Of a DNA stretch of 60,129 nucleotides, positions 1 through 60,129 are shown piece by piece; positions within the stretch are counted from its first letter, which is position 1; every line of letters begins with the position of its first letter. The position numbers and the translations under genes are program-made. The notes beneath the pieces are model-generated. The model was not told the origin of the DNA and searched no databases. It was given only the letters and a program-made list of their open reading frames with translations. Source of the stretch: a virus (Duplodnaviria; Caudoviricetes); the IMG/VR virus record IMGVR_UViG_3300011113_000688, positions 1-60,129 of that record; one strand, written 5' to 3'.

Positions 1-15
1 CATGGAAATTATAAT

Positions 16-192
16 ATGATCAAAGCACAATTTACTGCTGCCGACGTAGCAGAAGCAACAAAGGGCCTGGGTGCTACTGTACTCAAACCACGTAAAGCAA
101 AGCAGCCAGTATGCCGTGCTAAGTCCAGCAAGGGCTTTGTAAAGGGCACCGGTGGGTTTGCTACTGGGTATCCACGAAAGGTCTTTGTGTGA
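16..192 (+). CDS. Small basic hypothetical protein (58 aa, MIKAQFTAADV...), missing from the ORF track
   Basis: ATG16 open to TGA192; GTGA overlap with the next ORF. Confidence 0.55.
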   Translation: MIKAQFTAADVAEATKGLGATVLKPRKAKQPVCRAKSSKGFVKGTGGFATGYPRKVFV

Positions 193-398
193 AAAGAGCC
201 CTATTCAATGATGCTGAGGTGGCTGCTGCTGTAGAGGAATTCAGTACGTACATGGCACCCCGTACAATGCAGGCTGGCGGAAAGAACGGTGACGTTACAG
301 TGTATGGGGAGAATGCCAATGCACGTAAGCCACCGGTGATTAATCAATATGCAGAAGAAGAGGAAATCAGTGGGTTACTACAAGAACTTGGTAATTGA
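189..398 (+). CDS. Hypothetical early protein
   Basis: ORF track; GTGA coupling to upstream ORF. Confidence 0.5.
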   Translation: MKRALFNDAEVAAAVEEFSTYMAPRTMQAGGKNGDVTVYGENANARKPPVINQYAEEEEISGLLQELGN

Positions 399-516
399 AA
401 TTCTAGAACTCAGTGATGCGGGTCTGGGCGTGATAGCAATTGCTGACCGCCTGGGGCTAGCGGCGATTACAGTCGCAAATATACTGGAGATGTACGGCGG
501 GCCCGAAGGTGCATAG
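370..516 (+). CDS. Small possible HTH protein (48 aa, MGYYKNLVIEILELSDAGLGVIAIADRLGL...)
   Basis: GAGGA SD before GTG370; IAIADRLGLxxxTV helix-turn-helix-like pattern. Confidence 0.5.
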   Translation: MGYYKNLVIEILELSDAGLGVIAIADRLGLAAITVANILEMYGGPEGA

Positions 517-667
517 GGGTGGGGGGCTACAGCCAGTATACTACAAAAAAGCTACAATCAAAAGGAACATGCTATTCGAAAGCAACCTTATCGAGCAACA
601 ATCTTCTCTGTGGTAAAATGCGGAAACGTACAGTGAATCACGGTAAAATTTTTTTTGCGCCAAAATC

Positions 668-808
668 ATGCTGATAACCCTTGGTACCATTCTGCTGTTT
701 CTGATTGTCAATCTAGCAATCACTGTGTTTCTGTATTATCACAATGGTAACGATGGCTGGCTGGAATACTATCATTCCATAGCAAAGAAGCAACATGAAT
801 CCACTTGA
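668..808 (+). CDS. Small membrane protein (46 aa)
   Basis: Manual translation MLITLGTILLFLIVNLAITVFLYY...; hydrophobic N-terminus; overlaps next start. Confidence 0.45.
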   Translation: MLITLGTILLFLIVNLAITVFLYYHNGNDGWLEYYHSIAKKQHEST

Positions 809-1007
809 CTTTATTGAGTTTCTGTGGTACACTTTGTACATAGCACATGACTTTATAGGAAGAATATTCATGAGCATTTTGGCAATAGGTTTTATTGTTC
901 TTGTGACAATGGCTTTCTTTAAAATCGTGTGGTCTGTTATCAAGTTTATATGCAAGCCGCTGGTACTGCTTGTTGCAGCAATTGCAACGATATTCCTCGT
1001 GGTCTAG
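795..1007 (+). CDS. Small membrane protein
   Basis: ORF track; two hydrophobic segments. Confidence 0.5.
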   Translation: MNPLDFIEFLWYTLYIAHDFIGRIFMSILAIGFIVLVTMAFFKIVWSVIKFICKPLVLLVAAIATIFLVV

Positions 1008-1053
1008 GAACTGCTAGGAACGGCTAGGAACGGCTAGGAACGGCTAGGAACTG
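1004..1053. repeat. Five tandem 10-bp direct repeats CTAGGAAC(T/G)G
   Basis: Read directly; ends 1 nt before the -35 box at 1055. Confidence 0.95.
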
Positions 1054-1054
1054 C

Positions 1055-1083
1055 TTGACAAAGTGCGGTACCTCGATTATACT
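1055..1083 (+). promoter_or_regulatory. sigma70-type early promoter TTGACA-N17-TATACT
   Basis: Consensus -35 and near-consensus -10. Confidence 0.85.
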
Positions 1084-1113
1084 ATAGTCTGTTGAGTGAG
1101 AAATGGGGTTGTC

Positions 1114-1434
1114 ATGAAAGCAATATTTACTACACAGGTCTTTGAGAACTATGCGTGGCGTGAAGACGGTTCAATTGGTACGGGTGCCGATGCATACTTC
1201 AAACCCAAGGGTGGTGATGAGTATGTTGTAAAGAATGTGGACAAGTCACAAATGCTCCGCATACTCAAAGAAGTGAAGGCGCAGGTCGAGGTCTCGAATG
1301 ATTACTTCCGTGAGACTGTGGTTGATTTTGTGTTGGTCGAGGATGACTATCTGACCGAGTATGAGCGTAGCCAGTTAGAGTACGATGGCTGCATTGTTTA
1401 TTCACCGAAAGAACTTGAAATGGAGTTTGCGTGA
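1114..1434 (+). CDS. Conserved hypothetical T4-like early protein
   Basis: ORF track (likely ATG1114); TQVFENY...KPKGG...EYE pattern recurrent in such phages. Confidence 0.7.
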   Translation: MKAIFTTQVFENYAWREDGSIGTGADAYFKPKGGDEYVVKNVDKSQMLRILKEVKAQVEVSNDYFRETVVDFVLVEDDYLTEYERSQLEYDGCIVYSPKELEMEFA

Positions 1435-1631
1435 TGAACAAGTTTGAATTTCTAAAACGTGCTGAGGCTTATACTGAAGCACGTGGTGATGAGATGTATT
1501 TCAAAAATCTTTATACCGGTTTTCGAGAATTCAACAATGTTGAAGACTCTGTGTGGAAAACTTTAAGTTATTTGTATGATAATGATACCGCTGAGTTGCT
1601 GAAATACAAATACTGTGAAACTGTTTTGTAA
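1431..1631 (+). CDS. Hypothetical protein
   Basis: ORF track; coupled starts and stops. Confidence 0.65.
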   Translation: MMNKFEFLKRAEAYTEARGDEMYFKNLYTGFREFNNVEDSVWKTLSYLYDNDTAELLKYKYCETVL

Positions 1632-1960
1632 TGGAGAAGAACATGGTAAAGAATGAATTGGCTGTTGCGCTGATTGGTTACAAAGATAGCATCGTGGCGA
1701 ATTATGTGAAATGGTGTGGTGATGCCGGTATCTCGGATATCGGACAGTTCGGTGTCGAATTTGAGCCTGGTTCGAAATACGTGAAGGTCGTGAAAATCTC
1801 GTCGGGTGGCTCACGTTCGGTACACTCGTTCGTGGAGAAAGAAACGGGTAACATCTGGAAAGCAGCTTCATGGAAAGCACCAGCCAAGAACTTTGTGCGT
1901 GGTAATGTGTATGATGCCGGCACTTATCTGAATCGTCTGCAATGGACTGGAATCGCTTAA
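1631..1960 (+). CDS. Conserved hypothetical phage protein (KYVKVV...SVHSFV...GNIWKAASWKAPAK)
   Basis: Motif widespread in large phages; TAATG coupling. Confidence 0.75.
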   Translation: MEKNMVKNELAVALIGYKDSIVANYVKWCGDAGISDIGQFGVEFEPGSKYVKVVKISSGGSRSVHSFVEKETGNIWKAASWKAPAKNFVRGNVYDAGTYLNRLQWTGIA

Positions 1961-2124
1961 TGAATGAATCGTTTGTGGTGAGATGTCGTGAGTGTGGGAA
2001 TGAACACTTGACAAGTGAAGTGAAGTTTGTCAATATAGAGGAAAATCTCTATGGTGAAGATGTAGCATATTTTATTTGTTCTGTGACTGATACCATCACG
2101 CAAAGTCTGGTGTTTCGCCAATGA
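1960..2124 (+). CDS. Small Zn-ribbon-like protein
   Basis: CRECG motif; TAATG coupling. Confidence 0.55.
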   Translation: MNESFVVRCRECGNEHLTSEVKFVNIEENLYGEDVAYFICSVTDTITQSLVFRQ

Positions 2125-2366
2125 AAGAATATGACTGGGAACGGTATTCTGAGAAATACTATTATTATGACACCTCGACTGGTAAGATTGTTGGGGCCGT
2201 GAGTAAAATTGCACTCCAAGAAGTTTGGATTGGTTTAGTGTACGTGGGTGAGTATACGTTTACTGTACAAGATGAAAAGCATCTGGGTCAGTACATCAAT
2301 CTCGAATCTGCTAAAAGGGCTGTGCAGTTTTTCTGGGATCGTGAAAGTCGTACACTATTGGAATGA
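2121..2366 (+). CDS. Hypothetical protein
   Basis: ORF track; ATGA coupling. Confidence 0.65.
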   Translation: MKEYDWERYSEKYYYYDTSTGKIVGAVSKIALQEVWIGLVYVGEYTFTVQDEKHLGQYINLESAKRAVQFFWDRESRTLLE

Positions 2367-2367
2367 T

Positions 2368-2523
2368 ATGGGCACCATACTTTTTGCTTTACAGTTTTTG
2401 TTTGTATTTCTTTTTTGGAATATGTCTACGGTTGCTGCTGATGAAGGGCGACCCGGCTGGGCATTTGTCTATCTGATCATTTCAGCAATGAACGGTGCTG
2501 CGGCACTTTCATCGATTTTCTGA
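2368..2523 (+). CDS. Small membrane protein
   Basis: ATG2368; two hydrophobic helices. Confidence 0.55.
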   Translation: MGTILFALQFLFVFLFWNMSTVAADEGRPGWAFVYLIISAMNGAAALSSIF

Positions 2524-2549
2524 TATATGGCAAATGTAGAAATTCAGTA

Positions 2550-2578
2550 TTGACGAACCTAGCATTCTCGTTTATACT
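2550..2578 (+). promoter_or_regulatory. sigma70-type promoter TTGACG-N17-TATACT
   Basis: Upstream of the DUF262 gene. Confidence 0.75.
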
Positions 2579-2646
2579 GTTTATTGTAGTACCCGTGTCT
2601 GAGGACATACAAGTAAATTAACTTAAATTTGATAGGAGAAGTAAAA

Positions 2647-4113
2647 ATGACTCGTTCAAAGTCACCTACATGGTCACGTGCAGAGTGGACCATTCAAGAG
2701 TTTATCTCACGTGCTGGTACCGTCGATATGAATCCCGTCGGACAGCGCAACTCGGTTGAATCACGTAAGCGTGAAAAATCAAAAGCAATTATGCGTTCCA
2801 TCTTTGAAGGTGGTGATATCTGCGAAATTGCACTGCGCCATATGGTCAAAAATATTCCTGGTGTGACACATGAGTATCGCTCAATCGATGGTGGACACCG
2901 CAAACGTGCCATTTGGGATTTCATAAACAACAAATTTCGCCTTCCATATGATTTGGAAGTGTACATTGGAAACAAATCCTATGATATTTCTGAATTGACA
3001 TACGGTGAACTACCAACTGTCGTACAAGATTATCTTTTAAACTACACATTGCGTTTGGTTATCTACGACAAATCGACAACTGACGCACAAGCCGGCTATC
3101 TTTTCCGCTTGCGTAACAAATCTACGCAGGTAAATTTTCAAGAGATGTTGAATTCTTTTGAAGATAATCTGGTAGCAAAGCTGGTTCGTGAAACTGCACG
3201 TGCTATTCCACAATTGAACAATGTTCCTCACTCACTTTTCGTGACAACTTTTACGAAAAAAGATGAAGAGAAGCCAGTTTTTTGGCAAGTAACACCAAGT
3301 CGTTTGTTGTTTGATGAGTTTGTTGCACGTTTTTTGTGTGTGTTGATCAAAGATAATGGTGTACAGACCGCTTCAAATGATGAATTGGAGAATATGTACG
3401 TTACTTTGGGTGATCCAGATGATGGTGAGTGGGTAAAAAATCCTGCGCTGGCGGCTGATGCAGCAAAAAAACTCAAGGCTGGATTGAATTTTATACAAAA
3501 ATATGCAGAGACACGTAAAAAACTTGCAAATGGTGCGGGTCTTACACTACGTGAAGCCGTAATGTTGACACGAATCTATGCGTATCTTGAAAAAGAGTAT
3601 GCGGGTTCATGGAAAATTGCTGACTTTGAAGTGTTCTATTCAAATTTCAAACCAGCACTTGATGATTTTGTTGGTGCAGGTTCGAAAAATGGTCCATGGG
3701 TCAACGAAATCGTATGGGGTGACCGCACAAAAGCCGAAGCAATGAAAGGTTTTCTCGGTGAGTATGGCGTATTGAAGAAAGTAACCGATACTGTTGAGTG
3801 GTTGCAAGAATCTCTTGAAAAGCATTATGTGCCAATTGAGATGTTGATTGTCGTAAAAGATAAAAATCGCTCAATTAGTCGTGATCTTTTAGAGACAATT
3901 TGGATCAAGCAAGGTAAAAAGTGTGATGTTACACAGAAGCCTTTGAACTTTGCTGATGCTGTTGCTGGTCACATTAAAGCACACTCTGAAGGGGGTTCGT
4001 CGACCGTTGCTAACATTGTAGCGATACACAAAGATATTAATGCTAAGATGGGTACAATGAATCTCGAAGACTTCAAACGTGCATATTGGATCGCTAAAGA
4101 AGAAAATATTTAA
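2647..4113 (+). CDS. DUF262 (ParB/Srx-like, GmrSD-type) domain protein with C-terminal HNH nuclease
   Basis: QR...IDGGHR...F.LRN (DUF262-like motifs); C-terminal GHIKAHSEGG..TVAN...IN HNH motif; GGAG SD before ATG2647. Confidence 0.75.
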   Translation: MTRSKSPTWSRAEWTIQEFISRAGTVDMNPVGQRNSVESRKREKSKAIMRSIFEGGDICEIALRHMVKNIPGVTHEYRSIDGGHRKRAIWDFINNKFRLPYDLEVYIGNKSYDISELTYGELPTVVQDYLLNYTLRLVIYDKSTTDAQAGYLFRLRNKSTQVNFQEMLNSFEDNLVAKLVRETARAIPQLNNVPHSLFVTTFTKKDEEKPVFWQVTPSRLLFDEFVARFLCVLIKDNGVQTASNDELENMYVTLGDPDDGEWVKNPALAADAAKKLKAGLNFIQKYAETRKKLANGAGLTLREAVMLTRIYAYLEKEYAGSWKIADFEVFYSNFKPALDDFVGAGSKNGPWVNEIVWGDRTKAEAMKGFLGEYGVLKKVTDTVEWLQESLEKHYVPIEMLIVVKDKNRSISRDLLETIWIKQGKKCDVTQKPLNFADAVAGHIKAHSEGGSSTVANIVAIHKDINAKMGTMNLEDFKRAYWIAKEENI

Positions 4114-4120
4114 TGTTTTT

Positions 4121-4145
4121 GTCCCGGCTTCGGCCGGGATTTTTT
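4121..4145 (+). terminator. Intrinsic terminator with cUUCGg tetraloop
   Basis: TCCCGGC-TTCG-GCCGGGA followed by T tract. Confidence 0.85.
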
Positions 4146-4156
4146 AAGGAGTTATT

Positions 4157-4660
4157 ATGCCTAATTGGTGCGACAATACATTACGGCTTTCAAGTGAAGA
4201 CAAAGCCAAGTTGGATGGTGTTGAGAATGAACTATTCAAAAGAACTGATGACGGCGCATATGCTGGTTGTTTGTTCGAACACTTACGGCCTAATCCATCT
4301 GGTGAATGGGAATATGATTGGTCACTGAATAATTGGGGCACCAAGTGGGATGCAAGCATTATCGATTGGGAAAGGCATGATGATGAAAATCTCACCGTCT
4401 ATTTTGAAACAGCCTGGGGCCCACCTATCGCATTGTATGATTATCTGACTGAGCAAGGTTGGGGTGTCGAAGCATTCTACAATGAGCCTGGTATGTGTTT
4501 TGCGGGTAACTATGACAATGGGACCGATCAATGCTATGAATATGCAGACTTGTCCGCTGATGAAATTGAAGAAGAACTGCCACATGAACTAAATGATATG
4601 TATGGCATCTCGGACTGGAAACGTGAATGGGAAGCAGAGAACGGAGAAGAGGAAGAGTGA
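4157..4660 (+). CDS. DUF1281/YubB-like ferredoxin-fold protein
   Basis: MPNWC...NWGTKW...FETAWGPP...YNEPG signature. Confidence 0.75.
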   Translation: MPNWCDNTLRLSSEDKAKLDGVENELFKRTDDGAYAGCLFEHLRPNPSGEWEYDWSLNNWGTKWDASIIDWERHDDENLTVYFETAWGPPIALYDYLTEQGWGVEAFYNEPGMCFAGNYDNGTDQCYEYADLSADEIEEELPHELNDMYGISDWKREWEAENGEEEE

Positions 4661-5031
4661 TGGTACGTTACGGTGTACACTCAAATAGATTTCAAGGCGA
4701 CTACAAAAAAGTATTGACGGTCTGCTCGGCTAATATGCTCCGGTCGCCTACGATGGCGCACGTTTTATCTGCTGAACCGTATAACTTCAATACACGGTCG
4801 GCCGGTACTGCTGGCTATGCATTGATTCCTGTTACCGAAGATTTGCTGATGTGGTGTGATGAGGTCGTGTGTGCTGATACTGAACATGCACTCTGGGTAC
4901 GCAACAAGATGATGGAGTGGATGGTTGATAAGCCTATCATTGATTTGCAGATTCCAGATAATTATGAATATCGTAATCCTGAACTAGTTGAACTTATCAA
5001 GGAGCGTTATGATCAGCGAACAAGTGATTGA
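4660..5031 (+). CDS. Low-molecular-weight protein-tyrosine-phosphatase-like protein
   Basis: VCSANMLRSPT (CX5RS) P-loop, SAGT, IPD. Confidence 0.75.
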   Translation: MVRYGVHSNRFQGDYKKVLTVCSANMLRSPTMAHVLSAEPYNFNTRSAGTAGYALIPVTEDLLMWCDEVVCADTEHALWVRNKMMEWMVDKPIIDLQIPDNYEYRNPELVELIKERYDQRTSD

Positions 5032-5194
5032 CCGAAATAGTCTTCTGAATTTGTTATCAGAAATATATCAAGTGTATCAAACGGGTGAAAATACACCAGA
5101 AGATTATTTGGCAATAGATTTCTGGGATGACATTGTACAGCATTTCCAACTTGACAACAATGAGATAGAAAAGTTGCTAAAAAGAAACAGTTGA
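5009..5194 (+). CDS. Hypothetical protein
   Basis: AAGGAG SD before ATG5009. Confidence 0.55.
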   Translation: MISEQVIDRNSLLNLLSEIYQVYQTGENTPEDYLAIDFWDDIVQHFQLDNNEIEKLLKRNS

Positions 5195-5219
5195 CAAAGT
5201 GCCGCACTTCATCTATAAT
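5191..5219 (+). promoter_or_regulatory. sigma70-type promoter TTGACA-N17-TATAAT
   Basis: Perfect consensus; shares TTGACAAAGTGC with the 1055 promoter. Confidence 0.9.
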
Positions 5220-5252
5220 TATACATGTTGATTGATTATATGGAGTTTTGTG

Positions 5253-5642
5253 ATGGCTTACGTATCTCAAGAATTGAAGTCTAAGTTAGCACCAAAGATC
5301 AAAGCAATTTGCAAAAAGTACGGCGTGAAAGCAAGCCTTGCGGTTCGCAATCATTCTACGCTGGTACTGAATGTGAAGTCTGGTAAAGTAGACTTTATTG
5401 GTGATTATGGTGATTCTCCTCAAACACGTGCCGATGCTGAGAAGTTTGGTATTCAAGTGAATCCTTATCACTACAAAAATCACTTCAATGGTGATGCGTA
5501 TTTCTTTCTGTCTGAAGTGATTCCGGCGATGAATGCTGGTAACTGGGATAAGTCTGATGCACAAGTTGATTACTTCAATGTTGGTTGGTACATTGATGTA
5601 AACATTGGTAAGTGGAACAAACCTTATGCTCTGGAGGCGTAA
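5253..5642 (+). CDS. Conserved hypothetical phage protein (MAYVSQE...DYFNVGWY)
   Basis: GGAG SD before ATG5253; recurrent phage family motif. Confidence 0.75.
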   Translation: MAYVSQELKSKLAPKIKAICKKYGVKASLAVRNHSTLVLNVKSGKVDFIGDYGDSPQTRADAEKFGIQVNPYHYKNHFNGDAYFFLSEVIPAMNAGNWDKSDAQVDYFNVGWYIDVNIGKWNKPYALEA

Positions 5643-5643
5643 T

Positions 5644-5811
5644 ATGGATCAGATTGATAAAATGATTGCTTATGAAGCAGGTGAGTTGCACTTTGATGAA
5701 ACAATTGAATTTTTTCAAGAATTGATTGATTCTGGACTTGTGTGGCAATTGCAGGGTTCCTATGGACGAACTGCACGTGCCTTGATTGATGAAGGTTGGT
5801 GTATACAGTGA
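5644..5811 (+). CDS. Conserved hypothetical protein (FQELIDSGLVWQLQGSYGRTA)
   Basis: GGAGG SD; common phage motif. Confidence 0.7.
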   Translation: MDQIDKMIAYEAGELHFDETIEFFQELIDSGLVWQLQGSYGRTARALIDEGWCIQ

Positions 5812-6209
5812 TGAGTGAAGCAAGAATCGTAGCGAATCGTATTCGTACACCTGACGGTACGATTCTTGAATCTAGGCATCGCCACGACTATGTGACCTAT
5901 GTTGATGCAAATGGCAAAGAATACATGGTCGATGGTGGACTGGAGTATCTGCGTCGAAATGTACATGATGATGCACCGTATGAGGAACTGTCGGTGTATG
6001 ATGATGCACCATATGCTCTAATTCGGGAAGTATTCAAGTGGGGCACACGTGGTAAAGGTGGTCGTCAGCCTTTGACTTTTGTACCACTCAAAGACTTGAC
6101 AACAGAACACATTGAGGCTATACTTGAAACTCAAATTCACATTAGTGAACGCATACGAAAACTTTTTATTAGTGAATTGACTTTTAGAGGCGTTCAGAGG
6201 GATATATAG
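5811..6209 (+). CDS. Conserved hypothetical protein (SRHRHDY...VDGG...WGTRG)
   Basis: TGATG coupling; common phage motif. Confidence 0.7.
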   Translation: MSEARIVANRIRTPDGTILESRHRHDYVTYVDANGKEYMVDGGLEYLRRNVHDDAPYEELSVYDDAPYALIREVFKWGTRGKGGRQPLTFVPLKDLTTEHIEAILETQIHISERIRKLFISELTFRGVQRDI

Positions 6210-6213
6210 AGTT

Positions 6214-6309
6214 ATGAACAAACTAATACACATTACGAAGGAATGCCCACAGTATCGCACATTTAGCGACAATGGATCATGGGCGCCCGCATCGGAGGTT
6301 TGTGTATAG
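6214..6309 (+). CDS. Putative attenuator leader peptide MNKLIHITKECPQYRTFSDNGSWAPASEVCV (31 distinct codons, all 20 amino acids)
   Basis: Manual translation; 3' end overlaps the antiterminator strand. Confidence 0.7.
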   Translation: MNKLIHITKECPQYRTFSDNGSWAPASEVCV

Positions 6310-6344
6310 ATTGTAGTTTAGTTCGAACTGTATACAAACCCCGA
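6292..6344 (+). promoter_or_regulatory. Antiterminator helix, mutually exclusive with the terminator at 6336-6369
   Basis: TCGG-A-GGTTTGTGTATAG (6292-6309) pairs with CTGTATACAAACCCCGA (6328-6344): 17 bp, 2 G-U pairs, 1 bulge. Confidence 0.7.
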
Positions 6345-6369
6345 AATCTAAAAGGCTTCGGGGTTTTTT
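6336..6369 (+). terminator. Intrinsic terminator immediately upstream of tRNA-Pro
   Basis: AAACCCCGAA...TTCGGGGTTT followed by TTT. Confidence 0.85.
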
Positions 6370-6377
6370 GTTTTTAG

Positions 6378-6454
6378 CTGAGTGTAGTTCAGCCTGGTAG
6401 AATGCCTGCTTTGGGAGCAGGAGGTCGGGAGTTCGATCCTCTCCACTCAGACCA
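6378..6454 (+). tRNA. tRNA-Pro(TGG)
   Basis: Cloverleaf, cctgc-ttTGGga-gcagg, encoded CCA. Confidence 0.93.
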
Positions 6455-6462
6455 AAAAGTAG

Positions 6463-6491
6463 TTGACAAAGTTTTGATGTTTCTGTAGAAT
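6463..6491 (+). promoter_or_regulatory. sigma70-type promoter TTGACA-N17-TAGAAT inside the tRNA array
   Basis: Consensus -35; TG just upstream of the -10. Confidence 0.75.
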
Positions 6492-6528
6492 GTTGTTTGT
6501 TGATTGATCTTTAAAAAATTTGTGAGAT

Positions 6529-6603
6529 GCACCCATCGTCTAGTGGTCAGGACATTGCCCTTTCACGGCAGTAACACCGGTTCGAATCCGGTTGGGTGTA
6601 CCA
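6529..6603 (+). tRNA. tRNA-Glu(TTC)
   Basis: Cloverleaf, CCA. Confidence 0.93.
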
Positions 6604-6613
6604 ATTATATTAT

Positions 6614-6690
6614 GGGTGTGTAACTCAGTTGGCTAGAGTATCAGACTTTTAATCTGAGAGTCGTGGGTTCGAATCCCACCGCACCTACCA
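6614..6690 (+). tRNA. tRNA-Lys(TTT)
   Basis: Cloverleaf, CCA. Confidence 0.93.
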
Positions 6691-6766
6691 TATTGAAGCA
6701 CATTGGTTCTGAGGGTTGTTCCGAGGATAATTCACTCCAATGGAGTCCCAGTGTGTTTCAATATGG
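6688..6766 (+). repeat. CCA-initiated long hairpin, copy 1
   Basis: CCATATTGAAGCACATTGG / CCAGTGTGTTTCAATATGG, 19 bp. Confidence 0.85.
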
Positions 6767-6844
6767 TTGCAAACAGCGTGATATGTACCCAACATTTGCA
6801 GTAGGGGAGGATCGGGATTCGTTGGTCTGTGTAAACAGCAGACA

Positions 6845-6903
6845 CCATATTGAAGCACATTACTAAGAGTCCGAGGTGTATGGCATAGTGTGCTTCAATG
6901 TGG
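6845..6903 (+). repeat. CCA-initiated long hairpin, copy 2
   Basis: CCATATTGAAGCACATTA / TAGTGTGCTTCAATGTGG, 18 bp. Confidence 0.85.
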
Positions 6904-6979
6904 CACTTTAGCATAGCTGGCCTAATGCGCTGCCCTGTCACGGCAGAGATCACGGGTTCGAATCCCGTAAGTGTCGCCA
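6902..6979 (+). tRNA. tRNA-Asp(GTC)
   Basis: Cloverleaf, CCA. Confidence 0.93.
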
Positions 6980-6986
6980 GAATTAT

Positions 6987-7062
6987 TGCTCAGTAGATCA
7001 GTCGGTAGATCAGCGGACTGTTAATCCGTGTGTCGTTGGTTCGAGCCCAACCTGAGCAGCCA
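6987..7062 (+). tRNA. tRNA-Asn(GTT)
   Basis: Cloverleaf, CCA. Confidence 0.93.
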
Positions 7063-7070
7063 GTAAATGT

Positions 7071-7144
7071 TGGGGATTAGTTAAATGGTATAACCACGGA
7101 TTTTGATTCCGTTGTCGTAAGTTCGATTCTTACATCCCCTGCCA
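7071..7144 (+). tRNA. tRNA-Gln(TTG)
   Basis: Cloverleaf, CCA. Confidence 0.92.
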
Positions 7145-7150
7145 GTGAAT

Positions 7151-7235
7151 GGGTGCCGAGAAGCATTGGTGACTTCAGCAGACTGTAAATCTGTCGCCTC
7201 AGGCATACGGGGTTCGAATCCCTGGGTACCCACCA
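7151..7235 (+). tRNA. tRNA-Tyr(GTA)
   Basis: Cloverleaf with V-arm, CCA. Confidence 0.9.
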
Positions 7236-7236
7236 A

Positions 7237-7312
7237 CGGTCTTTAGTAAAATGGATGATTACGGCGGGCTACGGACCCGCAGGTGGGAGTTCGATTCTCT
7301 CAGGACCGGCCA
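7237..7312 (+). tRNA. tRNA-Arg(ACG)
   Basis: gcggg-ctACGga-cccgc, CCA. Confidence 0.9.
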
Positions 7313-7404
7313 TATTGAAACATATTGCGAAGACCGCTGAGTCGTTCTGCATTGCTGGAGTCTTCTATGAAGAGGTGTCGCAAAGGCAGTATGTTTCAAT
7401 ATGG
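7310..7404 (+). repeat. CCA-initiated long hairpin, copy 3
   Basis: CCATATTGAAACATATTGC / GCAGTATGTTTCAATATGG, 19 bp, with compensatory changes. Confidence 0.85.
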
Positions 7405-7434
7405 AAAATAAAACAATCGCAAAAACTTGCGATT

Positions 7435-7463
7435 TATAAATACTCCAAAATATAGGAGTATTT
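7435..7463 (+). promoter_or_regulatory. T4-type late promoter TATAAATA overlapping an SD-sequestering hairpin
   Basis: TATAAATA 7435-7442; AAATACTCC / GGAGTATTT stem. Confidence 0.8.
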
Positions 7464-7464
7464 T

Positions 7465-7992
7465 ATGTGGAATTGTAAACACTGTAAAAAAGAGTTTGAT
7501 TTTAAATCTACCAGTGAAAAAGCAAATCACAGTAGATGGTGTGGATATAATCCGGATAAAAAAACTGAAAATGTTTTATCCGCTTTGAAAAAAAGACATG
7601 ATGAACAGTATGGTAAATTAACAAAAATTTCAGTATCTTGTGACTGTTGTGAAAAAGATTTTTTTGTGGAAGAAAGAGAATACCTATTTCCAAGTAAAAA
7701 AAAATATTTTTGTTCTAGAAAATGTGCTAATAGTGTAGGTGGTAAAGCCAAAAGAGACAAATACGGATTAACCGCATATACAAGTATTGCTAAAGAATAC
7801 TACGAAGAAAAATGTATTGTGTGTGGTTTTGATGAAATAGTTGAAGTTCATCACATAGATGAAAACAGAAGTAATAATGATGTAAAAAATTTGGTGTTTT
7901 TGTGTCCGAATCATCATTATTTGTTACATAGAAAAAAGTCAGAAAAAGTTAGTAATAGAATTACAGAGTTTTTAAAAGAAACATGGGGATAG
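7465..7992 (+). CDS. HNH homing endonuclease with Zn-finger motifs, inserted in the tRNA array
   Basis: CKHC, FCSRKC, CIVCG...VHHIDENRSNN...NLVFLCPNHH; AT-rich; stop codon lies in the tRNA-Ala acceptor stem. Confidence 0.85.
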   Translation: MWNCKHCKKEFDFKSTSEKANHSRWCGYNPDKKTENVLSALKKRHDEQYGKLTKISVSCDCCEKDFFVEEREYLFPSKKKYFCSRKCANSVGGKAKRDKYGLTAYTSIAKEYYEEKCIVCGFDEIVEVHHIDENRSNNDVKNLVFLCPNHHYLLHRKKSEKVSNRITEFLKETWG

Positions 7993-8063
7993 GGACTGCT
8001 TGGGGTGGTCACTTCACTTGCAATGAAGAATACAGTTCGGTTCGAATCCGAATATCTCCACCA
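7985..8063 (+). tRNA. tRNA-Ala(TGC)
   Basis: G3:U70, cttca-ctTGCaa-tgaag, CCA. Confidence 0.88.
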
Positions 8064-8074
8064 AAGTATTTAAT

Positions 8075-8159
8075 GCTGGAGTCCCATAGCGGCAATTGGA
8101 CTTGCCTTGTAAGCAAGCGGGTAAAACCTCCGTGAGTTCGAGTCTCACCTCCAGCACCA
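8075..8159 (+). tRNA. tRNA-Thr(TGT) with an unusual long variable arm
   Basis: cttgc-ctTGTaa-gcaag; V-arm ggt-aaa-acc; CCA. Confidence 0.85.
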
Positions 8160-8165
8160 GACTAT

Positions 8166-8241
8166 CGCAGAGTATGGAAGTGGTCATCCGCTCGGTCTCA
8201 TAAGCCGAGAATCGCAGGTTCGAATCCTGCCTCTGCAACCA
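8166..8241 (+). tRNA. tRNA-fMet(CAT)
   Basis: C1:A72 mismatch, CAT anticodon, CCA. Confidence 0.85.
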
Positions 8242-8255
8242 TTTATAGGTGAAAC

Positions 8256-8723
8256 GTGAAAAAAGAAATTGATGTAAACGAAGTTGCCGCATTTCTTGAT
8301 ACATGTGGTCCAGATACAAAAGTGTATGTTGGCGCCGATTCTGAACGATTTCAGATTGGGGGTGAATGGTATGCTGACTACATTTTGGCTGTTGTCGTTC
8401 ATATCGATGGTCGTCATGGTTGTAAGATATTTGGTGCTGTACAGCGTGAACGTGATTTCGAACAAAAGAAAAGTCGACCACGTTTTCGTTTGATGAATGA
8501 AGTTTATAAAGTAGCAGATTTGTATTTGAAATTGTATGAAGTAATACCGCATGATATACAGATTCATTTGGATATCAACCCAAGTGAGATGCATGGTAGT
8601 TCGTGTGTGGTAAATGAAGCGATTGGTTATGTACGTGGTACATGTAATGTGATACCATTGATAAAACCAAAAGCGTTTGCTGCAAGTTATGCGGCAGATC
8701 GTTTCAAAAGTTTAGTAGCGTAG
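8256..8723 (+). CDS. RNase H-like YkuK (DUF458) family protein
   Basis: VYVGADS...RLMNEV...IHLDIN...ASYAAD motifs. Confidence 0.8.
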   Translation: MKKEIDVNEVAAFLDTCGPDTKVYVGADSERFQIGGEWYADYILAVVVHIDGRHGCKIFGAVQRERDFEQKKSRPRFRLMNEVYKVADLYLKLYEVIPHDIQIHLDINPSEMHGSSCVVNEAIGYVRGTCNVIPLIKPKAFAASYAADRFKSLVA

Positions 8724-8797
8724 CGGGTATAATTCAGGGGTAGAATGTTTCCTTGCCAAGGAAAATGTCGTCAGTTCGAATCTGACTACCCGCTCCA
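8723..8797 (+). tRNA. tRNA-Gly(GCC)
   Basis: Cloverleaf, TCCA end. Confidence 0.92.
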
Positions 8798-8805
8798 AGT
8801 TTTAT

Positions 8806-8879
8806 CTCGATGTAGTGTAATGGTAGCACTGCGATCTCCAAAATCGTAAGTTGCGGTTCGAGTCCGTACATCGGGGCCA
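8806..8879 (+). tRNA. tRNA-Trp(CCA)
   Basis: gcgat-ctCCAaa-atcgt, CCA. Confidence 0.88.
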
Positions 8880-8881
8880 AT

Positions 8882-8976
8882 GGTAGACAGCACTGGTGTG
8901 CGGCGGAGACTTATAAACTCTGGAGAGTGGTCAGATGGGCTGCAACGGCTAGGTTCGAATCCTAGGTCTACTACCA
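8882..8976 (+). tRNA. tRNA-Ile(TAT), non-canonical (reduced D-arm, long V-arm)
   Basis: GGTAGAC/GTCTACT acceptor stem, ctTATaa loop, T-arm ctagg-TTCGAAT-cctag, CCA. Confidence 0.75.
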
Positions 8977-8983
8977 GAACAAT

Positions 8984-9058
8984 GGTGTCTATAGTGTAGT
9001 GGTAGCATTACTCTCTGTGAAAGAGTAGGTACGGGGTCGGTACCCGTTAGACACCCCA
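8984..9058 (+). tRNA. tRNA-His(GTG)
   Basis: G-1:C73, actct-ctGTGaa-agagt; atypical T-loop GTCGGTA. Confidence 0.85.
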
Positions 9059-9065
9059 GCAGTAA

Positions 9066-9141
9066 GGTGCTTTAGCAAATGTGGTCATTGCAGCGGTCTG
9101 AAGAACCGATGAAGTTGGTTCGATTCCAACAGGCACCACCA
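9066..9141 (+). tRNA. tRNA-Phe(GAA)
   Basis: Cloverleaf, CCA. Confidence 0.88.
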
Positions 9142-9142
9142 T

Positions 9143-9216
9143 TGTCCTGTAGTTCAATGGTAGAACCTACGACTGATAATCGTATAACACAAGTTCGATT
9201 CTTGTCAGGACAACCA
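9143..9216 (+). tRNA. tRNA-Ile(GAT)
   Basis: Cloverleaf, CCA. Confidence 0.92.
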
Positions 9217-9220
9217 GAAT

Positions 9221-9295
9221 GGTAGTGTAGCATAATGGTAGTGCGCCACCTTCATACGGTGTCAGGTGTAAGTTCGAATCTTACCACTACTACCA
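9221..9295 (+). tRNA. tRNA-Met(CAT), elongator (Ile2 not excluded)
   Basis: Cloverleaf, CAT anticodon, CCA. Confidence 0.85.
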
Positions 9296-9321
9296 ATATA
9301 AGTAAGCGTGTGAGGCGATGT

Positions 9322-9396
9322 GCATCGTTAGTTCAGTGGTAGAATCCCTGCCTTACAAGCAGGTTGTCGGTGGTTCGAATCCATCACGATGCACCA
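9322..9396 (+). tRNA. tRNA-Val(TAC)
   Basis: Cloverleaf, CCA. Confidence 0.93.
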
Positions 9397-9401
9397 ATAA
9401 T

Positions 9402-9479
9402 GCAACGGTGGCAGAGTGGTCCAATGCAAGGGACTGCAAATCCCTAAAGCCGTCAGTTCGAATCTGACCCGTTGCTCCA
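9402..9479 (+). tRNA. tRNA-Cys(GCA)
   Basis: Cloverleaf, U73, CCA. Confidence 0.92.
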
Positions 9480-9484
9480 GTTTT

Positions 9485-9574
<90 letters not shown>

Positions 9575-9577
9575 AAT

Positions 9578-9649
9578 GTCTCGGTCAGTACGGTGGGACG
9601 TACAGATGGACAACACTAGGACAAGGTTCGAATCCAAACTGAGACACCA
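9578..9649 (+). ncRNA. tRNA-like RNA without a canonical anticodon arm
   Basis: GTCTCGG/CTGAGAC-A-CCA acceptor stem, GGTTCGAATCC T-loop, internal GTACG/CGTAC hairpin. Confidence 0.65.
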
Positions 9650-9663
9650 AAATAAAAGAAAAT

Positions 9664-9789
9664 ATGGTAACATTAAAAATTATTCTAACAATTATTTGTT
9701 ACTGGGTGCTTATGGGTGTTAGTGTCGCACTCATCATGGTACTTTTTTATGGTTTAGCGGTAATTTTAGGAGAGTTGGCAGAGTGGTAA
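9664..9789 (+). CDS. Possible small membrane peptide (41 aa) overlapping tRNA-Ser(GCT)
   Basis: MVTLKIILTIICYWVLMGVSVALIMVLFYGLAVILGELAEW; weak SD. Confidence 0.35.
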   Translation: MVTLKIILTIICYWVLMGVSVALIMVLFYGLAVILGELAEW

Positions 9790-9855
9790 TGCACCGGATT
9801 GCTAATCCGCCGTTTCGAAAGAGGCGCACAGGTTCGAATCCTGTACTCTCCGCCA
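9769..9855 (+). tRNA. tRNA-Ser(GCT)
   Basis: Class II cloverleaf, G73, CCA. Confidence 0.92.
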
Positions 9856-9856
9856 C

Positions 9857-9885
9857 TTGACAAACAATTTTTTCTGATTTATACT
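9857..9885 (+). promoter_or_regulatory. sigma70-type promoter TTGACA-N17-TATACT (probably a leaderless transcript)
   Basis: ATG9893 lies 7 nt after the -10 box. Confidence 0.8.
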
Positions 9886-9892
9886 ACATTCT

Positions 9893-10051
9893 ATGAATAA
9901 AAAATCACAAAAATTGCGAAAACCACGTAATTTTGTTGCTAAAGACTTGTTCACGCCGAAGTTTCGCATGAAAGTTGAGCATTCGGCGACAAAAATACAT
10001 AACCGAGCAGTTGAAAAACAAAACTTTAGGAAAAATTATGCCTTCCTCTGA
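9893..10051 (+). CDS. Small basic ArfA-like peptide (52 aa), missing from the ORF track
   Basis: RNFVAKDLFTPKFRMKVE resembles the ArfA core NAIEALLHDPLFRQRVE. Confidence 0.5.
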   Translation: MNKKSQKLRKPRNFVAKDLFTPKFRMKVEHSATKIHNRAVEKQNFRKNYAFL

Positions 10052-10472
10052 TGAAAAGTTGCAAAAAGTTGAGCCGGAAGCAATTTCTGGCGATGAAATG
10101 AGTAGATTCGACGGCTTTTATTTTGTTCCCGACTATGATGACTTTGAAGGAAACTACAAATTAGCGTTTTTCAACTTTAAAGAAGAGTGGACACTTGCAG
10201 AACCCATTGAAAAATCACAATTAGGCTACAAATATCACATGGCATTCTTCAAAGAAGATGAAAATGGCATGCCACAGTTTGATGATGCGTTTGAAGCGAT
10301 ACTAGGCGACCCAATTGTGTACATAAAAAATCTTGTTGGCTCTGGTTTGTCAGGTTGTATCGTCAAAAAAACAGAAACATCTGAAAGTTGGTGGGTTGAG
10401 TATCTTGATTTTGTTACAGGCAACGAGTTTAAGCAAAAAGTGAACGATGCACTTAAATCTTTAGCGGAGTAA
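10038..10472 (+). CDS. Acidic hypothetical protein
   Basis: ORF track; likely start ATG10038 with AGGA SD. Confidence 0.65.
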   Translation: MPSSDEKLQKVEPEAISGDEMSRFDGFYFVPDYDDFEGNYKLAFFNFKEEWTLAEPIEKSQLGYKYHMAFFKEDENGMPQFDDAFEAILGDPIVYIKNLVGSGLSGCIVKKTETSESWWVEYLDFVTGNEFKQKVNDALKSLAE

Positions 10473-10475
10473 ATT

Positions 10476-10772
10476 ATGAATACTAAAAATGTTTTTTCTG
10501 GTGACAGTGAAGATGCTGAAATTGGTCGTAAATGGCTGATTGAATTGCTTGAGAATCAATCCGTTGAAATTATTTTCACGAAAAAAGACGGAACTGAGCG
10601 TACAATGAAATGCACACTGATGGAAAAATATCTACCAGAGACAGTTGGCTCAGGAAAAGCAAAAAATGACGAAGTTCTTGCCGTTTATGATTTAGAAAAA
10701 GAAGGTTGGCGTAGTTTTCGTTGGGATTCAATCAAAGAAGTACATTTTTCGTTGGAGAGTGAGAATGCCTAA
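10476..10772 (+). CDS. WYL_2/DUF2693-like SH3-fold protein
   Basis: FTKKDGTERTMKCTL...VYDLEKEGWRSFR. Confidence 0.75.
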   Translation: MNTKNVFSGDSEDAEIGRKWLIELLENQSVEIIFTKKDGTERTMKCTLMEKYLPETVGSGKAKNDEVLAVYDLEKEGWRSFRWDSIKEVHFSLESENA

Positions 10773-11055
10773 GTATATCGTTGAGCAATTGTCTATTTTT
10801 CGTAATGTTTATGTGATCGAAGCGGAATCTGAAGAAGAAGCTGTGAAGATTTCTGAATATGCTGATGATAATTGGCAAGAATGGCTTGGTTGCGTTAAAG
10901 TTGACATAAATGAATATAGTGATGAACGCATTGCTTACTTCAAAAACAAGCAATATTACTGGAATGGTGTAACATATAAAGATAAAGATGGATATCTTGC
11001 ATATCATCACCCATCTGGTGAAGATGTTGAACGAAAAGAGATTCTCATCAAATAG
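10759..11055 (+). CDS. Hypothetical protein
   Basis: ORF track. Confidence 0.65.
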   Translation: MRMPKYIVEQLSIFRNVYVIEAESEEEAVKISEYADDNWQEWLGCVKVDINEYSDERIAYFKNKQYYWNGVTYKDKDGYLAYHHPSGEDVERKEILIK

Positions 11056-11060
11056 TTTTA

Positions 11061-11134
11061 GCGGGATTAGTTTAATGGCAAAACTTGAGATTTCCAATCT
11101 TACGTTGTCAGTTCGATTCTGACATCCCGCTCCA
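11061..11134 (+). tRNA. tRNA-Gly(TCC)
   Basis: Cloverleaf, TCCA end. Confidence 0.9.
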
Positions 11135-11146
11135 AATATTTACATT

Positions 11147-11338
11147 ATGAATAAATCTTGGACCTTAGAAGTAAAACAACACGAAGATGGTGAATACTTT
11201 ATTGAATTTCCTGATGAAGTTCTAGCCGAAGTTGGTTGGGCAGAAGGAGATACACTGAAGTGGATTGATAACGGTAATGGTTCATGGACGTTGAAAAAAT
11301 TAGATAAGAATCAAGAAAATACTGAGTTTTTAGAGTAG
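11147..11338 (+). CDS. AbrB/MazE-like DNA-binding protein
   Basis: IEFPDEVLAEVGWAEGDTL pattern. Confidence 0.65.
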   Translation: MNKSWTLEVKQHEDGEYFIEFPDEVLAEVGWAEGDTLKWIDNGNGSWTLKKLDKNQENTEFLE

Positions 11339-11382
11339 TGCTTTTGTTTAAATAAATCGTAGTCATTTTATAGGGAGTTTAT

Positions 11383-11811
11383 ATGAGTTTGAAAGGTACA
11401 AAAACCGCAGAGTGCTTAAAAGAGGCTTTTGCTGGTGAGTCAATGGCAAACCGCCGTTATCTATATTTCGCTAACCAGTGTGACATTGCTGGTGAAAATG
11501 ATCTAGCAGCACTGTTCCGTTCTACTGCTGAAGGTGAAACAGGACACGCCCACGGTCACATGGAATATTTGATTGAAGGTGGCGCAGGTGAACCTGGCAC
11601 AAACATGCCAGCAAAGACTGCACGACAAATGTTAGAGGCCGCTATCGCTGGTGAAACACACGAATACTCTGACATGTATCCAGGTATGGCAAAGACCGCA
11701 CGTGAAGAGGGTTTTGATGAAGTAGCAGATTGGTTTGAAACACTTGCGAAAGCAGAACGTTCACATGCCAATCGTTATGCAAAAGCATTAGAAAAACATC
11801 TTTCAGAATAA
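11383..11811 (+). CDS. rbr: Rubrerythrin (ferritin-like di-iron protein)
   Basis: AFAGES.ANRRY, EGETGHA, GETHEY..MYP, AERSHA. Confidence 0.92.
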
Positions 11812-11825
11812 TAAGGAGAAGTAAC

Positions 11826-11900
11826 ATGGCATGGACTACACCTATAGCGAATGATATGCGTTTTGGTTTCGAAATCACAATGTACATCGCAAACCGCTAA
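11826..11900 (+). CDS. pqqA: PQQ precursor peptide PqqA (MAWTTPIANDMRFGFEITMYIANR)
   Basis: W-x-x-P...RFGFE-x-x-x-Y hallmark; AAGGAG SD; too short for the ORF track. Confidence 0.92.
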   Translation: MAWTTPIANDMRFGFEITMYIANR

Positions 11901-11906
11901 TCAGTA

Positions 11907-11931
11907 AAAAGGCGGCTACCAAGCCGCCTTT
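11907..11931. terminator. Hairpin between convergent genes (probable bidirectional terminator)
   Basis: AAAGGCGGCT / AGCCGCCTTT. Confidence 0.65.
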
Positions 11932-12110
11932 CCTCTTTTGTTCATCAGCGCCAATCTAAAAGAAGAATCATCTCTTTTGTTTTTCAAAGCGGCGTTTATC
12001 TGTGTAGCCAACTTGCCGTCACGTGTAACAAGAATTAGATTATTACCTACGTTTGTGAAAACGTAGTAAAAAAGTTCATTATCAATGAACTCAATTTTCA
12101 GCATTGACTT
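11916..12110 (-). CDS. Hypothetical protein
   Basis: ORF track; start uncertain. Confidence 0.45.
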   Translation of the reverse strand, partial: KSMLKIEFIDNELFYYVFTNVGNNLILVTRDGKLATQINAALKNKRDDSSFRLALMNKRGKAAW

Positions 12111-12885
12111 CATCTTTATGAATCTCACAATCAACCCATTTTAAGTTGCTGTAGTGTTCATATGGCCATGTGCCTTTTGGTATGAGGCAATCACCAAGAT
12201 GCGGTTTTTCCATGATTCGCACTTGTAACACTGCCCACACTAAAGCACACAGATACAAAATAAAAAATATTGTGATACCGTACTTCCAAGCTTCACATCT
12301 TATTTTTTTAAGTCTTTTTGCTTTTTTATTGGCAGCAATTCTGTCGGCTTCTCTTTTTTTTGCCCATGCGACTGACTGCTGCTTCTTCATCTTTTCCATC
12401 ATGGCGTATACACGTGTATACAGGTCACCTAATTCTGGAGGACAATTGTAAACCATGAGTTCACGAAGTTCTGCTTCCATTGCAGCTAATCTGCTTTCCA
12501 TGAGGACACGCTGCAATGCTCTTTTACCTAGACTTGCTTCTCCTGTATAAACTTCATCGTCGTGTTTTGCTTCTTCCTCAAAGATAGCGGAACACTTTGC
12601 ATAATTTTCAAAGTAAACGCCCAACTCTTCCCCTATCTGAGAATAGACATCGTTGGGTTGTTTCTTACTTAACTCAAGTATGCGATTTTTTTCTTCTATG
12701 TACTGATTTTTTTCAGCAATAGTAGGAGGCTTGTCTTTATGACGAGAATTGAATTGCTCTTCTAAATCGGATAAAACACCTTTTACATCACCAGCGGCAC
12801 TAGCAATTTCTTTGTATAACTCACAACCTTTTTTTACCGCTTGAACTGCACCATTTGCCAAGGCAAAAAGTGTAAACGGATCCAT
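12091..12885 (-). CDS. Coiled-coil membrane protein, probably late
   Basis: C-terminal TM segment; CATAAATA late-like motif on the minus strand at 12958-12965. Confidence 0.7.
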   Translation of the reverse strand: MDPFTLFALANGAVQAVKKGCELYKEIASAAGDVKGVLSDLEEQFNSRHKDKPPTIAEKNQYIEEKNRILELSKKQPNDVYSQIGEELGVYFENYAKCSAIFEEEAKHDDEVYTGEASLGKRALQRVLMESRLAAMEAELRELMVYNCPPELGDLYTRVYAMMEKMKKQQSVAWAKKREADRIAANKKAKRLKKIRCEAWKYGITIFFILYLCALVWAVLQVRIMEKPHLGDCLIPKGTWPYEHYSNLKWVDCEIHKDEVNAEN

Positions 12886-12942
12886 TTGTCTCTTTTGTAT
12901 CCTTTCCTGGAAGAAACATTATCCGATTCAAAAAAGACAATC

Positions 12943-12972
12943 TTGACAGTCACGGTCTATTTATGCTATACT
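12943..12972 (+). promoter_or_regulatory. sigma70-type promoter TTGACA-N18-TATACT overlapping a divergent late promoter
   Basis: TGn extended -10; TATTTATG in the spacer. Confidence 0.7.
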
Positions 12973-13006
12973 GTAGTTTGATGAATAAATACGGTCTGAG
13001 GACGTT

Positions 13007-14074
13007 ATGAGTAGATCAATTGACATTAAAGCAATATTATCAAATAACAAAGAACCCAAGTTTTCGGGTGAATTGTCACAAACGCAACTAACCCAAGCAC
13101 TGAGTTGGTATGCTCAAAATCGTGATAGCAAAGATGCAATAAAGTTTGCTACCGAATACTTCAAAAAGAAACTCAAAATCCAAGCGCCTGACGGCTTAAA
13201 ATCGCAGCCTAGTACATTCGGCTTCGTTTGTCGTATTGTGAGCCTAGGAGGCGTCCTGAACGAGTCCAACAATACTTGGTTCAATGACATTATCAAGAAG
13301 TTGCAAGAAGAAACTCCTGTTGTCAAACAAGCAACTGCTACCGTTGTTTCAATTCAGGATCACATTAAGCGGAAAGCGGGTGAGTGTATCGGAGAACTGG
13401 AAGGTCAGATTGATGAATTGATAACATCCGAGTTCAAATCGAATGTTTCACCTTATGCAACAATGACGGGTCTGGAAGCCAAAGGCGCTCATACAAAGTT
13501 CATAATTGAACACTTTAAAACACGCCGTGCAGAGTATGATAATGTTTTGACAACAACCGATGCTGATGTCAAAGAAGCATATTCCAACTTTACAAAAACA
13601 CAACTTAAAAAACTGATAGCATACTGTGATCAGGTAATTGTTGACGGTATGAAACTGGCTGGTGAAGCGGTGAAAACACGCAAGCCAAGAAAACGTAAAA
13701 CAAAATCAGCAGATCAATTGATTGCCAAATTAAACTATGCAAAAGACTTTGCCGAATTGAAACTTGTATCAATTGATCCCAAGACAATCATTGGTGCATC
13801 ATCATTATGGGTGTATAATACCAAAACTAAAAAACTTGGTGTTTATCAAGCCGCTGATGCTGCTGGTCTAAACATCAAAGGTTCTACGATACAAAACTTT
13901 GCCGAGAGTAAGTCAATATGCAAAACTCTCCGAAAACCTGGTGTAACGATACCTGAAGTTTTGAAAGCAGGTAAAGTTGCATTGCGTAATGTGCTAAATG
14001 ACATTCGTGCCGCTGAAAAAGTATTGACTGGACGAATCAACACTGATACAATATTACTGAGAACTGTAAAATGA
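13007..14074 (+). CDS. Conserved T4-like hypothetical protein
   Basis: LWVYNTK...KTLRKP...GRINTDTILL C-terminal motif; typical neighbour of rnh. Confidence 0.8.
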   Translation: MSRSIDIKAILSNNKEPKFSGELSQTQLTQALSWYAQNRDSKDAIKFATEYFKKKLKIQAPDGLKSQPSTFGFVCRIVSLGGVLNESNNTWFNDIIKKLQEETPVVKQATATVVSIQDHIKRKAGECIGELEGQIDELITSEFKSNVSPYATMTGLEAKGAHTKFIIEHFKTRRAEYDNVLTTTDADVKEAYSNFTKTQLKKLIAYCDQVIVDGMKLAGEAVKTRKPRKRKTKSADQLIAKLNYAKDFAELKLVSIDPKTIIGASSLWVYNTKTKKLGVYQAADAAGLNIKGSTIQNFAESKSICKTLRKPGVTIPEVLKAGKVALRNVLNDIRAAEKVLTGRINTDTILLRTVK

Positions 14075-14168
14075 CGATTCGTGGTTATTATTACCGCAAA
14101 TTTAAATTCCATTTACGGGTTGCATTTTTATTCCTATTCAAAGGTGCAATTCTAGGACAACATGTAAA

Positions 14169-15017
14169 ATGATAATCTTTGACTACAATCAGGTAGCCAT
14201 CTCTTCATTGATGGAACAAATCGGCTCATCTAAAAAGCCGGTTGAAGAGGCATTGGTGCGACATATGATATTGAATGTGATTCGCACCTACGTGAAAAAA
14301 TTCAAGTCTACACATGGACCTGAAGTTGTGATTGCTTGTGACAATCGCAATTATTGGCGCCGTGAGTTTTTTCCACAATACAAAGCAGGTCGTAAGAAAA
14401 CACGTGATGCATCCGGTCATGATTGGAACTCTATCTTTGAATGCTTACATAAAATCAAAGAAGAACTGAAAGAACATTCACCATACAAAGTCGTTGATGT
14501 TGATACCGCTGAGGCTGATGATATTATCGCCACATTGACGATACGTCAATCAGCACACCAGAAAGTAATGATCCTATCTTCAGATAAAGACTTTGCACAA
14601 TTGCAAAAGTTTGACAATGTTGAACAGTATTCACCTATACTCAAGAAGTTCATCAAAGAGCCTCTACCGGCAGTGCAACTAAAGCAGATGATCATTCGTG
14701 GTGATAAGGGTGATGGCATACCTAACATTCTTTCTGCTGATGATAGCATCGTGAATGGTGTGCGCCAAAGACCGATTACAGAAGCCAAGATAATCAACTG
14801 GCTGAATCAAGCACCTGAAGAATTTTGTGAAGGTGAAATGCTGCGTAATTACAAGCGCAATGAAATGATGATCGATTTGACCAAGGTGCCAGAACCACTT
14901 CAGAAAAGTATTATAGATACATATGAAAGTGCTGCTGGTCATACCAAACAGCATTTTATGAATTATATGATTGCAAACAAACTTAAAAATCTAATTGAGG
15001 TAATTGATGAGTTCTGA
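14169..15017 (+). CDS. rnh: T4-like RNase H (5'-3' exonuclease/flap endonuclease)
   Basis: YWRR..FPQYKAGR, EADDIIA, SSDKDFAQL, GDKGDGIPNILS. Confidence 0.93.
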   Translation: MIIFDYNQVAISSLMEQIGSSKKPVEEALVRHMILNVIRTYVKKFKSTHGPEVVIACDNRNYWRREFFPQYKAGRKKTRDASGHDWNSIFECLHKIKEELKEHSPYKVVDVDTAEADDIIATLTIRQSAHQKVMILSSDKDFAQLQKFDNVEQYSPILKKFIKEPLPAVQLKQMIIRGDKGDGIPNILSADDSIVNGVRQRPITEAKIINWLNQAPEEFCEGEMLRNYKRNEMMIDLTKVPEPLQKSIIDTYESAAGHTKQHFMNYMIANKLKNLIEVIDEF

Positions 15018-15438
15018 AAAACTATACTCTGAAATATTTGAAGAGTTCGAAAAACTAACAACCAAACAAGAACGAATACAACTCCTGCGCCGTGAAGGTG
15101 ATGAGCGTTTTCGTTTCTTTCTTCAATTAGTATTCAATCCCACCATAGAGTTTGATATTGTGCTGCCAGATCGGTACAGACCGGCAAAAGAACCTGCTGG
15201 TTTGAACTATGCGTATCTTGACACACAGATGCCGAAAATGTATCGGTTCATCAAAAATCACCCTATGCGTCCACCGGGTTTTACCGCAGAAAAAACTACG
15301 CAACAAATTCTAGTTATGGTAGAATCATTACATAAAGATGAGGCTGCTATCATTCTTGATGTTCTACAAAAAAGATTCAAAGTAAAACAACTTACTGCCA
15401 ATTTAGTTAGAGAAGCATTTCCTGATTTAGCAATATGA
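15004..15438 (+). CDS. Conserved T4-like hypothetical protein downstream of rnh
   Basis: ESLHKDEA...LVREAFPDL motif. Confidence 0.75.
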   Translation: MMSSEKLYSEIFEEFEKLTTKQERIQLLRREGDERFRFFLQLVFNPTIEFDIVLPDRYRPAKEPAGLNYAYLDTQMPKMYRFIKNHPMRPPGFTAEKTTQQILVMVESLHKDEAAIILDVLQKRFKVKQLTANLVREAFPDLAI

Positions 15439-15875
15439 AAATAGTCGTTGTCTCTGGTGGCTTTGACCCCATCCATTCGGGTCATCTTGCCTTATTGCGT
15501 GAAGCATCTGGTCTAGGTGACAAACTTATCGTAGGTGTAAACTCTGATGCGTGGCTCACACGTAAAAAAGGTAAGCCATTCATGGATATTCGTGAACGCA
15601 AAGCCATACTTGAATCAATTCGTTGGGTTGATGAGGTGTGGGAGTTTGATGATTCTGATGGTACTGCATGTGACTTGCTTGAACGTGTGAGGGACCATTA
15701 TTGTAATGTTTTACCTATGCTTTCAAACTATTCAATCTGGTTTGCAAATGGTGGTGATCGAAACGAAACAAACAATGCAGAATCTAGTGTGCCCAACATA
15801 AACTTTGTGTATGGTGTGGGTGGAAGTGATAAAAGGAATTCGTCATCATGGCTACTAAGGAAATGGCATGAGTGA
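15435..15875 (+). CDS. Cytidylyltransferase-like nucleotidyltransferase (TagD/RfaE-II family)
   Basis: SGGFDPIHSGH (HxGH), VGVNSD, NGGDR, SSS. Confidence 0.88.
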   Translation: MKIVVVSGGFDPIHSGHLALLREASGLGDKLIVGVNSDAWLTRKKGKPFMDIRERKAILESIRWVDEVWEFDDSDGTACDLLERVRDHYCNVLPMLSNYSIWFANGGDRNETNNAESSVPNINFVYGVGGSDKRNSSSWLLRKWHE

Positions 15876-16017
15876 CGGTGGAAAAGGATCAAAGCCTAGG
15901 CCAATTGAAGTGCCAAGAGAAAAGTTTGAACAAAATTGGAATGCAATTTTTGGTAAAAAGGTGAAAAATGAAAGTAGCAATCGTAACACCAACAATCGGA
16001 GCAACAACTCTCAGTGA
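15868..16017 (+). CDS. Small conserved phage peptide (MSDGGKGSKPRP...NWNAIF)
   Basis: Manual translation; recurrent motif. Confidence 0.55.
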   Translation: MSDGGKGSKPRPIEVPREKFEQNWNAIFGKKVKNESSNRNTNNRSNNSQ

Positions 16018-16720
16018 TTGTGTTCAATCTGTCGATGAACAAACATACGATGATTTGACACATTATCTTTTTCTTGACGGTAAAGAATATGAGAGTAAAA
16101 TCTGGCATCAACTTGAAGGTGCAACCAGAATCAAAACAATCCGTTTGGAAGAAAATGTCGGCAAAGGTTGGTATGGCCATCGTGTATATGCTGCATGTGG
16201 TTTTCTTGTCAATGCTGATGTTATCTGTTATCTTGACGAAGATAATTGGCTTGAGCCTAATCACGTTGAGAAACTTGTGGAGAGAATCAAAAAAGGTGTT
16301 GATTGGGCATACTCACTAAGAAAAGTCTTTGACAAAGAAGGTAACTTTGTTGCTGAAGATAACTGTGAGTCACTAGGTCAATGGCCAATCTACTTCAATA
16401 AAGATGCATTTCATATTGATACGTCATCATTCATGGTCAAAGCCGACATTGCACGTAAACTTGGTGCAGCATGGTATGGCCAATGGGGTGCAGATCGACA
16501 GTTTTTCAATGCACTTAAACAATATTTTCCAAACTATTCTTGCTCAAGAGAATATTCATTATGCTATCGTTTGGACGGTAACCCCAATTCTGTCACAGCC
16601 GATTTCTTCGAAAAAGGAAATGCAGAAAACGAAAAGAATTACCCGAATGGCTTTCCGTGGAAGCAGCAATTCAAAGAAGAGTATGTTGTTGGACCTGGCA
16701 TAACGATTGTGAGTGGCTGA
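15968..16720 (+). CDS. Glycosyltransferase, family 2
   Basis: IVTPT...SV..QTY...YLDEDN (DxD). Confidence 0.85.
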   Translation: MKVAIVTPTIGATTLSDCVQSVDEQTYDDLTHYLFLDGKEYESKIWHQLEGATRIKTIRLEENVGKGWYGHRVYAACGFLVNADVICYLDEDNWLEPNHVEKLVERIKKGVDWAYSLRKVFDKEGNFVAEDNCESLGQWPIYFNKDAFHIDTSSFMVKADIARKLGAAWYGQWGADRQFFNALKQYFPNYSCSREYSLCYRLDGNPNSVTADFFEKGNAENEKNYPNGFPWKQQFKEEYVVGPGITIVSG

Positions 16721-17211
16721 TGAACATTGAATATACTGACCTTGAAGGTGTAAAGCTTATCAAGCCAACGATATATGAAGATTTTCGTGGTACAAACTTT
16801 GAATCATACAATGCTTCAAACTATTACAAAATACCGAATCAATTTGTCGTAGATAGCATTTCTACTTCACGCCAACATGTGCTTCGTGGTATTCATGGTG
16901 ATAGCAAAACAACAAAACTGATTTCGTGTTTGTATGGTACAATTTACTTTGTTGTGTTGGACTGTAGACCAGATTCCGAAACTTATAATCAGTGGCAATC
17001 GTTTACACTATCTGATCAAAACAAACACCAAGTATTGGTGCCGCCAGGTTTTGGTAACGCCCATTTGGTAATGTCAGATCATTGTGTGTTTAGTTATAAA
17101 CTTGATCAATACTATGACCGTGAATCTCAATTTACTTTGAAGTGGAACGACGACCGTTTCAATATTTACTGGCCAATTAAAAACCCTATTCTTTCTGAAA
17201 GAGACAGATGA
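16720..17211 (+). CDS. rmlC: dTDP-4-dehydrorhamnose 3,5-epimerase
   Basis: D.RG.NFE, VLRGIH, VPPGFGNAH, W..PILSERD. Confidence 0.88.
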   Translation: MNIEYTDLEGVKLIKPTIYEDFRGTNFESYNASNYYKIPNQFVVDSISTSRQHVLRGIHGDSKTTKLISCLYGTIYFVVLDCRPDSETYNQWQSFTLSDQNKHQVLVPPGFGNAHLVMSDHCVFSYKLDQYYDRESQFTLKWNDDRFNIYWPIKNPILSERDR

Positions 17212-18170
17212 GAACAGCATTGGTAACTGGTGGTGCAGGTTATCTTGGAAGTCATTTAGCAAAAGCACTAAAGAAAGCAGGCTACACAACAATCTGCTTT
17301 GACATAAAATCACCACGCAACATGGTCTATTGGAATGTTGCTTTTATTGGTGATGTTCGTGAATCAACTTTAGAGCAACCATTCAAGCAACACAAAATTG
17401 ATGTAGTATTTCACTTGGCCGGTCGTATTGAAGTTGGTGAGTCGGTAGAGCATCCAGAATTATTCTGGAATGTCAATGTTGGCGGCACTACTAATCTATT
17501 ACAAATAATGAGGGAAAAAAATGTTAGGAACATTGTTTATTCTTCTACTGCCGGCGTTTATCGTTCTCAGTTTACCAGCCTCTCTGAGAAAGCGGAAATA
17601 GATAACAACAATCCATATGCCAACAGCAAGTATGCTGCTGAGTGTGCGATTCGTGATGCAAAAGTGAATTCAATCATTTTTCGTTTCTTCAATCTAGCGG
17701 GTGCTGATCCCGAAGGTGAGATGGGCGAAGATCATCATCCAGAAACGCATTTGATTCCGCTGATGTTCAAAAGTCTAAATAACGAAGAGTTCATCGTATA
17801 TGGAAACGATTATCAAACAGTAGATGGTACTTGCATTCGTGACTACGTACATGTGTGTGATGTTGCTGAAGCACATTTGCTGGCTGACGAATACTTACAG
17901 AAAAAAGGAAACAATCAACCTAGTCTATTCAATCTAGGAACTGGTAAAGGTTATACTGTACTACAAGTGATTGATGCTGCTAAACAGGAACTCGGCGTTC
18001 CAATTCAATACACAATCGGTAAACGAAGAGAGGGTGACCCACGAAGACTAGTCGCCAACTCCGATGCCGCCAAAGAATATCTAAATTTCAAACCCAAGCA
18101 CGACCTAAAATCTATTTTGAGAACGGCATATAATTGGTATGAGCGACAAAGAAAACGAAGTGCAATTTGA
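17208..18170 (+). CDS. galE: UDP-glucose 4-epimerase
   Basis: TGGAGYLGSH, YANSK, GEDHHPETHLIP, DGTCIRDYVHV. Confidence 0.9.
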   Translation: MRTALVTGGAGYLGSHLAKALKKAGYTTICFDIKSPRNMVYWNVAFIGDVRESTLEQPFKQHKIDVVFHLAGRIEVGESVEHPELFWNVNVGGTTNLLQIMREKNVRNIVYSSTAGVYRSQFTSLSEKAEIDNNNPYANSKYAAECAIRDAKVNSIIFRFFNLAGADPEGEMGEDHHPETHLIPLMFKSLNNEEFIVYGNDYQTVDGTCIRDYVHVCDVAEAHLLADEYLQKKGNNQPSLFNLGTGKGYTVLQVIDAAKQELGVPIQYTIGKRREGDPRRLVANSDAAKEYLNFKPKHDLKSILRTAYNWYERQRKRSAI

Positions 18171-18672
18171 ACAGTATGCCCACTTTTTGTCCGGCAGCAT
18201 TGAGCCAACAGTCATTGAGGCGGCATCACGTTGGTTGCTTTATGCCAAGTTCAACAAGATTGAGAAGCCACTGACACTACACATCAATTCAGAAGGCGGC
18301 AATCTTGGTGATGCAATTGGATTGACGGACTTGATGTTAGGTTTAGGTTTGCCTGTCCGTACACTTGCATACGGCAACTTGATGAGTGCTGCATTTGTGA
18401 TATTTGCTGCTGGTGAAAAAGGTTATCGTGCCGTAGGTAAAAACACGACGATCATGATTCATCAATTCAATGATGAAATGGGTGGTAAGTATCATGACAT
18501 GCGGGCTTATGCCAAAGAGTGTGATAGGTATCATGACAAGATGGCAAAGATTCTTTCCGACTGTTCTAAACTGTCGGTCAAAGATGTGAAATCAAAGTTT
18601 CTGCGACCAACTGATGTCTGGTTGTCGGCAGAAGATTTGGTAGAGTATGGCATTGCAGATATTATCTTTTAG
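18139..18672 (+). CDS. clpP: ClpP-family protease
   Basis: LHINSEGG, MSAA (Ser), MIHQ (His), D.WLSAEDLVEYGIAD. Confidence 0.85.
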   Translation: MSDKENEVQFEQYAHFLSGSIEPTVIEAASRWLLYAKFNKIEKPLTLHINSEGGNLGDAIGLTDLMLGLGLPVRTLAYGNLMSAAFVIFAAGEKGYRAVGKNTTIMIHQFNDEMGGKYHDMRAYAKECDRYHDKMAKILSDCSKLSVKDVKSKFLRPTDVWLSAEDLVEYGIADIIF

Positions 18673-18683
18673 GAGCAATAAAT

Positions 18684-18836
18684 ATGTTGTCTGGCGGTAA
18701 GAAATTTCAAAAGCCAAAGAAAACTAAATTCCATAAAAACCGTGAGCAGTACGAGAGTCAACAATTGAAGAATCAAAAGCATCATGACAAATCTCTGTAC
18801 CGCTTGCTCAAGCAGGAAAAAGATTATGTCGTATAA
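18684..18836 (+). CDS. Small basic hypothetical protein
   Basis: AGGAG SD; manual translation, 50 aa. Confidence 0.55.
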   Translation: MLSGGKKFQKPKKTKFHKNREQYESQQLKNQKHHDKSLYRLLKQEKDYVV

Positions 18837-18999
18837 AGAACAAATCAGAAAACGCATACGGGAACTTGAGGACAAGATTGCTGAGTCTAACGTTGACAAA
18901 GTTCAACTGGAAAGTCTGCGTTCAGAACTAGCACGACTGAATATGCAGGAATTTGAAGAAGACCTGCGTACTGAAGGACAGCAACTACTCAAAGGATAA
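18826..18999 (+). CDS. Small coiled-coil hypothetical protein
   Basis: MSYKEQIRK...QQLLKG. Confidence 0.6.
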   Translation: MSYKEQIRKRIRELEDKIAESNVDKVQLESLRSELARLNMQEFEEDLRTEGQQLLKG

Positions 19000-19003
19000 G
19001 TCA

Positions 19004-19039
19004 AGTCTTCTGTTCGTATAAATAAGCGAATAGGAGACT
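19004..19039 (+). promoter_or_regulatory. Late promoter TATAAATA in the loop of an SD-sequestering hairpin
   Basis: AGTCTTCTGTTCG / CGAATAGGAGACT, 13 bp; TATAAATA 19017-19024. Confidence 0.8.
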
Positions 19040-19042
19040 ACT

Positions 19043-19675
19043 ATGCCTTTAGACAAAATTACTGTTGACAGCATCTCTGCGAATGCTGTTACTAACGTCG
19101 GAATTGCCAACGGCACTATCGTCAGTGTTGACTTAGCCGATCAAGCCGTTATAGGCGCCAAACTAGGTCTTGGTGCTGTATCTGGTAATAACATATCAAC
19201 CAACTCTATTCGTGGCAATAACATTGTTGCTGGTCAGATTACTAGTAATGTTTTAGCCAGCAATCTCAGCATTTCTCTGACACGGGTTCTAGAAGAAGCA
19301 AATATCAATTCTATTGCTATTGGTGGTAATGTCAATATTGATGTTGCGAATAGCACCGTGTTTTTCTTCAATGCGAACACAACCGCAAATGTAACATTCA
19401 ATATCCGTGCAAACACACAGAACACATTTGATTCAGTAACAACAATTGGTGAAACAACTTCATTGGCAATTGCGGTCAAACACGGTACCGTACGTCACGA
19501 AGCAAATCTTGCAATTGATGGTGTAACCCAAACATTATACTATGCTGGAAACACACGACCAGCAAATGTGTCAATTTCAAGTGCAGAAATTAATCTGTTC
19601 AGTTATTCAATATTCAAGACAGCAGCAAATACATATACAGTGATTTCTGCAAATACACTTTTTGGTTTAGGATAA
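19043..19675 (+). CDS. Virion fibre-associated protein
   Basis: Late promoter; I..GAV.GNNI repeats; YSIFKTAANTYTV terminus. Confidence 0.65.
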   Translation: MPLDKITVDSISANAVTNVGIANGTIVSVDLADQAVIGAKLGLGAVSGNNISTNSIRGNNIVAGQITSNVLASNLSISLTRVLEEANINSIAIGGNVNIDVANSTVFFFNANTTANVTFNIRANTQNTFDSVTTIGETTSLAIAVKHGTVRHEANLAIDGVTQTLYYAGNTRPANVSISSAEINLFSYSIFKTAANTYTVISANTLFGLG

Positions 19676-19681
19676 AATTTT

Positions 19682-20530
19682 GTGCCAATGATTTCAACAT
19701 TCGCCTCTGGTTCAGCAAAAGGATTTGGACAATTTATTGCGGTAAGTGGTGGTCCAACAGGAAAATATACTGGATCAATCACATATTCTTTGGGAACGGG
19801 TGGTGGTGGAGGTGTTAATGCAAGTGGAGGTTCTACTGGAGGTAGTAGCACACTTTCTTATTCTGGAATAAGTCTTACTGCTGGTGGAGGCGGTGGAGGT
19901 TTTTACAATACTGGAGTAGCTTCCACCGGTGGAACCGCTACTGGAGGCATGGCAAATGCAACAGGTGGCACAGGAAATGGAGTCACAGGTGATGATGGTG
20001 GAGGTGGAGGTGGGGGACTAAATGGTAGTAATGCTGTAGTGAATCCTCTTAGCGCCAATCGTGGAGCTGATGGTGCAAGTGCATTTGATTTTCAAGGTTT
20101 ATCTTCTGCGTTGTCGGGTACGGGATTTGCATTGGGAACTGGAGGCGCTGGAGCTGATGATGGTAGCACACCCCCTAATGCTAAAAATGGTTCGCCCGGC
20201 ACAGGAGTTGGTTCTGGTGGTGGTGGAGCAGGATGGTATGGTGGTAATGGAGGCAACGGAAGTTTAGGTGGAGGTGGTGGTGGTGCAGCAGGTTTGAGTG
20301 CTTCACAAACAGGAGGTACAGGGGGTAATGGTGTACTCTTATTACAATTTAACAATACTACAAATGTACTTGTAACCAGCGGAACTTCTTACACAATTCC
20401 AGCACAAACAAATTTTATAAAAGCCTGGCTAATAGGTGCTGGTGGCGGTGGTGCTGGATCACCTAATAGTGATGGTACATCTGGTGGTGGTGGAGCTGCC
20501 GGTGGAATTGCATATTATGCTTGGACTTAA
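19682..20530 (+). CDS. Glycine-rich virion/fibre protein
   Basis: GGGGG repeats. Confidence 0.7.
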   Translation: MPMISTFASGSAKGFGQFIAVSGGPTGKYTGSITYSLGTGGGGGVNASGGSTGGSSTLSYSGISLTAGGGGGGFYNTGVASTGGTATGGMANATGGTGNGVTGDDGGGGGGGLNGSNAVVNPLSANRGADGASAFDFQGLSSALSGTGFALGTGGAGADDGSTPPNAKNGSPGTGVGSGGGGAGWYGGNGGNGSLGGGGGGAAGLSASQTGGTGGNGVLLLQFNNTTNVLVTSGTSYTIPAQTNFIKAWLIGAGGGGAGSPNSDGTSGGGGAAGGIAYYAWT

Positions 20531-20555
20531 ATAATATAAGATTAGGAAGAAAAAA

Positions 20556-21467
20556 ATGCCAATATTAGCGTCATTGGGTGCCGGAGCAATTGGTTCTTTT
20601 AGAACGTTTAGGGGTGCTGGTGCACCTCTTTATATGAATGTTTCCACAACTGGAGCTACTGTTACAACAGATGGTAACTATAAAGTTGCTGTGTTCAATG
20701 GTTCTGGCACATTTACAGTGGGTTCATTGGGAGTAGATTCGACTTATGGCGATAAAGTTTCATATGTTGTGGTAGCCGGTGGAGGAGGTGCTGCTGGATC
20801 ATCTCCCTCCGGCGGTGCCGGAGGTGGTGGCGGTGCTGGCGGTATGAAAACTGGAGGTACACCAACTATTCCTAACCTTGTTTTATCGGCTACCACTTAT
20901 ACTGTTACCGTGGGAGGCGGTGGCTCAGGTACTCCAGGTCAGGGAACAAGTTCTTCATTTGGACCTTTAGTCACAACTACTGGTGGTGGACGTGGTGCCG
21001 CCCGACTTAGTTGTGGTGGTGCCGGTGGCTCTGGTGGAGGCGGTGGTAACTTTGGTTCTGGTGGACCAGCTACACCAGGTGAAGGAAATATTGGCGGAAA
21101 CGGCAGTTCTAATTGTGGCTCTCAGTCTGGTGGTGGTGGTGGGGGCGCTGGTGCCGCTGGATCGAATGCTTTTAATATTAACATAGGTGGCGCAGGTGGA
21201 GCAGGTTTATCTTCTTCTTTAACAGGAACTCCTGTAACTTATGCTGGTGGAGGTGGTGGTGGTGGTTTTACACCTTGTGGCGGCGCCGGAGGCGCAGGTG
21301 GTGGCGGCACTGGTGCGTCTGCATTTAGTGGAGGTAGATTAGCAACTAACGGTCAGACCAATACAGGTGGCGGAGGAGGTGGTGTTTCACAGGGATGCAC
21401 TACTTCGCAACCCGCAGGAACAAGTGGTGGTTCAGGTATTGCTATTGTTAGATGGAGGTTTCAATAA
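20556..21467 (+). CDS. Glycine-rich virion/fibre protein
   Basis: YVVVAGGGG...TNTGGGGGG...GGSGIAIVR pattern. Confidence 0.75.
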   Translation: MPILASLGAGAIGSFRTFRGAGAPLYMNVSTTGATVTTDGNYKVAVFNGSGTFTVGSLGVDSTYGDKVSYVVVAGGGGAAGSSPSGGAGGGGGAGGMKTGGTPTIPNLVLSATTYTVTVGGGGSGTPGQGTSSSFGPLVTTTGGGRGAARLSCGGAGGSGGGGGNFGSGGPATPGEGNIGGNGSSNCGSQSGGGGGGAGAAGSNAFNINIGGAGGAGLSSSLTGTPVTYAGGGGGGGFTPCGGAGGAGGGGTGASAFSGGRLATNGQTNTGGGGGGVSQGCTTSQPAGTSGGSGIAIVRWRFQ

Positions 21468-21778
21468 TGGCACATTTTGCAGAACTAGATGAAAATAATG
21501 TGGTACTACGAGTTATTGTTGTGAGTAACGAAATGATGATAGAAAACGGACAAGAATCTGAAAGTAAGGGTATTACTTTCTGTAAACAATTATTTGGTAA
21601 AGACACTAATTGGATTCAAACAAGTTATAATAAAGGTTTCAGAAAAAACTATGCCGGTATAGGGTTTATATACGACATAAACAGAGATGCTTTTATTCCA
21701 CCAAAACCTGAAGGTGAAGGATGGATATTAGACGAAGAGTCTTTTACCTGGCAACAAGAAGTTTCAAATAACGAATAA
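21467..21778 (+). CDS. Fibre-associated conserved protein (MAHFAELDENN...WIQTSYN...FRKNYAGIG)
   Basis: Family typically follows glycine-rich genes. Confidence 0.75.
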   Translation: MAHFAELDENNVVLRVIVVSNEMMIENGQESESKGITFCKQLFGKDTNWIQTSYNKGFRKNYAGIGFIYDINRDAFIPPKPEGEGWILDEESFTWQQEVSNNE

Positions 21779-21787
21779 ACAAAATAC

Positions 21788-21816
21788 TTGACTTTTCATT
21801 CAAAGAAAGATATAAT
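21788..21816 (+). promoter_or_regulatory. sigma70-type promoter TTGACT-N17-TATAAT
   Basis: ATG follows 5 nt after the -10, likely leaderless. Confidence 0.75.
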
Positions 21817-21821
21817 ACATT

Positions 21822-22457
21822 ATGCTAAACACCGCTTATCATTTTGCTTGTCCAATTTATTATGCCGATCATCCAGAGTTTCTGAAATCGGTGATACAAG
21901 TTTCTGAAGAAGAACTGGCGAAAGTACACAAAGAAAAAAAAGTTGATGACATTTACCCTGTGATGATGACAGGTAATTATTATGAAGACCCAAGAATTGA
22001 AGATTTTGTACAGTTTGTCGGTCGAACATCTTGGGACATATTAGACAGCCAAGGTTATAACATGCAAAATCTTGATGTCATGTTTAATGAGATGTGGACA
22101 CAAGAGCATTATAAACATTCATTGATGGAACAACATGTTCATGGTTACGGTTCTCAAATTATTGGGTTTTATTTTTTAAAAGTTCCAGACAACTCTTCAA
22201 GAGTAGTATTTCATGACCCAAGACCTGGTAAAGTTCAACTTGATCTTTACGAAAAAGATACATCAATGGCTACGATTGCTAGTCAGATGATTAACTTTGA
22301 ACCCAAGCCTGGTCTTTTGATTCTTACGAATTCTTGGTTGTCTCACTCATTTACCCGACACGCATCAAATCAACCAATAAAGTTTGTTCACTTTAATTTG
22401 ACCGTAGTACAAGCACAGACAAACTTTGCAATGAAACCAGCAGATGACATCATATGA
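21822..22457 (+). CDS. 2OG-Fe(II) oxygenase (TIGR02466-like)
   Basis: HVH...FHDPR...SWLSH motifs. Confidence 0.8.
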   Translation: MLNTAYHFACPIYYADHPEFLKSVIQVSEEELAKVHKEKKVDDIYPVMMTGNYYEDPRIEDFVQFVGRTSWDILDSQGYNMQNLDVMFNEMWTQEHYKHSLMEQHVHGYGSQIIGFYFLKVPDNSSRVVFHDPRPGKVQLDLYEKDTSMATIASQMINFEPKPGLLILTNSWLSHSFTRHASNQPIKFVHFNLTVVQAQTNFAMKPADDII

Positions 22458-22696
22458 ACAAATACCGAATTCGTTTCAATAAAAGCAGAGGTCAGCCAGG
22501 TCGTGGCACCGTAGATCATGTGTGGCGTGTATTTGAGGGTGACAAAGAATACTTGTTCAAACATCTGAACATTACCGTTCCAGTTAAAAGTGAAAAAGAA
22601 GAACAGTCGGAAGATTGGAATATTGTGTGTAACGGTTACTTGACAATTGACCGACAAAACTCAATTGCCAATATTACAGAAAAAGCAACAAATTAG
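22454..22696 (+). CDS. Conserved hypothetical protein
   Basis: IRFNKSRGQPGRG...HVWRVFE; ATGA coupling. Confidence 0.7.
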   Translation: MNKYRIRFNKSRGQPGRGTVDHVWRVFEGDKEYLFKHLNITVPVKSEKEEQSEDWNIVCNGYLTIDRQNSIANITEKATN

Positions 22697-22717
22697 TGTT
22701 GTAAAAATACAACATAC

Positions 22718-22746
22718 TTGACAAAGGCAGTCACCCATAGTATAAT
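22718..22746 (+). promoter_or_regulatory. sigma70-type promoter TTGACA-N17-TATAAT
   Basis: Perfect consensus. Confidence 0.88.
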
Positions 22747-22755
22747 GTATATACT

Positions 22756-23112
22756 ATGAAAAATCTGCCTTCTGTTGGTTCCACAGTCACCGTAGACTGT
22801 CGCTATATTACTAAAACGACAACATTTACTGGTGTCGTTATCAAACCTCATCGTTGGCTAGATGCTAACGAATTCTGTTTACAAACTGGTAACAAAGAAT
22901 TTCCAATATCTGTTATCAATCTAGCAAATGTTGTCAATCTGAAAATACTTAAAGGTTCAACAACAAATATACGTAAGTTCAAAGTTGCCGGCTCAAAAGG
23001 TGAGTATTTGGTAACATTATCAAATGAGCATTTTTCTTGCTCTTGTATTGGTTTCAAATATCACAACAAATGTAAGCATATCACTAAGGTAAAAGAAAAG
23101 ATTACCTCTTGA
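22756..23112 (+). CDS. SWIM zinc-finger protein
   Basis: GSKGEYLV...CSCIGF...CKH. Confidence 0.78.
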   Translation: MKNLPSVGSTVTVDCRYITKTTTFTGVVIKPHRWLDANEFCLQTGNKEFPISVINLANVVNLKILKGSTTNIRKFKVAGSKGEYLVTLSNEHFSCSCIGFKYHNKCKHITKVKEKITS

Positions 23113-23137
23113 CAAGTGGCTCAACCCTTGATACAAT
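23109..23137 (+). promoter_or_regulatory. sigma70-type promoter TTGACA-N17-TACAAT
   Basis: Near-consensus with TG extension. Confidence 0.8.
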
Positions 23138-23146
23138 GGTATTGTT

Positions 23147-23539
23147 ATGATGATCAGAATATATTCCAGTTCGAAGAAAAAGAAGTTGACGAAGAAGCAA
23201 TTGCAAGAACAGCAAGACTTCATTTCGTCAATCAACAAGATTCCGCTGCCGTCTGGTGGTCGGTTTCCTGCTGCTGCGCCCAAGAAAGCAAAAGACAAGC
23301 CGCTGATGCCATATCGTGTTAAACGTGAGGTATCACATGCGCCAAGTCTTCCAGACACACACTTAGGTGCTTTGACTAAGACTGGTATCATGAAAGACTA
23401 TCACAAACTCTCATCTTCTGACCGTGAGATTGTGGCAGATGTTGCATCCTGTACGGCCCCGATGCACAAGGGTAATTATGTCTACGTTACTCCTGGTATC
23501 AATCCGGCAGGCTTAGGTCGGAAAAACGAGGTATTGTAA
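23147..23539 (+). CDS. Basic hypothetical protein
   Basis: APMHKGNYVYV motif typical of T4-like phages. Confidence 0.7.
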   Translation: MMIRIYSSSKKKKLTKKQLQEQQDFISSINKIPLPSGGRFPAAAPKKAKDKPLMPYRVKREVSHAPSLPDTHLGALTKTGIMKDYHKLSSSDREIVADVASCTAPMHKGNYVYVTPGINPAGLGRKNEVL

Positions 23540-23542
23540 TGC

Positions 23543-23571
23543 TTGACAATTTGTTCAATCTTTGCTATACT
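23543..23571 (+). promoter_or_regulatory. sigma70-type promoter TTGACA-N17-TATACT
   Basis: Consensus with TG extension. Confidence 0.85.
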
Positions 23572-23605
23572 ATCATTTCTACTGTTGATAATGGAGGTCT
23601 TTATT

Positions 23606-24004
23606 ATGGCTCGAATTAAATCTGGCAAACCTATTCGTAAAGAACGTCTTTTGCAAGTGCTTGCGAATGGTGGTTTGATTACTAAACGTCAAATTGAATT
23701 GACAATGCAGTATCAGGCAATGTATCGCATTCCAACTGAGTTGTGGAAACTCAAAAAAATGGGTGCGATTGTAAAGTCACACAAAGATGGTCGCACAGTT
23801 GTCGGCTATGAATTACTCAATGTCGATGAGATGAAAAAACTGTTGGCGCAGTCTGGCTTTGATGTTTTGCCTTTGGTTTCAGATGACGATGATGTTAAGA
23901 CTCTTTCTGATTTGAATGCAAAGCCCGCTAAGGCTAAAGCAACAAAACCTGCAAAGGTTGTTGCACCTGTGATTGAGGATGAAGTAACCGAAATCACCGA
24001 ATAA
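23606..24004 (+). CDS. Putative winged-helix DNA-binding protein
   Basis: GGAGG SD before ATG23606; LLQVL..G..IT..QI...LW.LKK.GA.V pattern. Confidence 0.6.
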   Translation: MARIKSGKPIRKERLLQVLANGGLITKRQIELTMQYQAMYRIPTELWKLKKMGAIVKSHKDGRTVVGYELLNVDEMKKLLAQSGFDVLPLVSDDDDVKTLSDLNAKPAKAKATKPAKVVAPVIEDEVTEITE

Positions 24005-24106
24005 TCAGTTTCGGGGTGGTAGCCGTCAGCGGTGCAATAGGCTCATCATTAAACAACAATGAATGTCGGGATGACATCCATGTGCCCCTTCTTTTATGAG
24101 GTGAAA

Positions 24107-24343
24107 ATGTCGAAGTTCAAAGCATGGCTTGTTGACAAGTATTTACAACTTGAAAATCAAGCCATTCAAGCAATTACTACAGCAAATTTTTATGGTAACC
24201 TGTTCACTGAACGCCAAAAGTTTTATATCATTGCCACGTTCATGGCTCTTCTGGCTATGGCTGGCGCACCTGGTGCCGTTCAGTTTATTGGTTTAGTTTA
24301 TATCATGGGTAAAATGACACCGGAGGACAAAGATGAAAACTAA
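24107..24343 (+). CDS. Small membrane protein
   Basis: GAGGTG SD before ATG24107; hydrophobic C-terminal half. Confidence 0.6.
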   Translation: MSKFKAWLVDKYLQLENQAIQAITTANFYGNLFTERQKFYIIATFMALLAMAGAPGAVQFIGLVYIMGKMTPEDKDEN

Positions 24344-24602
24344 GTTGATTTTTCTTGTGCCGCTGTTACTATTGACGGCGTGTAACACAATTACTAAAGA
24401 TCCTGTACACAATCCACAGGGTCTAAACAATGAAGATTTGATCAAAACGCAAATCGCAAAGATTGAAGCGATACAGCGTGAAAATGATCGTCGTGAACAA
24501 GAATTGAAAATGCAACATCTAAAAGAGTTGCATCAAGTTCAGATACAAAGTAAATCTTCACCACAAACTGTGAACACAAACTGCCGTTTTCTTTGTTTCT
24601 AA
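24333..24602 (+). CDS. Putative lipoprotein
   Basis: Signal peptide with lipobox LTAC. Confidence 0.7.
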   Translation: MKTKLIFLVPLLLLTACNTITKDPVHNPQGLNNEDLIKTQIAKIEAIQRENDRREQELKMQHLKELHQVQIQSKSSPQTVNTNCRFLCF

Positions 24603-25144
24603 TGAACATCTTTTATCTAGATTCTGATCCAAAAATTTGTGCTGAACACCACTGTGATAAACACGTGGTAAAAATGATCATTGAGTATGGGCAACTTATG
24701 TCAACAGCACACCGTGTGCTTGACGGTAAAGAATACATTGATTTGACAGCGAACAACCGTAAAATCAAACGTTGGCTTTTACCGGACAGTCGTGAAGACA
24801 TTCTAATGAAGGCTTCACACATTAATCATCCATCGGGTGTTTGGACCAGACAAAGTGACAGTAACTATACATGGTTGTGTCAGATGTGGTATGCTTTGTG
24901 TAAAGAATATACATATCGCTATGATAAAATACATTCAGTCGAAACACGGCTAGTGGACACAATATTCAGATTGCCAAACAACATAAGTGAAGGTGTGTTT
25001 ACTGAACCAACACCAGCCATGCCTGATGATTGTAAAATAGTGAATGACTCACTTGCTTCATATCATAAATACTACAATGAAAAGAAAACTCGTTTTGCAC
25101 ATTGGACAAAACGTGCAACACCCAATTGGTATGTACCCGTATAA
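24602..25144 (+). CDS. Pyrimidine-dimer DNA glycosylase (DenV)-like protein
   Basis: MNIFYLD...HCDKHVVKM..E..Q..STAH...HINHP. Confidence 0.75.
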   Translation: MNIFYLDSDPKICAEHHCDKHVVKMIIEYGQLMSTAHRVLDGKEYIDLTANNRKIKRWLLPDSREDILMKASHINHPSGVWTRQSDSNYTWLCQMWYALCKEYTYRYDKIHSVETRLVDTIFRLPNNISEGVFTEPTPAMPDDCKIVNDSLASYHKYYNEKKTRFAHWTKRATPNWYVPV

Positions 25145-25449
25145 TGCCCACATATGATTTCTTAAACACTGAAACAGGTGATACATTTGAGAAACTTCTG
25201 AGCATTTCTGCTAAAGAAGAATATCTCAAAGAAAATTCACACATTCAACAAGTTCATCTTGGCGCCATGTCAATTGTCAGTGGCGTATCAATCACTGGTA
25301 AAGTACCAGACGGTTTCAAAGAAGTTCTGTCCAAAGTGTCAGAAAGTCACAAACAATCTTCAGTTGCCAATAAACACGGTAAAAAAGGTGTCAAAGAATC
25401 ACAAACACAAAGAATTGTAGATAAACATTTAGGAAAGTTTGGGCAGTAA
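25144..25449 (+). CDS. FmdB-like small protein
   Basis: MPTYDF N-terminus; PDGFKEVL motif. Confidence 0.65.
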   Translation: MPTYDFLNTETGDTFEKLLSISAKEEYLKENSHIQQVHLGAMSIVSGVSITGKVPDGFKEVLSKVSESHKQSSVANKHGKKGVKESQTQRIVDKHLGKFGQ

Positions 25450-25483
25450 TTACATTATGTGAACCTTAGCACAAGGAGCATAT

Positions 25484-25663
25484 ATGGCTAAAAAATCTTT
25501 GCAGAAAAAAGTAGCACTACTGAATGACTACATTACAAAAGAGATTGAAAGAGAAATGACTACAGAAATAACACAAATCGAAAAAGAAGATACTGCAAAG
25601 ATCGAAAAGAAGTACCCTAGACAAAGTTATCCACACCACAGCCGAAATCACTACTTTACATAA
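25484..25663 (+). CDS. Small hypothetical protein
   Basis: AAGGAG SD; TAATG coupling to the nuclease gene. Confidence 0.55.
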   Translation: MAKKSLQKKVALLNDYITKEIEREMTTEITQIEKEDTAKIEKKYPRQSYPHHSRNHYFT

Positions 25664-26328
25664 TGCGACTATTTGAACATGTAAGTTTACCACAATTACA
25701 ATTTGATTTAACAGCAGAAACCACCGATAGTGGTAGACTGTATACTACGCCAGAAGGCAACAAGTATAAGTCTATCACTACGGTGCTTTCTCATTACAAT
25801 AAACAAGGTATATACGAATGGCGGCAGGCTGTAGGTGAAGAACGAGCAAACGAAGTGTCACGCAAGGCATCAAATCGTGGCACAAAGGTACATAAAATTT
25901 GTGAAGACTACATTAACAATGAAATAAACGATTTCAAGATGCAGTTGATGATGCCTGACTTGAAAGAATTGTTTTTCAAAATCAAACCAATCATTGATGA
26001 CAATGTGGGTCAAGTTTATGCACAAGAACAAGCACTTTATTCAGATAAGTATCGCATTGCTGGTCGTGTAGACTTAATTGCTGAATGGAATGGTAAGTTA
26101 TCGGTCATTGATTTCAAGACATCCACAAAGCAGAAAGATGAAGATTACATTCAGAACTACTTCATGCAGTGTACAGCATACGCAATGATGTTTTCTGAGC
26201 GTACTGGTATGTGGATTGATGATATTGTGGTGTTGATTGCGACAGAAGAAGGGTCGGCACAAGTGTTTGAGCGGCAGATACATGATTATCGGCAACCACT
26301 GATTGAGTATATTGATAAATATGCTTGA
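25663..26328 (+). CDS. PD-(D/E)XK exonuclease (Cas4/RecB-like) of T4-like phages
   Basis: SITTVL, RGT.VH, AGRVD, IDFKTS, Q..AY. Confidence 0.85.
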   Translation: MRLFEHVSLPQLQFDLTAETTDSGRLYTTPEGNKYKSITTVLSHYNKQGIYEWRQAVGEERANEVSRKASNRGTKVHKICEDYINNEINDFKMQLMMPDLKELFFKIKPIIDDNVGQVYAQEQALYSDKYRIAGRVDLIAEWNGKLSVIDFKTSTKQKDEDYIQNYFMQCTAYAMMFSERTGMWIDDIVVLIATEEGSAQVFERQIHDYRQPLIEYIDKYA

Positions 26329-26343
26329 CAAGTCGGAGGCACT

Positions 26344-26874
26344 ATGCTATCATTCAAACAACACATACAACTAGATGAGGGCAATCCATTAGCAAGATTG
26401 GCTAAACATGCAGAAGAGGGTCGTCATTATGCGATTCTTTCTTCACAGCGACCACATGATGAAGTGTCGTCGGAACAAAACAAAAAGAATCACGAAGAAC
26501 TGAAAAAGAAACTGTCTGCTCAAGGCTACACTCACAAAGAGGTCGAAGGACATTGGGAAGGTGGTAAAGAAAAGTCAATAATGGTACACGCAAAGGGTAA
26601 AGGTGAAGAACACGGCAAACAACTCCTCCATGATATTAAGAAACATGGAGAACATTATAATCAAGACTCAATCTTACATCATGATGGAAAAACAGCGACC
26701 TTACATGGAACAAACAAAACAGGACATCCAGGTTATGGCAAATCAGAGAATGTAGGCAAGATGGCTTTCAATAAGCCACATGCACTATTTCAAACAGAAA
26801 CAAAACCAAAGTCTGACAAGCCGCTGAAACCTGGTAGAACAAGCAAAGGTTCTGCAAGATTTACAACGGTATAA
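26344..26874 (+). CDS. Probable head-packaged protein with a SAM-lyase/DUF3293-like motif
   Basis: N-terminal MLSFKQHIQLDE; G.W...EKS..V...YNQDSIL; GATAAATA late-like promoter at 26314. Confidence 0.5.
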   Translation: MLSFKQHIQLDEGNPLARLAKHAEEGRHYAILSSQRPHDEVSSEQNKKNHEELKKKLSAQGYTHKEVEGHWEGGKEKSIMVHAKGKGEEHGKQLLHDIKKHGEHYNQDSILHHDGKTATLHGTNKTGHPGYGKSENVGKMAFNKPHALFQTETKPKSDKPLKPGRTSKGSARFTTV

Positions 26875-26875
26875 T

Positions 26876-27046
26876 ATGAATATTACTGAAAAAGAATACG
26901 ACGAAAAACTTGATGCGTACTTGAGAGAGCAAGGACCAAATCCTGGCACCACTTTCTTTGGTTCTTGGGGTTGGTATGCTATGAAGAAAAATGAATTTCA
27001 TAAACAAATGAAAGAGGAAGGAGTAGAAGTTATTCCTTCAAATTAA
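26876..27046 (+). CDS. Small hypothetical protein (56 aa)
   Basis: Manual translation; coupled to neighbours. Confidence 0.55.
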   Translation: MNITEKEYDEKLDAYLREQGPNPGTTFFGSWGWYAMKKNEFHKQMKEEGVEVIPSN

Positions 27047-27225
27047 TGCTATACGCACTCATTGTAACGGTTATCATTTCAGGTTCAGTTACAGAATCAC
27101 AATGGAAAACTTTTGATACATATGAGGAATGCCATGAAGTGGCATCAACAATCGTGCGTCATAGAGATTACATCGTGGCACGTTGTGTGCTACAAGAAAG
27201 AATTGTTGTAACTCCTTCAAAGTGA
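27046..27225 (+). CDS. Small exported/membrane protein (59 aa)
   Basis: Hydrophobic N-terminus, F.TYEEC...C; TAATG coupling. Confidence 0.5.
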   Translation: MLYALIVTVIISGSVTESQWKTFDTYEECHEVASTIVRHRDYIVARCVLQERIVVTPSK

Positions 27226-27505
27226 AGGCATTCTGGACGGCGGGGCAGTACCGCCCTCGTCCACCAGAAGCACATAGTTGTCCTAGATGAAAGAAACCTC
27301 TGAGGGCTCTAGTGGGGATTGTGTGCTTCTGATGGGCGAGAAATAGTTTCGACAGGGTGAGATAGTGGAGAAGGCAACACGAAAGGCGATGGACGTAATC
27401 CAAGCAAATAAATTATCTGCAAACGATAATTACTACGCAATGGCTGCTTAAATAGCCTTGCTGGGGTTTAAGTGGGCTGTACCTTATTACCAAAACAGTC
27501 CACAT
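27205..27505 (+). ncRNA. ssrA: Circularly permuted (two-piece) tmRNA, tag ANDNYYAMAA
   Basis: Acceptor piece ends CTCGTCC-A-CCA (27266); intervening hairpin 27267-27333; coding piece starts GGGCGAG (27334, G3:U70) then AAATAGTTTCGAC; tag 27419-27451; outer ends approximate. Confidence 0.92.
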
Positions 27506-27523
27506 CATATTCAGAGATACATC

Positions 27524-28234
27524 ATGCGTGTTTACATTGGTCCTTATACAAACTGGTTTGGTCCTTATCAATTAGCAGAACTGCTTTGCTTTTGGGTAAA
27601 AAAAGTACCTGATGAGTATGGATTCAAACGACATCCCGATTGGGTTCACGACTTTGGTACATGGTTGGCTGAAGATAAAAACGGCAATGATTCTTGGCTA
27701 ACTAAGTTTTGTCAGTGGATAGAAAGTTACAAAGAACGCAAAATCGAAGTGCGTATTGACAAGTACGATACATGGTCAATGGATCACACACTGGCAAATA
27801 TAATTTTGCCGATGCTCAAACAACTTCAAGCAACAAAACATGGTTCACCTATGATTGACATTGAAGATGTACCAGAAGAACTTCGTATAACTGGTTATGA
27901 CGATGGCTCATCACAATTTAGATTGAAGTTTGAAGATGATGAGCAATTTCAAAAAGAATCATGGGATATCACACATCGTCGTTGGGAATGGGTGTTGAAT
28001 GAAATGATTTTTGCCTTTGAACATCTGCTTGATGATTCGTGGGAAGAAGCATATCGTTCAGGTCATATCGATATGCAGTTTGTGCCATGTGAAGATAATC
28101 CGAAACTATCACGCATGGTAGATGGTCCTAATCACACATATCAATGTGATTATGATGGTATGCAAAAGATTTATGACCGTATGGACAACGGTTTTCGTCT
28201 GTTCGGTAAATACTATCGTGGACTTTGGGATTAA
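27524..28234 (+). CDS. Conserved hypothetical phage protein (IDKYDTWSMDHTLA...LFGKYYRGLWD)
   Basis: Start moved to ATG27524 because the upstream extension lies in the tmRNA. Confidence 0.78.
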   Translation: MRVYIGPYTNWFGPYQLAELLCFWVKKVPDEYGFKRHPDWVHDFGTWLAEDKNGNDSWLTKFCQWIESYKERKIEVRIDKYDTWSMDHTLANIILPMLKQLQATKHGSPMIDIEDVPEELRITGYDDGSSQFRLKFEDDEQFQKESWDITHRRWEWVLNEMIFAFEHLLDDSWEEAYRSGHIDMQFVPCEDNPKLSRMVDGPNHTYQCDYDGMQKIYDRMDNGFRLFGKYYRGLWD

Positions 28235-28304
28235 AAATAACTAAATAAGTATACTGGCACCACACACACAATCGCCAGTAAACACACAACACACAGGAGT
28301 AAAT

Positions 28305-28577
28305 ATGAGTAATTTAACACCGTTCGAGATTCGTCTTGAACTTCTTAAAATGGCGAAAGACCTTTTATTGGAAGATTATGTTTCCAGTAAAGAACGCCTA
28401 ATCAATGAATGGCAAGTGAAGGTAGAGTCCGCTAAACTAAACGGACAAGCAATACCTGATCACCCAGACTTTCCAACTTATCCCTCAGAGACAGAAATCA
28501 TAGCCAAGGCACAAGCCTTGAATGGATTTGTTTCTAACATCACAGCAGAAAAAACACAAAGCAAAAAAGCTGCCTGA
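28305..28577 (+). CDS. Conserved T4-like hypothetical protein (PFEIRLELLKMAK)
   Basis: AGGAG SD; CTAAATA late-like motif upstream. Confidence 0.75.
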   Translation: MSNLTPFEIRLELLKMAKDLLLEDYVSSKERLINEWQVKVESAKLNGQAIPDHPDFPTYPSETEIIAKAQALNGFVSNITAEKTQSKKAA

Positions 28578-28585
28578 ATGGGAAC

Positions 28586-28607
28586 AGAGATGCTTCGGCA
28601 TCTCTCT
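28586..28607 (+). terminator. cUUCGg hairpin (terminator or stabiliser)
   Basis: AGAGATGC-TTCG-GCATCTCT. Confidence 0.6.
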
Positions 28608-28624
28608 AACTAACAAGGAGAAAT

Positions 28625-29176
28625 ATGCGTTACATCACACTATTAATTTGTAGTATCTTTGCAGCATTCGTTGTATACATCGGTCATGCAGCAGCACAAA
28701 TAAATGTGCCAGTTCAACCCAAAGTACAACTAGAAGATTTATCACCACAAGCAAGAGCAGAAGTCGAGTGTCTTGCACAGAACATGTATTTCGAAGCAGG
28801 TTTAGAACCACGATTAGGTCAACTTGCTGTAGCATTTGTTACACACAATCGTGTACACTCTGGCACATTTCCAGACACGTATTGTGGTGTAGTTAAACAA
28901 AAAGTCGGCACTGTTTGTCAATTTTCTTGGGTATGCGAAAATCGTCCTAAGGATATGATGAGAAAAGGACTCTTGACATTAGAGAGCAATTCGTTGTATA
29001 ATAGTGTTACTGAGTTAGCATTAGCATTTTATCTTTATACTGAAAAGTTTAAAGACCCAACAAGAGGTGCTTTATTCTTTCATGCAGACTATGTAAAACC
29101 GGGTTGGAATAATATGAAATATACTACACAAATAGGTAGACATATGTTTTACAATAAGGTTAAAAAGAGTTCATGA
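28625..29176 (+). CDS. SleB/Hydrolase_2 cell-wall hydrolase with N-terminal signal or anchor
   Basis: CLAQNMYFEA, VA.VT.NRV, CQFSW, GALFFHADYV.P.W, IGRHMFY. Confidence 0.9.
   Translation: MRYITLLICSIFAAFVVYIGHAAAQINVPVQPKVQLEDLSPQARAEVECLAQNMYFEAGLEPRLGQLAVAFVTHNRVHSGTFPDTYCGVVKQKVGTVCQFSWVCENRPKDMMRKGLLTLESNSLYNSVTELALAFYLYTEKFKDPTRGALFFHADYVKPGWNNMKYTTQIGRHMFYNKVKKSS
28973..29002 (+). promoter_or_regulatory. Internal sigma70-type promoter TTGACA-N18-TATAAT, inside the hydrolase gene
   Basis: Consensus boxes; would drive the gp33-gp59 genes. Confidence 0.6.
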
Positions 29177-29427
29177 GTATTTTATCAAGCAAAAAGGAGA
29201 AGGTGATTATGGAAAAAGGATTGGGTAGTATAACCACAGTGTCAGTTACTTTGGTTTTACTTTCAATCGTTGCTGCGACTTGTCTTTATGGTTTAAATGA
29301 CCGTAAACTGATGGCAGCAAATATTGAAAACGCTATTGCAAAAGGTATTGACCCATTGGCTGTACGGTGTTCATATGCCAAGAGTGATGATATTGTTTGT
29401 ATTGCACACGCTGCTAATCGTAAATAA
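29173..29427 (+). CDS. Small membrane protein
   Basis: TM segment; KGIDPLAVRC. Confidence 0.65.
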   Translation: MSILSSKKEKVIMEKGLGSITTVSVTLVLLSIVAATCLYGLNDRKLMAANIENAIAKGIDPLAVRCSYAKSDDIVCIAHAANRK

Positions 29428-29441
29428 AAGGGGAGTATATT

Positions 29442-29873
29442 ATGAGTTTCAATAGTGATGAACATTCTTTTACATTTCGCTTTCATTCTGCTGAAGGTGA
29501 AAGAGATTTGGAAATGAATTGTAATGCCTTATATCTTGGTGATATCTTTGATAGATTTCGTGATTTCTTGCAAGGATGCGGTTATCAGATTGATGGTATG
29601 ATTGATGTTATACCATTTGAAAAAGAAGAGAGTCCTGTTACTCTCGGTGATCAACCAGAATATGATTTCAGCAACATACCACAAAATAACTGGCCATTTA
29701 GTGCGACAATGAATGATACAATACCACCACTGACTACACAGCAACTTCAATCTCTGGTTAAAGAACAACCTTTGTCAGCATCACCTGCGGGTATGGCATC
29801 ATCATGGTCGGCTGATCTACCAAGCAACACCGGTGAAAACGTGAGGGTTCATTTTAATGCCGACAAAAGATGA
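29442..29873 (+). CDS. Hypothetical protein (F.DFLQGCGY motif)
   Basis: GGGGAG SD. Confidence 0.7.
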   Translation: MSFNSDEHSFTFRFHSAEGERDLEMNCNALYLGDIFDRFRDFLQGCGYQIDGMIDVIPFEKEESPVTLGDQPEYDFSNIPQNNWPFSATMNDTIPPLTTQQLQSLVKEQPLSASPAGMASSWSADLPSNTGENVRVHFNADKR

Positions 29874-30081
29874 GATGTTGAAGTTCTCTATGCAGATAGA
29901 GGGTTTGGTGGCCAATACAGATTACACATATCTTGAGGCCATTACCGAACACTGTAAAGAGACAGGTTTGGAGTTAGAGGTTGCTGCTTCTCTCATAACT
30001 CCAAATCTTAAAGCAAAAATACACGAACAAGCGGAGCGTTTGAATATGTTAAAAGTGAAAGGCAATCGTTTACCGATATGA
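29857..30081 (+). CDS. gp33: Late-transcription coactivator gp33
   Basis: YLEAI..HC....LE.E....LI...LK.KI..QA..LN; next to gp59. Confidence 0.88.
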   Translation: MPTKDEMLKFSMQIEGLVANTDYTYLEAITEHCKETGLELEVAASLITPNLKAKIHEQAERLNMLKVKGNRLPI

Positions 30082-30689
30082 CAGGCTATGAATGCTTCTG
30101 CTTATATACTTCTCTCAAACTACACTTTAATTCAGATTCTTACTGTTACTTTAAGTATCATGGTAAAGTAAGCACAAGCATTGATGCATTTGAGAATCGA
30201 AAAGACAAATGGCACTTTTACAAACTAAGTCGGAGATTCACAAATGTTGACATATGCCGTGATTTTGTTGTTGCTAATTTGGTTAGTGACCAGAATGTTT
30301 GGGTAGGTCATCTGCTTACCAATGAGGCTGATGCTGAGTATCGTAAACGCCAGAAAGTGATTCAATCATTGACATACACTTTCACAAATGAAATTGAATC
30401 ATTAATGAATCATAGTAATCCAAATGATTTGTTTATGTCACATGAGGGTGAGTATCCAGAATTACTGATTAAGTTATTACATGAAGAAGTCTCACTTGAA
30501 ACTATTTGCATACTCAATCAAGTTCTAGGTTTTCTATCATCATGGGATCGTAAGATTGGTGATACCATTCATTACCCCAACATCAGTAAAAGAATAAAGA
30601 AATACACACCGTTTATACCATTCGAGCCAACGAAATACAAACTTATACTAAAGAAAGAATACGATGCGAATACAGAAAATATATCTTGA
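30078..30689 (+). CDS. gp59: Helicase loader gp59
   Basis: Y..LKLHF....Y.YFKY.GK...F..RKDK; SLET; KKY.PF. Confidence 0.9.
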   Translation: MTGYECFCLYTSLKLHFNSDSYCYFKYHGKVSTSIDAFENRKDKWHFYKLSRRFTNVDICRDFVVANLVSDQNVWVGHLLTNEADAEYRKRQKVIQSLTYTFTNEIESLMNHSNPNDLFMSHEGEYPELLIKLLHEEVSLETICILNQVLGFLSSWDRKIGDTIHYPNISKRIKKYTPFIPFEPTKYKLILKKEYDANTENIS

Positions 30690-31206
30690 TATGGACGGTG
30701 TGCTGTCTGATTTCAACCAAAGATACAAAGAAATCTTCAAACAAAAAGCGTTAAGCACACGTGAACGTGGTGAAAAGCATGATGACAATTGGAATCAATT
30801 TGTAGAAGGTAAAAACTTTGAAACACTTGATTGGTATCCTGGGGGCAAAGAATTATTGAAATACATCATCTCTCTTGATATACCTGTAGAGATACTTTCT
30901 TCTTCTGGTGGCCGTATGCATCATGAAGAAGTAAAACGACAGAAAAAGGTTTGGTTGAAAAGACATCACATTGACTTTACAGCCAATATCGTACCTGGTC
31001 GTCATTTGAAAGCAACTTATGCCAAATCAGATATTATTCTCATTGATGACACTCAAGATGTCATTGATGATTTTAATATGGCAGGCGGCATTGGTATACT
31101 TCACAAAGAAACGGCTAAAACGATAAAAGTCGTGCAATCTGTTCTTGACGATACATATATACAAGTATATAATGAAATACGTGGACAAGACGCACATACA
31201 TTTTAA
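30664..31206 (+). CDS. HAD-family 5'(3')-deoxyribonucleotidase-like protein
   Basis: IYLDMDGVLSDF...ILIDD...GGIGILH. Confidence 0.85.
   Translation: MRIQKIYLDMDGVLSDFNQRYKEIFKQKALSTRERGEKHDDNWNQFVEGKNFETLDWYPGGKELLKYIISLDIPVEILSSSGGRMHHEEVKRQKKVWLKRHHIDFTANIVPGRHLKATYAKSDIILIDDTQDVIDDFNMAGGIGILHKETAKTIKVVQSVLDDTYIQVYNEIRGQDAHTF
31145..31173 (+). promoter_or_regulatory. sigma70-type promoter for gp32, TTGACG-N17-TATAAT
   Basis: Inside the 3' end of the HAD gene. Confidence 0.75.
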
Positions 31207-31229
31207 CAACTAACCATACGAGGTAAACT

Positions 31230-32087
31230 ATGTCAGACTTTTCTAGTCTCAAACGCAATCGCAATTCGTTCGACAAACTCACCAAAGCGATTGAATCAAT
31301 TAACACTCCCGCTGAAGGTTCCAAAGAAGATGATCGTTTTTGGCAACCAGAAACAGACAAAGCGGGTAATGGTATGGCAATCATTCGTTTCTTGCCAGCA
31401 CCAGCAGCAGATGGTGATGATGCTCTTCCTTGGGTTCGTGTTTTCAATCACGGCTTTCAAGGTCCAGGTGGCTGGTATATTGAAAACTCTTTGACTACTT
31501 TGAATCAGAAAGATCCTGTATCAGAATACAATTCTGTATTGTGGAATTCTGGCATCGAAGCAAACAAAGAAATTGCACGTAAGCAGAAACGCCGTCTTAC
31601 GTATATTTCAAATGTGCTGATCGTTTCTGATCCTAAGAATCCAGAAAACGAAGGTCAAATCAAACTGTATAAGTTTGGTAAGAAAATTTTCGACAAACTA
31701 ACTGAAGCAATGAATCCTCAGTTTGAAGATGAGAAGCCAATCAATCCATTTGACTTTTGGGATGGTGCTAACTTCAAAATCAAGATTCGTCAAGTTGAAG
31801 GTTATCGCAACTATGACAAGTCTGAGTTCGAATCTCCTTCAGCATTGTTTGAAGGTGATGATTCTAAACTTGAAGCACTGTGGAAAAAAGAATACTCACT
31901 CAAAGAGTTTCTTGATCCTAAGCACTTCAGATCATATGATGAATTGAAAGCAAGGTTAGATAAAGTTTTGGGACTGAGTGGCACAACACCAGTTTCAAAG
32001 ACAAAGGCTGAAGACTTTACACCACGTTCTTCACCTGACATTGAAGATGAAGAGTTGGACTACTTCAAGTCTTTAGCAGAAGATTAA
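31230..32087 (+). CDS. gp32: Single-stranded DNA-binding protein gp32
   Basis: DDRFW...GNG.A.IRFLP, GGWYIENSLTT, FGKKIFDK, GANFKIKIR, acidic tail. Confidence 0.96.
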   Translation: MSDFSSLKRNRNSFDKLTKAIESINTPAEGSKEDDRFWQPETDKAGNGMAIIRFLPAPAADGDDALPWVRVFNHGFQGPGGWYIENSLTTLNQKDPVSEYNSVLWNSGIEANKEIARKQKRRLTYISNVLIVSDPKNPENEGQIKLYKFGKKIFDKLTEAMNPQFEDEKPINPFDFWDGANFKIKIRQVEGYRNYDKSEFESPSALFEGDDSKLEALWKKEYSLKEFLDPKHFRSYDELKARLDKVLGLSGTTPVSKTKAEDFTPRSSPDIEDEELDYFKSLAED

Positions 32088-32097
32088 ACTCAACACC

Positions 32098-32124
32098 AAC
32101 GCTACCTTCGGGTGGCGTTTTTTT
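32098..32124 (+). terminator. Intrinsic terminator after gp32 (convergent junction)
   Basis: AACGCTACC-TTCG-GGTGGCGTT followed by T tract. Confidence 0.85.
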
Positions 32125-34201
32125 ATGATGTTGCTCTATCGACTAAAAGATTAGTGGCGTCAGGATTGTATGCCGAACCAACCGCTGATGCTAATCCGGG
32201 TGGCATAGTATTATTCACAGTTTGTGAACTATCAACAAAAGTTGGATTATTCATAAACTCTCTTGTGACATCTCTTAACATATCTGCTAATACTGTTGAG
32301 CCTTCCATCAATTTTCCACCCATCAATTTATCAAGTGCGGTGATTTGGTCGTATGCCAATGATGCTACTGAATCCGACATTGAAGTTCCGCCGGCCATTG
32401 GTGCAGCTTGTGATGGTGTTTTTGTTGGTGTTTCCGCCTTTGCTGTTCTTGATTCTGCTGCCGGCATTCCTAGAGTGCCATAAATTCCAGCCGTATATTT
32501 TGATAGTTGTGCTTCTTCAGCAGCATTTCTTGGCGCTACCCATTTTCTCAAAGCGTCATCTAATGACATATCACCATATTTTGTTTTCCACAAATCTCTT
32601 TGAGCATTTCTACCCGCTTCGAATGTAGGAAATTGAGCGAACGGAACTAAATTGCCTTTTGAATCTTTTAAAGTTCCTCTTGTTGTATTTGGAATGGCTC
32701 CATACTTTGCAGCAAAAGGTCCATATATCAATGCACCTGGATTATTCAAATCATAAGCCAATTCACCTTTTTTATTTCCTTCTTGTTTGAACTGCATATC
32801 TAAGATGGCGTTCTGCTGTTCTTTTGTTAAACTATTGAACGTGACTTTTCCTGATTCTGATTTTGCTGGTGTGGGTGATTGTGAACTGGAATACCAGTCT
32901 CTCCATTTGTTTGCACCTAGTTTTTCCTCATATCTTTGAGAAAACGACATATTCTCAACTGTCTCCGAAACATTTGATGTTCTCTGTTTCTGCGATAAGT
33001 CTTTTCCTTTTACATAAGAAATATTCTCATCCAATTTATCTAAAACTCGGTTCCATTTAACTCTCATATCTTGGTCTTGCCACTCAGACTTTCCGGTTTT
33101 AGGATCTATCTTAAGACCTCTTCTAAAAAAAGAATATTCACCTCTCATCTCAAGTGCTTGTTGTTTTTTGGATTCAAGTTCTTCTAAACTTCTACCACTA
33201 GTTAGACTCATTTCACTAACATTCATACCTCCTGGACCAACTTTAGTTTCTCTAGATTGACCCGTAATTTGAAATCTTATGTCTTCATAAAAGTTTTCTA
33301 TTTTTCCCATTATGTCTCTCACTGTTGCAATCACCAATTTTGACATTAGTTCCATCGTCGTTTCAACTATAGATGTTACTTGCAAAGAAAAAGTTTTAAA
33401 GCCCTCTCTAAGTTCTTTCATGGTTTTACTAAACTCACCATCAGTCAAACTATCTAAGCCTTTAGTCAGTTCATCAGTAAAGTTATTGATATTTTTTTTG
33501 AGACCCGAAAAATCCAGGCTTTGATAAAGTTGATATATTAATAAACCCAAGGCACCGGCTGCAAGTATTCCAATAAACCCCATTCCTCCTAACGCACCTT
33601 TAAGTACACCAAAAACACCAGAAACCGCACCACCAAGTAGCCCTCCAATACCTCCGAGTATTGAACCTACTGCACTAGCAGCACCTCCTAATAAACTTCC
33701 TGCTATACTTCCTAATCCACCCAACATGCTTAAAATATTGAAACCTCCAGCACCACTGGTTTTGCCTAGCCCAGTTGACCCCTTTTTACCACCACCAAAT
33801 TTTGATTCATATTTCTCTTCTTTTTCTTTTGCACCCTCAAAATATTTTGTTGGTGTTCCTCCTGATAATCGAACCAATTGTGCCATGTTACGAGCAATTG
33901 AAGGTAACGCCATAGAGTTTCTTGCACTAATTCTGGCATCACGTGCAATAGAACTAAGTGCCGTAGGTGAACCAGATACTTCGGGTGATATCATTGAAGT
34001 CGGTGACTTTTTCGATATAGGGCTTGCTTGATAACCTTTTAGAGAGGGAAATAAAGCAGTCATTAGTCCAGTCTGAGAAAATAAAGCATTTCTCGGATCA
34101 AATCTTTGCATGTTTAGTTGATTGTAAGCACCACTTAAAGAAGTAGCGGCACTTTTGCCTGATTGTCTTTGGGCACGAACTAAGTCTGTAAATGATGCCA
34201 T
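32123..34201 (-). CDS. Tape-measure/baseplate-hub-like tail protein (gp29-like) with a putative muramidase-like domain
   Basis: Gly/Ala-rich hydrophobic stretch; LNNPGAL...FAQFPTFEAG...W motif; downstream of gp26/gp51. Confidence 0.65.
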   Translation of the reverse strand: MASFTDLVRAQRQSGKSAATSLSGAYNQLNMQRFDPRNALFSQTGLMTALFPSLKGYQASPISKKSPTSMISPEVSGSPTALSSIARDARISARNSMALPSIARNMAQLVRLSGGTPTKYFEGAKEKEEKYESKFGGGKKGSTGLGKTSGAGGFNILSMLGGLGSIAGSLLGGAASAVGSILGGIGGLLGGAVSGVFGVLKGALGGMGFIGILAAGALGLLIYQLYQSLDFSGLKKNINNFTDELTKGLDSLTDGEFSKTMKELREGFKTFSLQVTSIVETTMELMSKLVIATVRDIMGKIENFYEDIRFQITGQSRETKVGPGGMNVSEMSLTSGRSLEELESKKQQALEMRGEYSFFRRGLKIDPKTGKSEWQDQDMRVKWNRVLDKLDENISYVKGKDLSQKQRTSNVSETVENMSFSQRYEEKLGANKWRDWYSSSQSPTPAKSESGKVTFNSLTKEQQNAILDMQFKQEGNKKGELAYDLNNPGALIYGPFAAKYGAIPNTTRGTLKDSKGNLVPFAQFPTFEAGRNAQRDLWKTKYGDMSLDDALRKWVAPRNAAEEAQLSKYTAGIYGTLGMPAAESRTAKAETPTKTPSQAAPMAGGTSMSDSVASLAYDQITALDKLMGGKLMEGSTVLADMLRDVTREFMNNPTFVDSSQTVNNTMPPGLASAVGSAYNPDATNLLVDRATS

Positions 34202-34203
34202 TT

Positions 34204-34347
34204 TTATCTCTTACTCTTTGTTATTTTTTCTTGTTGCAGTTTTTCGTTTTCTTCTTTAATAAAGTTGACCAACATGGTCACATAAACACTCTTTTCCCAA
34301 GGTAACATATTTTCAATGTCACTCAAATTATATTTGTGGTGCTGCAT
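34204..34347 (-). CDS. gp51: Baseplate hub assembly protein gp51-like (possibly fused to gp26 by a -1 frameshift)
   Basis: MQHHKYNLSDIENMLPWEKSVYV; reading frame open upstream into the gp26 end. Confidence 0.85.
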   Translation of the reverse strand: MQHHKYNLSDIENMLPWEKSVYVTMLVNFIKEENEKLQQEKITKSKR

Positions 34348-34397
34348 TAGTGCAAAGTTAGTTTCAAAGTAATTCTTCAGATTATCATAACAAAAGG

Positions 34398-35132
34398 TTA
34401 TACGAAAAAACTTTGGAGTCCTTCAATCGTAATCGTTTCCTGATAACCACACTTAGTACAACTAAAATCAACATCTTTTTTAATCTTAGGCATTGTCTCA
34501 AAAAACTCTTGTACCTTACTGAATTGTTCTCTTGTTAGGTTTTCAATAAAATCAAGAAGTTCTTTTTTAGGTACATCTTTTGAATAAAAAATAGTTTCTT
34601 CTGTGTACACACCATCAATACACGCTACAAGTATGTTCATTAGTTTATCAACTTCAGAACCTTCTTGTTTTTGTGCTTCTTCTACCATTTTGAAAGATGG
34701 ATACTTGATCAAGATGCCCATGTTTTGACTGAGTTCAATCTTGTCTATTTTCTTTTCGTGAACCTCTGGTCGTATCTCAAGCAAGTTCATCTGAAGTGTT
34801 ACAATATTGCCACATTCTTTCTGTTCACCATTTGCATCAATTTTATTGTTGCAGCGATAAGGTAGTTCAACAATTTCGTTCACCGATCTTGCTCTTAGAT
34901 TCAGAAACAAATATTCAATATCTGTAATAGGCAGGTCGTCTACATTCAAATCATCTAAGCAGCAATTGGTCAATATTTGTTTGATCGCCAAAAGAACTGC
35001 ATCAGACTCTTCACTCTCCATCGCCATTAAAAGAATCTTTTCTTCTTTCACTAAGAAAGGTCTAAATCTAATTGATTTTTTTGTTAATGGTAAAATCAAT
35101 TCATAAATCGGTACATCTATTTTGGGTAACAT
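34398..35132 (-). CDS. gp26: Baseplate hub subunit/chaperone gp26
   Basis: RPFLVKEEKILL, DIEYLFL.LRARSV.E, FFETMPK, IEGLQSFF. Confidence 0.92.
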   Translation of the reverse strand: MLPKIDVPIYELILPLTKKSIRFRPFLVKEEKILLMAMESEESDAVLLAIKQILTNCCLDDLNVDDLPITDIEYLFLNLRARSVNEIVELPYRCNNKIDANGEQKECGNIVTLQMNLLEIRPEVHEKKIDKIELSQNMGILIKYPSFKMVEEAQKQEGSEVDKLMNILVACIDGVYTEETIFYSKDVPKKELLDFIENLTREQFSKVQEFFETMPKIKKDVDFSCTKCGYQETITIEGLQSFFV

Positions 35133-35149
35133 AATAACCTCACATTAAG

Positions 35150-35878
35150 TTAAAGTGACAACAATCTTGATGCACCTGTGCCAAATATAGCCGCTGCTGT
35201 TGCACCAAGATCATATTTTCCTTCATAAATTGTTTCGAATCTTTGATATGCGAATTGCACAGTCAATCGATGAAAACCTTCTTCTGACCAGTTTAATGGT
35301 TGTGCTGCTATGCCAATCGGAAAGGCATCAATCAAGTTCACAGCATAGATTTGTTTTACGATGTCATCAAACTGAGTTACTGTAATTTTGGTCAAGTATC
35401 TTGAGTTTTGACCTTTTGGAAAACGCAAGTTGTTGGTGTCTGTAGGCATGATTGCCTCTAGCCATTTGTCGAATAACTTGCGTTCGTAAAACTCATTTGT
35501 ACAAAGAAACGTTAGAGACATTTCCGAGTATTGTGTTTGATATGGTACCTTATAAGTTGGTCCATAAATCTTTACTTCTTCAGTTTGTATTGTCTTACCC
35601 GGAAGTTCGGCCGTTTCACATTGCAACGCCAAATAACGAGACAGTCCAGGGTTTGCACTTTTTTGTGAATCGTTTTTTTGACCTATTGCATTTCCTATCG
35701 CCTCTGTTATTTCTGAAAAAGCAGAGTTTGGTAAATTGAGTATTTTTTCTATAACTGAATTAGTCACAAAGTTTCCAATATAAGCTGGTATTGGAAGTAT
35801 TACCTCATAACGATTAGGTCGGGCAAGTCCATCCTTACCTCTAATATTTGATAAAAATAAATTAGGTGAAAACGACAT
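35150..35878 (-). CDS. gp54: Tail tube initiator / baseplate-tube junction (gp54-like)
   Basis: GLARPNRYEV, CETAELPG, DAFPI, LTVQFAY. Confidence 0.75.
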   Translation of the reverse strand: MSFSPNLFLSNIRGKDGLARPNRYEVILPIPAYIGNFVTNSVIEKILNLPNSAFSEITEAIGNAIGQKNDSQKSANPGLSRYLALQCETAELPGKTIQTEEVKIYGPTYKVPYQTQYSEMSLTFLCTNEFYERKLFDKWLEAIMPTDTNNLRFPKGQNSRYLTKITVTQFDDIVKQIYAVNLIDAFPIGIAAQPLNWSEEGFHRLTVQFAYQRFETIYEGKYDLGATAAAIFGTGASRLLSL

Positions 35879-36459
35879 TAAAATTTGTCCTCTGATTCTG
35901 ACCAGACTTTGCTAGCCGTTGCTTTTGCAAAAGATTCTACTGGCAACAATGCAGCTATGTCCCACTCATCGGCTGTTATCTCTAAAAATCGAGACTGTAC
36001 TTGCCTTGACAAATAACGTTTGATGCATGGCGTTGCTTCGTAAATCTTAGATGCCCTTTTCAAAAAGTCATAACTGATTCTAAATCGTGTAGTCTCATCA
36101 TAATCACGGTTATTCAAAATTGTACTCAGTTTGTCGAGAAGAATGATTCGTCGCTTTGGGTGAATGTAATGTAGATTCAACCCTAAAAAGCCGTCTGGAT
36201 ATCGTTCTATTGGAATCACCAATGGGAACCTGTCGTAATATGGCAACGAATCTTTCGTCTTTGGATCATAATAGTAAAAGTACATACGACCAATGATAGA
36301 CTGATTTTTTAATCGTTCACGATCACGCATCAACTCACCTTTGGTGGGTCTGAGTGAAGGAACTTTGGATCTCAACCAAGCACGTGCCTCACGTGATCGT
36401 GGTGCATATCCTGATTTTGCAAGGGATTCCTTGATTCTATCAATAAGTCGTTTCGCCAT
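35878..36459 (-). CDS. gp2: DNA end protector gp2
   Basis: YDPKTKDSLPYYDRFPLV, GLNLHY, CIKRYL. Confidence 0.92.
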   Translation of the reverse strand: MAKRLIDRIKESLAKSGYAPRSREARAWLRSKVPSLRPTKGELMRDRERLKNQSIIGRMYFYYYDPKTKDSLPYYDRFPLVIPIERYPDGFLGLNLHYIHPKRRIILLDKLSTILNNRDYDETTRFRISYDFLKRASKIYEATPCIKRYLSRQVQSRFLEITADEWDIAALLPVESFAKATASKVWSESEDKF

Positions 36460-36466
36460 CTAATAT

Positions 36467-36901
36467 TTATCTTATACCAAGGTGCTTTTCAGTTAAAATT
36501 AGAAATTGCCAACCATGATCTTTACAAAACTCTTCGGCCGCATACCATTTGGCCTTATTGACCTCATAGGTGATTGCTTCTTGTAAATAAGTCTTGGTCT
36601 TACGTTTTTGTGTTGGTGGTTGAGTTTGCTTTTCTGGTTTAACTTCTATGATGTATGTCATTATTGTACCGTCTGCTTTACGCATTTTGGCGATGAAGTC
36701 TGGAAAGTAACGATGCTTCTTTTTGTCAATTGGATTGTAATAAGGTATAGGAAGTTCTTCCGACCCCCACCAGAGAACGTTCGGATTGTCATCTAAATAA
36801 TTCATTACCTTTATTTCCCACGTAGACCTATAGATGATATTGTTTGCATCACCTTTGTATTTCTGTGGGTTTTTCGGTCTAAATCTTCCTTTGTTTGGCA
36901 T
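36467..36901 (-). CDS. gp4: Head completion nuclease gp4
   Basis: PKNPQKY.GD..NIIYRS.WE, WGSEE, HRYFPDF, EVKP, N.AKW. Confidence 0.93.
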   Translation of the reverse strand: MPNKGRFRPKNPQKYKGDANNIIYRSTWEIKVMNYLDDNPNVLWWGSEELPIPYYNPIDKKKHRYFPDFIAKMRKADGTIMTYIIEVKPEKQTQPPTQKRKTKTYLQEAITYEVNKAKWYAAEEFCKDHGWQFLILTEKHLGIR

Positions 36902-36934
36902 AAATACTATCTAGTCAACGAACAGGAACCCATC

Positions 36935-38254
36935 ATGGCATTTTTCGGTCTTTCAGACATAAGATTTAATTATTCAGAAACTCGTACATTTGGACCACTA
37001 TCCGTTTTAGATGCTGTTGGTGGTGGATTCAAACAAAATGCCTTAAAATATCCCTTAGATGTTGGTAGCGCAGATAAAGGTCATTACATGATATTCTTTG
37101 TGCGTCAACAAAAAGAGACACAGTTTTCCGCTGCTTATCGTGGCGGTCAAGTCTTCGATTCAAATGCTGAGAAGGCTATTCAAGATCAATTATCAAAAGG
37201 TGTTTCCGTTTCAAATAGAATCTCTACAAGCACAGTCAGAAGTTCTTTTGCTGACAAGATTAATAAGGGTGTTGAAAATCTAATCTCTGCTGGAACCTCT
37301 ACAGTGGGAAAATATGGTGGAAGAGTTGGACAAAAGATTGGTTCTGGTATTGAAGGTTGGATAGGAACAAATAATCCTCCTCAAGTTCCGCTTTCTGGTG
37401 AGCAAAGAATAAACGACAATATAACAACATCAGTCAAAAGAATTAGCGATAAAACTCCTTTTGGTTTTGTCAATAAAACTCAACTTACAACTGATTCGAT
37501 TGCTTTATACATGCCAGATACAATTCAGTTTGATAGCCGTCAATCGTATGATGGACTATCTCCTGGCAAAGAGTTACTAGGTCAGGCACTTGTTGCTTTG
37601 CCGGGTTTGGTTGACACTTATAAAAAAGGTGGTGGTAAAGCTGCACTTGAGGCGGTCAAAAAAACTGGTGCTTTGCAAGCACTTGGTGAAAGAGTAATCG
37701 GTGGTGTTACAGGCGCTCAAGACACAACTCGTCTAGGTGTTTTTGGTGTAACAGGTCGTGTTGTAAACCCAATGCTTGAATTGATTTATAACTCACCCGA
37801 TTTTCGTCAATTTCAGTTTGAGTTTTTCTTTTGGCCACGTGATGAAAAAGAAGCGTTAGAAGTTCAAAAAATTATTGATCGTTTTAGATTTCATCAATCA
37901 CCAGAATTGGAAAAGATTTCTGGTAAACAATCAGGTCTTTTGATACCTCCATCCGAGTTTGATATTCAGTTTTTCTATGCGGGTCGTCAAAACCCGAACA
38001 TACCGCCGATAGCATCCTGCGTATTAGAAAGCCTACAAGTGAATTATACACCTAGAGGTTTTGCAGCGTATGAAGTGCCCGGTGAAAACAATCCGGATTT
38101 GGGTCGAACAGGTATGCCGGTTGGTATTCAGTTGACACTTCAGTTTAGAGAAACAACTTACGTCACAAAAGAAGATTTTGGTGCCGCTCAAGATTACTCT
38201 TCAACAAGAATGAATGTTGAGGACAAAAAACAGGGAATATTTGCACAAAAATAA
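36935..38254 (+). CDS. gp48: Baseplate tail-tube cap gp48
   Basis: LKYPLD, IALYMP, NP.LELIY..PDFRQFQF.F, LTLQFRE; CATAAATA late motif at 36899. Confidence 0.85.
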   Translation: MAFFGLSDIRFNYSETRTFGPLSVLDAVGGGFKQNALKYPLDVGSADKGHYMIFFVRQQKETQFSAAYRGGQVFDSNAEKAIQDQLSKGVSVSNRISTSTVRSSFADKINKGVENLISAGTSTVGKYGGRVGQKIGSGIEGWIGTNNPPQVPLSGEQRINDNITTSVKRISDKTPFGFVNKTQLTTDSIALYMPDTIQFDSRQSYDGLSPGKELLGQALVALPGLVDTYKKGGGKAALEAVKKTGALQALGERVIGGVTGAQDTTRLGVFGVTGRVVNPMLELIYNSPDFRQFQFEFFFWPRDEKEALEVQKIIDRFRFHQSPELEKISGKQSGLLIPPSEFDIQFFYAGRQNPNIPPIASCVLESLQVNYTPRGFAAYEVPGENNPDLGRTGMPVGIQLTLQFRETTYVTKEDFGAAQDYSSTRMNVEDKKQGIFAQK

Positions 38255-38257
38255 ACG

Positions 38258-38923
38258 ATGGCAAATTACTTCAATTTTTATCCATCAACCTTTTATAGTG
38301 TTGATGCCAATAATAAGGTTGCACTTGATGTTGTAACCAATATAATTTCTAGGTTTGCATTTGAAGGTTCTCTTAAAGAAAACTCAGATGTGTTTTATCC
38401 TTATGAAATAAAAGATTCAGATACTCCTGAATCAATAGCATACAAACTTTATGGTGATGCTGAGAGACACTGGATAGTTTTGCTATTCAATAATATCATT
38501 GACCCCCAATATGATTGGCCATTGAACTATAATAATTTTATTAGTTATGTAAATGAAAAATATTCGGCTAACGGTGCGGCAAATACGACCGTTCAAACGG
38601 GTCTTCAATGGGCACAAAGTGAAAATAATGTGCATTCATATTATCAAGTAAATACAAGAAGTTCTCTTGCTGTTACTGCCGATAGCAAAACAATTGAAGA
38701 AAAGATTCAGATAACGGCAAACACTTATGCTAATGTCATCGTTGGCTCTGTAACATATACACTGAATAACGGTAAATCAATAACTGAAACTACCAGTAAA
38801 GAAAAGCTCACATACTACGATTATGAAGTAGAAGTGAACGAGAGCAAAAGAAAGATTAAACTGCTAAAACCAGAGTTTGCATTCGATGTCTTTGAAGAGT
38901 TTAAACAGATCGTTAGAGAATGA
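38258..38923 (+). CDS. gp53: Baseplate wedge gp53
   Basis: DTPESIAYKLYG....HWIVLLFN.I.DP..DWPL; NESKRKIKLLKP. Confidence 0.9.
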   Translation: MANYFNFYPSTFYSVDANNKVALDVVTNIISRFAFEGSLKENSDVFYPYEIKDSDTPESIAYKLYGDAERHWIVLLFNNIIDPQYDWPLNYNNFISYVNEKYSANGAANTTVQTGLQWAQSENNVHSYYQVNTRSSLAVTADSKTIEEKIQITANTYANVIVGSVTYTLNNGKSITETTSKEKLTYYDYEVEVNESKRKIKLLKPEFAFDVFEEFKQIVRE

Positions 38924-40245
38924 CTACATCACTATTAGATTCAACGCAGTTCAAGGTAAAACAAATCTCCATCATGTCTAAAGGTGGTGCTGTTGACATT
39001 TCGGCAATCTATGATGAGATTAATATTTACGACTCACTGTTTATGCCAATGATGTCGGGAAATATACTGCTAACTGATGCTGTTGGCTTATCTAAGGCCT
39101 TGAGTTTTGATGGCTCTGAAGTTATTTTGATAGATATAGAAAAAAGTTCTAACTTTTTGTCTTTCAGAAAGTCTTTTAGAATATACAAACAAACAGACCG
39201 TAGAAATGTAAATCAATCGACTGAAAAATACATTCTTCACTTTGTTGCCGATGAGTTTGTTTTTTCTTTGCAACAAAAAGTAAATCAAAGCTATCAATCA
39301 ACATACACAGATATTGTTCAGAAGATTCTAACAACATATCTTAAACTGGAGAATGATAAAAAAGGTTTAATTGAAAACTCATTTGGCGTAAGAAAAGTTG
39401 TCATACCTAATTTGTCACCTATAGAGGCAATTGAGTGGTGTGCAAAACGTTCATTGGACGGTAAAAATGCTCCTACCTTTGTATTTTTTTCTAACATTTT
39501 TGGCTATAATTACGTATCTTTGTCTTCTCTTTTGAATAAAGATTCAATATTAAAAATTAACTTTGATCCTAAAAACCTGAGTCAAAATGATCCGTTATCA
39601 GAAATGAGCAACGCTAGAAGTTATGAGATGATACTGCAAGGTGATTCGGTTGACAAAATTAGAAGTGGTGTAAATGCTGGTAAGTTTATAGGCTTTGATC
39701 CAATTACAAGAAGTTTTGGTGAAAAAAATGTAACATTTGATGACCATTATGGTATAACAGAACATCTGAATAAAAATCCAAATAGAACAGAAATATTCAA
39801 CAAAGACAATACAACGAATCTGACCTCAATAGATTCTAGAAAAGTATTAAGTATTTTTGGTGCGAATAGGAAGAACAGCAACTATATCAAAAAGTATGAT
39901 GCCGAGTCCATAACAAAAGTTGAAAATTACGAAAGTTTTCTTTTTCAGAGAAAAGCTATATTTAAAAATCTGGTGAATAAAAGAATGAAGGTTGTCATGC
40001 CTGGCAATTTTCAACTCACATCAGGTTTTAATGTAGATATTTCGACTTCTGGCTTTAATAGAAAAACTAAAGATTCTCAAAATGAAGAAGTATCACTGAA
40101 CGGAAAATATCTGATAGTTGCCGCAAGACATACGATAACAAATAATAAACATGAAACTTTAATTGAAATTGCTACAGATTCGACTAACAACTTAGAGGTT
40201 TACACAAGCAATCCTCAACAAAATGAATTACTCAAAAAGACTTAA
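38920..40245 (+). CDS. Baseplate hub protein (gp27-like)
   Basis: Position between gp53 and gp5; INIYDSL...SG.I.L.D; GKYLI...RH. Confidence 0.7.
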   Translation: MTTSLLDSTQFKVKQISIMSKGGAVDISAIYDEINIYDSLFMPMMSGNILLTDAVGLSKALSFDGSEVILIDIEKSSNFLSFRKSFRIYKQTDRRNVNQSTEKYILHFVADEFVFSLQQKVNQSYQSTYTDIVQKILTTYLKLENDKKGLIENSFGVRKVVIPNLSPIEAIEWCAKRSLDGKNAPTFVFFSNIFGYNYVSLSSLLNKDSILKINFDPKNLSQNDPLSEMSNARSYEMILQGDSVDKIRSGVNAGKFIGFDPITRSFGEKNVTFDDHYGITEHLNKNPNRTEIFNKDNTTNLTSIDSRKVLSIFGANRKNSNYIKKYDAESITKVENYESFLFQRKAIFKNLVNKRMKVVMPGNFQLTSGFNVDISTSGFNRKTKDSQNEEVSLNGKYLIVAARHTITNNKHETLIEIATDSTNNLEVYTSNPQQNELLKKT

Positions 40246-41175
40246 ATGAATCAAAGTGCATACGATTTTGCTGGTAGAGCAAACTTCATATGGTGGGTTG
40301 GTGTTGTTGAAGACAGACAAGACCCGCTAAAATTAGGTCGTTGCCGTGTAAGATGCATAGGTTGGCACTCAGCAAATAAAATGCAATTGCCCACAGACAT
40401 GTTGCCTTGGGCTATGCCAAGTATACCTATAAACTTATCGAATGTTTATACTCCTAAAGAAGGAGATATGGTCTTTGGGTTTTTTGTCGATGGTGAAAAT
40501 GCACAAGAACTGGTGATGTTAGGTTCTTTTCCTAGCATACCACTGAAGTCACCTAACAGACAAGATTCGTTTACGGATTCAAGAACAGAAGAACAGCTAT
40601 CTTCAGCACCAGTCAAGCCATATGAATCAGCAACAAACTATCCACGTAAGTTAGATGAGCCAACAACATCAAGACTTGCACGTAACGATGCCGATTATCC
40701 TTCAGAAATTGTAGCAGCAAAGAGAGATAGAAAAGCAAGTAAGGTTGAACCGAATCCTTATTATGCAGCAAAGTATCCATACAACAATGCTTACGAATCC
40801 GAATCTGGCCATGCATTAGAGTTTGATGACACAAAGGGTGCAGAAAGAGTCCATCTTTATCATCGTTCAGGTTCTTATGTTGAGTGGGGACCAGAGGGTG
40901 ACCGTGCGGAAAGAATACAAAGAAATAAGTTTGAAGTTGTGATTGGAGATGAACAGGTATATGTCAAAGGTGATGTTAAAATCTATGTTGACGGTGATTA
41001 CGATTTAGAGGTTACGGGCGACATAAGAATAAACGGTCAAACAATTAATCTGAACAACGGAGATATGGGTGCTGCTCGTATCGGTGACTCAACTCAAGAC
41101 AATGATACCGAAACAAATGGACCAGATACGGGAGAGATTACGTCAGGTTCAAGCACTGTGTTTATCGGAGACTAA
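40246..41175 (+). CDS. gp5: Baseplate hub/spike gp5 without a lysozyme domain
   Basis: WWVGVVEDRQDPLKLGRCRVR OB-fold; YPYN...ESGH..EFDDT.GAER. Confidence 0.9.
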   Translation: MNQSAYDFAGRANFIWWVGVVEDRQDPLKLGRCRVRCIGWHSANKMQLPTDMLPWAMPSIPINLSNVYTPKEGDMVFGFFVDGENAQELVMLGSFPSIPLKSPNRQDSFTDSRTEEQLSSAPVKPYESATNYPRKLDEPTTSRLARNDADYPSEIVAAKRDRKASKVEPNPYYAAKYPYNNAYESESGHALEFDDTKGAERVHLYHRSGSYVEWGPEGDRAERIQRNKFEVVIGDEQVYVKGDVKIYVDGDYDLEVTGDIRINGQTINLNNGDMGAARIGDSTQDNDTETNGPDTGEITSGSSTVFIGD

Positions 41176-41187
41176 GATAAATAAAAG

Positions 41188-41610
41188 ATGACAACAACAA
41201 TAACGACAAATAATCCTAGAATATCCTCTGAAAGAGTTTTCAGGGATTTGGACTTGAACTTCACGTTACATCCAGTAAAAAAAGATGTTTCAACACATCT
41301 CAATGAATATGCGATAATTAACGCTGTTAAAAACTTAATTTCAACTAATTTTTATGAGAAGCCTTTTAGACCTCAGGTAGGTTCATCGGTCAGAAGCCTC
41401 TTATTTGAAAACGTAGATCCTTTAGTTGCATCAAGACTTGAAAGATCAATAGAAGAAACAATTTTAAATTATGAACCAAGAGTTTCAGTTACAAACGTAA
41501 GGGCGCAGGCCTCACCAGACGAAAATCTTTACCTTGTAACACTCACATTCATCATAATAAACAACCCAATACCAATTACAATTGATTTTTTCTTGGAAAG
41601 AATTAGATAA
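41188..41610 (+). CDS. gp25: Baseplate wedge gp25
   Basis: DLDLNF, VKNLI.TN.YEKPF.P, YEPRV. Confidence 0.92.
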   Translation: MTTTITTNNPRISSERVFRDLDLNFTLHPVKKDVSTHLNEYAIINAVKNLISTNFYEKPFRPQVGSSVRSLLFENVDPLVASRLERSIEETILNYEPRVSVTNVRAQASPDENLYLVTLTFIIINNPIPITIDFFLERIR

Positions 41611-41612
41611 AA

Positions 41613-43676
41613 ATGGCAGACAGATTAAGAGTAACGGAACTTGATTTCGATACGATCAAGCAAAACTTAAAAACATTTTTAAATCAACAGTCACAGTTTA
41701 CTGACTATGATTTTGAAGGTTCAGGTTTATCTGTTTTGCTTGACATCTTGGCATACAACACACATTATCAAGCATACTATCTGAATATGGTTGCCAATGA
41801 AGCCTTTATGGACACTGCTTTGCTGAGAGATTCAGTTGTTTCTCATGCCAAAGTTTTAGGTTATGTTCCATATTCTCGTAAAGCGCCAGTAGCGACAATC
41901 AACTTCACTGCAAACACTAATTCGAATGCTGCTTCGACATTGACGATACCAAAGGGTTTTAGATTTTTATCAAACGATATAGATGGTATCAGTTATGGTT
42001 TTGTAACTTTAACCGAAACAACTGCGACAAAAGCAAATAACGATTTTACTTTTTTGAACTTACCGATTTATGAGGGTCAGCTAGTAACATATTCTTATAA
42101 TCATAATGAAGCAACAAATCCTAAACAGATTTTTACTTTACCTGATACTTCAGTTGACACAACAACTATTTCGGTGACTGTACAACCCTCATCGACAAAT
42201 ACTCAGATTTCTGTTTACACGCTGGCCGCTGATGCAAGTAACACTTCAATGCAGTCTGAAGTTTTTTATCTTCAAGAGAACAAAGGACAGCAATATCAAA
42301 TCTATTTTGGTGGTAACATCATAGGTAAAAAATTACCTGATGGCGCTGTTGTGAATATAACTTATCTTGTAACAAACGGTGAAACTGCAAACAAAGCAAA
42401 CAATTTTGTTGCTACTGGCACATTGACAGACTCTCTTAACAACTCACAGAGCAATTTTGTTATTAATCCGGTGAGTGCTGCTGCTGGTGGTGCAGAACGT
42501 GAGAGTGTAGATGAAATTAAGTTTTCAGCACCGCTTCAATATACTACACAGAATCGTTTAGTCACAACAAAAGATTACGAAGCATATATCAAGAAAAACT
42601 ACCCATCAATCAGTTCGTTATCTGTATGGGGTGGTGAGGATGAAATACCTCCGGTTTATGGTAAAGTGTTCGTTTCACTTAAACCGAAAGATAACTATTA
42701 TATAAGTGAAGCGGAGAAACAAAGAATCATTGATGAAATTATTAGTCCAAAATCAATCATTTCTGTAAGTACAGAGATTAGAGATCCCGATTATCTTTAT
42801 ATTCTGCTTAATAATCATGTAAGATATGATTCGAAAAAAACTACACTGACCGAAACTCAGTTGTCTACGCAGATTAGAAACACAATTATTAGCTACAAAC
42901 AAACATTCTTGAATAAGTTCGATGCCATATTTGCACTTTCAAAACTACAAGATCAAGTCGATAGCGTAGATACTAATTCAATCATTGGCTCTGAAACAAT
43001 ATTAAAACTTCAAAAACGAGTTACACCAGAACTTGGTGTAAGTTCAAATTACACCATAAACTTTGGTGTACCTATTAAGAGGGGTACACTTGCAGATCGA
43101 TTAACCACAACCGAGTTTTCTGTTTTTGATGCAACAGGTGTTAGCAGAACAGCAATTATTGAAGAAATACCACAATCGTTTACGGGCGTTTCTTCTATTG
43201 AAATCGTAAATGCCGGTTATGGCTACACTTCAACACCAACAGTCACAATTTCCGGTGACGGCACAGGAGCAACAGCCGAAGCAATCATCGAAAGTGGTAG
43301 AATTACACAAATCGTTATGACGAATCGTGGCACTGATTATACACGTGCTACAGTAACAATTACTGGTGGTGGAGGTTTTAGTGGCTCAGCTACAGCAGTA
43401 ATTGATTCGAAAGTTGGTACACTGAGAGTCATTTATTATGATGAAAATGCGAATAGACAAATCGTCGATGCTAGTGTTGGTGAAATCTATTATGATACCG
43501 GTATCATTCAACTCAACGATCTAAAAATACTTTCGGTTTCGGCATCTGATGGATTACTACGACTAACGGCAGTTTCAGAAGAAGGTGTAATTGAATCGTC
43601 AAGAAATGTAATCATAACTATTGATGATGCCGATGCAACATCAATTGTAACAACGCTCGAAAAAATGGCGACGTAA
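41613..43676 (+). CDS. gp6: Baseplate wedge gp6
   Basis: LDFDTIK, FTDYDFEGS, LAYNTHY, QNRLVT..DY, WGGED. Confidence 0.94.
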   Translation: MADRLRVTELDFDTIKQNLKTFLNQQSQFTDYDFEGSGLSVLLDILAYNTHYQAYYLNMVANEAFMDTALLRDSVVSHAKVLGYVPYSRKAPVATINFTANTNSNAASTLTIPKGFRFLSNDIDGISYGFVTLTETTATKANNDFTFLNLPIYEGQLVTYSYNHNEATNPKQIFTLPDTSVDTTTISVTVQPSSTNTQISVYTLAADASNTSMQSEVFYLQENKGQQYQIYFGGNIIGKKLPDGAVVNITYLVTNGETANKANNFVATGTLTDSLNNSQSNFVINPVSAAAGGAERESVDEIKFSAPLQYTTQNRLVTTKDYEAYIKKNYPSISSLSVWGGEDEIPPVYGKVFVSLKPKDNYYISEAEKQRIIDEIISPKSIISVSTEIRDPDYLYILLNNHVRYDSKKTTLTETQLSTQIRNTIISYKQTFLNKFDAIFALSKLQDQVDSVDTNSIIGSETILKLQKRVTPELGVSSNYTINFGVPIKRGTLADRLTTTEFSVFDATGVSRTAIIEEIPQSFTGVSSIEIVNAGYGYTSTPTVTISGDGTGATAEAIIESGRITQIVMTNRGTDYTRATVTITGGGGFSGSATAVIDSKVGTLRVIYYDENANRQIVDASVGEIYYDTGIIQLNDLKILSVSASDGLLRLTAVSEEGVIESSRNVIITIDDADATSIVTTLEKMAT

Positions 43677-46171
43677 TGACCACAGATTTAAAAACATCGT
43701 TACTTGTTGATCGTCAACTTCCTGAGTTTGTCAGAGAAGATTATCCTACTTTCGTTGCTTTTTTAGAAGCCTATTATGAGTTTCTTGAGCAAAAGCAAGG
43801 AACTGAAATTAACGATCTGATCACTCAGGCAAAGAAACTTCGTAACATATCTGATGTTGATGATTCAATCGAACAGTTTCAGACTAATTTTATCAACACT
43901 TATGCGCCTTTGGTTCCTCAAGATGCCGTTGTCGATAAAGCATTTCTGATAAAGAAGGTTTTACCTCTTTACCTAACAAAAGGTAGCATCAAGTCATTTG
44001 AACTCTTGTTCAGACTTCTTTATGGCACAGAAGTCAACATAACTTTTCCTAAAGATAATATTCTTCGTGCGTCTGACGGTAAGTGGACAGTAGAAAACGT
44101 TGTTCGTATTGACAATGAAGTTTATTCTTATTATGTGGGTGACGGTACAACAAAGATATTTACTTTACCACAACAAGCCACTGAGTCGGATGTTACCGTT
44201 TACGTAAACAATGTAATAACTACTACGGGCTTTTATATACAAAAAGAAGCCAAAAGAATTGTTTTCAACTCAGCGCCGGCAAGTAATGCAGAAATTAAAG
44301 TTACTTACGACGACTTTGACGAAACGCTTTTTACAAACAGAAAAATTACTGGCTTAACTTCTGGTGCAACTGCGATTGTTGAACGTGCGGCACCACGATT
44401 GATCACTCAACAAACTTCAATTGAGTTGTACATTGATGATGCGACACTTCTTGGCAATTTTTTGAATGCTGAAATAATTACCACAGATATTTTTGCCGAT
44501 GATGGTGAAACACTTATTACCATTAGATCAGATACCGTAGCAACGCTTAGTTCAATTACTGTGACGGCTGCTGGTGCTAGTTATAATGTCGGTGATCCTG
44601 TAACGATTATTGGTGGTGCACCGCAAACTCCCGCTGAAGCAATTGTCAGCGAAGTTTCTATTGGCTTTGCCGACTCCGCAAACGTTGGTTATGGTGGCGC
44701 TGGTTTTGCACTTGGTGGCATCATAACAGCGTTCAACGATGATGGTACAATTACTCTTGCTTCCGGTGCAATTGATACTTCGGGTGCAAATTCAGCCAAT
44801 TCGTACACGCTTTTTACAGATACGATCAACACATATGCAAATATAGTTCTTTCAAATAGCAACTATGGTTTTCCTTCAAATGTAATACCTTCTGGTGAAA
44901 ACATTGCAACAAGACTGATTGATGCATTTTCTAAGTTTACGATTACAGACATTGGTCCTATGACCAACGTTACTATTCTTTACTCAGGAACAGATACCTC
45001 AAATCTGACAATTGAGGCAGATGGTGCAAAATATGCAAATACCTTTGACATAAAGTCTTTTGGTTCAATTGGTAGAATTAATATTGTTTCTGGTGGCAGT
45101 AATTACAAAATAGGCGACGAAATCATCATTAGTGCTAATCCAACAGGAACTTATGGCATAGGTTTCGCAGCAGCAGTTACAAATACAAATGCTTCAGGTG
45201 CAATCACAAAAATTGAAATTCAGCCATCAAGAATTAGTGGTAATGCAAATACAACATCAGGTAATGTAGTAGTTGTTGGAATAGGTACAAACTTCACTAA
45301 TGAGTTAGCCGTTGGTGATCAGATTATGATCAATTCTGAGGCACGATATGTCAACTCTATTTTATCAGCAACATCATTAAACGTAAACGTGGCATTTACA
45401 AGAACCTCAACGGAAAGAAGAGTTGGTGTTTTTGATCGTTATCTGATTGGCGGACAAGGTTATGTTCAAAACAATTTTCCATCTATTATAGTTTCTTCAA
45501 CGACAGGTGCTAATGCGAACCTACAGATCACATCTCTAATGGGTGATGGTGAAAGACTAGGCATTAACTCTTCGGGTGTTGCTGGCTCAATCACTAAAAT
45601 TAAGATAACAAATCCAGGTGTAGGTTATCAGTTTATTCCAACTATCGATTTGTCAAACCGTGGTGATGGTACAGCCACCGCTGAAGCGCAAATTGAAAGA
45701 TCGTATGTTTCATTCCCAGGTAAATGGGTTGGCTCTGATGGTATCATATCTTCGTTAGATAGGAAGATAGAAGGGCTTGACTACTATATTGACTTCACCT
45801 ACGTAACTTCGGTCGCTACAGAGTTTTCTAAGTATGCAAACATATTAAAAGATTTGTTGCACCCAGCAGGCTTCAAAAACTATGCTGAGTATCCACTTTC
45901 AAGACCAGTCGAATTGACACTTGCCGTAGAATCTACAGTGGCTCAAACAATCTCTGGTTTAGTCTCAACAAATGCAAACTCAATTATTGTTACGGGCACT
46001 TCTACCAAGTTTAATGTTGCAAATAGCTTAGGTATCATTTCAATTGGTACACAAATCTCTATAAATAATCAAATACGTACAATTAATGCTATTGTTAGCA
46101 ACACCTCATTGACAGTCTCAAGTGCATTTACGAGCAATTCATCTGCACAGACATTGATTATTATCACATAA
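43676..46171 (+). CDS. gp7: Baseplate wedge gp7-like
   Basis: QLPEFVREDYP.FV.FLEAYYEF; KGS..S...LFR.LY; LLHPAG; between gp6 and gp8. Confidence 0.8.
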   Translation: MTTDLKTSLLVDRQLPEFVREDYPTFVAFLEAYYEFLEQKQGTEINDLITQAKKLRNISDVDDSIEQFQTNFINTYAPLVPQDAVVDKAFLIKKVLPLYLTKGSIKSFELLFRLLYGTEVNITFPKDNILRASDGKWTVENVVRIDNEVYSYYVGDGTTKIFTLPQQATESDVTVYVNNVITTTGFYIQKEAKRIVFNSAPASNAEIKVTYDDFDETLFTNRKITGLTSGATAIVERAAPRLITQQTSIELYIDDATLLGNFLNAEIITTDIFADDGETLITIRSDTVATLSSITVTAAGASYNVGDPVTIIGGAPQTPAEAIVSEVSIGFADSANVGYGGAGFALGGIITAFNDDGTITLASGAIDTSGANSANSYTLFTDTINTYANIVLSNSNYGFPSNVIPSGENIATRLIDAFSKFTITDIGPMTNVTILYSGTDTSNLTIEADGAKYANTFDIKSFGSIGRINIVSGGSNYKIGDEIIISANPTGTYGIGFAAAVTNTNASGAITKIEIQPSRISGNANTTSGNVVVVGIGTNFTNELAVGDQIMINSEARYVNSILSATSLNVNVAFTRTSTERRVGVFDRYLIGGQGYVQNNFPSIIVSSTTGANANLQITSLMGDGERLGINSSGVAGSITKIKITNPGVGYQFIPTIDLSNRGDGTATAEAQIERSYVSFPGKWVGSDGIISSLDRKIEGLDYYIDFTYVTSVATEFSKYANILKDLLHPAGFKNYAEYPLSRPVELTLAVESTVAQTISGLVSTNANSIIVTGTSTKFNVANSLGIISIGTQISINNQIRTINAIVSNTSLTVSSAFTSNSSAQTLIIIT

Positions 46172-46180
46172 ATAAAACTT

Positions 46181-47737
46181 ATGGCGCTAAACTATACATC
46201 AGAGAAACTTTCGCTAGACAACGCTGAGAGATTTAAAAACTCTTTCAGCGACTCGGATCCGTCTATACAGTACATTTTCATTGGAAATCATACACCTTAT
46301 TCCAATGAATCTTCACCATCGAGTATTGTTGAAACCATTTCAAGTGAAAAGTCTGTTTGGGACAATATGTTTGCGGCAAAAAAAGTTACCGCAACTGATG
46401 TGGAACTTGTTATTCCAAGAGTAAATTGGACTGCAAATACAAAATACCGTCAATATGACGATACGATTGCTTTATCAGATTTGATTGCTGGAAATACAAC
46501 ACAAAATCTGAAACCATTTTATATTATTACATCAGCTAAAAATGTGTATAAGTGTTTGTCAAATAATTTTTCTTCCAACTCAACAGTAGAGCCTACTGGT
46601 GATTATTCAACCTCTAACGGTGCGATTTCGACTGCCGATGGTTATATTTGGAAGTACATGTTTAATGTCAAATCCTCGAATAAGTTCTTGAACGCCGATT
46701 GGATTCCTACACCAACAAGAAACACACAAACTAGTGATCTATCAGATTATAGTTTAAGTGATACTGGTGTTGTAGAAGGAGAGTTGACAACAGTTGTAAT
46801 CACTAGCGGTGGTTCCGGATATTATGATACAAGTATTGGTGTGACACCTTTTATAACGGGCTGTTCAATTCTTACTGTGGCAAATACAACAAATATTGCC
46901 GCAAACATGACCGTAACTGGTACTGGCATACCAACTGGTGCAATTATTTCAGTTCTTGATACACCTAATAATAAGATTACTCTATCATCACCTGCCACAG
47001 CAAACGGTGGCGGTAACGGTTCTAATTTATCAATTGCAACCCGCATCTATTTTGACGGTGATGGAATCAATGCGGCCGGATCCGCAACACTAGCAAACGG
47101 TCAGATTTCTAAAATTACAATCACAACAATTGGTACCGGTTATTCACGTGCTAACGTTCTGATATTTGGTTCAGGTACAGGTGCTAACGCTAGAGCAATC
47201 ATTGCACCAAAATATGGACATGCTAAAAATCCAGCAGAAGATTTGCTGGCCAAAAACGTAGTATTAACAAGTGTGATTGGTCAAGTTGATTCAACTGAAA
47301 GTGGTTTAATTTCGACAGACACTTCTTTTAGACAATTCGGTCTTCTTAGAAACCCACATAAATATGGTCAATCGGCGGCTGCAAACAATTCAACAGCAAA
47401 TGTAGTTATAAGTCAGGCAAGAACTCTGACACTTACACCAGGTCCTTCATATACTCTAAATGAATATGTGTATCAAGTGACCGCTAATAATACTGTAGCG
47501 TATGGTTTTGTTTATTCGCAAACCGCAACAACGGTAAAAGTTACTCAAGTAAAAGGTAGTTTTGTTGTGGGTCTTTCAGTAATTGGCACAACATCAGGCA
47601 CATCAAGAACACTAGTGGCTTCTGCAAATCCTGAGTTCGAACCTTATTCTGGTGATATTTTATATGTTGAAAATATTCAAAAGATAGAGAGAGAAGATGG
47701 CCAAGCTGAAAACATCAGATTTATTATACAATTCTAA
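46181..47737 (+). CDS. gp8: Baseplate wedge gp8
   Basis: VIPRVNW, VYKCL.N, DGYIWKYM, YSGDILYVEN. Confidence 0.88.
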   Translation: MALNYTSEKLSLDNAERFKNSFSDSDPSIQYIFIGNHTPYSNESSPSSIVETISSEKSVWDNMFAAKKVTATDVELVIPRVNWTANTKYRQYDDTIALSDLIAGNTTQNLKPFYIITSAKNVYKCLSNNFSSNSTVEPTGDYSTSNGAISTADGYIWKYMFNVKSSNKFLNADWIPTPTRNTQTSDLSDYSLSDTGVVEGELTTVVITSGGSGYYDTSIGVTPFITGCSILTVANTTNIAANMTVTGTGIPTGAIISVLDTPNNKITLSSPATANGGGNGSNLSIATRIYFDGDGINAAGSATLANGQISKITITTIGTGYSRANVLIFGSGTGANARAIIAPKYGHAKNPAEDLLAKNVVLTSVIGQVDSTESGLISTDTSFRQFGLLRNPHKYGQSAAANNSTANVVISQARTLTLTPGPSYTLNEYVYQVTANNTVAYGFVYSQTATTVKVTQVKGSFVVGLSVIGTTSGTSRTLVASANPEFEPYSGDILYVENIQKIEREDGQAENIRFIIQF

Positions 47738-47746
47738 AGGTTAGAC

Positions 47747-50700
47747 ATGGCATTAAACTTTAATACAAATCCTTACTATGACGATTTCGATGAAGATAAA
47801 AACTTTCATAGAATCTTGTTTAGACCTGGTCGTGCTGTACAAGCACGTGAATTGACACAATCACAAACTATTCTTCAGAATCAAATTGACCGTTTTGGTA
47901 AGAACATTTTTAAAGAAGGTTCAATAGTAACTGGTGGTGAAACATTTGATGAAGATGCTATTTCCGTAAAACTTCAACCAACTTTCGGTAACACCACAAT
48001 TGATATTTCTACCTATGACGGTTATTATGCGGTAGCTAATAGTAGTAACGCTGTTTATAAAATCAAAAAAGCTGAAGTTGCGGATACTGTTGATCCTAAT
48101 ACACTGCTTGTAAAGTTCATAAAAACATCAGGAATTTCTTCACTCAATTCTAACGGTTCGATTGCCAATTCAGAAACTTTAAGAATATACTCAACTGCCG
48201 ATCTAGCTTCTTCAAATCTAGTCGGTAATGTTTTAACCTCTTCTACAGAATCTTCTACTATCGGAAGACTATTTTCGATTGCAGAAGGCGTATTCTTTAC
48301 TAATGGTATTTTCGTTAAAAATGCTAGTCAAACTGTCACTGTTTCAAAATATACAAACAATGCGAATGTAACAGTCGGATTTGATGTTGCTGAAACTATT
48401 GTAACTTCTTCAGCCGACTCTTCATTACTTGATCCCGCAATAGGTGCATCAAACTACATTGCACCGGGTGCAGATAGATACAAAGTTTCATTATCATTAA
48501 GTGCAAAAGAAATTGATCCTAATCAGTCGATACCTGATTTGACCAGTGAAAAATATATTGAAATTGCTCGTTATAGAAATGGCGAACTGGTAAAGAACGT
48601 TCAAAAAACAGACTACTCAGTTTTATCAAAGACACTTGCACGAAGAACATTTGACGAATCTGGAAATTATAGAGTAAATGGTTTAGAACCTAGAGTTACA
48701 CCAGAAAAGTTTACTGATACTGCAAACACAACATTCGTGTTAGATGTGAGCCCAGGAAAGGCTTACATTCTAGGATATGAGGTTGAGCCAATATCAACAA
48801 ACTCACTTATCATTAATAAAGCCCGTGATACTGAAACAGTTTCGGGTTATGATGTGCCTGCTTACTATGGTAATTATTTTTATGTGACAACCGCTAATGG
48901 TGCCGTCATAAACTTTTCTACTGCCGAAAAACTTGAACTGCATAGAAACACAGGCTCTTTTAGCGCATCAACAAAAATTGCTGAAGCATATCCAAAAAAT
49001 CTTGAATATGTAAGTGGTAACGGTTCTACATCAGTTTATAAGTTACACTTGTTCAATATTGTAAAAACAAGTAATACTCCAATAGATTTAACTCGTTGCA
49101 TTATTGCTGGAAATGCCACATCTGTGAATGCTACGTGTAACATTGAATCAAGTTCCACAATCGTAAGAACAATCAATGGTTCAAACTATTCATACTCAAA
49201 TGTAATTAATTTGGCAAGTTCAACTGGCGTTACTGTCGGTATGGAAGTTTCGGGTACAAATATTTCGTTTCCAACTTACGTAACTGCTATTAATGGTAAT
49301 GACGTTACTGTAAGTGGCAATCCTGTTGGTAATAATACATTACAATCACTCACATTTAGATCGGCTTATCTAACTGACACTTCGTATGATGCATCCGTTT
49401 TTGAAGCATCTTATGATGTAATCAAACAGTTCTCTCAAGTCAATTATAACGCCAAACGAGTATTCAAATCTGTTTCGTTTGTTGCAGGTGTAGCATCTGT
49501 TCAAACAAACGATGGTACAGAAAGATTCAAGGATGTGAGTGGAGCAAATCTACAAAGAAACTACGCTATTTGTATTCGTACAGGTGGCACAGGTTCATTT
49601 CCAAACTTTACTTGGGTCAATTTAAGTGGTGGTACATACATTAGTGTGCCTACACCATCAGTGGGCAATCCAGCAACACTCAATATCAATTTGGGTGATG
49701 CCACATTCAACGGTACAGCAGATATTTTAACCACACTTGATATCACGGCGGCCGTTAGAAGAACTAAAACTTTATCTTCAAACAACATCAAATACTTCAC
49801 GGTGTTAGATTCAGCAAACACATTCTCTTTAGGTTATGCTGATGTAATCAATGTGTCTGCTATTTACATTGCTACTGGTTCTAATACGGCATCAAATGCT
49901 AATGTGAACGTGGTTGGAAGTTTTGATGTTGATCTTGGCCAAAGAGATAGTTTTTATGACCATGCTACGATCAAATTGAAGACTGGTGCTACCGTAAACA
50001 CCGGTAATACAATGGTCGTGTTCAACCGTTACACTCATTCGGGTGTAGGATTCTTTGACACACAATCTTATCCATCGTATAATACAATTCCAAGTTATAC
50101 AAAAACAAACGGTACAATCATCGATCTAAGAGATTCAATAGACTTTAGACCAATCAGAACGGCAAATGCGACATCGAATGTCTACTCCAATCTTTCAATG
50201 TCATTTGCTTCACAGCAAATTGTAGATTCACTTATTGGGTCTGTTGACACCGATTTGGAATATTATCTTGGAAGAACAGATAAAGTTGTAATAAAGAGTG
50301 ATGAAAGTTTCAAGGTAATTGAAGGTGTAAGTGCAGCGACAAATCCACCTGTACCAAATGATGAAATAGATGCAATGACTCTTTGTACTTTGACTATTCA
50401 ACCATACACATACGAAGTTAGTAATGTTTCATTGAATATTCAAAACAATAGACGTTACACAATGAAAGACATTGGTGCTATTGATAACCGCTTAACAAGG
50501 GTTGAATACTACACCGCACTGAATCTTTTGGAAAAAGATATCGCAACCACAACTTACTACGATGATCGTGATAATCAACTATTCAATAATGGTTTTATCG
50601 TTGATCCTTTCAAAGGTCACGGTATAGGTGATGTTTTTAATCCTGATTATAAGTGTTCAATTGACTATGATAATGAGATTCTCAGACCTAGATTCGAAAG

Positions 50701-53104
50701 TAATGCAACTTCGTTGATCATTTCAAGTAATACATTAGCGGTTACAAGTAATTTACTTACTCTGACTTACACTTCTGTTCCATATATCACACAAAATGTG
50801 GCTTCTGGAACAACTAATGTAAACCCATTCAACGTGATTGGCTTTATTGGTTATGTGAAGTTGCCAAAAGATACTGGAACATGGGTAAACTTTTCAGCTA
50901 GACCTGATGTTGTAGTAAACAAAAATAAAAACTTAGATAATTATCTCTACTCAAATAATTTTATAGGTTCGGCTTGGAATAACTGGAGCCTTTTAGGATA
51001 TCCTGACGATAACCTTACAGTTTACACTTATTTTTCAACATCAGGGCAACAACTCAATTCAACAACCGACGGAAGAATAAGAAGTGAAGATAGCGCAATT
51101 GTTGAAGATAAGATATACGTTTATAGTGCTAATAATGTAATCAATTTTGAATTGTTTGGCATGAGGCCAAATACTGAAATGACTCTGTATGTTGACTCAA
51201 GACATATTGGAAGTTATTTGAGAAATTATAATGTTTCTTCAAATACATACACTACAGAGGCTTTGGTCACAAATACTAATGGTTATGCAAAAGGTCAGTT
51301 CACATTGCCTTATGATGATGATAATAAGTTTGTGGCAGGAGAAAAGCATCTATACTTCTGTGACAGTCGTTTGAGCATGGAAAATGTCACCACTTTTGCT
51401 GAGACATACTTCTATACTGCTTTCCCTAACAAGAAAAAGAAAAAGAAGAAAAAGAAAAAACCAGTAACCAATTTGACTGTAATTGGAGGAGATCCTACGG
51501 TTGGACCGCCAGCACCCGGCATCTATATCGATAGCAGCGATCCCACATACACAACGAGTGTTGCAGTTGGTGCGGCTGCCGCTACAGGTGGTACAAGAAT
51601 TAATGGAACTAGTGACTTTAAAAAAGCGGTTCAAGATTTAACAGGAAGTGCCTGGACATCAACAGATGCCGGAACAGCTTCAACACGTGCTAATGCTGCA
51701 AATGATACGATTGTTAATCTTTATAAAAATGAATTAGGTAGATTACCTGATAAAGATGGACACAATTATTGGGTTTCTGTTGCAGCAAGTGGAGTTTCTA
51801 CGGAAAAACTGACAGAGGCATTCAAAGCGGCAGCAAAAGCAAATAATGAAAAATGTCAGCAAGGTGATCCACTAGCGCAAACATTCTTTGTTAATGAGTT
51901 TACAAATCCAAACGGTATCTTTGTTTCGAGCATTGATCTTTATTTCGCAACGAAAGACAATTCTGGCATTCCAGTTGAAGTTGAACTTCGACCAAGTGTC
52001 AATGGGTTCCCAGATTCAGAAAATGTTATTCCTGGTTCAAGAGTAACTCTGAATCCTAGTCAAGTAAATCTACCTGTTACAGCAAATACTCCTGTTGCAA
52101 CAAGATTTACTTTTGATTCACCAATTTACTTGGAACCAGATGAGTATTCTTTTGTTGTTATGGCACAGTCTGATGCATATAACGTTTATGTTGGAACTGT
52201 TGGTCAACGACGAATTGATGGAACTGGACCAATTGTATCTCAACCATACATCGGCTCTTTCTTCAAATCACAAAACGCATCTACATGGACACCAGAACAG
52301 TCTACCGACATTTGTTTTGTTTTGAATAAATGTGAGTTTACTACAAACACAAATCAAACTGCTATTCTAACTCCTGTTGCTCTTGGATATGATCAGTTGT
52401 ATGATGTTGCAAAGGTCAGCATTCCTTTTGATACTGTAGCAGCAGCGGCAAACATTTCATTTGATTTGTCTACGAAAAATAATGGTGCTGGAGTTTTGAG
52501 TGATTATGTTGGAATAATTCCTAATCGTAATATTTCATTAGATCAAAGAAAGACGATCAATGCGGCAACTGATGCCAATGTCAAAATTAGAATGATAACA
52601 ACTAATCCAGACATTTCACCTTATGTTGATGTCTCAAGTTCAAATTATGTTGTTATCAAAAACTTGTTAGAAAGTTCGGCGTCAGCGAATGTGGTTTCTT
52701 TCCCAGAAACATTATCATCTGGTGGTGGTGCTTTGTCTAAGTATATCACAAGAAAAGTTACGCTAAATGATGGTTTCGATGCCACATCTCTGAGAGTATA
52801 TCTACAAGAAAACTTGCCACAAGGTTCTTCGATTCAAGTTTATTACCGTGTTCAAGCGGCAACTGATTCAGACAAACTTGAAAATAAACCTTGGACATTG
52901 ATGACTCTTAACGGAACATCTTCGACGAATCAAAACCCAACCGAATACTATGATTATGAGTATAAGGTTAATGGTGTCAGCTATTCATCAGGTGGTGTGA
53001 CTTATACAAACTTTAGAACATTTGCAATCAAGATTGTGCTTTATTCGACGAACCCAGCCAATGCACCAACGGCTAAGAATCTGAGGGCAATTGCACTGTC
53101 ATGA
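47747..53104 (+). CDS. Large virion structural protein (VrlC/DUF4815 family)
   Basis: PYYDDFD..KNFHRILFRPG.AVQARELTQ.Q; APGADR; LARRTFDESG; DPLAQTF; FKSQNASTW. Confidence 0.85.
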   Translation: MALNFNTNPYYDDFDEDKNFHRILFRPGRAVQARELTQSQTILQNQIDRFGKNIFKEGSIVTGGETFDEDAISVKLQPTFGNTTIDISTYDGYYAVANSSNAVYKIKKAEVADTVDPNTLLVKFIKTSGISSLNSNGSIANSETLRIYSTADLASSNLVGNVLTSSTESSTIGRLFSIAEGVFFTNGIFVKNASQTVTVSKYTNNANVTVGFDVAETIVTSSADSSLLDPAIGASNYIAPGADRYKVSLSLSAKEIDPNQSIPDLTSEKYIEIARYRNGELVKNVQKTDYSVLSKTLARRTFDESGNYRVNGLEPRVTPEKFTDTANTTFVLDVSPGKAYILGYEVEPISTNSLIINKARDTETVSGYDVPAYYGNYFYVTTANGAVINFSTAEKLELHRNTGSFSASTKIAEAYPKNLEYVSGNGSTSVYKLHLFNIVKTSNTPIDLTRCIIAGNATSVNATCNIESSSTIVRTINGSNYSYSNVINLASSTGVTVGMEVSGTNISFPTYVTAINGNDVTVSGNPVGNNTLQSLTFRSAYLTDTSYDASVFEASYDVIKQFSQVNYNAKRVFKSVSFVAGVASVQTNDGTERFKDVSGANLQRNYAICIRTGGTGSFPNFTWVNLSGGTYISVPTPSVGNPATLNINLGDATFNGTADILTTLDITAAVRRTKTLSSNNIKYFTVLDSANTFSLGYADVINVSAIYIATGSNTASNANVNVVGSFDVDLGQRDSFYDHATIKLKTGATVNTGNTMVVFNRYTHSGVGFFDTQSYPSYNTIPSYTKTNGTIIDLRDSIDFRPIRTANATSNVYSNLSMSFASQQIVDSLIGSVDTDLEYYLGRTDKVVIKSDESFKVIEGVSAATNPPVPNDEIDAMTLCTLTIQPYTYEVSNVSLNIQNNRRYTMKDIGAIDNRLTRVEYYTALNLLEKDIATTTYYDDRDNQLFNNGFIVDPFKGHGIGDVFNPDYKCSIDYDNEILRPRFESNATSLIISSNTLAVTSNLLTLTYTSVPYITQNVASGTTNVNPFNVIGFIGYVKLPKDTGTWVNFSARPDVVVNKNKNLDNYLYSNNFIGSAWNNWSLLGYPDDNLTVYTYFSTSGQQLNSTTDGRIRSEDSAIVEDKIYVYSANNVINFELFGMRPNTEMTLYVDSRHIGSYLRNYNVSSNTYTTEALVTNTNGYAKGQFTLPYDDDNKFVAGEKHLYFCDSRLSMENVTTFAETYFYTAFPNKKKKKKKKKKPVTNLTVIGGDPTVGPPAPGIYIDSSDPTYTTSVAVGAAAATGGTRINGTSDFKKAVQDLTGSAWTSTDAGTASTRANAANDTIVNLYKNELGRLPDKDGHNYWVSVAASGVSTEKLTEAFKAAAKANNEKCQQGDPLAQTFFVNEFTNPNGIFVSSIDLYFATKDNSGIPVEVELRPSVNGFPDSENVIPGSRVTLNPSQVNLPVTANTPVATRFTFDSPIYLEPDEYSFVVMAQSDAYNVYVGTVGQRRIDGTGPIVSQPYIGSFFKSQNASTWTPEQSTDICFVLNKCEFTTNTNQTAILTPVALGYDQLYDVAKVSIPFDTVAAAANISFDLSTKNNGAGVLSDYVGIIPNRNISLDQRKTINAATDANVKIRMITTNPDISPYVDVSSSNYVVIKNLLESSASANVVSFPETLSSGGGALSKYITRKVTLNDGFDATSLRVYLQENLPQGSSIQVYYRVQAATDSDKLENKPWTLMTLNGTSSTNQNPTEYYDYEYKVNGVSYSSGGVTYTNFRTFAIKIVLYSTNPANAPTAKNLRAIALS

Positions 53105-53310
53105 TGTATAAAGTAAAAGATCATAATAATCTCGTAAGAGATGCTTCAAGTCAAGCAATTATAAGTGTTGATAAAGAAAAGTTATTTGAACACAGAAACA
53201 AGAAACAAATGAAAGACAATATTCAACACTTGAACGAAGAGATTGCTTCCTTGAAGAGTGATTTTCAAGAGATAAAACTATTATTGCAACAAATTGCAAG
53301 TAGAGGATAA
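53101..53310 (+). CDS. Small coiled-coil protein following VrlC
   Basis: NLVRD..S.AII pattern; ATGA coupling. Confidence 0.7.
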   Translation: MMYKVKDHNNLVRDASSQAIISVDKEKLFEHRNKKQMKDNIQHLNEEIASLKSDFQEIKLLLQQIASRG

Positions 53311-53312
53311 AA

Positions 53313-53528
53313 ATGCCAGCAAATATTAAACAGGTAACAACAGCAAACACCTTTCAGCAATGGCTTGTTGCAACTCAAGATTTGATTGCAGTTGCAAATA
53401 ATCTGACTAACGGCGTTGGTGGCACTTTTTACGCCAACACAAACTTGGTTGTCGGTGGTGACTTTACCGTAACTGGAAATAATTCTATTGTTGATGATGC
53501 TCTAGCATTTGCGATTGCCCTAGGATAA
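53313..53528 (+). CDS. Short fibre-associated protein
   Basis: NTFQQW; ALAFAIALG terminus. Confidence 0.65.
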   Translation: MPANIKQVTTANTFQQWLVATQDLIAVANNLTNGVGGTFYANTNLVVGGDFTVTGNNSIVDDALAFAIALG

Positions 53529-53565
53529 GATAAATAGATTCAAACTGTAAAATTAGAGGATTTGA

Positions 53566-53898
53566 ATGGCCAACACTTTTAAAAATCAAACACTCAAGGC
53601 TGCTGGAACCACGGCACAGAATGCCTATGCGGCAGGCGCTGGTGTGCAAGCGACCGTGATTGGCATGACAATTGCCAATATTACCCCGTCACCAATTTCT
53701 GCGAATGTCATTCTCAGCGGTGGTAATATTACCAACAATGTTTATCTTGTCAAAGATGCGACAATTGCTCCTGGTGGTGCATTAGTTCCAGTTGGCGGAG
53801 ATCAAAAATTGGTGCTTGAAGCAGGTGATTATCTACAAGTCAATACATCAATTGCTTCTGCTGCTGATGTTATCGTTTCGGTTCTGGAGGTCACTTAA
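53566..53898 (+). CDS. Virion structural protein (MANTFK...GDQKLVLE.GD)
   Basis: Recurrent family; GATAAATA late motif upstream. Confidence 0.72.
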   Translation: MANTFKNQTLKAAGTTAQNAYAAGAGVQATVIGMTIANITPSPISANVILSGGNITNNVYLVKDATIAPGGALVPVGGDQKLVLEAGDYLQVNTSIASAADVIVSVLEVT

Positions 53899-54566
53899 TG
53901 GCATACATTGGCAATAGCCCTGAAGTCAATGTCTTTACTGCTAAAGTAGATAAGTTTAGCGGTACTGGTGCTTGCACTCAGTTTACTTTGTCAAGAACCC
54001 TTGATGATGCCAATGCAATTCTAGTTGTTGTCAATAGCGTATTACAGACACCAATTACTTCGTATAATGTTTCTGCTGGTGTCGTAACATTTACTGAAGC
54101 CCCATCATTAGGCACTGAAAACATTTTGGTGAATTATACTTCACCAATCACATTGACATTCAATCAAGTCACATCATCTCAAATTCAGCCTGGTGCGGTT
54201 GGTGAAGCACAACTTGCCACAAATTCCGTTACGAGTGATAAGATTGCTCCAGGCGCCGTCATTGTAACAGACGTTTCTGATGGTAGCATCACAGGACCTA
54301 AATTAGGTCAAACTGCGATTAGCGGCAACAATATTGCTACTGGTGCGATTACTGGCAATCTTGTTGCAAATAACACGATTGCTGGCAACTCAATTGCAGT
54401 TGGCACACTCACAGGCAATTTGTTTGCTTCTGCCACTATTGCTGGCAACTCAATTGCAGTTCGTACAATCACAGGTAATTTAATTGCAAATAACGCCGTT
54501 TCTGGAAATAATATCGTATCACCTCCAGACATCTTCGATGACGCATTTTTGTTTGGTGGAATGTAA
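53898..54566 (+). CDS. Tail fibre protein with 10-aa repeats
   Basis: MAYIGNSP; (I/V)xGNxIA repeats; duplicated GCTGGCAACTCAATTGCAGTT. Confidence 0.7.
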   Translation: MAYIGNSPEVNVFTAKVDKFSGTGACTQFTLSRTLDDANAILVVVNSVLQTPITSYNVSAGVVTFTEAPSLGTENILVNYTSPITLTFNQVTSSQIQPGAVGEAQLATNSVTSDKIAPGAVIVTDVSDGSITGPKLGQTAISGNNIATGAITGNLVANNTIAGNSIAVGTLTGNLFASATIAGNSIAVRTITGNLIANNAVSGNNIVSPPDIFDDAFLFGGM

Positions 54567-54578
54567 AAGGAAAAATAA

Positions 54579-54917
54579 ATGCCAAGAAATTATACAATTT
54601 TAGGACAAAGAAACCCTACAGCCAATGTGCTGACGACTCTCTATACAGTTCCTACAAGTAACTCTGCGATTCTTTCATCGATTACTATTGCAAACCTTGA
54701 CGAAGGTGCGGCAAACGGTGGAGCATTTAGAATCGCAGTAAACACTTCAAGTGCTGCTGTATCAAACGCTAGTTATCTTGCCTATGGAGTCAATGTTCCA
54801 GGTAGAGATACTGTAACGCTATCACTTGGTGTGACACTCAATGCCGGCTCAATTGTGTCAGTCAATGCAAACAGTTCATTGTTAGCATTTTCTGCATTTG
54901 GTACTGAAGTCTATTAA
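54579..54917 (+). CDS. Virion structural protein (LYTVP...FSAFGTE)
   Basis: Recurrent family. Confidence 0.7.
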   Translation: MPRNYTILGQRNPTANVLTTLYTVPTSNSAILSSITIANLDEGAANGGAFRIAVNTSSAAVSNASYLAYGVNVPGRDTVTLSLGVTLNAGSIVSVNANSSLLAFSAFGTEVY

Positions 54918-54919
54918 GA

Positions 54920-57900
54920 ATGAGTTTAAAAAGAGCAGGTTTAACTGGCAGGCTGAACAATCAGCCTAGATTTACTGGTAGAAGAATTACTTTAAATAGA
55001 GTAAGCCTTAGACGTTTTCCATTTCCATCGGCACCTGCTGCACCTGAGGCTGTTTATGTAGAAGATGTTTATTCCACATATCTTTATACTGGAACAGGTA
55101 CAACACAAAGTATTCCAAATAACATTCGTTTAGGTGATGGAGCAACATCATCAGGCTGGATTACAACTCTTAGCATACCATCAACTACGACAAGCACTTA
55201 TGGTAGATCAGTAGCAGTGGATGGTGGCGGCAATGTCTATGTTTGTGGAGAATTAAACACCACACTTAGCACAGAACTTTTTATCGCCAAGTATAATTCT
55301 TCTGGAATTTTTCAATGGCAAAAATCAATTGGCGGCGCTAATAACAGCAGCGGTTATGCTGTAAGCGTAGATAATAATAATAATGTTTATGTGTGTGGAG
55401 GGTCAACACAAGGATCACCGGCGACTGATGATTTTCTTATTGCCAAATACAATCCTTCAGGAACACTTCAGTGGCAAGTAAGACTTGGTAACACCACTGC
55501 CGCACAAACCGCAGAAGGAATAAAAACAGATGGCTCTGGCAACATATACGTTGTTGGTTATACGGGTAACGTTGCCGGGGGATTTGATGTTCAACTTGCC
55601 AAATATGACACAACAGGTGCAATTCAATGGCAAAGAAGCCTTGGTTTAGGTGGAACTGCATTTAATTTTGGTCGTGATATCGCAGTAGATTCTAGTGGTA
55701 ATTGCTATATTACAGGTCAAGAAGTTGTTAGCACTAATGATAGACTTCTTACCGCCAAATATGATACGAATGGGGTTCTTCAATGGCAAAGAAGACTTAC
55801 TGGGTCAAGTACCAGTGACAGGGGACAAGGTGTAGCAGTAGACAGTAGCGGTAATGTTTACGTTTCCGCTTTTTCAAACACTAATAACATCGATTACAAT
55901 GATTTTATCATTGCGAAGTATAATACCTCCGGTGTTCTTCAATGGCAAAGAAGACTTGGCACTGATCTTAAAACAAGTTTTGGTATGTCAGCAGCGGTAG
56001 ATGGCAGTGGAAATGTGTATGTGAATGGTTATTCTGGTGATAGTCCAAGCGGTAGTAACAGAATGCTAATTGTCAAATATGACACATCTGGTGTTCTTCA
56101 ATGGCAAAGAAGACTTGGTTTTTCTGCAACTAGTTTTCAAGGAACATCGGTAGCAGTAGATACGAGCGGCATGGTATATATTTGTGGAAATGGCCAAGCT
56201 GAAGCCGGTGGTAAGTATGTCACTATATTAGCTAAATTGCCAGGAGATGGTTCTGGCACAGGAGGATATTCATCAGCAGGTTCTTTCTTGATGTATGAAG
56301 CAAGTTCACTAACAAACTCAGCGGCTACTTTAGCTAATTCCGCAGCCGGTCTCAATAACACCGCAACCACATTCAGTAATACTACATCTATAGCAACGGA
56401 AACAACAGGCAATTTAACGTCTAGTTTGGTTTCTATAACTACCGGCACTGGTTTTGGTGGTCTAGTTTGGATCAAAAGCCGCAGCGGAGTTACTGGTCAT
56501 CGTTTTACTGATACTACAAGAGGTGCAACTAAGTCTTTGAATTCTTCTTCAGATGGTGCTGAGGCAACCGAATCAACAGGACTTACTTCTTTTAATTCTA
56601 CAGGATTCACTATTGATGCAGATGCAGATTATAACAACGGTGGCGATGTTTACGCCTCATGGACATTCCGAAAACAAGCCAAGTTCTTTGATGTGGTAAC
56701 TTATACTGGGAATGGTGTTGCCGGTAGAACCGTAGCGCATAACCTTGGTTCTGTGCCGGGATGTATTATTGTTAAACGTTTGAATAATACAGGGGGTTGG
56801 CGTGTATATCATCGGTCGTTAGGGGCGACTCAAGATTTATCTCTTGAGCAAAATATTACGGCTTTGGCCAGCTCTACAGTTTGGAATGATACAGCGCCCA
56901 CGGCAACAGTTTTTAGCGTTGGTACAAATGTGGGCGTAAACGGAAATGGTAGCACTTACGTTGCCTACCTATTCGCCCACGACGCAGGTGGATTTGGCGC
57001 TACCGGTACGGACAATGTAATTACCTGCGGCAGCTATACTGGAACGGGCGCCGACCCCGGCCCGACCATTACCTTAGGTTATGAACCTCAATGGGTGTTA
57101 ATTAAGATCGCAAGTGGTACACCAAATGATTGGGTTATTACCGATAATATGAGGGGTTCAATAGCCAGAGATGCTGGTTCGACAAGAAGAGACCTTTTGG
57201 CTAACCTTACCGATGCTGAGAACAATTTTTTTAGTGGAACAATAAGCCCATCAGCAACCGGTTTTACGATAGCTTCAAATAATAATAAGGTCAACGAACT
57301 CAATTCTACTTACATCTACATCGCCATCCGTCGTGGTCCTATGCGAACACCGACGAGTGGCACCGAGGTGTTTCAGCCAGTCGTATATACTGGCACTAAC
57401 GTTGATAATCGCCGAGTGATAACCAATATTTTGACTGACATGATTATGGCTCGTCAAAGGAGTTCAACAGCGGTTACTGGATTCGTTGTTGGTGACAGAC
57501 TGAGAAATAATCAATACTTAACTACTGGCGCTACCGCAGCAGGAGTTACTGATGCTGACTCTTTGATGTCTCCTACAACAGTATATGGCACTGCATTTTC
57601 TGACATGAATGGATTTGGTGTTGGTAATGATGCAACTTCTCAATTGAACATAAGCACTGTTGTAAATAACCAAATCGTTGAAGCCTTCAAACGTGCTCCT
57701 GGATTCCTTGATATTGTTACATATACTGGCACCGGTAATGCCCGAACTATCAGCCACAATCTAGGTGTAGTGCCTCAAATGATGTGGGTGAAAGAGACAT
57801 CTACGGCCGACAACTGGGTCGTTTATACTCAAATGACTGGACCAGGTTCTTATGGATCCTTAGACAATAATACAGGTGTAACTGGTTCTCCCACAAGATG

Positions 57901-59128
57901 GAACAACACGGTGCCCACAACATCCGTTTTTTCCGTGGGAGCTTCTGCGGATACGAACTCTAATGGGGTAAGTTATGTTGCTTATCTCATGGGCAACATT
58001 CCGGGTGTTGTTAACTTGTCTTACTACGTCGGTCTAGGAGTGGGAACATCACAACAAGTGGATTGTGGTTTCACCAGTGGCGCTCGGTTCATAATGCTGA
58101 AAAATTTCAATGCCAGTCGTCCTTGGTACGTATATGATTCCGCCCGTGGCATCTCATCCGGAAACGATCCTTGGTTAGCAACGGACAGCACGGCAGCGGA
58201 GAATACTGCGACTGATTATATTGATCCGTATTCTGGTGGATTCGAAATTTCCGCCACCGCACCAGATGATCTAAATGTAGGATATGGTCAAGTCATGAAT
58301 GATCAAGCTGGCGTAGATGGCGTGCTGACTTTGAGTGACATCGTTTATGGTGGTGGACTGTGGGTGGCGATTAGTTCGGGGGGAAATGTATCCCGTTCTG
58401 TTACCGGATATGGTTGGACTACTGTTACTAGCGTCATAGGTACGGGTAATGGAGTAACGTTCGGTAATGGATTGTATGTTGTGGTTGGTGGCAGTGGTGC
58501 TATAGCCACATCCCCAGATGCAATCACTTGGACTTCCCGTACCAGTGGCGTGTCGGTGGCGTTGAATAGTGCTGCGTATGCCTTTGGAAAATATTGGGCG
58601 GTCGGTAATGGCGGAACTGTTTTATCGTCTACCGATGGCATCACTTGGTCGTCCGTATCATCAGGCACCACTAATGTTTTAAGACAAATCAGGTTATTAA
58701 ACAATAATTTGGTTATTGTTGGAAATAGCGGAACTATTGTGACTTCAGCGGATGGTGTCACATTCACCGTTCGTACAAGTGGTACCACTAACGATTTAAG
58801 AGGAGTGGCTTTCGGAGCAGGACTTTACGTAGTGGTCGGCGTAAGTGGAACCGTCAGGACTTCACCGGATTTTGTGACTTGGACTGCCAGAACAGGACTG
58901 ACAGGGACGCTGACAAATATTGTGTGGGCTTCGTATAGATTTGTGGTTCAGAGTTCGGCACCTGCTATCTGGTATTCCGCTGATGGTATCACATGGACAT
59001 CTGGAACTTCTATGGGAACTAACGGCTATCAAGGGATGTGGTTTGCGAATGACATCATAGTGATTGGTAGCGGCGACGGGGACATATACATATCTGACCC
59101 ACGTGTTTGGTATTGGGCTATAGCTTAA
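54920..59128 (+). CDS. Tail fibre / receptor-binding protein with two beta-propellers
   Basis: AVDSSGNVYV...AKYDT.G.LQWQR repeats; YTG.G scaffold repeats; S.DG.TW (BNR-like) repeats. Confidence 0.78.
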   Translation: MSLKRAGLTGRLNNQPRFTGRRITLNRVSLRRFPFPSAPAAPEAVYVEDVYSTYLYTGTGTTQSIPNNIRLGDGATSSGWITTLSIPSTTTSTYGRSVAVDGGGNVYVCGELNTTLSTELFIAKYNSSGIFQWQKSIGGANNSSGYAVSVDNNNNVYVCGGSTQGSPATDDFLIAKYNPSGTLQWQVRLGNTTAAQTAEGIKTDGSGNIYVVGYTGNVAGGFDVQLAKYDTTGAIQWQRSLGLGGTAFNFGRDIAVDSSGNCYITGQEVVSTNDRLLTAKYDTNGVLQWQRRLTGSSTSDRGQGVAVDSSGNVYVSAFSNTNNIDYNDFIIAKYNTSGVLQWQRRLGTDLKTSFGMSAAVDGSGNVYVNGYSGDSPSGSNRMLIVKYDTSGVLQWQRRLGFSATSFQGTSVAVDTSGMVYICGNGQAEAGGKYVTILAKLPGDGSGTGGYSSAGSFLMYEASSLTNSAATLANSAAGLNNTATTFSNTTSIATETTGNLTSSLVSITTGTGFGGLVWIKSRSGVTGHRFTDTTRGATKSLNSSSDGAEATESTGLTSFNSTGFTIDADADYNNGGDVYASWTFRKQAKFFDVVTYTGNGVAGRTVAHNLGSVPGCIIVKRLNNTGGWRVYHRSLGATQDLSLEQNITALASSTVWNDTAPTATVFSVGTNVGVNGNGSTYVAYLFAHDAGGFGATGTDNVITCGSYTGTGADPGPTITLGYEPQWVLIKIASGTPNDWVITDNMRGSIARDAGSTRRDLLANLTDAENNFFSGTISPSATGFTIASNNNKVNELNSTYIYIAIRRGPMRTPTSGTEVFQPVVYTGTNVDNRRVITNILTDMIMARQRSSTAVTGFVVGDRLRNNQYLTTGATAAGVTDADSLMSPTTVYGTAFSDMNGFGVGNDATSQLNISTVVNNQIVEAFKRAPGFLDIVTYTGTGNARTISHNLGVVPQMMWVKETSTADNWVVYTQMTGPGSYGSLDNNTGVTGSPTRWNNTVPTTSVFSVGASADTNSNGVSYVAYLMGNIPGVVNLSYYVGLGVGTSQQVDCGFTSGARFIMLKNFNASRPWYVYDSARGISSGNDPWLATDSTAAENTATDYIDPYSGGFEISATAPDDLNVGYGQVMNDQAGVDGVLTLSDIVYGGGLWVAISSGGNVSRSVTGYGWTTVTSVIGTGNGVTFGNGLYVVVGGSGAIATSPDAITWTSRTSGVSVALNSAAYAFGKYWAVGNGGTVLSSTDGITWSSVSSGTTNVLRQIRLLNNNLVIVGNSGTIVTSADGVTFTVRTSGTTNDLRGVAFGAGLYVVVGVSGTVRTSPDFVTWTARTGLTGTLTNIVWASYRFVVQSSAPAIWYSADGITWTSGTSMGTNGYQGMWFANDIIVIGSGDGDIYISDPRVWYWAIA

Positions 59129-59148
59129 ACATAAAAAAGGAAAAAAAA

Positions 59149-59625
59149 ATGGGATATAGATTACAATCAACAGGCGAATATTTTCCAACAGACCATGCTA
59201 TGCGTGGTACAATACCATCAACGCCAGCACCGGTGACAACTGAGTGGATGGAAGCAAACGGCGTTGATCCTGTATTCGAAGGACCGCAAGCATCTGGTGG
59301 TACAGTATATCAATACAGCCAATTTTCTGGCATTGAACAAATTGACGGAAAATGGTTCACTAAGTATGTGTTAGGACCAATCTTTACTGACAATGACGAT
59401 CAAACTGCGGCTGAACAAGAGGCAGCATATCATGCAAGAAAAGATGCTGAACAAAGTGAAGCTGTTCGCCGCACACGCAATCAAAGATTGACAGAATCCG
59501 ATTGGACACAACTGGAAGATTCACCAGTGGATAAAGCAGCATGGGCAACCTATCGCCAAGCACTGCGTGATATGTCGTCGCAAGAAGGTTTTCCTTGGAA
59601 CATACAGTGGCCTGAGAAGCCATAA
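59149..59625 (+). CDS. Tail fibre assembly chaperone
   Basis: RNQRLTESDWTQL.D...WATYRQALRD...WP.KP. Confidence 0.82.
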   Translation: MGYRLQSTGEYFPTDHAMRGTIPSTPAPVTTEWMEANGVDPVFEGPQASGGTVYQYSQFSGIEQIDGKWFTKYVLGPIFTDNDDQTAAEQEAAYHARKDAEQSEAVRRTRNQRLTESDWTQLEDSPVDKAAWATYRQALRDMSSQEGFPWNIQWPEKP

Positions 59626-59655
59626 TGTATAAATTTATAAATGAAAGGTGATTGA

Positions 59656-60075
59656 ATGAACAACGAAGAGATTTATTATTCGCAGTTTTTGATTAATCAT
59701 AGTCAAGGCAAACTTGATTGTAATTATAAAACAGCAGCACGTGCATTAAGACCGGCAGCACAGTATGGTTTATCTGAGCAAGATGGTGAGTTTGTTTTTG
59801 GTGAGTATCAGGATCCTAGTGGTTTACCACCACCAACAAAAGAAGAAATACTCAGCGAACTGGAGTTTCAAGAAAGATTTTGCGAATATTGGCAGCATTT
59901 TTATGATCGTTATCAGGCATATCCTGATATTACTGTGCTGTTCAATTTGTTATTTGAAGCAATAGATAAAGATCAGATTCCTGGAAAAGAATCAGATTTT
60001 TATAAAATAATTAAAATAGTAAACGAACAATATCCTTGTCCTGCTGGTGAGCCACCTTCTAGAACGAATAAATAG
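59656..60075 (+). CDS. Hypothetical fibre-associated protein
   Basis: ALRPAA...PPTKEEI...R..AYP pattern. Confidence 0.6.
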   Translation: MNNEEIYYSQFLINHSQGKLDCNYKTAARALRPAAQYGLSEQDGEFVFGEYQDPSGLPPPTKEEILSELEFQERFCEYWQHFYDRYQAYPDITVLFNLLFEAIDKDQIPGKESDFYKIIKIVNEQYPCPAGEPPSRTNK

Positions 60076-60094
60076 AGTAAAACTAAGGATTTAA

Positions 60095-60129
60095 ATGTCT
60101 TATATTGGCAATCAAGTTACATCAGTACC
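60095..60129 (+). CDS. Partial tail-fibre gene (MSYIGNQ...), truncated by the window end
   Basis: AATAAATA late-like motif and AAGGA SD upstream. Confidence 0.55.
   Translation, partial: MSYIGNQVTSV

Follow-up and report, generated by a model that had tools for sequence, protein, structure and literature searches.

What decides when a phage transcribes its own tRNA genes? To our knowledge, the control of tRNA array expression in phages is hardly known. The available parts of two papers discuss such arrays as codon supplements and as a counter to host defences that cut tRNAs (PMC10264068, PMC11555353). The question is raised by a locus in a window of 60,129 bp, by which we mean the whole stretch of DNA that was analysed; it is an entire IMG/VR virus record with an estimated completeness of 36%. 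The window carries T4-type baseplate genes, and the source phage is an uncultured freshwater T4-like myovirus. Comparison of the gp6-like wedge protein places it closest, among cultured phages, to Methylophilales phage Melnitz and Pelagibacter phage HTVC008M (approximately 42% identity). A short open reading frame (ORF) stands at the 5′ edge of the tRNA array of this phage (Table 1), and an earlier note on this DNA had proposed that the two are parts of a translation-coupled attenuator, in which a ribosome on the ORF gates transcription of the tRNA genes.

Table 1 Features of the leader region and the tRNA array, in window coordinates.
Feature	Position	Strand	Description
Upstream gene (DUF7695)	5811..6206		
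Sigma70-type promoter (candidate)	6096..6124	+	TTGACA-17-TATACT, in the 3′ part of the upstream gene; 11/12 consensus matches
AT box	6201..6208	+	GATATATA; ends exactly 5 nt before the ATG
Leader mini-ORF	6214..6309	+	31 codons plus TAG (6307–6309), ATG at 6214; peptide MNKLIHITKECPQYRTFSDNGSWAPASEVCV
Segment 1 (anti-antiterminator arm)	6218..6232	+	Codons 2–7, ORF nt 5–19; pairs with 6301–6314
Hairpin P0	6253..6271	+	UAUCGC-ACAUUUA-GCGA(U/C)A, 6 bp, within codons 14–20
Segment 2	6292..6314	+	Last five codons, stop and 5 nt beyond; 6292–6309 is the 5′ arm of the antiterminator
Segment 3	6328..6344	+	3′ arm of antiterminator P1; overlaps the terminator 5′ arm (CCCCGA)
Intrinsic terminator	6339..6375	+	CCCCGAA (6339–6345) / UUCGGGG (6357–6363), U6-G-U5 to 6375
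tRNA-Pro(UGG)	6378..6454	+	First array gene; starts 2 nt after the U-run
Sigma70-type promoter (candidate)	6463..6491	+	TTGACA-17-TAGAAT; would drive tRNA-Glu onward independently of the attenuator
Long-stem hairpin RNAs (three)	6688..6766; 6845..6903; 7311..7402	+	Between tRNA genes
HNH endonuclease ORF	7465..7992	+	Inside the tRNA array
RNase H-like ORF (PF04308)	8256..8723	+	Inside the tRNA array
tRNA-like cloverleaf	8881..8976	+	Between tRNA-Trp and tRNA-His

A conserved mini-ORF at the edge of a tRNA array

We gathered related loci through relatives of the upstream gene in viral contigs (79 loci), a 17-mer, peptide alignment and metagenome contigs, which gave a set of 43 loci including the window, with 31 unique ORF sequences and 29 unique peptides. 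One 17-mer match, in L091/L097, was an unrelated coding match and not a leader. Scanning viral contigs with a degenerate SDNGSW pattern returned 20 matches, 11 in known contigs and 9 inside unrelated larger ORFs, and no new relatives. Among GenBank phages, megablast found no match to the region, blastn matches were confined to the tRNA genes with no further DNA-level sharing, and tblastn with the leader peptide gave two matches only, both at chance level (E 2–5).

The mini-ORF was intact in 42 of the 43 loci, and the 43rd is truncated by a contig end. Its unique DNA variants are 31, 30 or 29 codons long, the length changes being −3 and −6 nt only and both in frame; the ATG is invariant and the stop is always kept, as TAG or, in two variants, TAA. 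Pooled pN/pS was 0.46 in frame versus 2.60 and 0.72 in the other frames, which are closed by stops in 24/26 and 26/26 sequences, and changes fell on the third codon position 28 times and on the others 19 and 18 times. Peptide identity among variants is 60–100%, a shallow divergence of up to 40%, and a core YRT(F/I/V)SDN(G/N)SW is conserved across relatives. The peptide had no Pfam or PHROG match, and an exact-sequence look-up of four variants found none of them in a collection of 15 billion proteins. Upstream of the ORF, no Shine-Dalgarno sequence is conserved among relatives. The pattern of change indicates that the leader ORF is a genuine mini-gene that had escaped annotation.

The link to the tRNA array that the earlier note had claimed was borne out by the relatives. 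The array lies directly 3′ of the leader ORF in 39/39 loci with enough DNA, and in no locus of the set does a tRNA lie upstream of the ORF. Among the 79 loci with the upstream gene, the mini-ORF is present in 8, exactly those 8 with an array directly behind, and it is also present in three loci with no detected homologue of the upstream gene. By this distribution, the mini-ORF follows the tRNA array, not the upstream gene. In the window, ARAGORN found 22 tRNA genes from 6378 to 11134, covering every amino acid except Leu. The first tRNA, tRNA-Pro, begins 0–4 nt after the terminator U-run in 29 of the 39 loci; the other 10 have a TTGACA-type promoter-like site in between.

Codon and amino-acid diversity of the leader

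All 31 sense codons of the window's leader differ and all 20 amino acids occur, 19 of them by codon 24, as the earlier note had counted. That note had estimated by hand a probability of approximately 1e-4 for 31 distinct codons under uniform usage, and lower under the AT-biased usage of this DNA; computation agreed, giving 8.6e-5 for uniform codons and exactly 1.8e-6 for the codon usage of the window's genes. Frame-free trinucleotide usage gave 1.6e-5 and the ORF's own base composition 6.5e-5, and the probability of finding all 20 amino acids in 31 residues was 1.8e-4 to 4.6e-4. Sliding 31-codon windows over the long ORFs of the window never had all-distinct codons (0/14195), and one of the same 14195 had all 20 amino acids. 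Among the six-frame ATG-ORFs of 31–60 codons (n = 167), the leader alone reached 31 distinct codons, the runner-up having 27.

The same note had named ordinary codon repetition in homologous loci as a ground for refuting its reading, and the relatives show just that: only 2 of the 31 unique variants (the window and its near-twin) are repeat-free, the others have 1–8 repeats, and the lack of repeats is thus not conserved. What does hold across the family is high diversity as such. The variants contain 17–20 amino-acid types versus 15.0 ± 1.4 in random 31-mers, all 20 amino acids are present in 19 of the 31, including one of 29 residues, and the number of distinct codons is 25–31 in 29 of them and 22 and 24 in the other two, with 22.4 ± 2.0 expected. 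The leader of the window, with its perfect codon diversity, is an extreme case in a family whose diversity is high throughout. The variants are related by descent, so this diversity is effectively one observation, noticed post hoc, with p of approximately 2e-4 to 5e-4.

Could the ORF and its codon diversity be chance features of an intergenic spacer? The diversity was noticed post hoc in a scan of very many windows, and its repeat-free form is restricted to the window and the near-twin, as a chance origin would allow. That origin is contradicted by an ORF and structures that are conserved in 42 of 43 loci across the full range of peptide divergence, and we consider it very improbable.

If the diversity is functional, the leader might be built to hold almost all amino acids once each; the ribosome on it would then slow, and the gate open, whenever nearly any tRNA ran short or was cleaved. 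It would then be a general tRNA-pool sensor, and the gate would possibly open onto the phage's own near-complete tRNA set. We regard this idea as tentative and rather doubtful. The single Gln shifts among positions 10, 12 and 13 and is lost in no variant. Leu is missing from 10 of the 31 unique variants, Phe, Gly and Lys are each missing in two, and Pro and Ala are occasionally lost. Conserved positions hold 6 of 10 singleton residues versus 7 of 21 repeated residues, a difference that is not significant (p = 0.25). Val is confined to the last leader codons, where a stall cannot be sensed. Amino-acid losses from the leader do not track the tRNA content of the arrays. A rule by which the leader would lose the residues whose tRNAs are absent from the array fails in L007, whose flank lacks Gly(gcc) and Phe tRNAs but has Leu(tag), and whose leader lacks Gly and Leu and keeps Phe. 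The leader of the window has a Leu CTA codon although its array has no Leu tRNA. An attenuator specific for proline was ruled out, as Pro codons number 0–2 per variant and stand at shifting positions. No run or enrichment of codons for one sensed amino acid was found, and the leader of the window repeats no codon at all.

Four RNA segments with alternative pairings

The earlier note had claimed that the end of the ORF pairs with the spacer behind it, and folding agreed: 6292–6309 and 6328–6344 form 17 pairs with one bulged A (−23.8 kcal/mol). This helix, P1, folds in 32/32 unique sequences at −14.3 to −24.1 kcal/mol and always consumes the CCCCGA of the terminator, so that the claimed overlap between antiterminator and terminator 5′ arm is present and conserved in relatives. 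The 5′ arm of P1 contains the stop codon in every complete locus (42 loci, 31 unique ORF variants). The P1 pair at −2 goes from U-A via U-G to C-G (UA 26, UG 4, CG 2), and the pair at −3 is GU in 21 sequences and GC in 11.

The terminator itself was paired in 100% of cells in 32 sequences. Two of its pairs show double changes, in eight cells: 134/150 (GC 27, CG 3, AU 2) and 135/149 (AU 29, GC 3). Its stem is extendable by A-U pairs, from 6336 to 6366. A simple terminator scan did not list it because its loop of 11 nt exceeds the limit of 8 nt in that scan.

We found that the helix set described earlier was incomplete, since a first segment near the start of the ORF, which pairs with the 5′ arm of the antiterminator, had been missed. 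In alignment A3, columns 5–19 paired with columns 88–101 in 86% of cells, versus 30–51% in a slid-partner control, a figure for the whole tested structure, and the helix was also predicted in full-length folds. Double changes occurred at 15/92 (AU 28, GC 2, GU 2) and at 10/96 (CG 21, UA 2, UG 2). In L140/L141, a change of A to G in codon 5 matches a U to C change in the penultimate codon, turning A-U into G-C; this U to C in segment 2 also has a counterpart in segment 3, an A to G change. In L123/L124, a synonymous change of Leu CTA to TTA matches the change of the stop from TAG to TAA, turning C-G into U-A. The G-U intermediates for both compensations occur in relatives. Segments 1:2, 2:3 and 3:4 (the last being the terminator) make up a full four-segment attenuator with compensatory changes in all three helices. 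Because divergence is shallow, each compensation rests on one lineage of two sequences.

Two further helices were considered. A GCCCA/UGGGC helix around P0, which belongs to the window's own minimum-energy fold, was rejected because it is not kept in other clades. A CAUGGGC/GUUUGUG helix from RNAalifold is invariant, includes four G-U pairs and competes with the supported helices.

These helices also bear on another explanation, namely that the mini-ORF encodes an ordinary small phage protein and has a terminator of its own, that the helices do no more than shape or stabilize an mRNA of approximately 160 nt, and that tRNA-Pro is transcribed by constitutive leak through the terminator. Such a gene would fit with the conserved peptide core and with the separate candidate promoter of the rest of the array, and terminated and RNase P-processed transcripts would presumably give the same small RNA. 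Against it, one segment-2 base is compensated in both of its alternative, mutually exclusive partners, a pattern that a switch predicts and a static fold does not need. Moreover, the element always travels with the tRNA array rather than with the upstream gene, and the peptide is without a match in Pfam, PHROG or the protein collection. We consider an ordinary gene unlikely.

Predicted behaviour of the switch

With four segments, the behaviour expected of an attenuator can be laid out. Transcripts would enter from the promoter in the upstream gene, from the AT box just before the ATG, or from both, and would carry the leader ORF together with the four pairing segments. In naked RNA, segments 1 and 2 would pair, leaving segment 3 free for segment 4, and transcription would stop at the U-run, which ends 2 nt short of tRNA-Pro. 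The terminator would also form once the ribosome had reached the end of the ORF, where it would cover segment 2. If a ribosome were still translating the first codons, or if ribosomes were queued behind a stalled one, segment 1 would be masked, so that segments 2 and 3 could form the antiterminator; no terminator would then form, and RNA polymerase would transcribe tRNA-Pro and the array beyond it. In this way, a leader ribosome that falls behind the polymerase would increase transcription of the tRNA genes.

Ensemble folding was consistent with this scheme. In the naked full-length RNA, in which the 1:2 helix forms, the probability of the terminator core was 0.38–0.98. When pairing was restricted to the RNA from the last 18 nt of the ORF onward, which models a ribosome located upstream, it fell to 0.00–0.18 in 25 of 32 sequences. 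For a ribosome placed on the stop codon it was 0.96–0.98, in line with the earlier claim that a ribosome reaching the stop favours termination. A scan of ribosome positions in the window and in L111 gave values below 0.1 for P-site codons 1–6 and of 0.92 or more from codon 25 on (0.98 in the window), with mixed values between codons 6 and 25 that a queued second ribosome lowers. The proposal that a stall at any earlier codon gives read-through is therefore too simple; in a one-ribosome model, the cleanest suppression of the terminator is predicted with the ribosome on codons 1–6. Since segment 1 pairs with segment 2, untranslated RNA is predicted to terminate rather than to read through. In L137 and L110, of the TATAAATA-box clade, and in L132, a trimmed P1 and the terminator coexist at equilibrium with a local terminator probability of 0.82–0.90, so that a switch there would have to be kinetic.

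Our best reading, to which we give a probability of roughly 0.6, is a transcription attenuator of the ribosome-mediated, leader-peptide type that controls entry into tRNA-Pro and the array. The data show a conserved ORF, three helices with compensatory changes and a fixed place ahead of the tRNAs; the translation of the ORF, the promoter used, a working terminator and the cause of ribosome slowing we infer. Of the attenuator first proposed for this locus, the ORF, the overlap of antiterminator and terminator and the association with the array proved to be conserved, and the helices carry compensatory changes; its freedom from codon repeats did not hold among relatives, and read-through from a stall at any earlier codon was too simple.

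The public RNA runs are kept as contigs only, in which starts, ends and strand are not visible. A 209-nt contig from an RNA library (X18, record 18) spans 6266–6455, running through the terminator and into tRNA-Pro; carry-over of DNA may explain it.

An invariant hairpin inside the ORF

The middle of the leader is constrained more strongly than its peptide requires. Codons 8, 21 and 25 each use 3–4 synonyms among the 26 variants of 31 codons, whereas codons 14–20 show one synonymous variant in the same set (GAC, in the window); the 30-codon variant L130 adds another, CGT at codon 15. Hairpin P0, which lies within these codons, was paired in 99.5% of cells, shows no covariation and is nearly invariant at synonymous sites. 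The lack of synonymous variation in codons 14–20 and the invariance of P0 argue for an RNA-level constraint added to coding, and the frozen sites point to a role at the RNA or DNA level that the attenuator model does not need. P0 may be a pause hairpin or a protein-binding hairpin. The pause-site reading would draw on P0 together with a GG..CG consensus.

A binding role for P0 raises the possibility of a real switch set in trans, by a protein or RNA acting on P0 or segment 1 and not by the ribosome, the open frame being tolerated or incidental. PyrR and TRAP are models for attenuation of this kind. P0 and codons 14–24 are almost invariant at the nucleotide level, synonymous sites included, the substitutions of more distant variants fall on every codon position within the variable blocks, and a conserved Shine-Dalgarno sequence is lacking, all of which would suit a trans-acting factor. 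An incidental frame would scarcely explain an invariant ATG and stop, indels that are always in frame, the lower pN/pS of the coding frame and the closure of the other two. The start also sits exactly at segment 1 and the stop inside segment 2, as control by a ribosome needs. An Rfam scan of 6214–6377 (4227 families, including leader and T-box families) returned nothing at E up to 1, and so no family match for a switch of this type. We judge control by a trans factor to be improbable.

Promoters and reach of the attenuator

Of 31 unique relatives with enough upstream DNA, 24 have a TTGACN-16..18-TANNNT sequence 115–118 nt ahead of the ATG, and the corresponding candidate promoter within the upstream gene of the window is the likely source of transcripts entering the leader.

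A second candidate is the AT box. The sequence NATA(A/T)ATA occupies −13 to −6 in 41 of 43 loci (12 of 14 unique 13-mers), with a spacer of fixed length and variable sequence. In the available parts of two papers, the late-promoter box of the T4 family, TATAAATA / NATAAATA, is located at −13 to −6 (PMC2988020, PMC2984593), and the 8-bp AT box likewise stands at −13 to −6 from the first ORF base. The box of the window, GATATATA, matches the T4 late-promoter consensus TATAAATA at 6 of 8 positions, and the match is perfect in L087, L095, L098, L137 and L139–L141. Exact TATAAATA was not enriched in the window (3 found, 3.7 expected), and NATAAATA (ATAAATA) lies 4–38 nt before 10 ORFs there. We consider the AT box a candidate late promoter or, alternatively, a candidate AU-rich enhancer of translation starts. 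With the spacing of a T4 late promoter, the transcript would start at the A of the AUG. The resulting mRNA would be leaderless, and we know of no leaderless mRNA from T4 late genes. As a separate observation, NATAAATA boxes stand only 4–6 nt before the ATG of genes in the baseplate region at 36470 (−), 41177 (+) and 46168 (+), and very short or absent 5′ leaders may be common in the late genes of this phage group.

At the other end of the element, tRNA-Pro starts so close behind the U-run that there is no room for a promoter of its own. The array beyond it is a different case. The earlier note had cautioned that a second sigma70 promoter at 6463 could act downstream, and we found that a sigma70-like site is indeed present there. 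A TTGACA-17-TA(G/T)AAT sequence follows tRNA-Pro (or, in one clade, precedes it) in 29/29 unique relatives with enough downstream DNA. As every one of these arrays has its own candidate promoter, in most phages tRNA-Pro alone would strictly depend on read-through, and with tRNA-Glu onward served separately in 29/29, the regulatory reach of the element may be small. In one relative, L105/L006 (IMGVR_UViG_3300044825_001821), tRNA-Pro is no longer first in the array but has been shifted to tenth, and a promoter-bearing spacer of 187 nt lies 3′ of the attenuator.

Relation to known attenuators

The textbook leader-peptide attenuators are those of the enterobacterial amino-acid operons trp, his, leu, thr, pheA and ilv. 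The phage element shares with them a short leader ORF, the 1:2, 2:3 and 3:4 pairings and an intrinsic terminator just before the regulated gene, and a ribosome that has come to the ORF's end favours the terminator in the operons and is predicted to do so in the phage. In contrast to them, the phage leader has no tandem codons for one amino acid, which are their hallmark, and no Shine-Dalgarno sequence; its segment 1 occupies the extreme 5′ end of the ORF, with the stop inside segment 2; and the regulated genes are phage tRNAs rather than biosynthetic enzymes. The two have no sequence relation, and none of the leader families of Rfam matched. Modelling of amino-acid operon attenuators is treated in the available part of one paper (PMC1183508). 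As modelled here, the phage element works on the trp/his principle, its segment 1 being shifted to the beginning of the ORF.

Two other kinds of regulator are close in function. The T-box riboswitches also tie the choice between antiterminator and terminator to the status of tRNA; they recognize uncharged tRNA by direct binding, lack a leader ORF and regulate synthetase or amino-acid genes. Nearer to the phage element are bmrCD of Bacillus subtilis (PMC4191407) and mef/mel (PMC4335068), which the available parts of these papers describe as ribosome-mediated attenuators that sense a general slow-down of translation. According to the same parts, their leader ORFs resemble that of the phage in having no amino-acid-specific codon runs, and slowed translation of the leader leads to read-through; unlike the phage element, whose output is tRNA genes, they answer antibiotics and control transporters, and nothing in the phage leader indicates a drug-dependent arrest peptide.

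In full-text searches of mainly open-access literature, we found neither an attenuator before tRNA genes, phage or bacterial, nor a leader peptide containing all amino acids. The element is thus a known mechanism in a new place, with an unusual leader. If it works as modelled, it would link the transcription of tRNA genes directly to decoding by the ribosome, a feedback of which we know no other example for tRNA genes. At approximately 165 nt it is a compact unit in which one could test if the state of the entire tRNA pool can be sensed by a leader that has no codon runs.

Other features inside the tRNA array

Several further features lie within the array of the window. Besides the HNH endonuclease and RNase H-like ORFs, a tRNA-like cloverleaf has an acceptor stem of 8 bp, a variable arm that is long, and an anticodon loop of 9 nt, ACUUAUAAA. 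It was missed by ARAGORN at default settings, whereas relaxed ARAGORN called it 'Tyr(ata)' with a 2-nt intron, and its tRNA-Sec-like match in Rfam scored 27.9 bits, below the cut-off. A canonical tRNA-Leu is absent from the window, and Leu(tag) is carried by the relatives L005 and L007. Three long-stem hairpin RNAs between tRNA genes are closed by one shared inverted repeat, CCAUAUUGAA(G/A)CA...UG(C/U)UUCAAUAUGG, a motif that occurs 7 times versus 1.5 expected. Their fold z-scores are −6.1, −3.5 and −3.6, and they may be processing sites, small RNAs or mobile mini-elements.

Follow-up and report, generated by a model that had tools for sequence, protein, structure and literature searches.

In the usual annotation of a phage tRNA array, the tRNA genes form a row and the stretches between them are spacers without meaning. 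Stable RNAs other than tRNAs lie inside the tRNA cluster of phage T4, where rnaC and rnaD (species 1 and 2) are two fixed RNAs; the start of rnaD lies 1 nt past the tRNA-Arg CCA, and the homing endonuclease gene segB adjoins that tRNA. The RNase III processing stems of rRNA operons (leader/trailer) and of the early sites of phage T7 are long near-perfect helices built by the sequences on either side of an RNA module in a polycistronic stable-RNA transcript; the enzyme makes a staggered cut in a continuous helix of about two turns, and 17–19 bp is at the lower end of the length sufficient for it. In the TMER genes of murine gammaherpesvirus 68, a tRNA-like RNA is followed by one or two pre-miRNA hairpins, which are released by tRNase Z, an enzyme of tRNA 3′ processing. 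The bacterial Y RNAs, including YrlA, have a closing stem formed from both ends and a variable, sometimes tRNA-like, apical module. In permuted tmRNA, an intervening sequence is located between the CCA of one piece and the next 5′ G; the mature RNA lacks it, and tRNA-processing enzymes reportedly remove it (PMC11915505). The T4-type phages carry PeSLs (promoter-early stem-loops), which are described as short stem-loop repeats serving as homologous-exchange points for insertion, deletion and replacement (PMC2839356, PMC4122927), the cassette combining a sigma-70-like early promoter with a terminator stem-loop (PMC2839356).

We analyzed a 60,129-nt stretch of viral DNA (IMG/VR record IMGVR_UViG_3300011113_000688; hereafter the window), in which three inverted repeats had been predicted within a tRNA array (Table 1). 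Their arms are 89–95% complementary. The 17-mer CCATATTGAAGCACATT, with up to three mismatches allowed, matched the window six times, at all six arms, compared with a mean of 0.36 matches in the shuffled window, where six matches were reached in 0/100 shuffles. Each left arm begins at the CCA of the RNA before it, i.e., tRNA-Lys, the 81-nt RNA or tRNA-Arg, exactly as the original prediction had it, and the final two G of element 2 are bases 1–2 of tRNA-Asp. Folded on the sense strand, elements 1, 2 and 3 reached –36.8, –23.6 and –36.2 kcal/mol (z = –6.2, –4.9 and –4.8), z-scores for whole elements that are dominated by the long stem and are not proof of structured interiors; on the antisense strand, the folds reached –25.0, –17.9 and –31.8 kcal/mol. 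The 81-nt segment folds no better than its shuffles (z = –0.04), has no relative among the loci compared and, together with element 2, is an insertion relative to the related arrays L464, L465 and L468. The HNH gene downstream is context and lies outside element 3 proper.

Table 1. Features of the tRNA array and of the tmRNA gene in the window.
Feature	Position	Strand	Description
tRNA-Lys(UUU)	6614–6690	+	ARAGORN; Rfam tRNA 71.2 bits; encoded CCA 6688–6690 supplies base pairs 1–3 of element 1
Element 1	6688–6766	+	19-bp stem 6688–6706/6748–6766; 41-nt structured cargo; 20-nt arms 6687–6706/6748–6767, 90% complementary
Unassigned 81-nt segment with ACCA end	6767–6847	+	Between elements 1 and 2
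Element 2	6845–6903	+	18-bp stem 6845–6862/6886–6903 (18-nt arms, 89% complementary); 23-nt interior
tRNA-Asp(GUC)	6902–6979	+	ARAGORN and Rfam; 5′ end (putative RNase P site) is the 3′ boundary of element 2
tRNA-Arg(ACG)	7237–7312	+	ARAGORN and Rfam; CCA 7310–7312 is the base of element 3
Element 3	7310–7404	+	19-bp stem 7310–7328/7386–7404 (19-nt arms, 95% complementary); 57-nt cargo (‘cargo A’)
HNH endonuclease gene	7465–7992	+	Between element 3 and tRNA-Ala; Pfam HNH_3/HNH_2, scores under curated cut-offs
Permuted tmRNA, acceptor piece	27204–27266	+	CCA end 27264–27266; Rfam RF04321 142 bits, RF01850 135 bits
tmRNA intervening segment	27267–27333	+	Hairpin of the same family, stem 27265–27274/27322–27331
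tmRNA coding piece, start	27334–27451	+	5′ GGGCGAG pairs with the acceptor 3′ strand, G3:U70; tag frame ends ...GCAAUGGCUGCUUAA

The hairpins are members of a family. More than 160 distinct copies of the stem CCAUAUUGAARCAYAUU / AGUGUGUUUCAAUAUGG (17–19 bp) were found in viral contigs, on the tRNA strand and inside tRNA arrays. Because the interior cannot be aligned, pattern scans and a sequence-agnostic stem search were used for family detection in place of a covariance model. The paired core was present in 109 of the 124 viral loci found by the left-arm 17-mer. In bacterial and archaeal genomes, this left-arm scan gave at least 120 single 17-mer matches, a number estimated as within the chance range for the collection size, and the paired core was present in 0/120 among the matches listed. 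With the scan anchored on the right arm alone, a left arm pairing at ≥15/17 positions accompanied 125 of 136 unique matches. In this right-arm-anchored set, flanking tRNAs were found on the element strand in 244 cases vs 8 on the opposite strand, and the element begins with CCA in 83/125. Contact with the CCA end is common but not obligatory, since the other 42 elements start with other triplets (CTA 14, GCA 13, TTA 9, other 6). The element start coincides with the CCA of an ARAGORN tRNA in 39/125, 57/120 and 52/162 elements of three sets, and the next tRNA starts on the closing GG in 14/125 and 19/120 elements of two sets. A search that made no use of the stem sequence covered 1560 tRNA ends encoding CCA, of which 167 carried a stem of at least 15/17 pairs anchored at C74, compared with 13 of 1560 for a control anchor 37 nt upstream, and at 16 or more pairs the counts were 143 vs 0. 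The family, its strand and its position are shown by these counts.

No published description of this hairpin family was found in the literature. A BLAST search of GenBank phages with 30-nt stretches around both arms (E ≤10), which finds canonical arms and would let diverged arms escape, returned chance matches of 16–20 nt in unrelated genes and, at this sensitivity, no cultured phage that carries the canonical arms, and megablast of the array against GenBank returned tRNA genes only. Rfam searches gave no family match, either for window positions 6600–7450 at E ≤10 (tRNA-type hits and the chance hairpins mir-653 and mir-96 only) or for 38 loci at E ≤0.1–1 (tRNA-type and chance hairpin hits only). 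Four RNA-labeled runs contained 5–11% of the sampled words, as assembled contigs that mix related phages and carry no starts, ends or strand.

The arm sequences agree with the claim that substitutions in the arms preserve pairing. Across 119 elements, all oriented by the tRNA strand, position 11 is G.U in 54, A-U in 43 and G-C in 20, with 2 A.C pairs, and position 16 is U.G in 105; the mismatches are of the G.U type on the strand of the tRNAs. Among 161 unique arm pairs, double-sided changes occur in 14 to 83 sequences per position over positions 4–18, and positions 18/19, which lie outside the selection criteria, are paired in 80%/58% vs 41%/38% when shuffled. The helix comprises 17–19 bp, often extended by an A-U pair at position 0, and in diverged arrays the arm sequence is altered by compensatory changes. 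The helix is under selection as RNA, and the family is a real one that acts as a tRNA-strand helix including the CCA.

A hairpin of the same family fills the intervening segment of the tmRNA gene. The acceptor piece ends in ...CUCGUCCACCA at 27266, the coding piece runs from 27334, and the 67 nt between them fold into a hairpin with a GAAGCACAU-type stem (CAGAAGCACA at 27265–27274 / TGTGCTTCTG at 27322–27331), which has no counterpart of the UAUU/AAUA base seen in tRNA-linked hairpins; AU and then G1 of the coding piece come next. Recurrence of the core behind the tmRNA CCA, about 20 kb from the array, had been predicted, and the pattern GAAGCACA-N20-50-TGTGCTTC was found at 2 places in the window (element 2 and the tmRNA segment) vs 0 in 100 shuffles. 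Lying between the acceptor CCA and the coding-piece 5′ end, positions 27267–27333 are by definition a permuted-tmRNA intervening sequence; the three tRNA-linked copies of the window lie outside any tmRNA and have cargo types in common with the tmRNA segments of relatives. Among 14 unique tmRNA intervening segments, 6 (four cargo types) match, at 80–90% identity, elements that follow a tRNA CCA on other contigs, and the hairpins of tRNA arrays and tmRNA segments are homologous. We found no literature description of tmRNA intervening segments as repeated, exchangeable members of a family. Insertion of an element had also been suggested as the origin of the tmRNA permutation, and this is unlikely: the betaproteobacterial permuted model covers the phage tmRNA from one end to the other (135 bits, model positions 1–331), so that the phage probably took up a gene already in permuted form, the intervening segment of which was occupied or exchanged later. 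After the CCA, the Rfam consensus line of that model begins cAAGggCAUUc; in 151 sampled betaproteobacterial genomes, no cellular permuted tmRNA was detected at E ≤1e-10.

The interior of the hairpin, i.e., its cargo, is highly variable, with 109 interior clusters among 162 unique elements, and cargo-free forms exist both as tmRNA segments (22–25 nt) and as tRNA spacers (39–41 nt). The interiors had been described as unrelated but structured. Structure is supported by compensatory pairs in two cargo families (10/32 and 4/29 predicted pairs), although the window copies alone do not establish it. A T-loop-like motif is present in 11/162 cargos and lies 4–5 nt from the right arm in 7 of these. One cargo family, with 10 copies, is found mostly after a conserved RNA of ~195 nt and not after a tRNA. 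In one cargo family, a T-run follows 9 of 10 copies.

Turnover of the cargo was compared across arrays L464–L477, in which the YkuK protein is 74–98% identical. Between tRNA-Arg and tRNA-Ala (tRNA-Met in L477), the junction is occupied by cargo A, B, C or E, or by D and B in tandem, and is also found empty, with 1–6 nt remaining (AT, A, GAATAT or TATTAT); variation of the same kind is seen at the Lys→Asp junction. The cargo of element 1 is present at the Lys→Asp junction of L464, L465 and L468, too, while that of element 3 directly abuts tRNA-Ala in L464 and L465 and has a near-identical copy in L101. The HNH gene is absent from the Arg→Ala junction in the relatives with an element there (L464, L465, L467, L468 and L472). 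In L466, a new 141-nt element separates the CCA of tRNA-Lys from an older element. Inverted tRNAs flanked by two elements were also found. One and the same junction can be filled differently, doubled or empty in close relatives, and the suspicion that the hairpins behave like mobile cassettes is upheld to this extent.

On balance, and with moderate confidence, we regard the hairpins as exchangeable cassettes that act as spacers or intervening pieces of stable-RNA operons, both in uncultured T4-like phages and in at least one 98-kb phage unrelated to them; the cassettes would be transcribed with the tRNAs, excised, and shuffled at their arms. The closing helix extends over 17–19 bp from C74 of the upstream RNA’s CCA to a UGG, whose GG often opens the next tRNA or, in the tmRNA gene, lies 2 nt ahead of the coding-piece G1, and the apical cargo is optional, with 4 to >200 nt of structured RNA. 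Since the cassette belongs to neither flanking RNA, it must be cut out. The cut on the 3′ side may be made by RNase P, because the boundary AU|GG coincides with the 5′ end of a tRNA or tmRNA. A putative endonuclease would free the CCA on the 5′ side, the candidates being RNase Z/BN and RNase E, with cleavage directly behind the CCA; alternatively, host RNase III could cut inside the stem, followed by exonuclease trimming. Prior to the 5′-side cut, the upstream tRNA would not be chargeable. As DNA, the near-identical arms may provide portable homology: recombination between arms, a mechanism read from its end states only, could swap cargo, add or remove units of an RNA with its hairpin, and move them between tRNA junctions and the tmRNA segment, while slippage across the hairpin could delete a cassette.

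Two nucleases had been put forward in this connection. RNase III as the processing enzyme is weakened, as no phage RNase III was found in 16 records (0/16) and the enzyme would have to be the host’s. The neighboring YkuK-like nuclease (PF04308) was rejected as an obligate partner, being missing from 2/6 complete genomes found via the element; conversely, only 35–41 of 80 YkuK-anchored arrays contain the element.

A pure spacer role does not predict the identity of the arms across distant arrays and genomes, nor does it account for the fixed U.G wobble at position 16. Identical arms occur in complete genomes of 98, 165–214, 343 and 400 kb, and in arrays whose neighboring YkuK proteins share only 62–66% identity, which suggests sequence-specific recognition, frequent transfer, or both. 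More tentatively, the family may be a pool of small-RNA cassettes passed on horizontally, intron-like without ligation and cut out by host tRNA-processing enzymes, in which the freed hairpins would serve the phage as active RNAs recognized by a common factor and the paired CCA would delay charging, as a timed switch on part of the tRNA set. We consider this extension conceivable, if rather doubtful.

The constancy of the arms and of the U.G pair would be expected if the hairpins were functional small-RNA genes on a common protein-binding scaffold, with the stem and its U.G as the recognition site, the apical domain as the working part, and the location beside tRNAs as a way to expression and precise ends, an architecture like that of the Y RNAs or of the TMER hairpins. 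Cargo families with compensatory changes, retained between tRNA junction and tmRNA segment, would fit such genes, as would the ten-copy family behind the ~195-nt RNA and the T-loop-like motif, whose placement in seven cargos resembles the stacking of a T arm on an acceptor-like stem. Nonetheless we judge this reading unlikely: cargo is dispensable, minimal hairpins occurring at the same junctions and in the tmRNA segment, and where it is present its diversity is extreme; the compensatory arm changes of diverged arrays indicate a requirement for the helix and not for its sequence; and the searches of the window segment and of 38 loci returned neither YrlA nor any other Rfam family. TROVE/Ro60 (PF05731) was found in 0/16 element-bearing records (≥90% complete in 11 cases), with control genomes matching as expected; a host-encoded Rsr is conceivable. 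The turnover at fixed junctions, for its part, might reflect selfish miniature mobile DNA (MITE-/PATE-like or homing-associated) that inserts after CCA, is tolerated as tRNA processing removes it, and has no phage function. Short remnants resembling arm ends (GAATAT, TATTAT), the same cargo at two loci ~20 kb apart, the nested newcomer in L466, the inverted tRNAs, and homing endonuclease genes at the same junctions could all be read in this way. Yet filled and empty sites show no target-site duplication, the Y1 (IS200/IS605) transposase PF01797 was found in 0/11 genomes, HNH relatives lie near the elements in only 3/124 loci, and complete genomes hold just 1–3 canonical-arm elements each, clustered at the array region. 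Together with the strict strand bias and the structural covariation in the cargo, this makes a selfish origin improbable, and the T4-type recombination known for PeSL cassettes requires no dedicated enzyme (PMC2839356).

The arms are also long near-perfect inverted repeats, and one cargo family is followed by T-runs, as might be expected of signals at the level of DNA or transcription such as terminators/attenuators, replication or packaging sites, or cruciform targets. In the window, however, none of elements 1–3 received a terminator-like or promoter-like call, and a T-run follows none of the three; an intrinsic terminator, a G+C-rich hairpin with a U-run behind it, was rejected for these hairpins. 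The elements sit without spacer among co-oriented tRNAs, their mismatches are G.U on the tRNA strand only (A.C on the other), and the antisense folds are 4–12 kcal/mol weaker. Signals of this type are already disfavored, and we hold them to be highly improbable.

Exchangeable cassettes, as we interpret them, combine features of several described systems. The intervening sequence of permuted tmRNA has the same CCA-to-5′-G placement, and the segment in the window’s tmRNA literally is one; the tRNA-linked hairpins differ in that they join two different RNAs, have the extra UAUU/AAUA stem base and form a family with swappable cargo. PeSLs resemble the family in that repeats delimit what is inserted, deleted or replaced from one close relative to another, as we observed at the Arg→Ala and Lys→Asp junctions of L464–L477. 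However, PeSLs flank protein ORFans in hyperplastic regions and contain a promoter and a terminator, whereas the hairpins have no promoter/terminator consensus, lie in stable-RNA operons, are anchored at CCA and are selected as an RNA helix; with no such call on the three window elements, they were not assigned to the PeSLs. A MITE or a palindrome derived from IS200-IS605 was likewise rejected, on the results above for target sites and for Y1, the transposase family searched. Unlike an RNase III stem, the helix encloses optional cargo and not the main product, and its base is fixed on the CCA/GG boundaries. The TMER genes share the arrangement of a viral tRNA-like RNA with hairpins directly behind it, but they belong to a eukaryotic virus, with Pol III transcripts and the miRNA pathway, and have neither sequence relation to the family nor a closing stem that pairs the CCA. 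A conserved closing stem with a variable apical module is shared with YrlA; membership in that family was rejected, since only sub-threshold hits to tRNA genes were obtained (16–21 bits vs a gathering score of 69), no TROVE/Ro60 gene was found in the 16 records, and few cargos have the T-loop-like motif.

In this uncultured, freshwater-type group of T4-like phages, many spacers of tRNA arrays are thus a conserved, strand-specific family of RNA elements with its own evolutionary dynamics, and the same cassettes fill the intervening segment of the phage tmRNA. The family adds a new, readily recognized RNA motif to the annotation of viral metagenomes. It offers a concrete case for the maturation of CCA-encoded tRNAs that have a stable hairpin behind them, a possible control point of phage tRNA supply, and it provides a second example, after the PeSLs, of short conserved repeats shuffling modules of T4-type genomes, the modules here being RNA genes.

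The hairpins may further help to explain the small stable RNAs encoded among the T4 tRNAs. Read by eye, the rnaC/rnaD region has no stem sequence in common with the hairpins, and the two T4 RNAs do not form a repeated family with a common closing helix; both they and the hairpins are non-tRNA RNAs inside a tRNA cluster. The window parallels the rnaD/segB arrangement, in that element 3 follows tRNA-Arg and is itself followed by the HNH gene.

All three inverted repeats that the original prediction had placed in the tRNA array of the window were recovered at exactly the claimed positions, and in 3/3 of these elements the left arm starts, as claimed, at the CCA of the preceding RNA. Each element, or cassette, is a 17-19 bp stem of a left and a right arm closing a variable interior, the cargo. 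A shared 17-mer with up to 3 mismatches matched 6/6 arms, where 0.36 were expected and six were reached in 0/100 shuffles. Folding of the elements favoured the sense over the antisense strand by 4-12 kcal/mol, and the 3' end of element 2 is the first two G of tRNA-Asp. A related core was likewise found in the permuted tmRNA, where the 67-nt gap between the two pieces is a hairpin whose stem includes GAAGCACA/TGTGCTTC, a pairing pattern limited within the window to this segment and element 2. The window, 60,129 bases from an IMG/VR virus record and estimated to be 36% complete, carries T4-like myovirus genes (gp32, gp59, RNase H, baseplate gp5/6/8/25/53), and the closest cultured matches of its gp32 are cyanomyoviruses and Pelagibacter phage HTVC008M (55-58% identity).

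Features of the window discussed in the text
Feature	Position	Strand	Remark
G+C-rich hairpin and T-run	6338-6372		immediately 5' of tRNA-Pro
tRNA array	6378-11134	+	22 tRNA genes
Sigma-70-like site	6463-6491		between tRNA-Pro and tRNA-Glu
Element 1	6688-6766		after tRNA-Lys
Unassigned RNA	6767-6847		81 nt
Element 2	6845-6903		after unassigned RNA
Element 3	7310-7404		after tRNA-Arg
HNH endonuclease gene	7465-7992		between element 3 and tRNA-Ala
tRNA-Ala	7985-8063		79 nt; 3' of HNH gene, overlaps its stop codon
tRNA-Thr(UGU)	8075-8159		
YkuK-like protein	8256-8723		PF04308
tRNA-like RNA	8882-8975		~94 nt
tRNA-like RNA	9578-9649		
Permuted tmRNA	27126-27524		
tmRNA acceptor piece			CCA end at 27266
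tmRNA intervening segment	27267-27333		
tmRNA coding piece			start 27334

A scan of viral contigs with the left-arm query CCATATTGAARCAYATT gave at least 124 loci, and among those listed the core pair TTGAARCAYA...TRTGYTTCAA occurs within 200 nt in 109/124. In prokaryotes, with one genome per species, the same query gave at least 120 single matches, a number that we estimate to lie in the chance range, and a partner arm accompanied 0/120 among the matches listed. Both arms were absent from 50,697 GenBank phage records at 16-17 nt exact-match sensitivity. To avoid bias from the CCA inside this query, a right-arm-only scan was made; it returned 136 unique matches, in 125 of which a left arm was paired at ≥15/17 positions. 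These 125 elements (57-275 nt, median 91) begin with CCA (83), CTA (14), GCA (13), TTA (9) or other triplets (6), so that the expected CCA adjacency held for 83/125 and failed for 42/125. The tRNA genes in their 400-nt flanks lie on the same strand in 244 cases and on the opposite strand in 8. An exact start at the CCA of an ARAGORN tRNA was seen for 39/125, the flank examined held no same-strand upstream tRNA for 57 of the 125, and the next tRNA begins on the closing GG for 14/125. The corresponding values in the left-arm-scan set were 57/120 for the CCA start and 19/120 for the closing GG, with no tRNA within 1.5 kb for 8/128 elements. Many elements without a recognised upstream tRNA follow other RNAs ending in NCCA, some with T-arm motifs and some forming recurrent conserved families. 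In stable-RNA operons the elements lie on the transcribed strand, and their 3' end is often the 5' end of a tRNA or tmRNA, with AU before it. At three viral contig loci (L144, L147 and L263) a conserved ~195-nt segment separates tRNA-Tyr from an element with cluster-0 cargo; its copies differ by compensatory changes, e.g., GGGTATGATAGCGTCATATC vs GGGTACGATAGCGTCGTATC, and it had no Rfam match.

Pair counts were taken over 119 elements, with orientation set solely by the tRNA strand. Stem positions 1-17 are nearly invariant: position 16 is U.G in 105, position 11 is G.U in 54, A-U in 43, G-C in 20 and A.C in 2, and position 14 is C-G in 98, U.G in 13 and U-A in 8. Position 18, the first variable one, is paired in 100/119 by five pair types. 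Read on the opposite strand, the wobbles are A.C mismatches. In a sequence-agnostic search of 1560 unique CCA-encoding tRNA 3' ends from the collected viral loci, stems anchored at C74 with ≥15/17 pairs numbered 167, compared with 13 when the anchor was set 37 nt upstream; at ≥16 pairs the numbers were 143 and 0. Among the 161 unique arm pairs are diverged ones, e.g., CCAUAUAAAAACACAUU, CCAUAGUAAAGCAUAUU and CCAUAAUGAAAUACAUU. The set bears out the claim that substitutions preserve pairing, with two-sided changes seen at each position in 14 to 83 sequences. Pairing at positions 18 and 19, which lie outside the selection criterion, is 80% and 58%, compared with 41% and 38% after shuffling. These results show that the stem helix, CCA included, is under selection as RNA and starts at C74. 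Because unrelated stem families of the same arrays are also anchored at CCA, pairing of the CCA is a general property of these spacers. Long hairpins with unrelated stems and an exact CCA start (e.g., CCATATTAGATTTGCAGT..., CCATTTGTTTAGTG...) occur in L465-L467 after tRNA-Asn, in L465 after tRNA-Trp, and in L486, L525, L523 and L532; the window lacks the one that follows tRNA-Asn and has tRNA-Gln there, 8 nt further on.

Turnover was followed in 80 arrays gathered through the YkuK-like protein, and hence independently of the hairpin, of which 41/80 contain an element by the arm-based finder and 35/80 by the tRNA-anchored criterion. The gene order of the window is kept in arrays whose YkuK is 86-98% identical, with the exception of L474 (88%); at 3869-3943 this related array has an ARAGORN tRNA with anticodon CUA, labelled Pyl and possibly an amber suppressor. 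At the Arg(ACG)-to-Ala junction, compared across arrays with YkuK 74-98% identical, the window, L464 and L465 hold cargo A (the interior of element 3), L467 and L468 cargo B, L472 cargo C with a T arm, and L469 a tandem pair of elements (D+B), while at this position L477 has cargo E in a compensated stem before tRNA-Met. No element is present in L466, L475, L471 and L473, where just AT, A, GAATAT or TATTAT separates CCA from GGGG, or in L470, which has an unrelated 1.5-kb insert. The short remnants fit deletion across the hairpin. Variation of the same kind is seen at the Lys-to-Asp junction: the unit of unassigned RNA and element 2 is extra in the window and missing from L464, L465 and L468, and in L466 a new 141-nt element has been inserted between the CCA and an older element, which thereby lost its CCA start. 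Thus, the elements are exchangeable and, since empty sites exist, dispensable for the flanking genes. The Arg-to-Ala junction is a landing site for protein genes too, as seen in the L470 insert and, in the segment 7405-7992, the HNH gene of the window, an insert flanked on both sides by ATGG; at 3/124 among the loci listed, a relative of this HNH protein is found no more than 2 kb from an element. In T4, the homing endonuclease segB adjoins its tRNA-Arg. In L106 and L113 an inverted tRNA gene lies between two elements, the arrangement expected if inverted arms of adjacent elements recombined.

Collected tmRNA genes, whose DNA is 69-94% identical to that of the window over the blastn-aligned stretch, gave 30 intervening segments, 14 of them unique. 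All 14 start right after CCACCA and end in GAU, directly before GGG, and their stems covary (GAAGCACAU, AAAGCACAU, GAAGUGUUG/CACUUC, AAAGUAUUC/GAAUACUUUU, GAAACAUAUUG/CAGUAUGUUUC). Six of the 14, with four cargo types, match elements of other contigs (51-83 nt aligned, 80-90% identical), and these elements follow the CCA of tRNA-Arg, tRNA-Gly, tRNA-Glu or tRNA-Leu. When the two forms are aligned, they differ solely in the UAUU/AAUA base, which the tRNA-linked form alone has. The shared cargo types and this alignment therefore establish that one cassette pool supplies both the spacers between tRNAs and the intervening segment of the tmRNA. It had also been suggested that the element caused the permutation of the tmRNA. 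This is unlikely, as the alignment of the phage gene covers the betaproteobacterial permuted model in full, from which we infer that this gene was probably already permuted at capture. In the consensus of that cellular tmRNA (Rfam RF01850), cAAGggCAUUc directly follows the CCA and resembles GAAGCACAUU of the element (window 27264-27280 compared); as a lead, the element stem may derive from the cellular tmRNA gene. At the L447 tmRNA locus, more than 150 nt follow the CCA without the usual hairpin and enclose an ATG-led open stretch; this tmRNA may be disrupted or differently organised.

The interiors of 162 unique elements fell into 109 clusters. Cargo is optional, as loop-only hairpins form the Lys-to-Asp spacer of L472 (39 nt) and the tmRNA segments of L394/L398/L402 (22 nt) and L462 (25 nt). 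Recurring cargo is conserved with compensatory changes, at 10/32 predicted pairs in one family and 4/29 in another. A T-loop-like motif occurs in 11/162 cargos; in 7 of these 11 it is 4-5 nt away from the right arm, an arrangement that resembles a T arm stacked onto an acceptor-like stem. Across the window segment and 38 loci, neither cargo nor element matched any Rfam family.

Canonical arms are present even in arrays whose YkuK is just 62-66% identical to that of the window, and in 10/11 near-complete genomes (98, 159-214, 343 and 400 kb), where paired arm matches cluster in one few-kilobase region. The T4-type major capsid protein was found in 10/11 of these genomes and is absent from the 98-kb one. 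That distant phages share identical arms and the fixed U.G suggests a factor that reads the sequence or else very frequent transfer with homogenisation. Among candidate partners, TROVE/Ro60 and phage-encoded RNase III were each found in 0/16 element-bearing records, and Y1 transposase in 0/11 genomes. The neighbouring YkuK-like nuclease had been put forward as a partner; PF04308 is present in 9/11 genomes, five of the 11 having been selected through this protein, and at 9/124 among the loci listed a relative of it is no more than 2 kb from an element. Complete genomes reached by way of the element numbered six: four contain PF04308 and two (343 and 400 kb) lack it, which leaves the partnership unsupported.

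The hairpin family is thus real, non-random and widespread, and it is apparently undescribed: no description was found in the freely accessible literature. The closest known systems are the permuted-tmRNA intervening sequence, the promoter-early stem-loop (PeSL) cassettes, the T4 stable RNAs rnaC/rnaD and RNase III processing stems, with herpesviral tRNA-linked hairpins close in architecture; in none of them does a CCA-anchored hairpin recur as a family whose cargo can be swapped and is common to tRNA arrays and a tmRNA gene. The original prediction held the right ingredients in a shared signal, a cargo scaffold and mobility; the nuclease partner that it proposed, and its account of how the permutation arose, found no support.

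Both the way in which the cassettes are excised and a function for their cargo are proposals. The cassette would be cut from a precursor, with RNase P making the 3' cut; the cut would fall between AU and GG, in keeping with the preference of bacterial RNase P for U at -1. The hairpin 3' end would then be base-paired and 3' exonucleases would be expected to stall, so that an endonuclease would be required to free the CCA. One candidate is RNase Z/BN, for which cleavage after the CCA of CCA-containing precursors has been reported and which was historically required in the maturation of T4 tRNAs. Another is RNase E, which might act at the AU-rich base, between CCA and UAUU, and a third is host RNase III, which might cut inside the stem of 17-19 bp and leave the ends to be trimmed. 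Such excision would parallel that of the permuted-tmRNA intervening sequence, whose removal is ascribed to tRNA-processing enzymes (PMC11915505). In the DNA, the exchange pattern matches the PeSL cassettes of Arbiol, Comeau and Krisch, whose short conserved repeats are described as homologous exchange points in T4-type genomes, in which recombination is said to require just small homology patches (PMC2839356, PMC4122927).

Several features of the array itself were also seen. The two tRNA-like RNAs, each with a GGTTCGAATCC T-loop and an ACCA end, were called by neither ARAGORN nor Rfam, and the stable RNAs of the array therefore exceed the annotated tRNAs; the length of the longer one may reflect a long extra arm. 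The tRNA-Ala was missed by the Rfam tRNA model at its gathering score, and tRNA-Thr(UGU) has a 9-nt variable-region insertion relative to L464/L465/L468. Downstream of the hairpin and T-run that precede tRNA-Pro, the strong sigma-70-like site reads TTGACA-17-TAGAAT (11/12), and a new transcript of the array may therefore start there.
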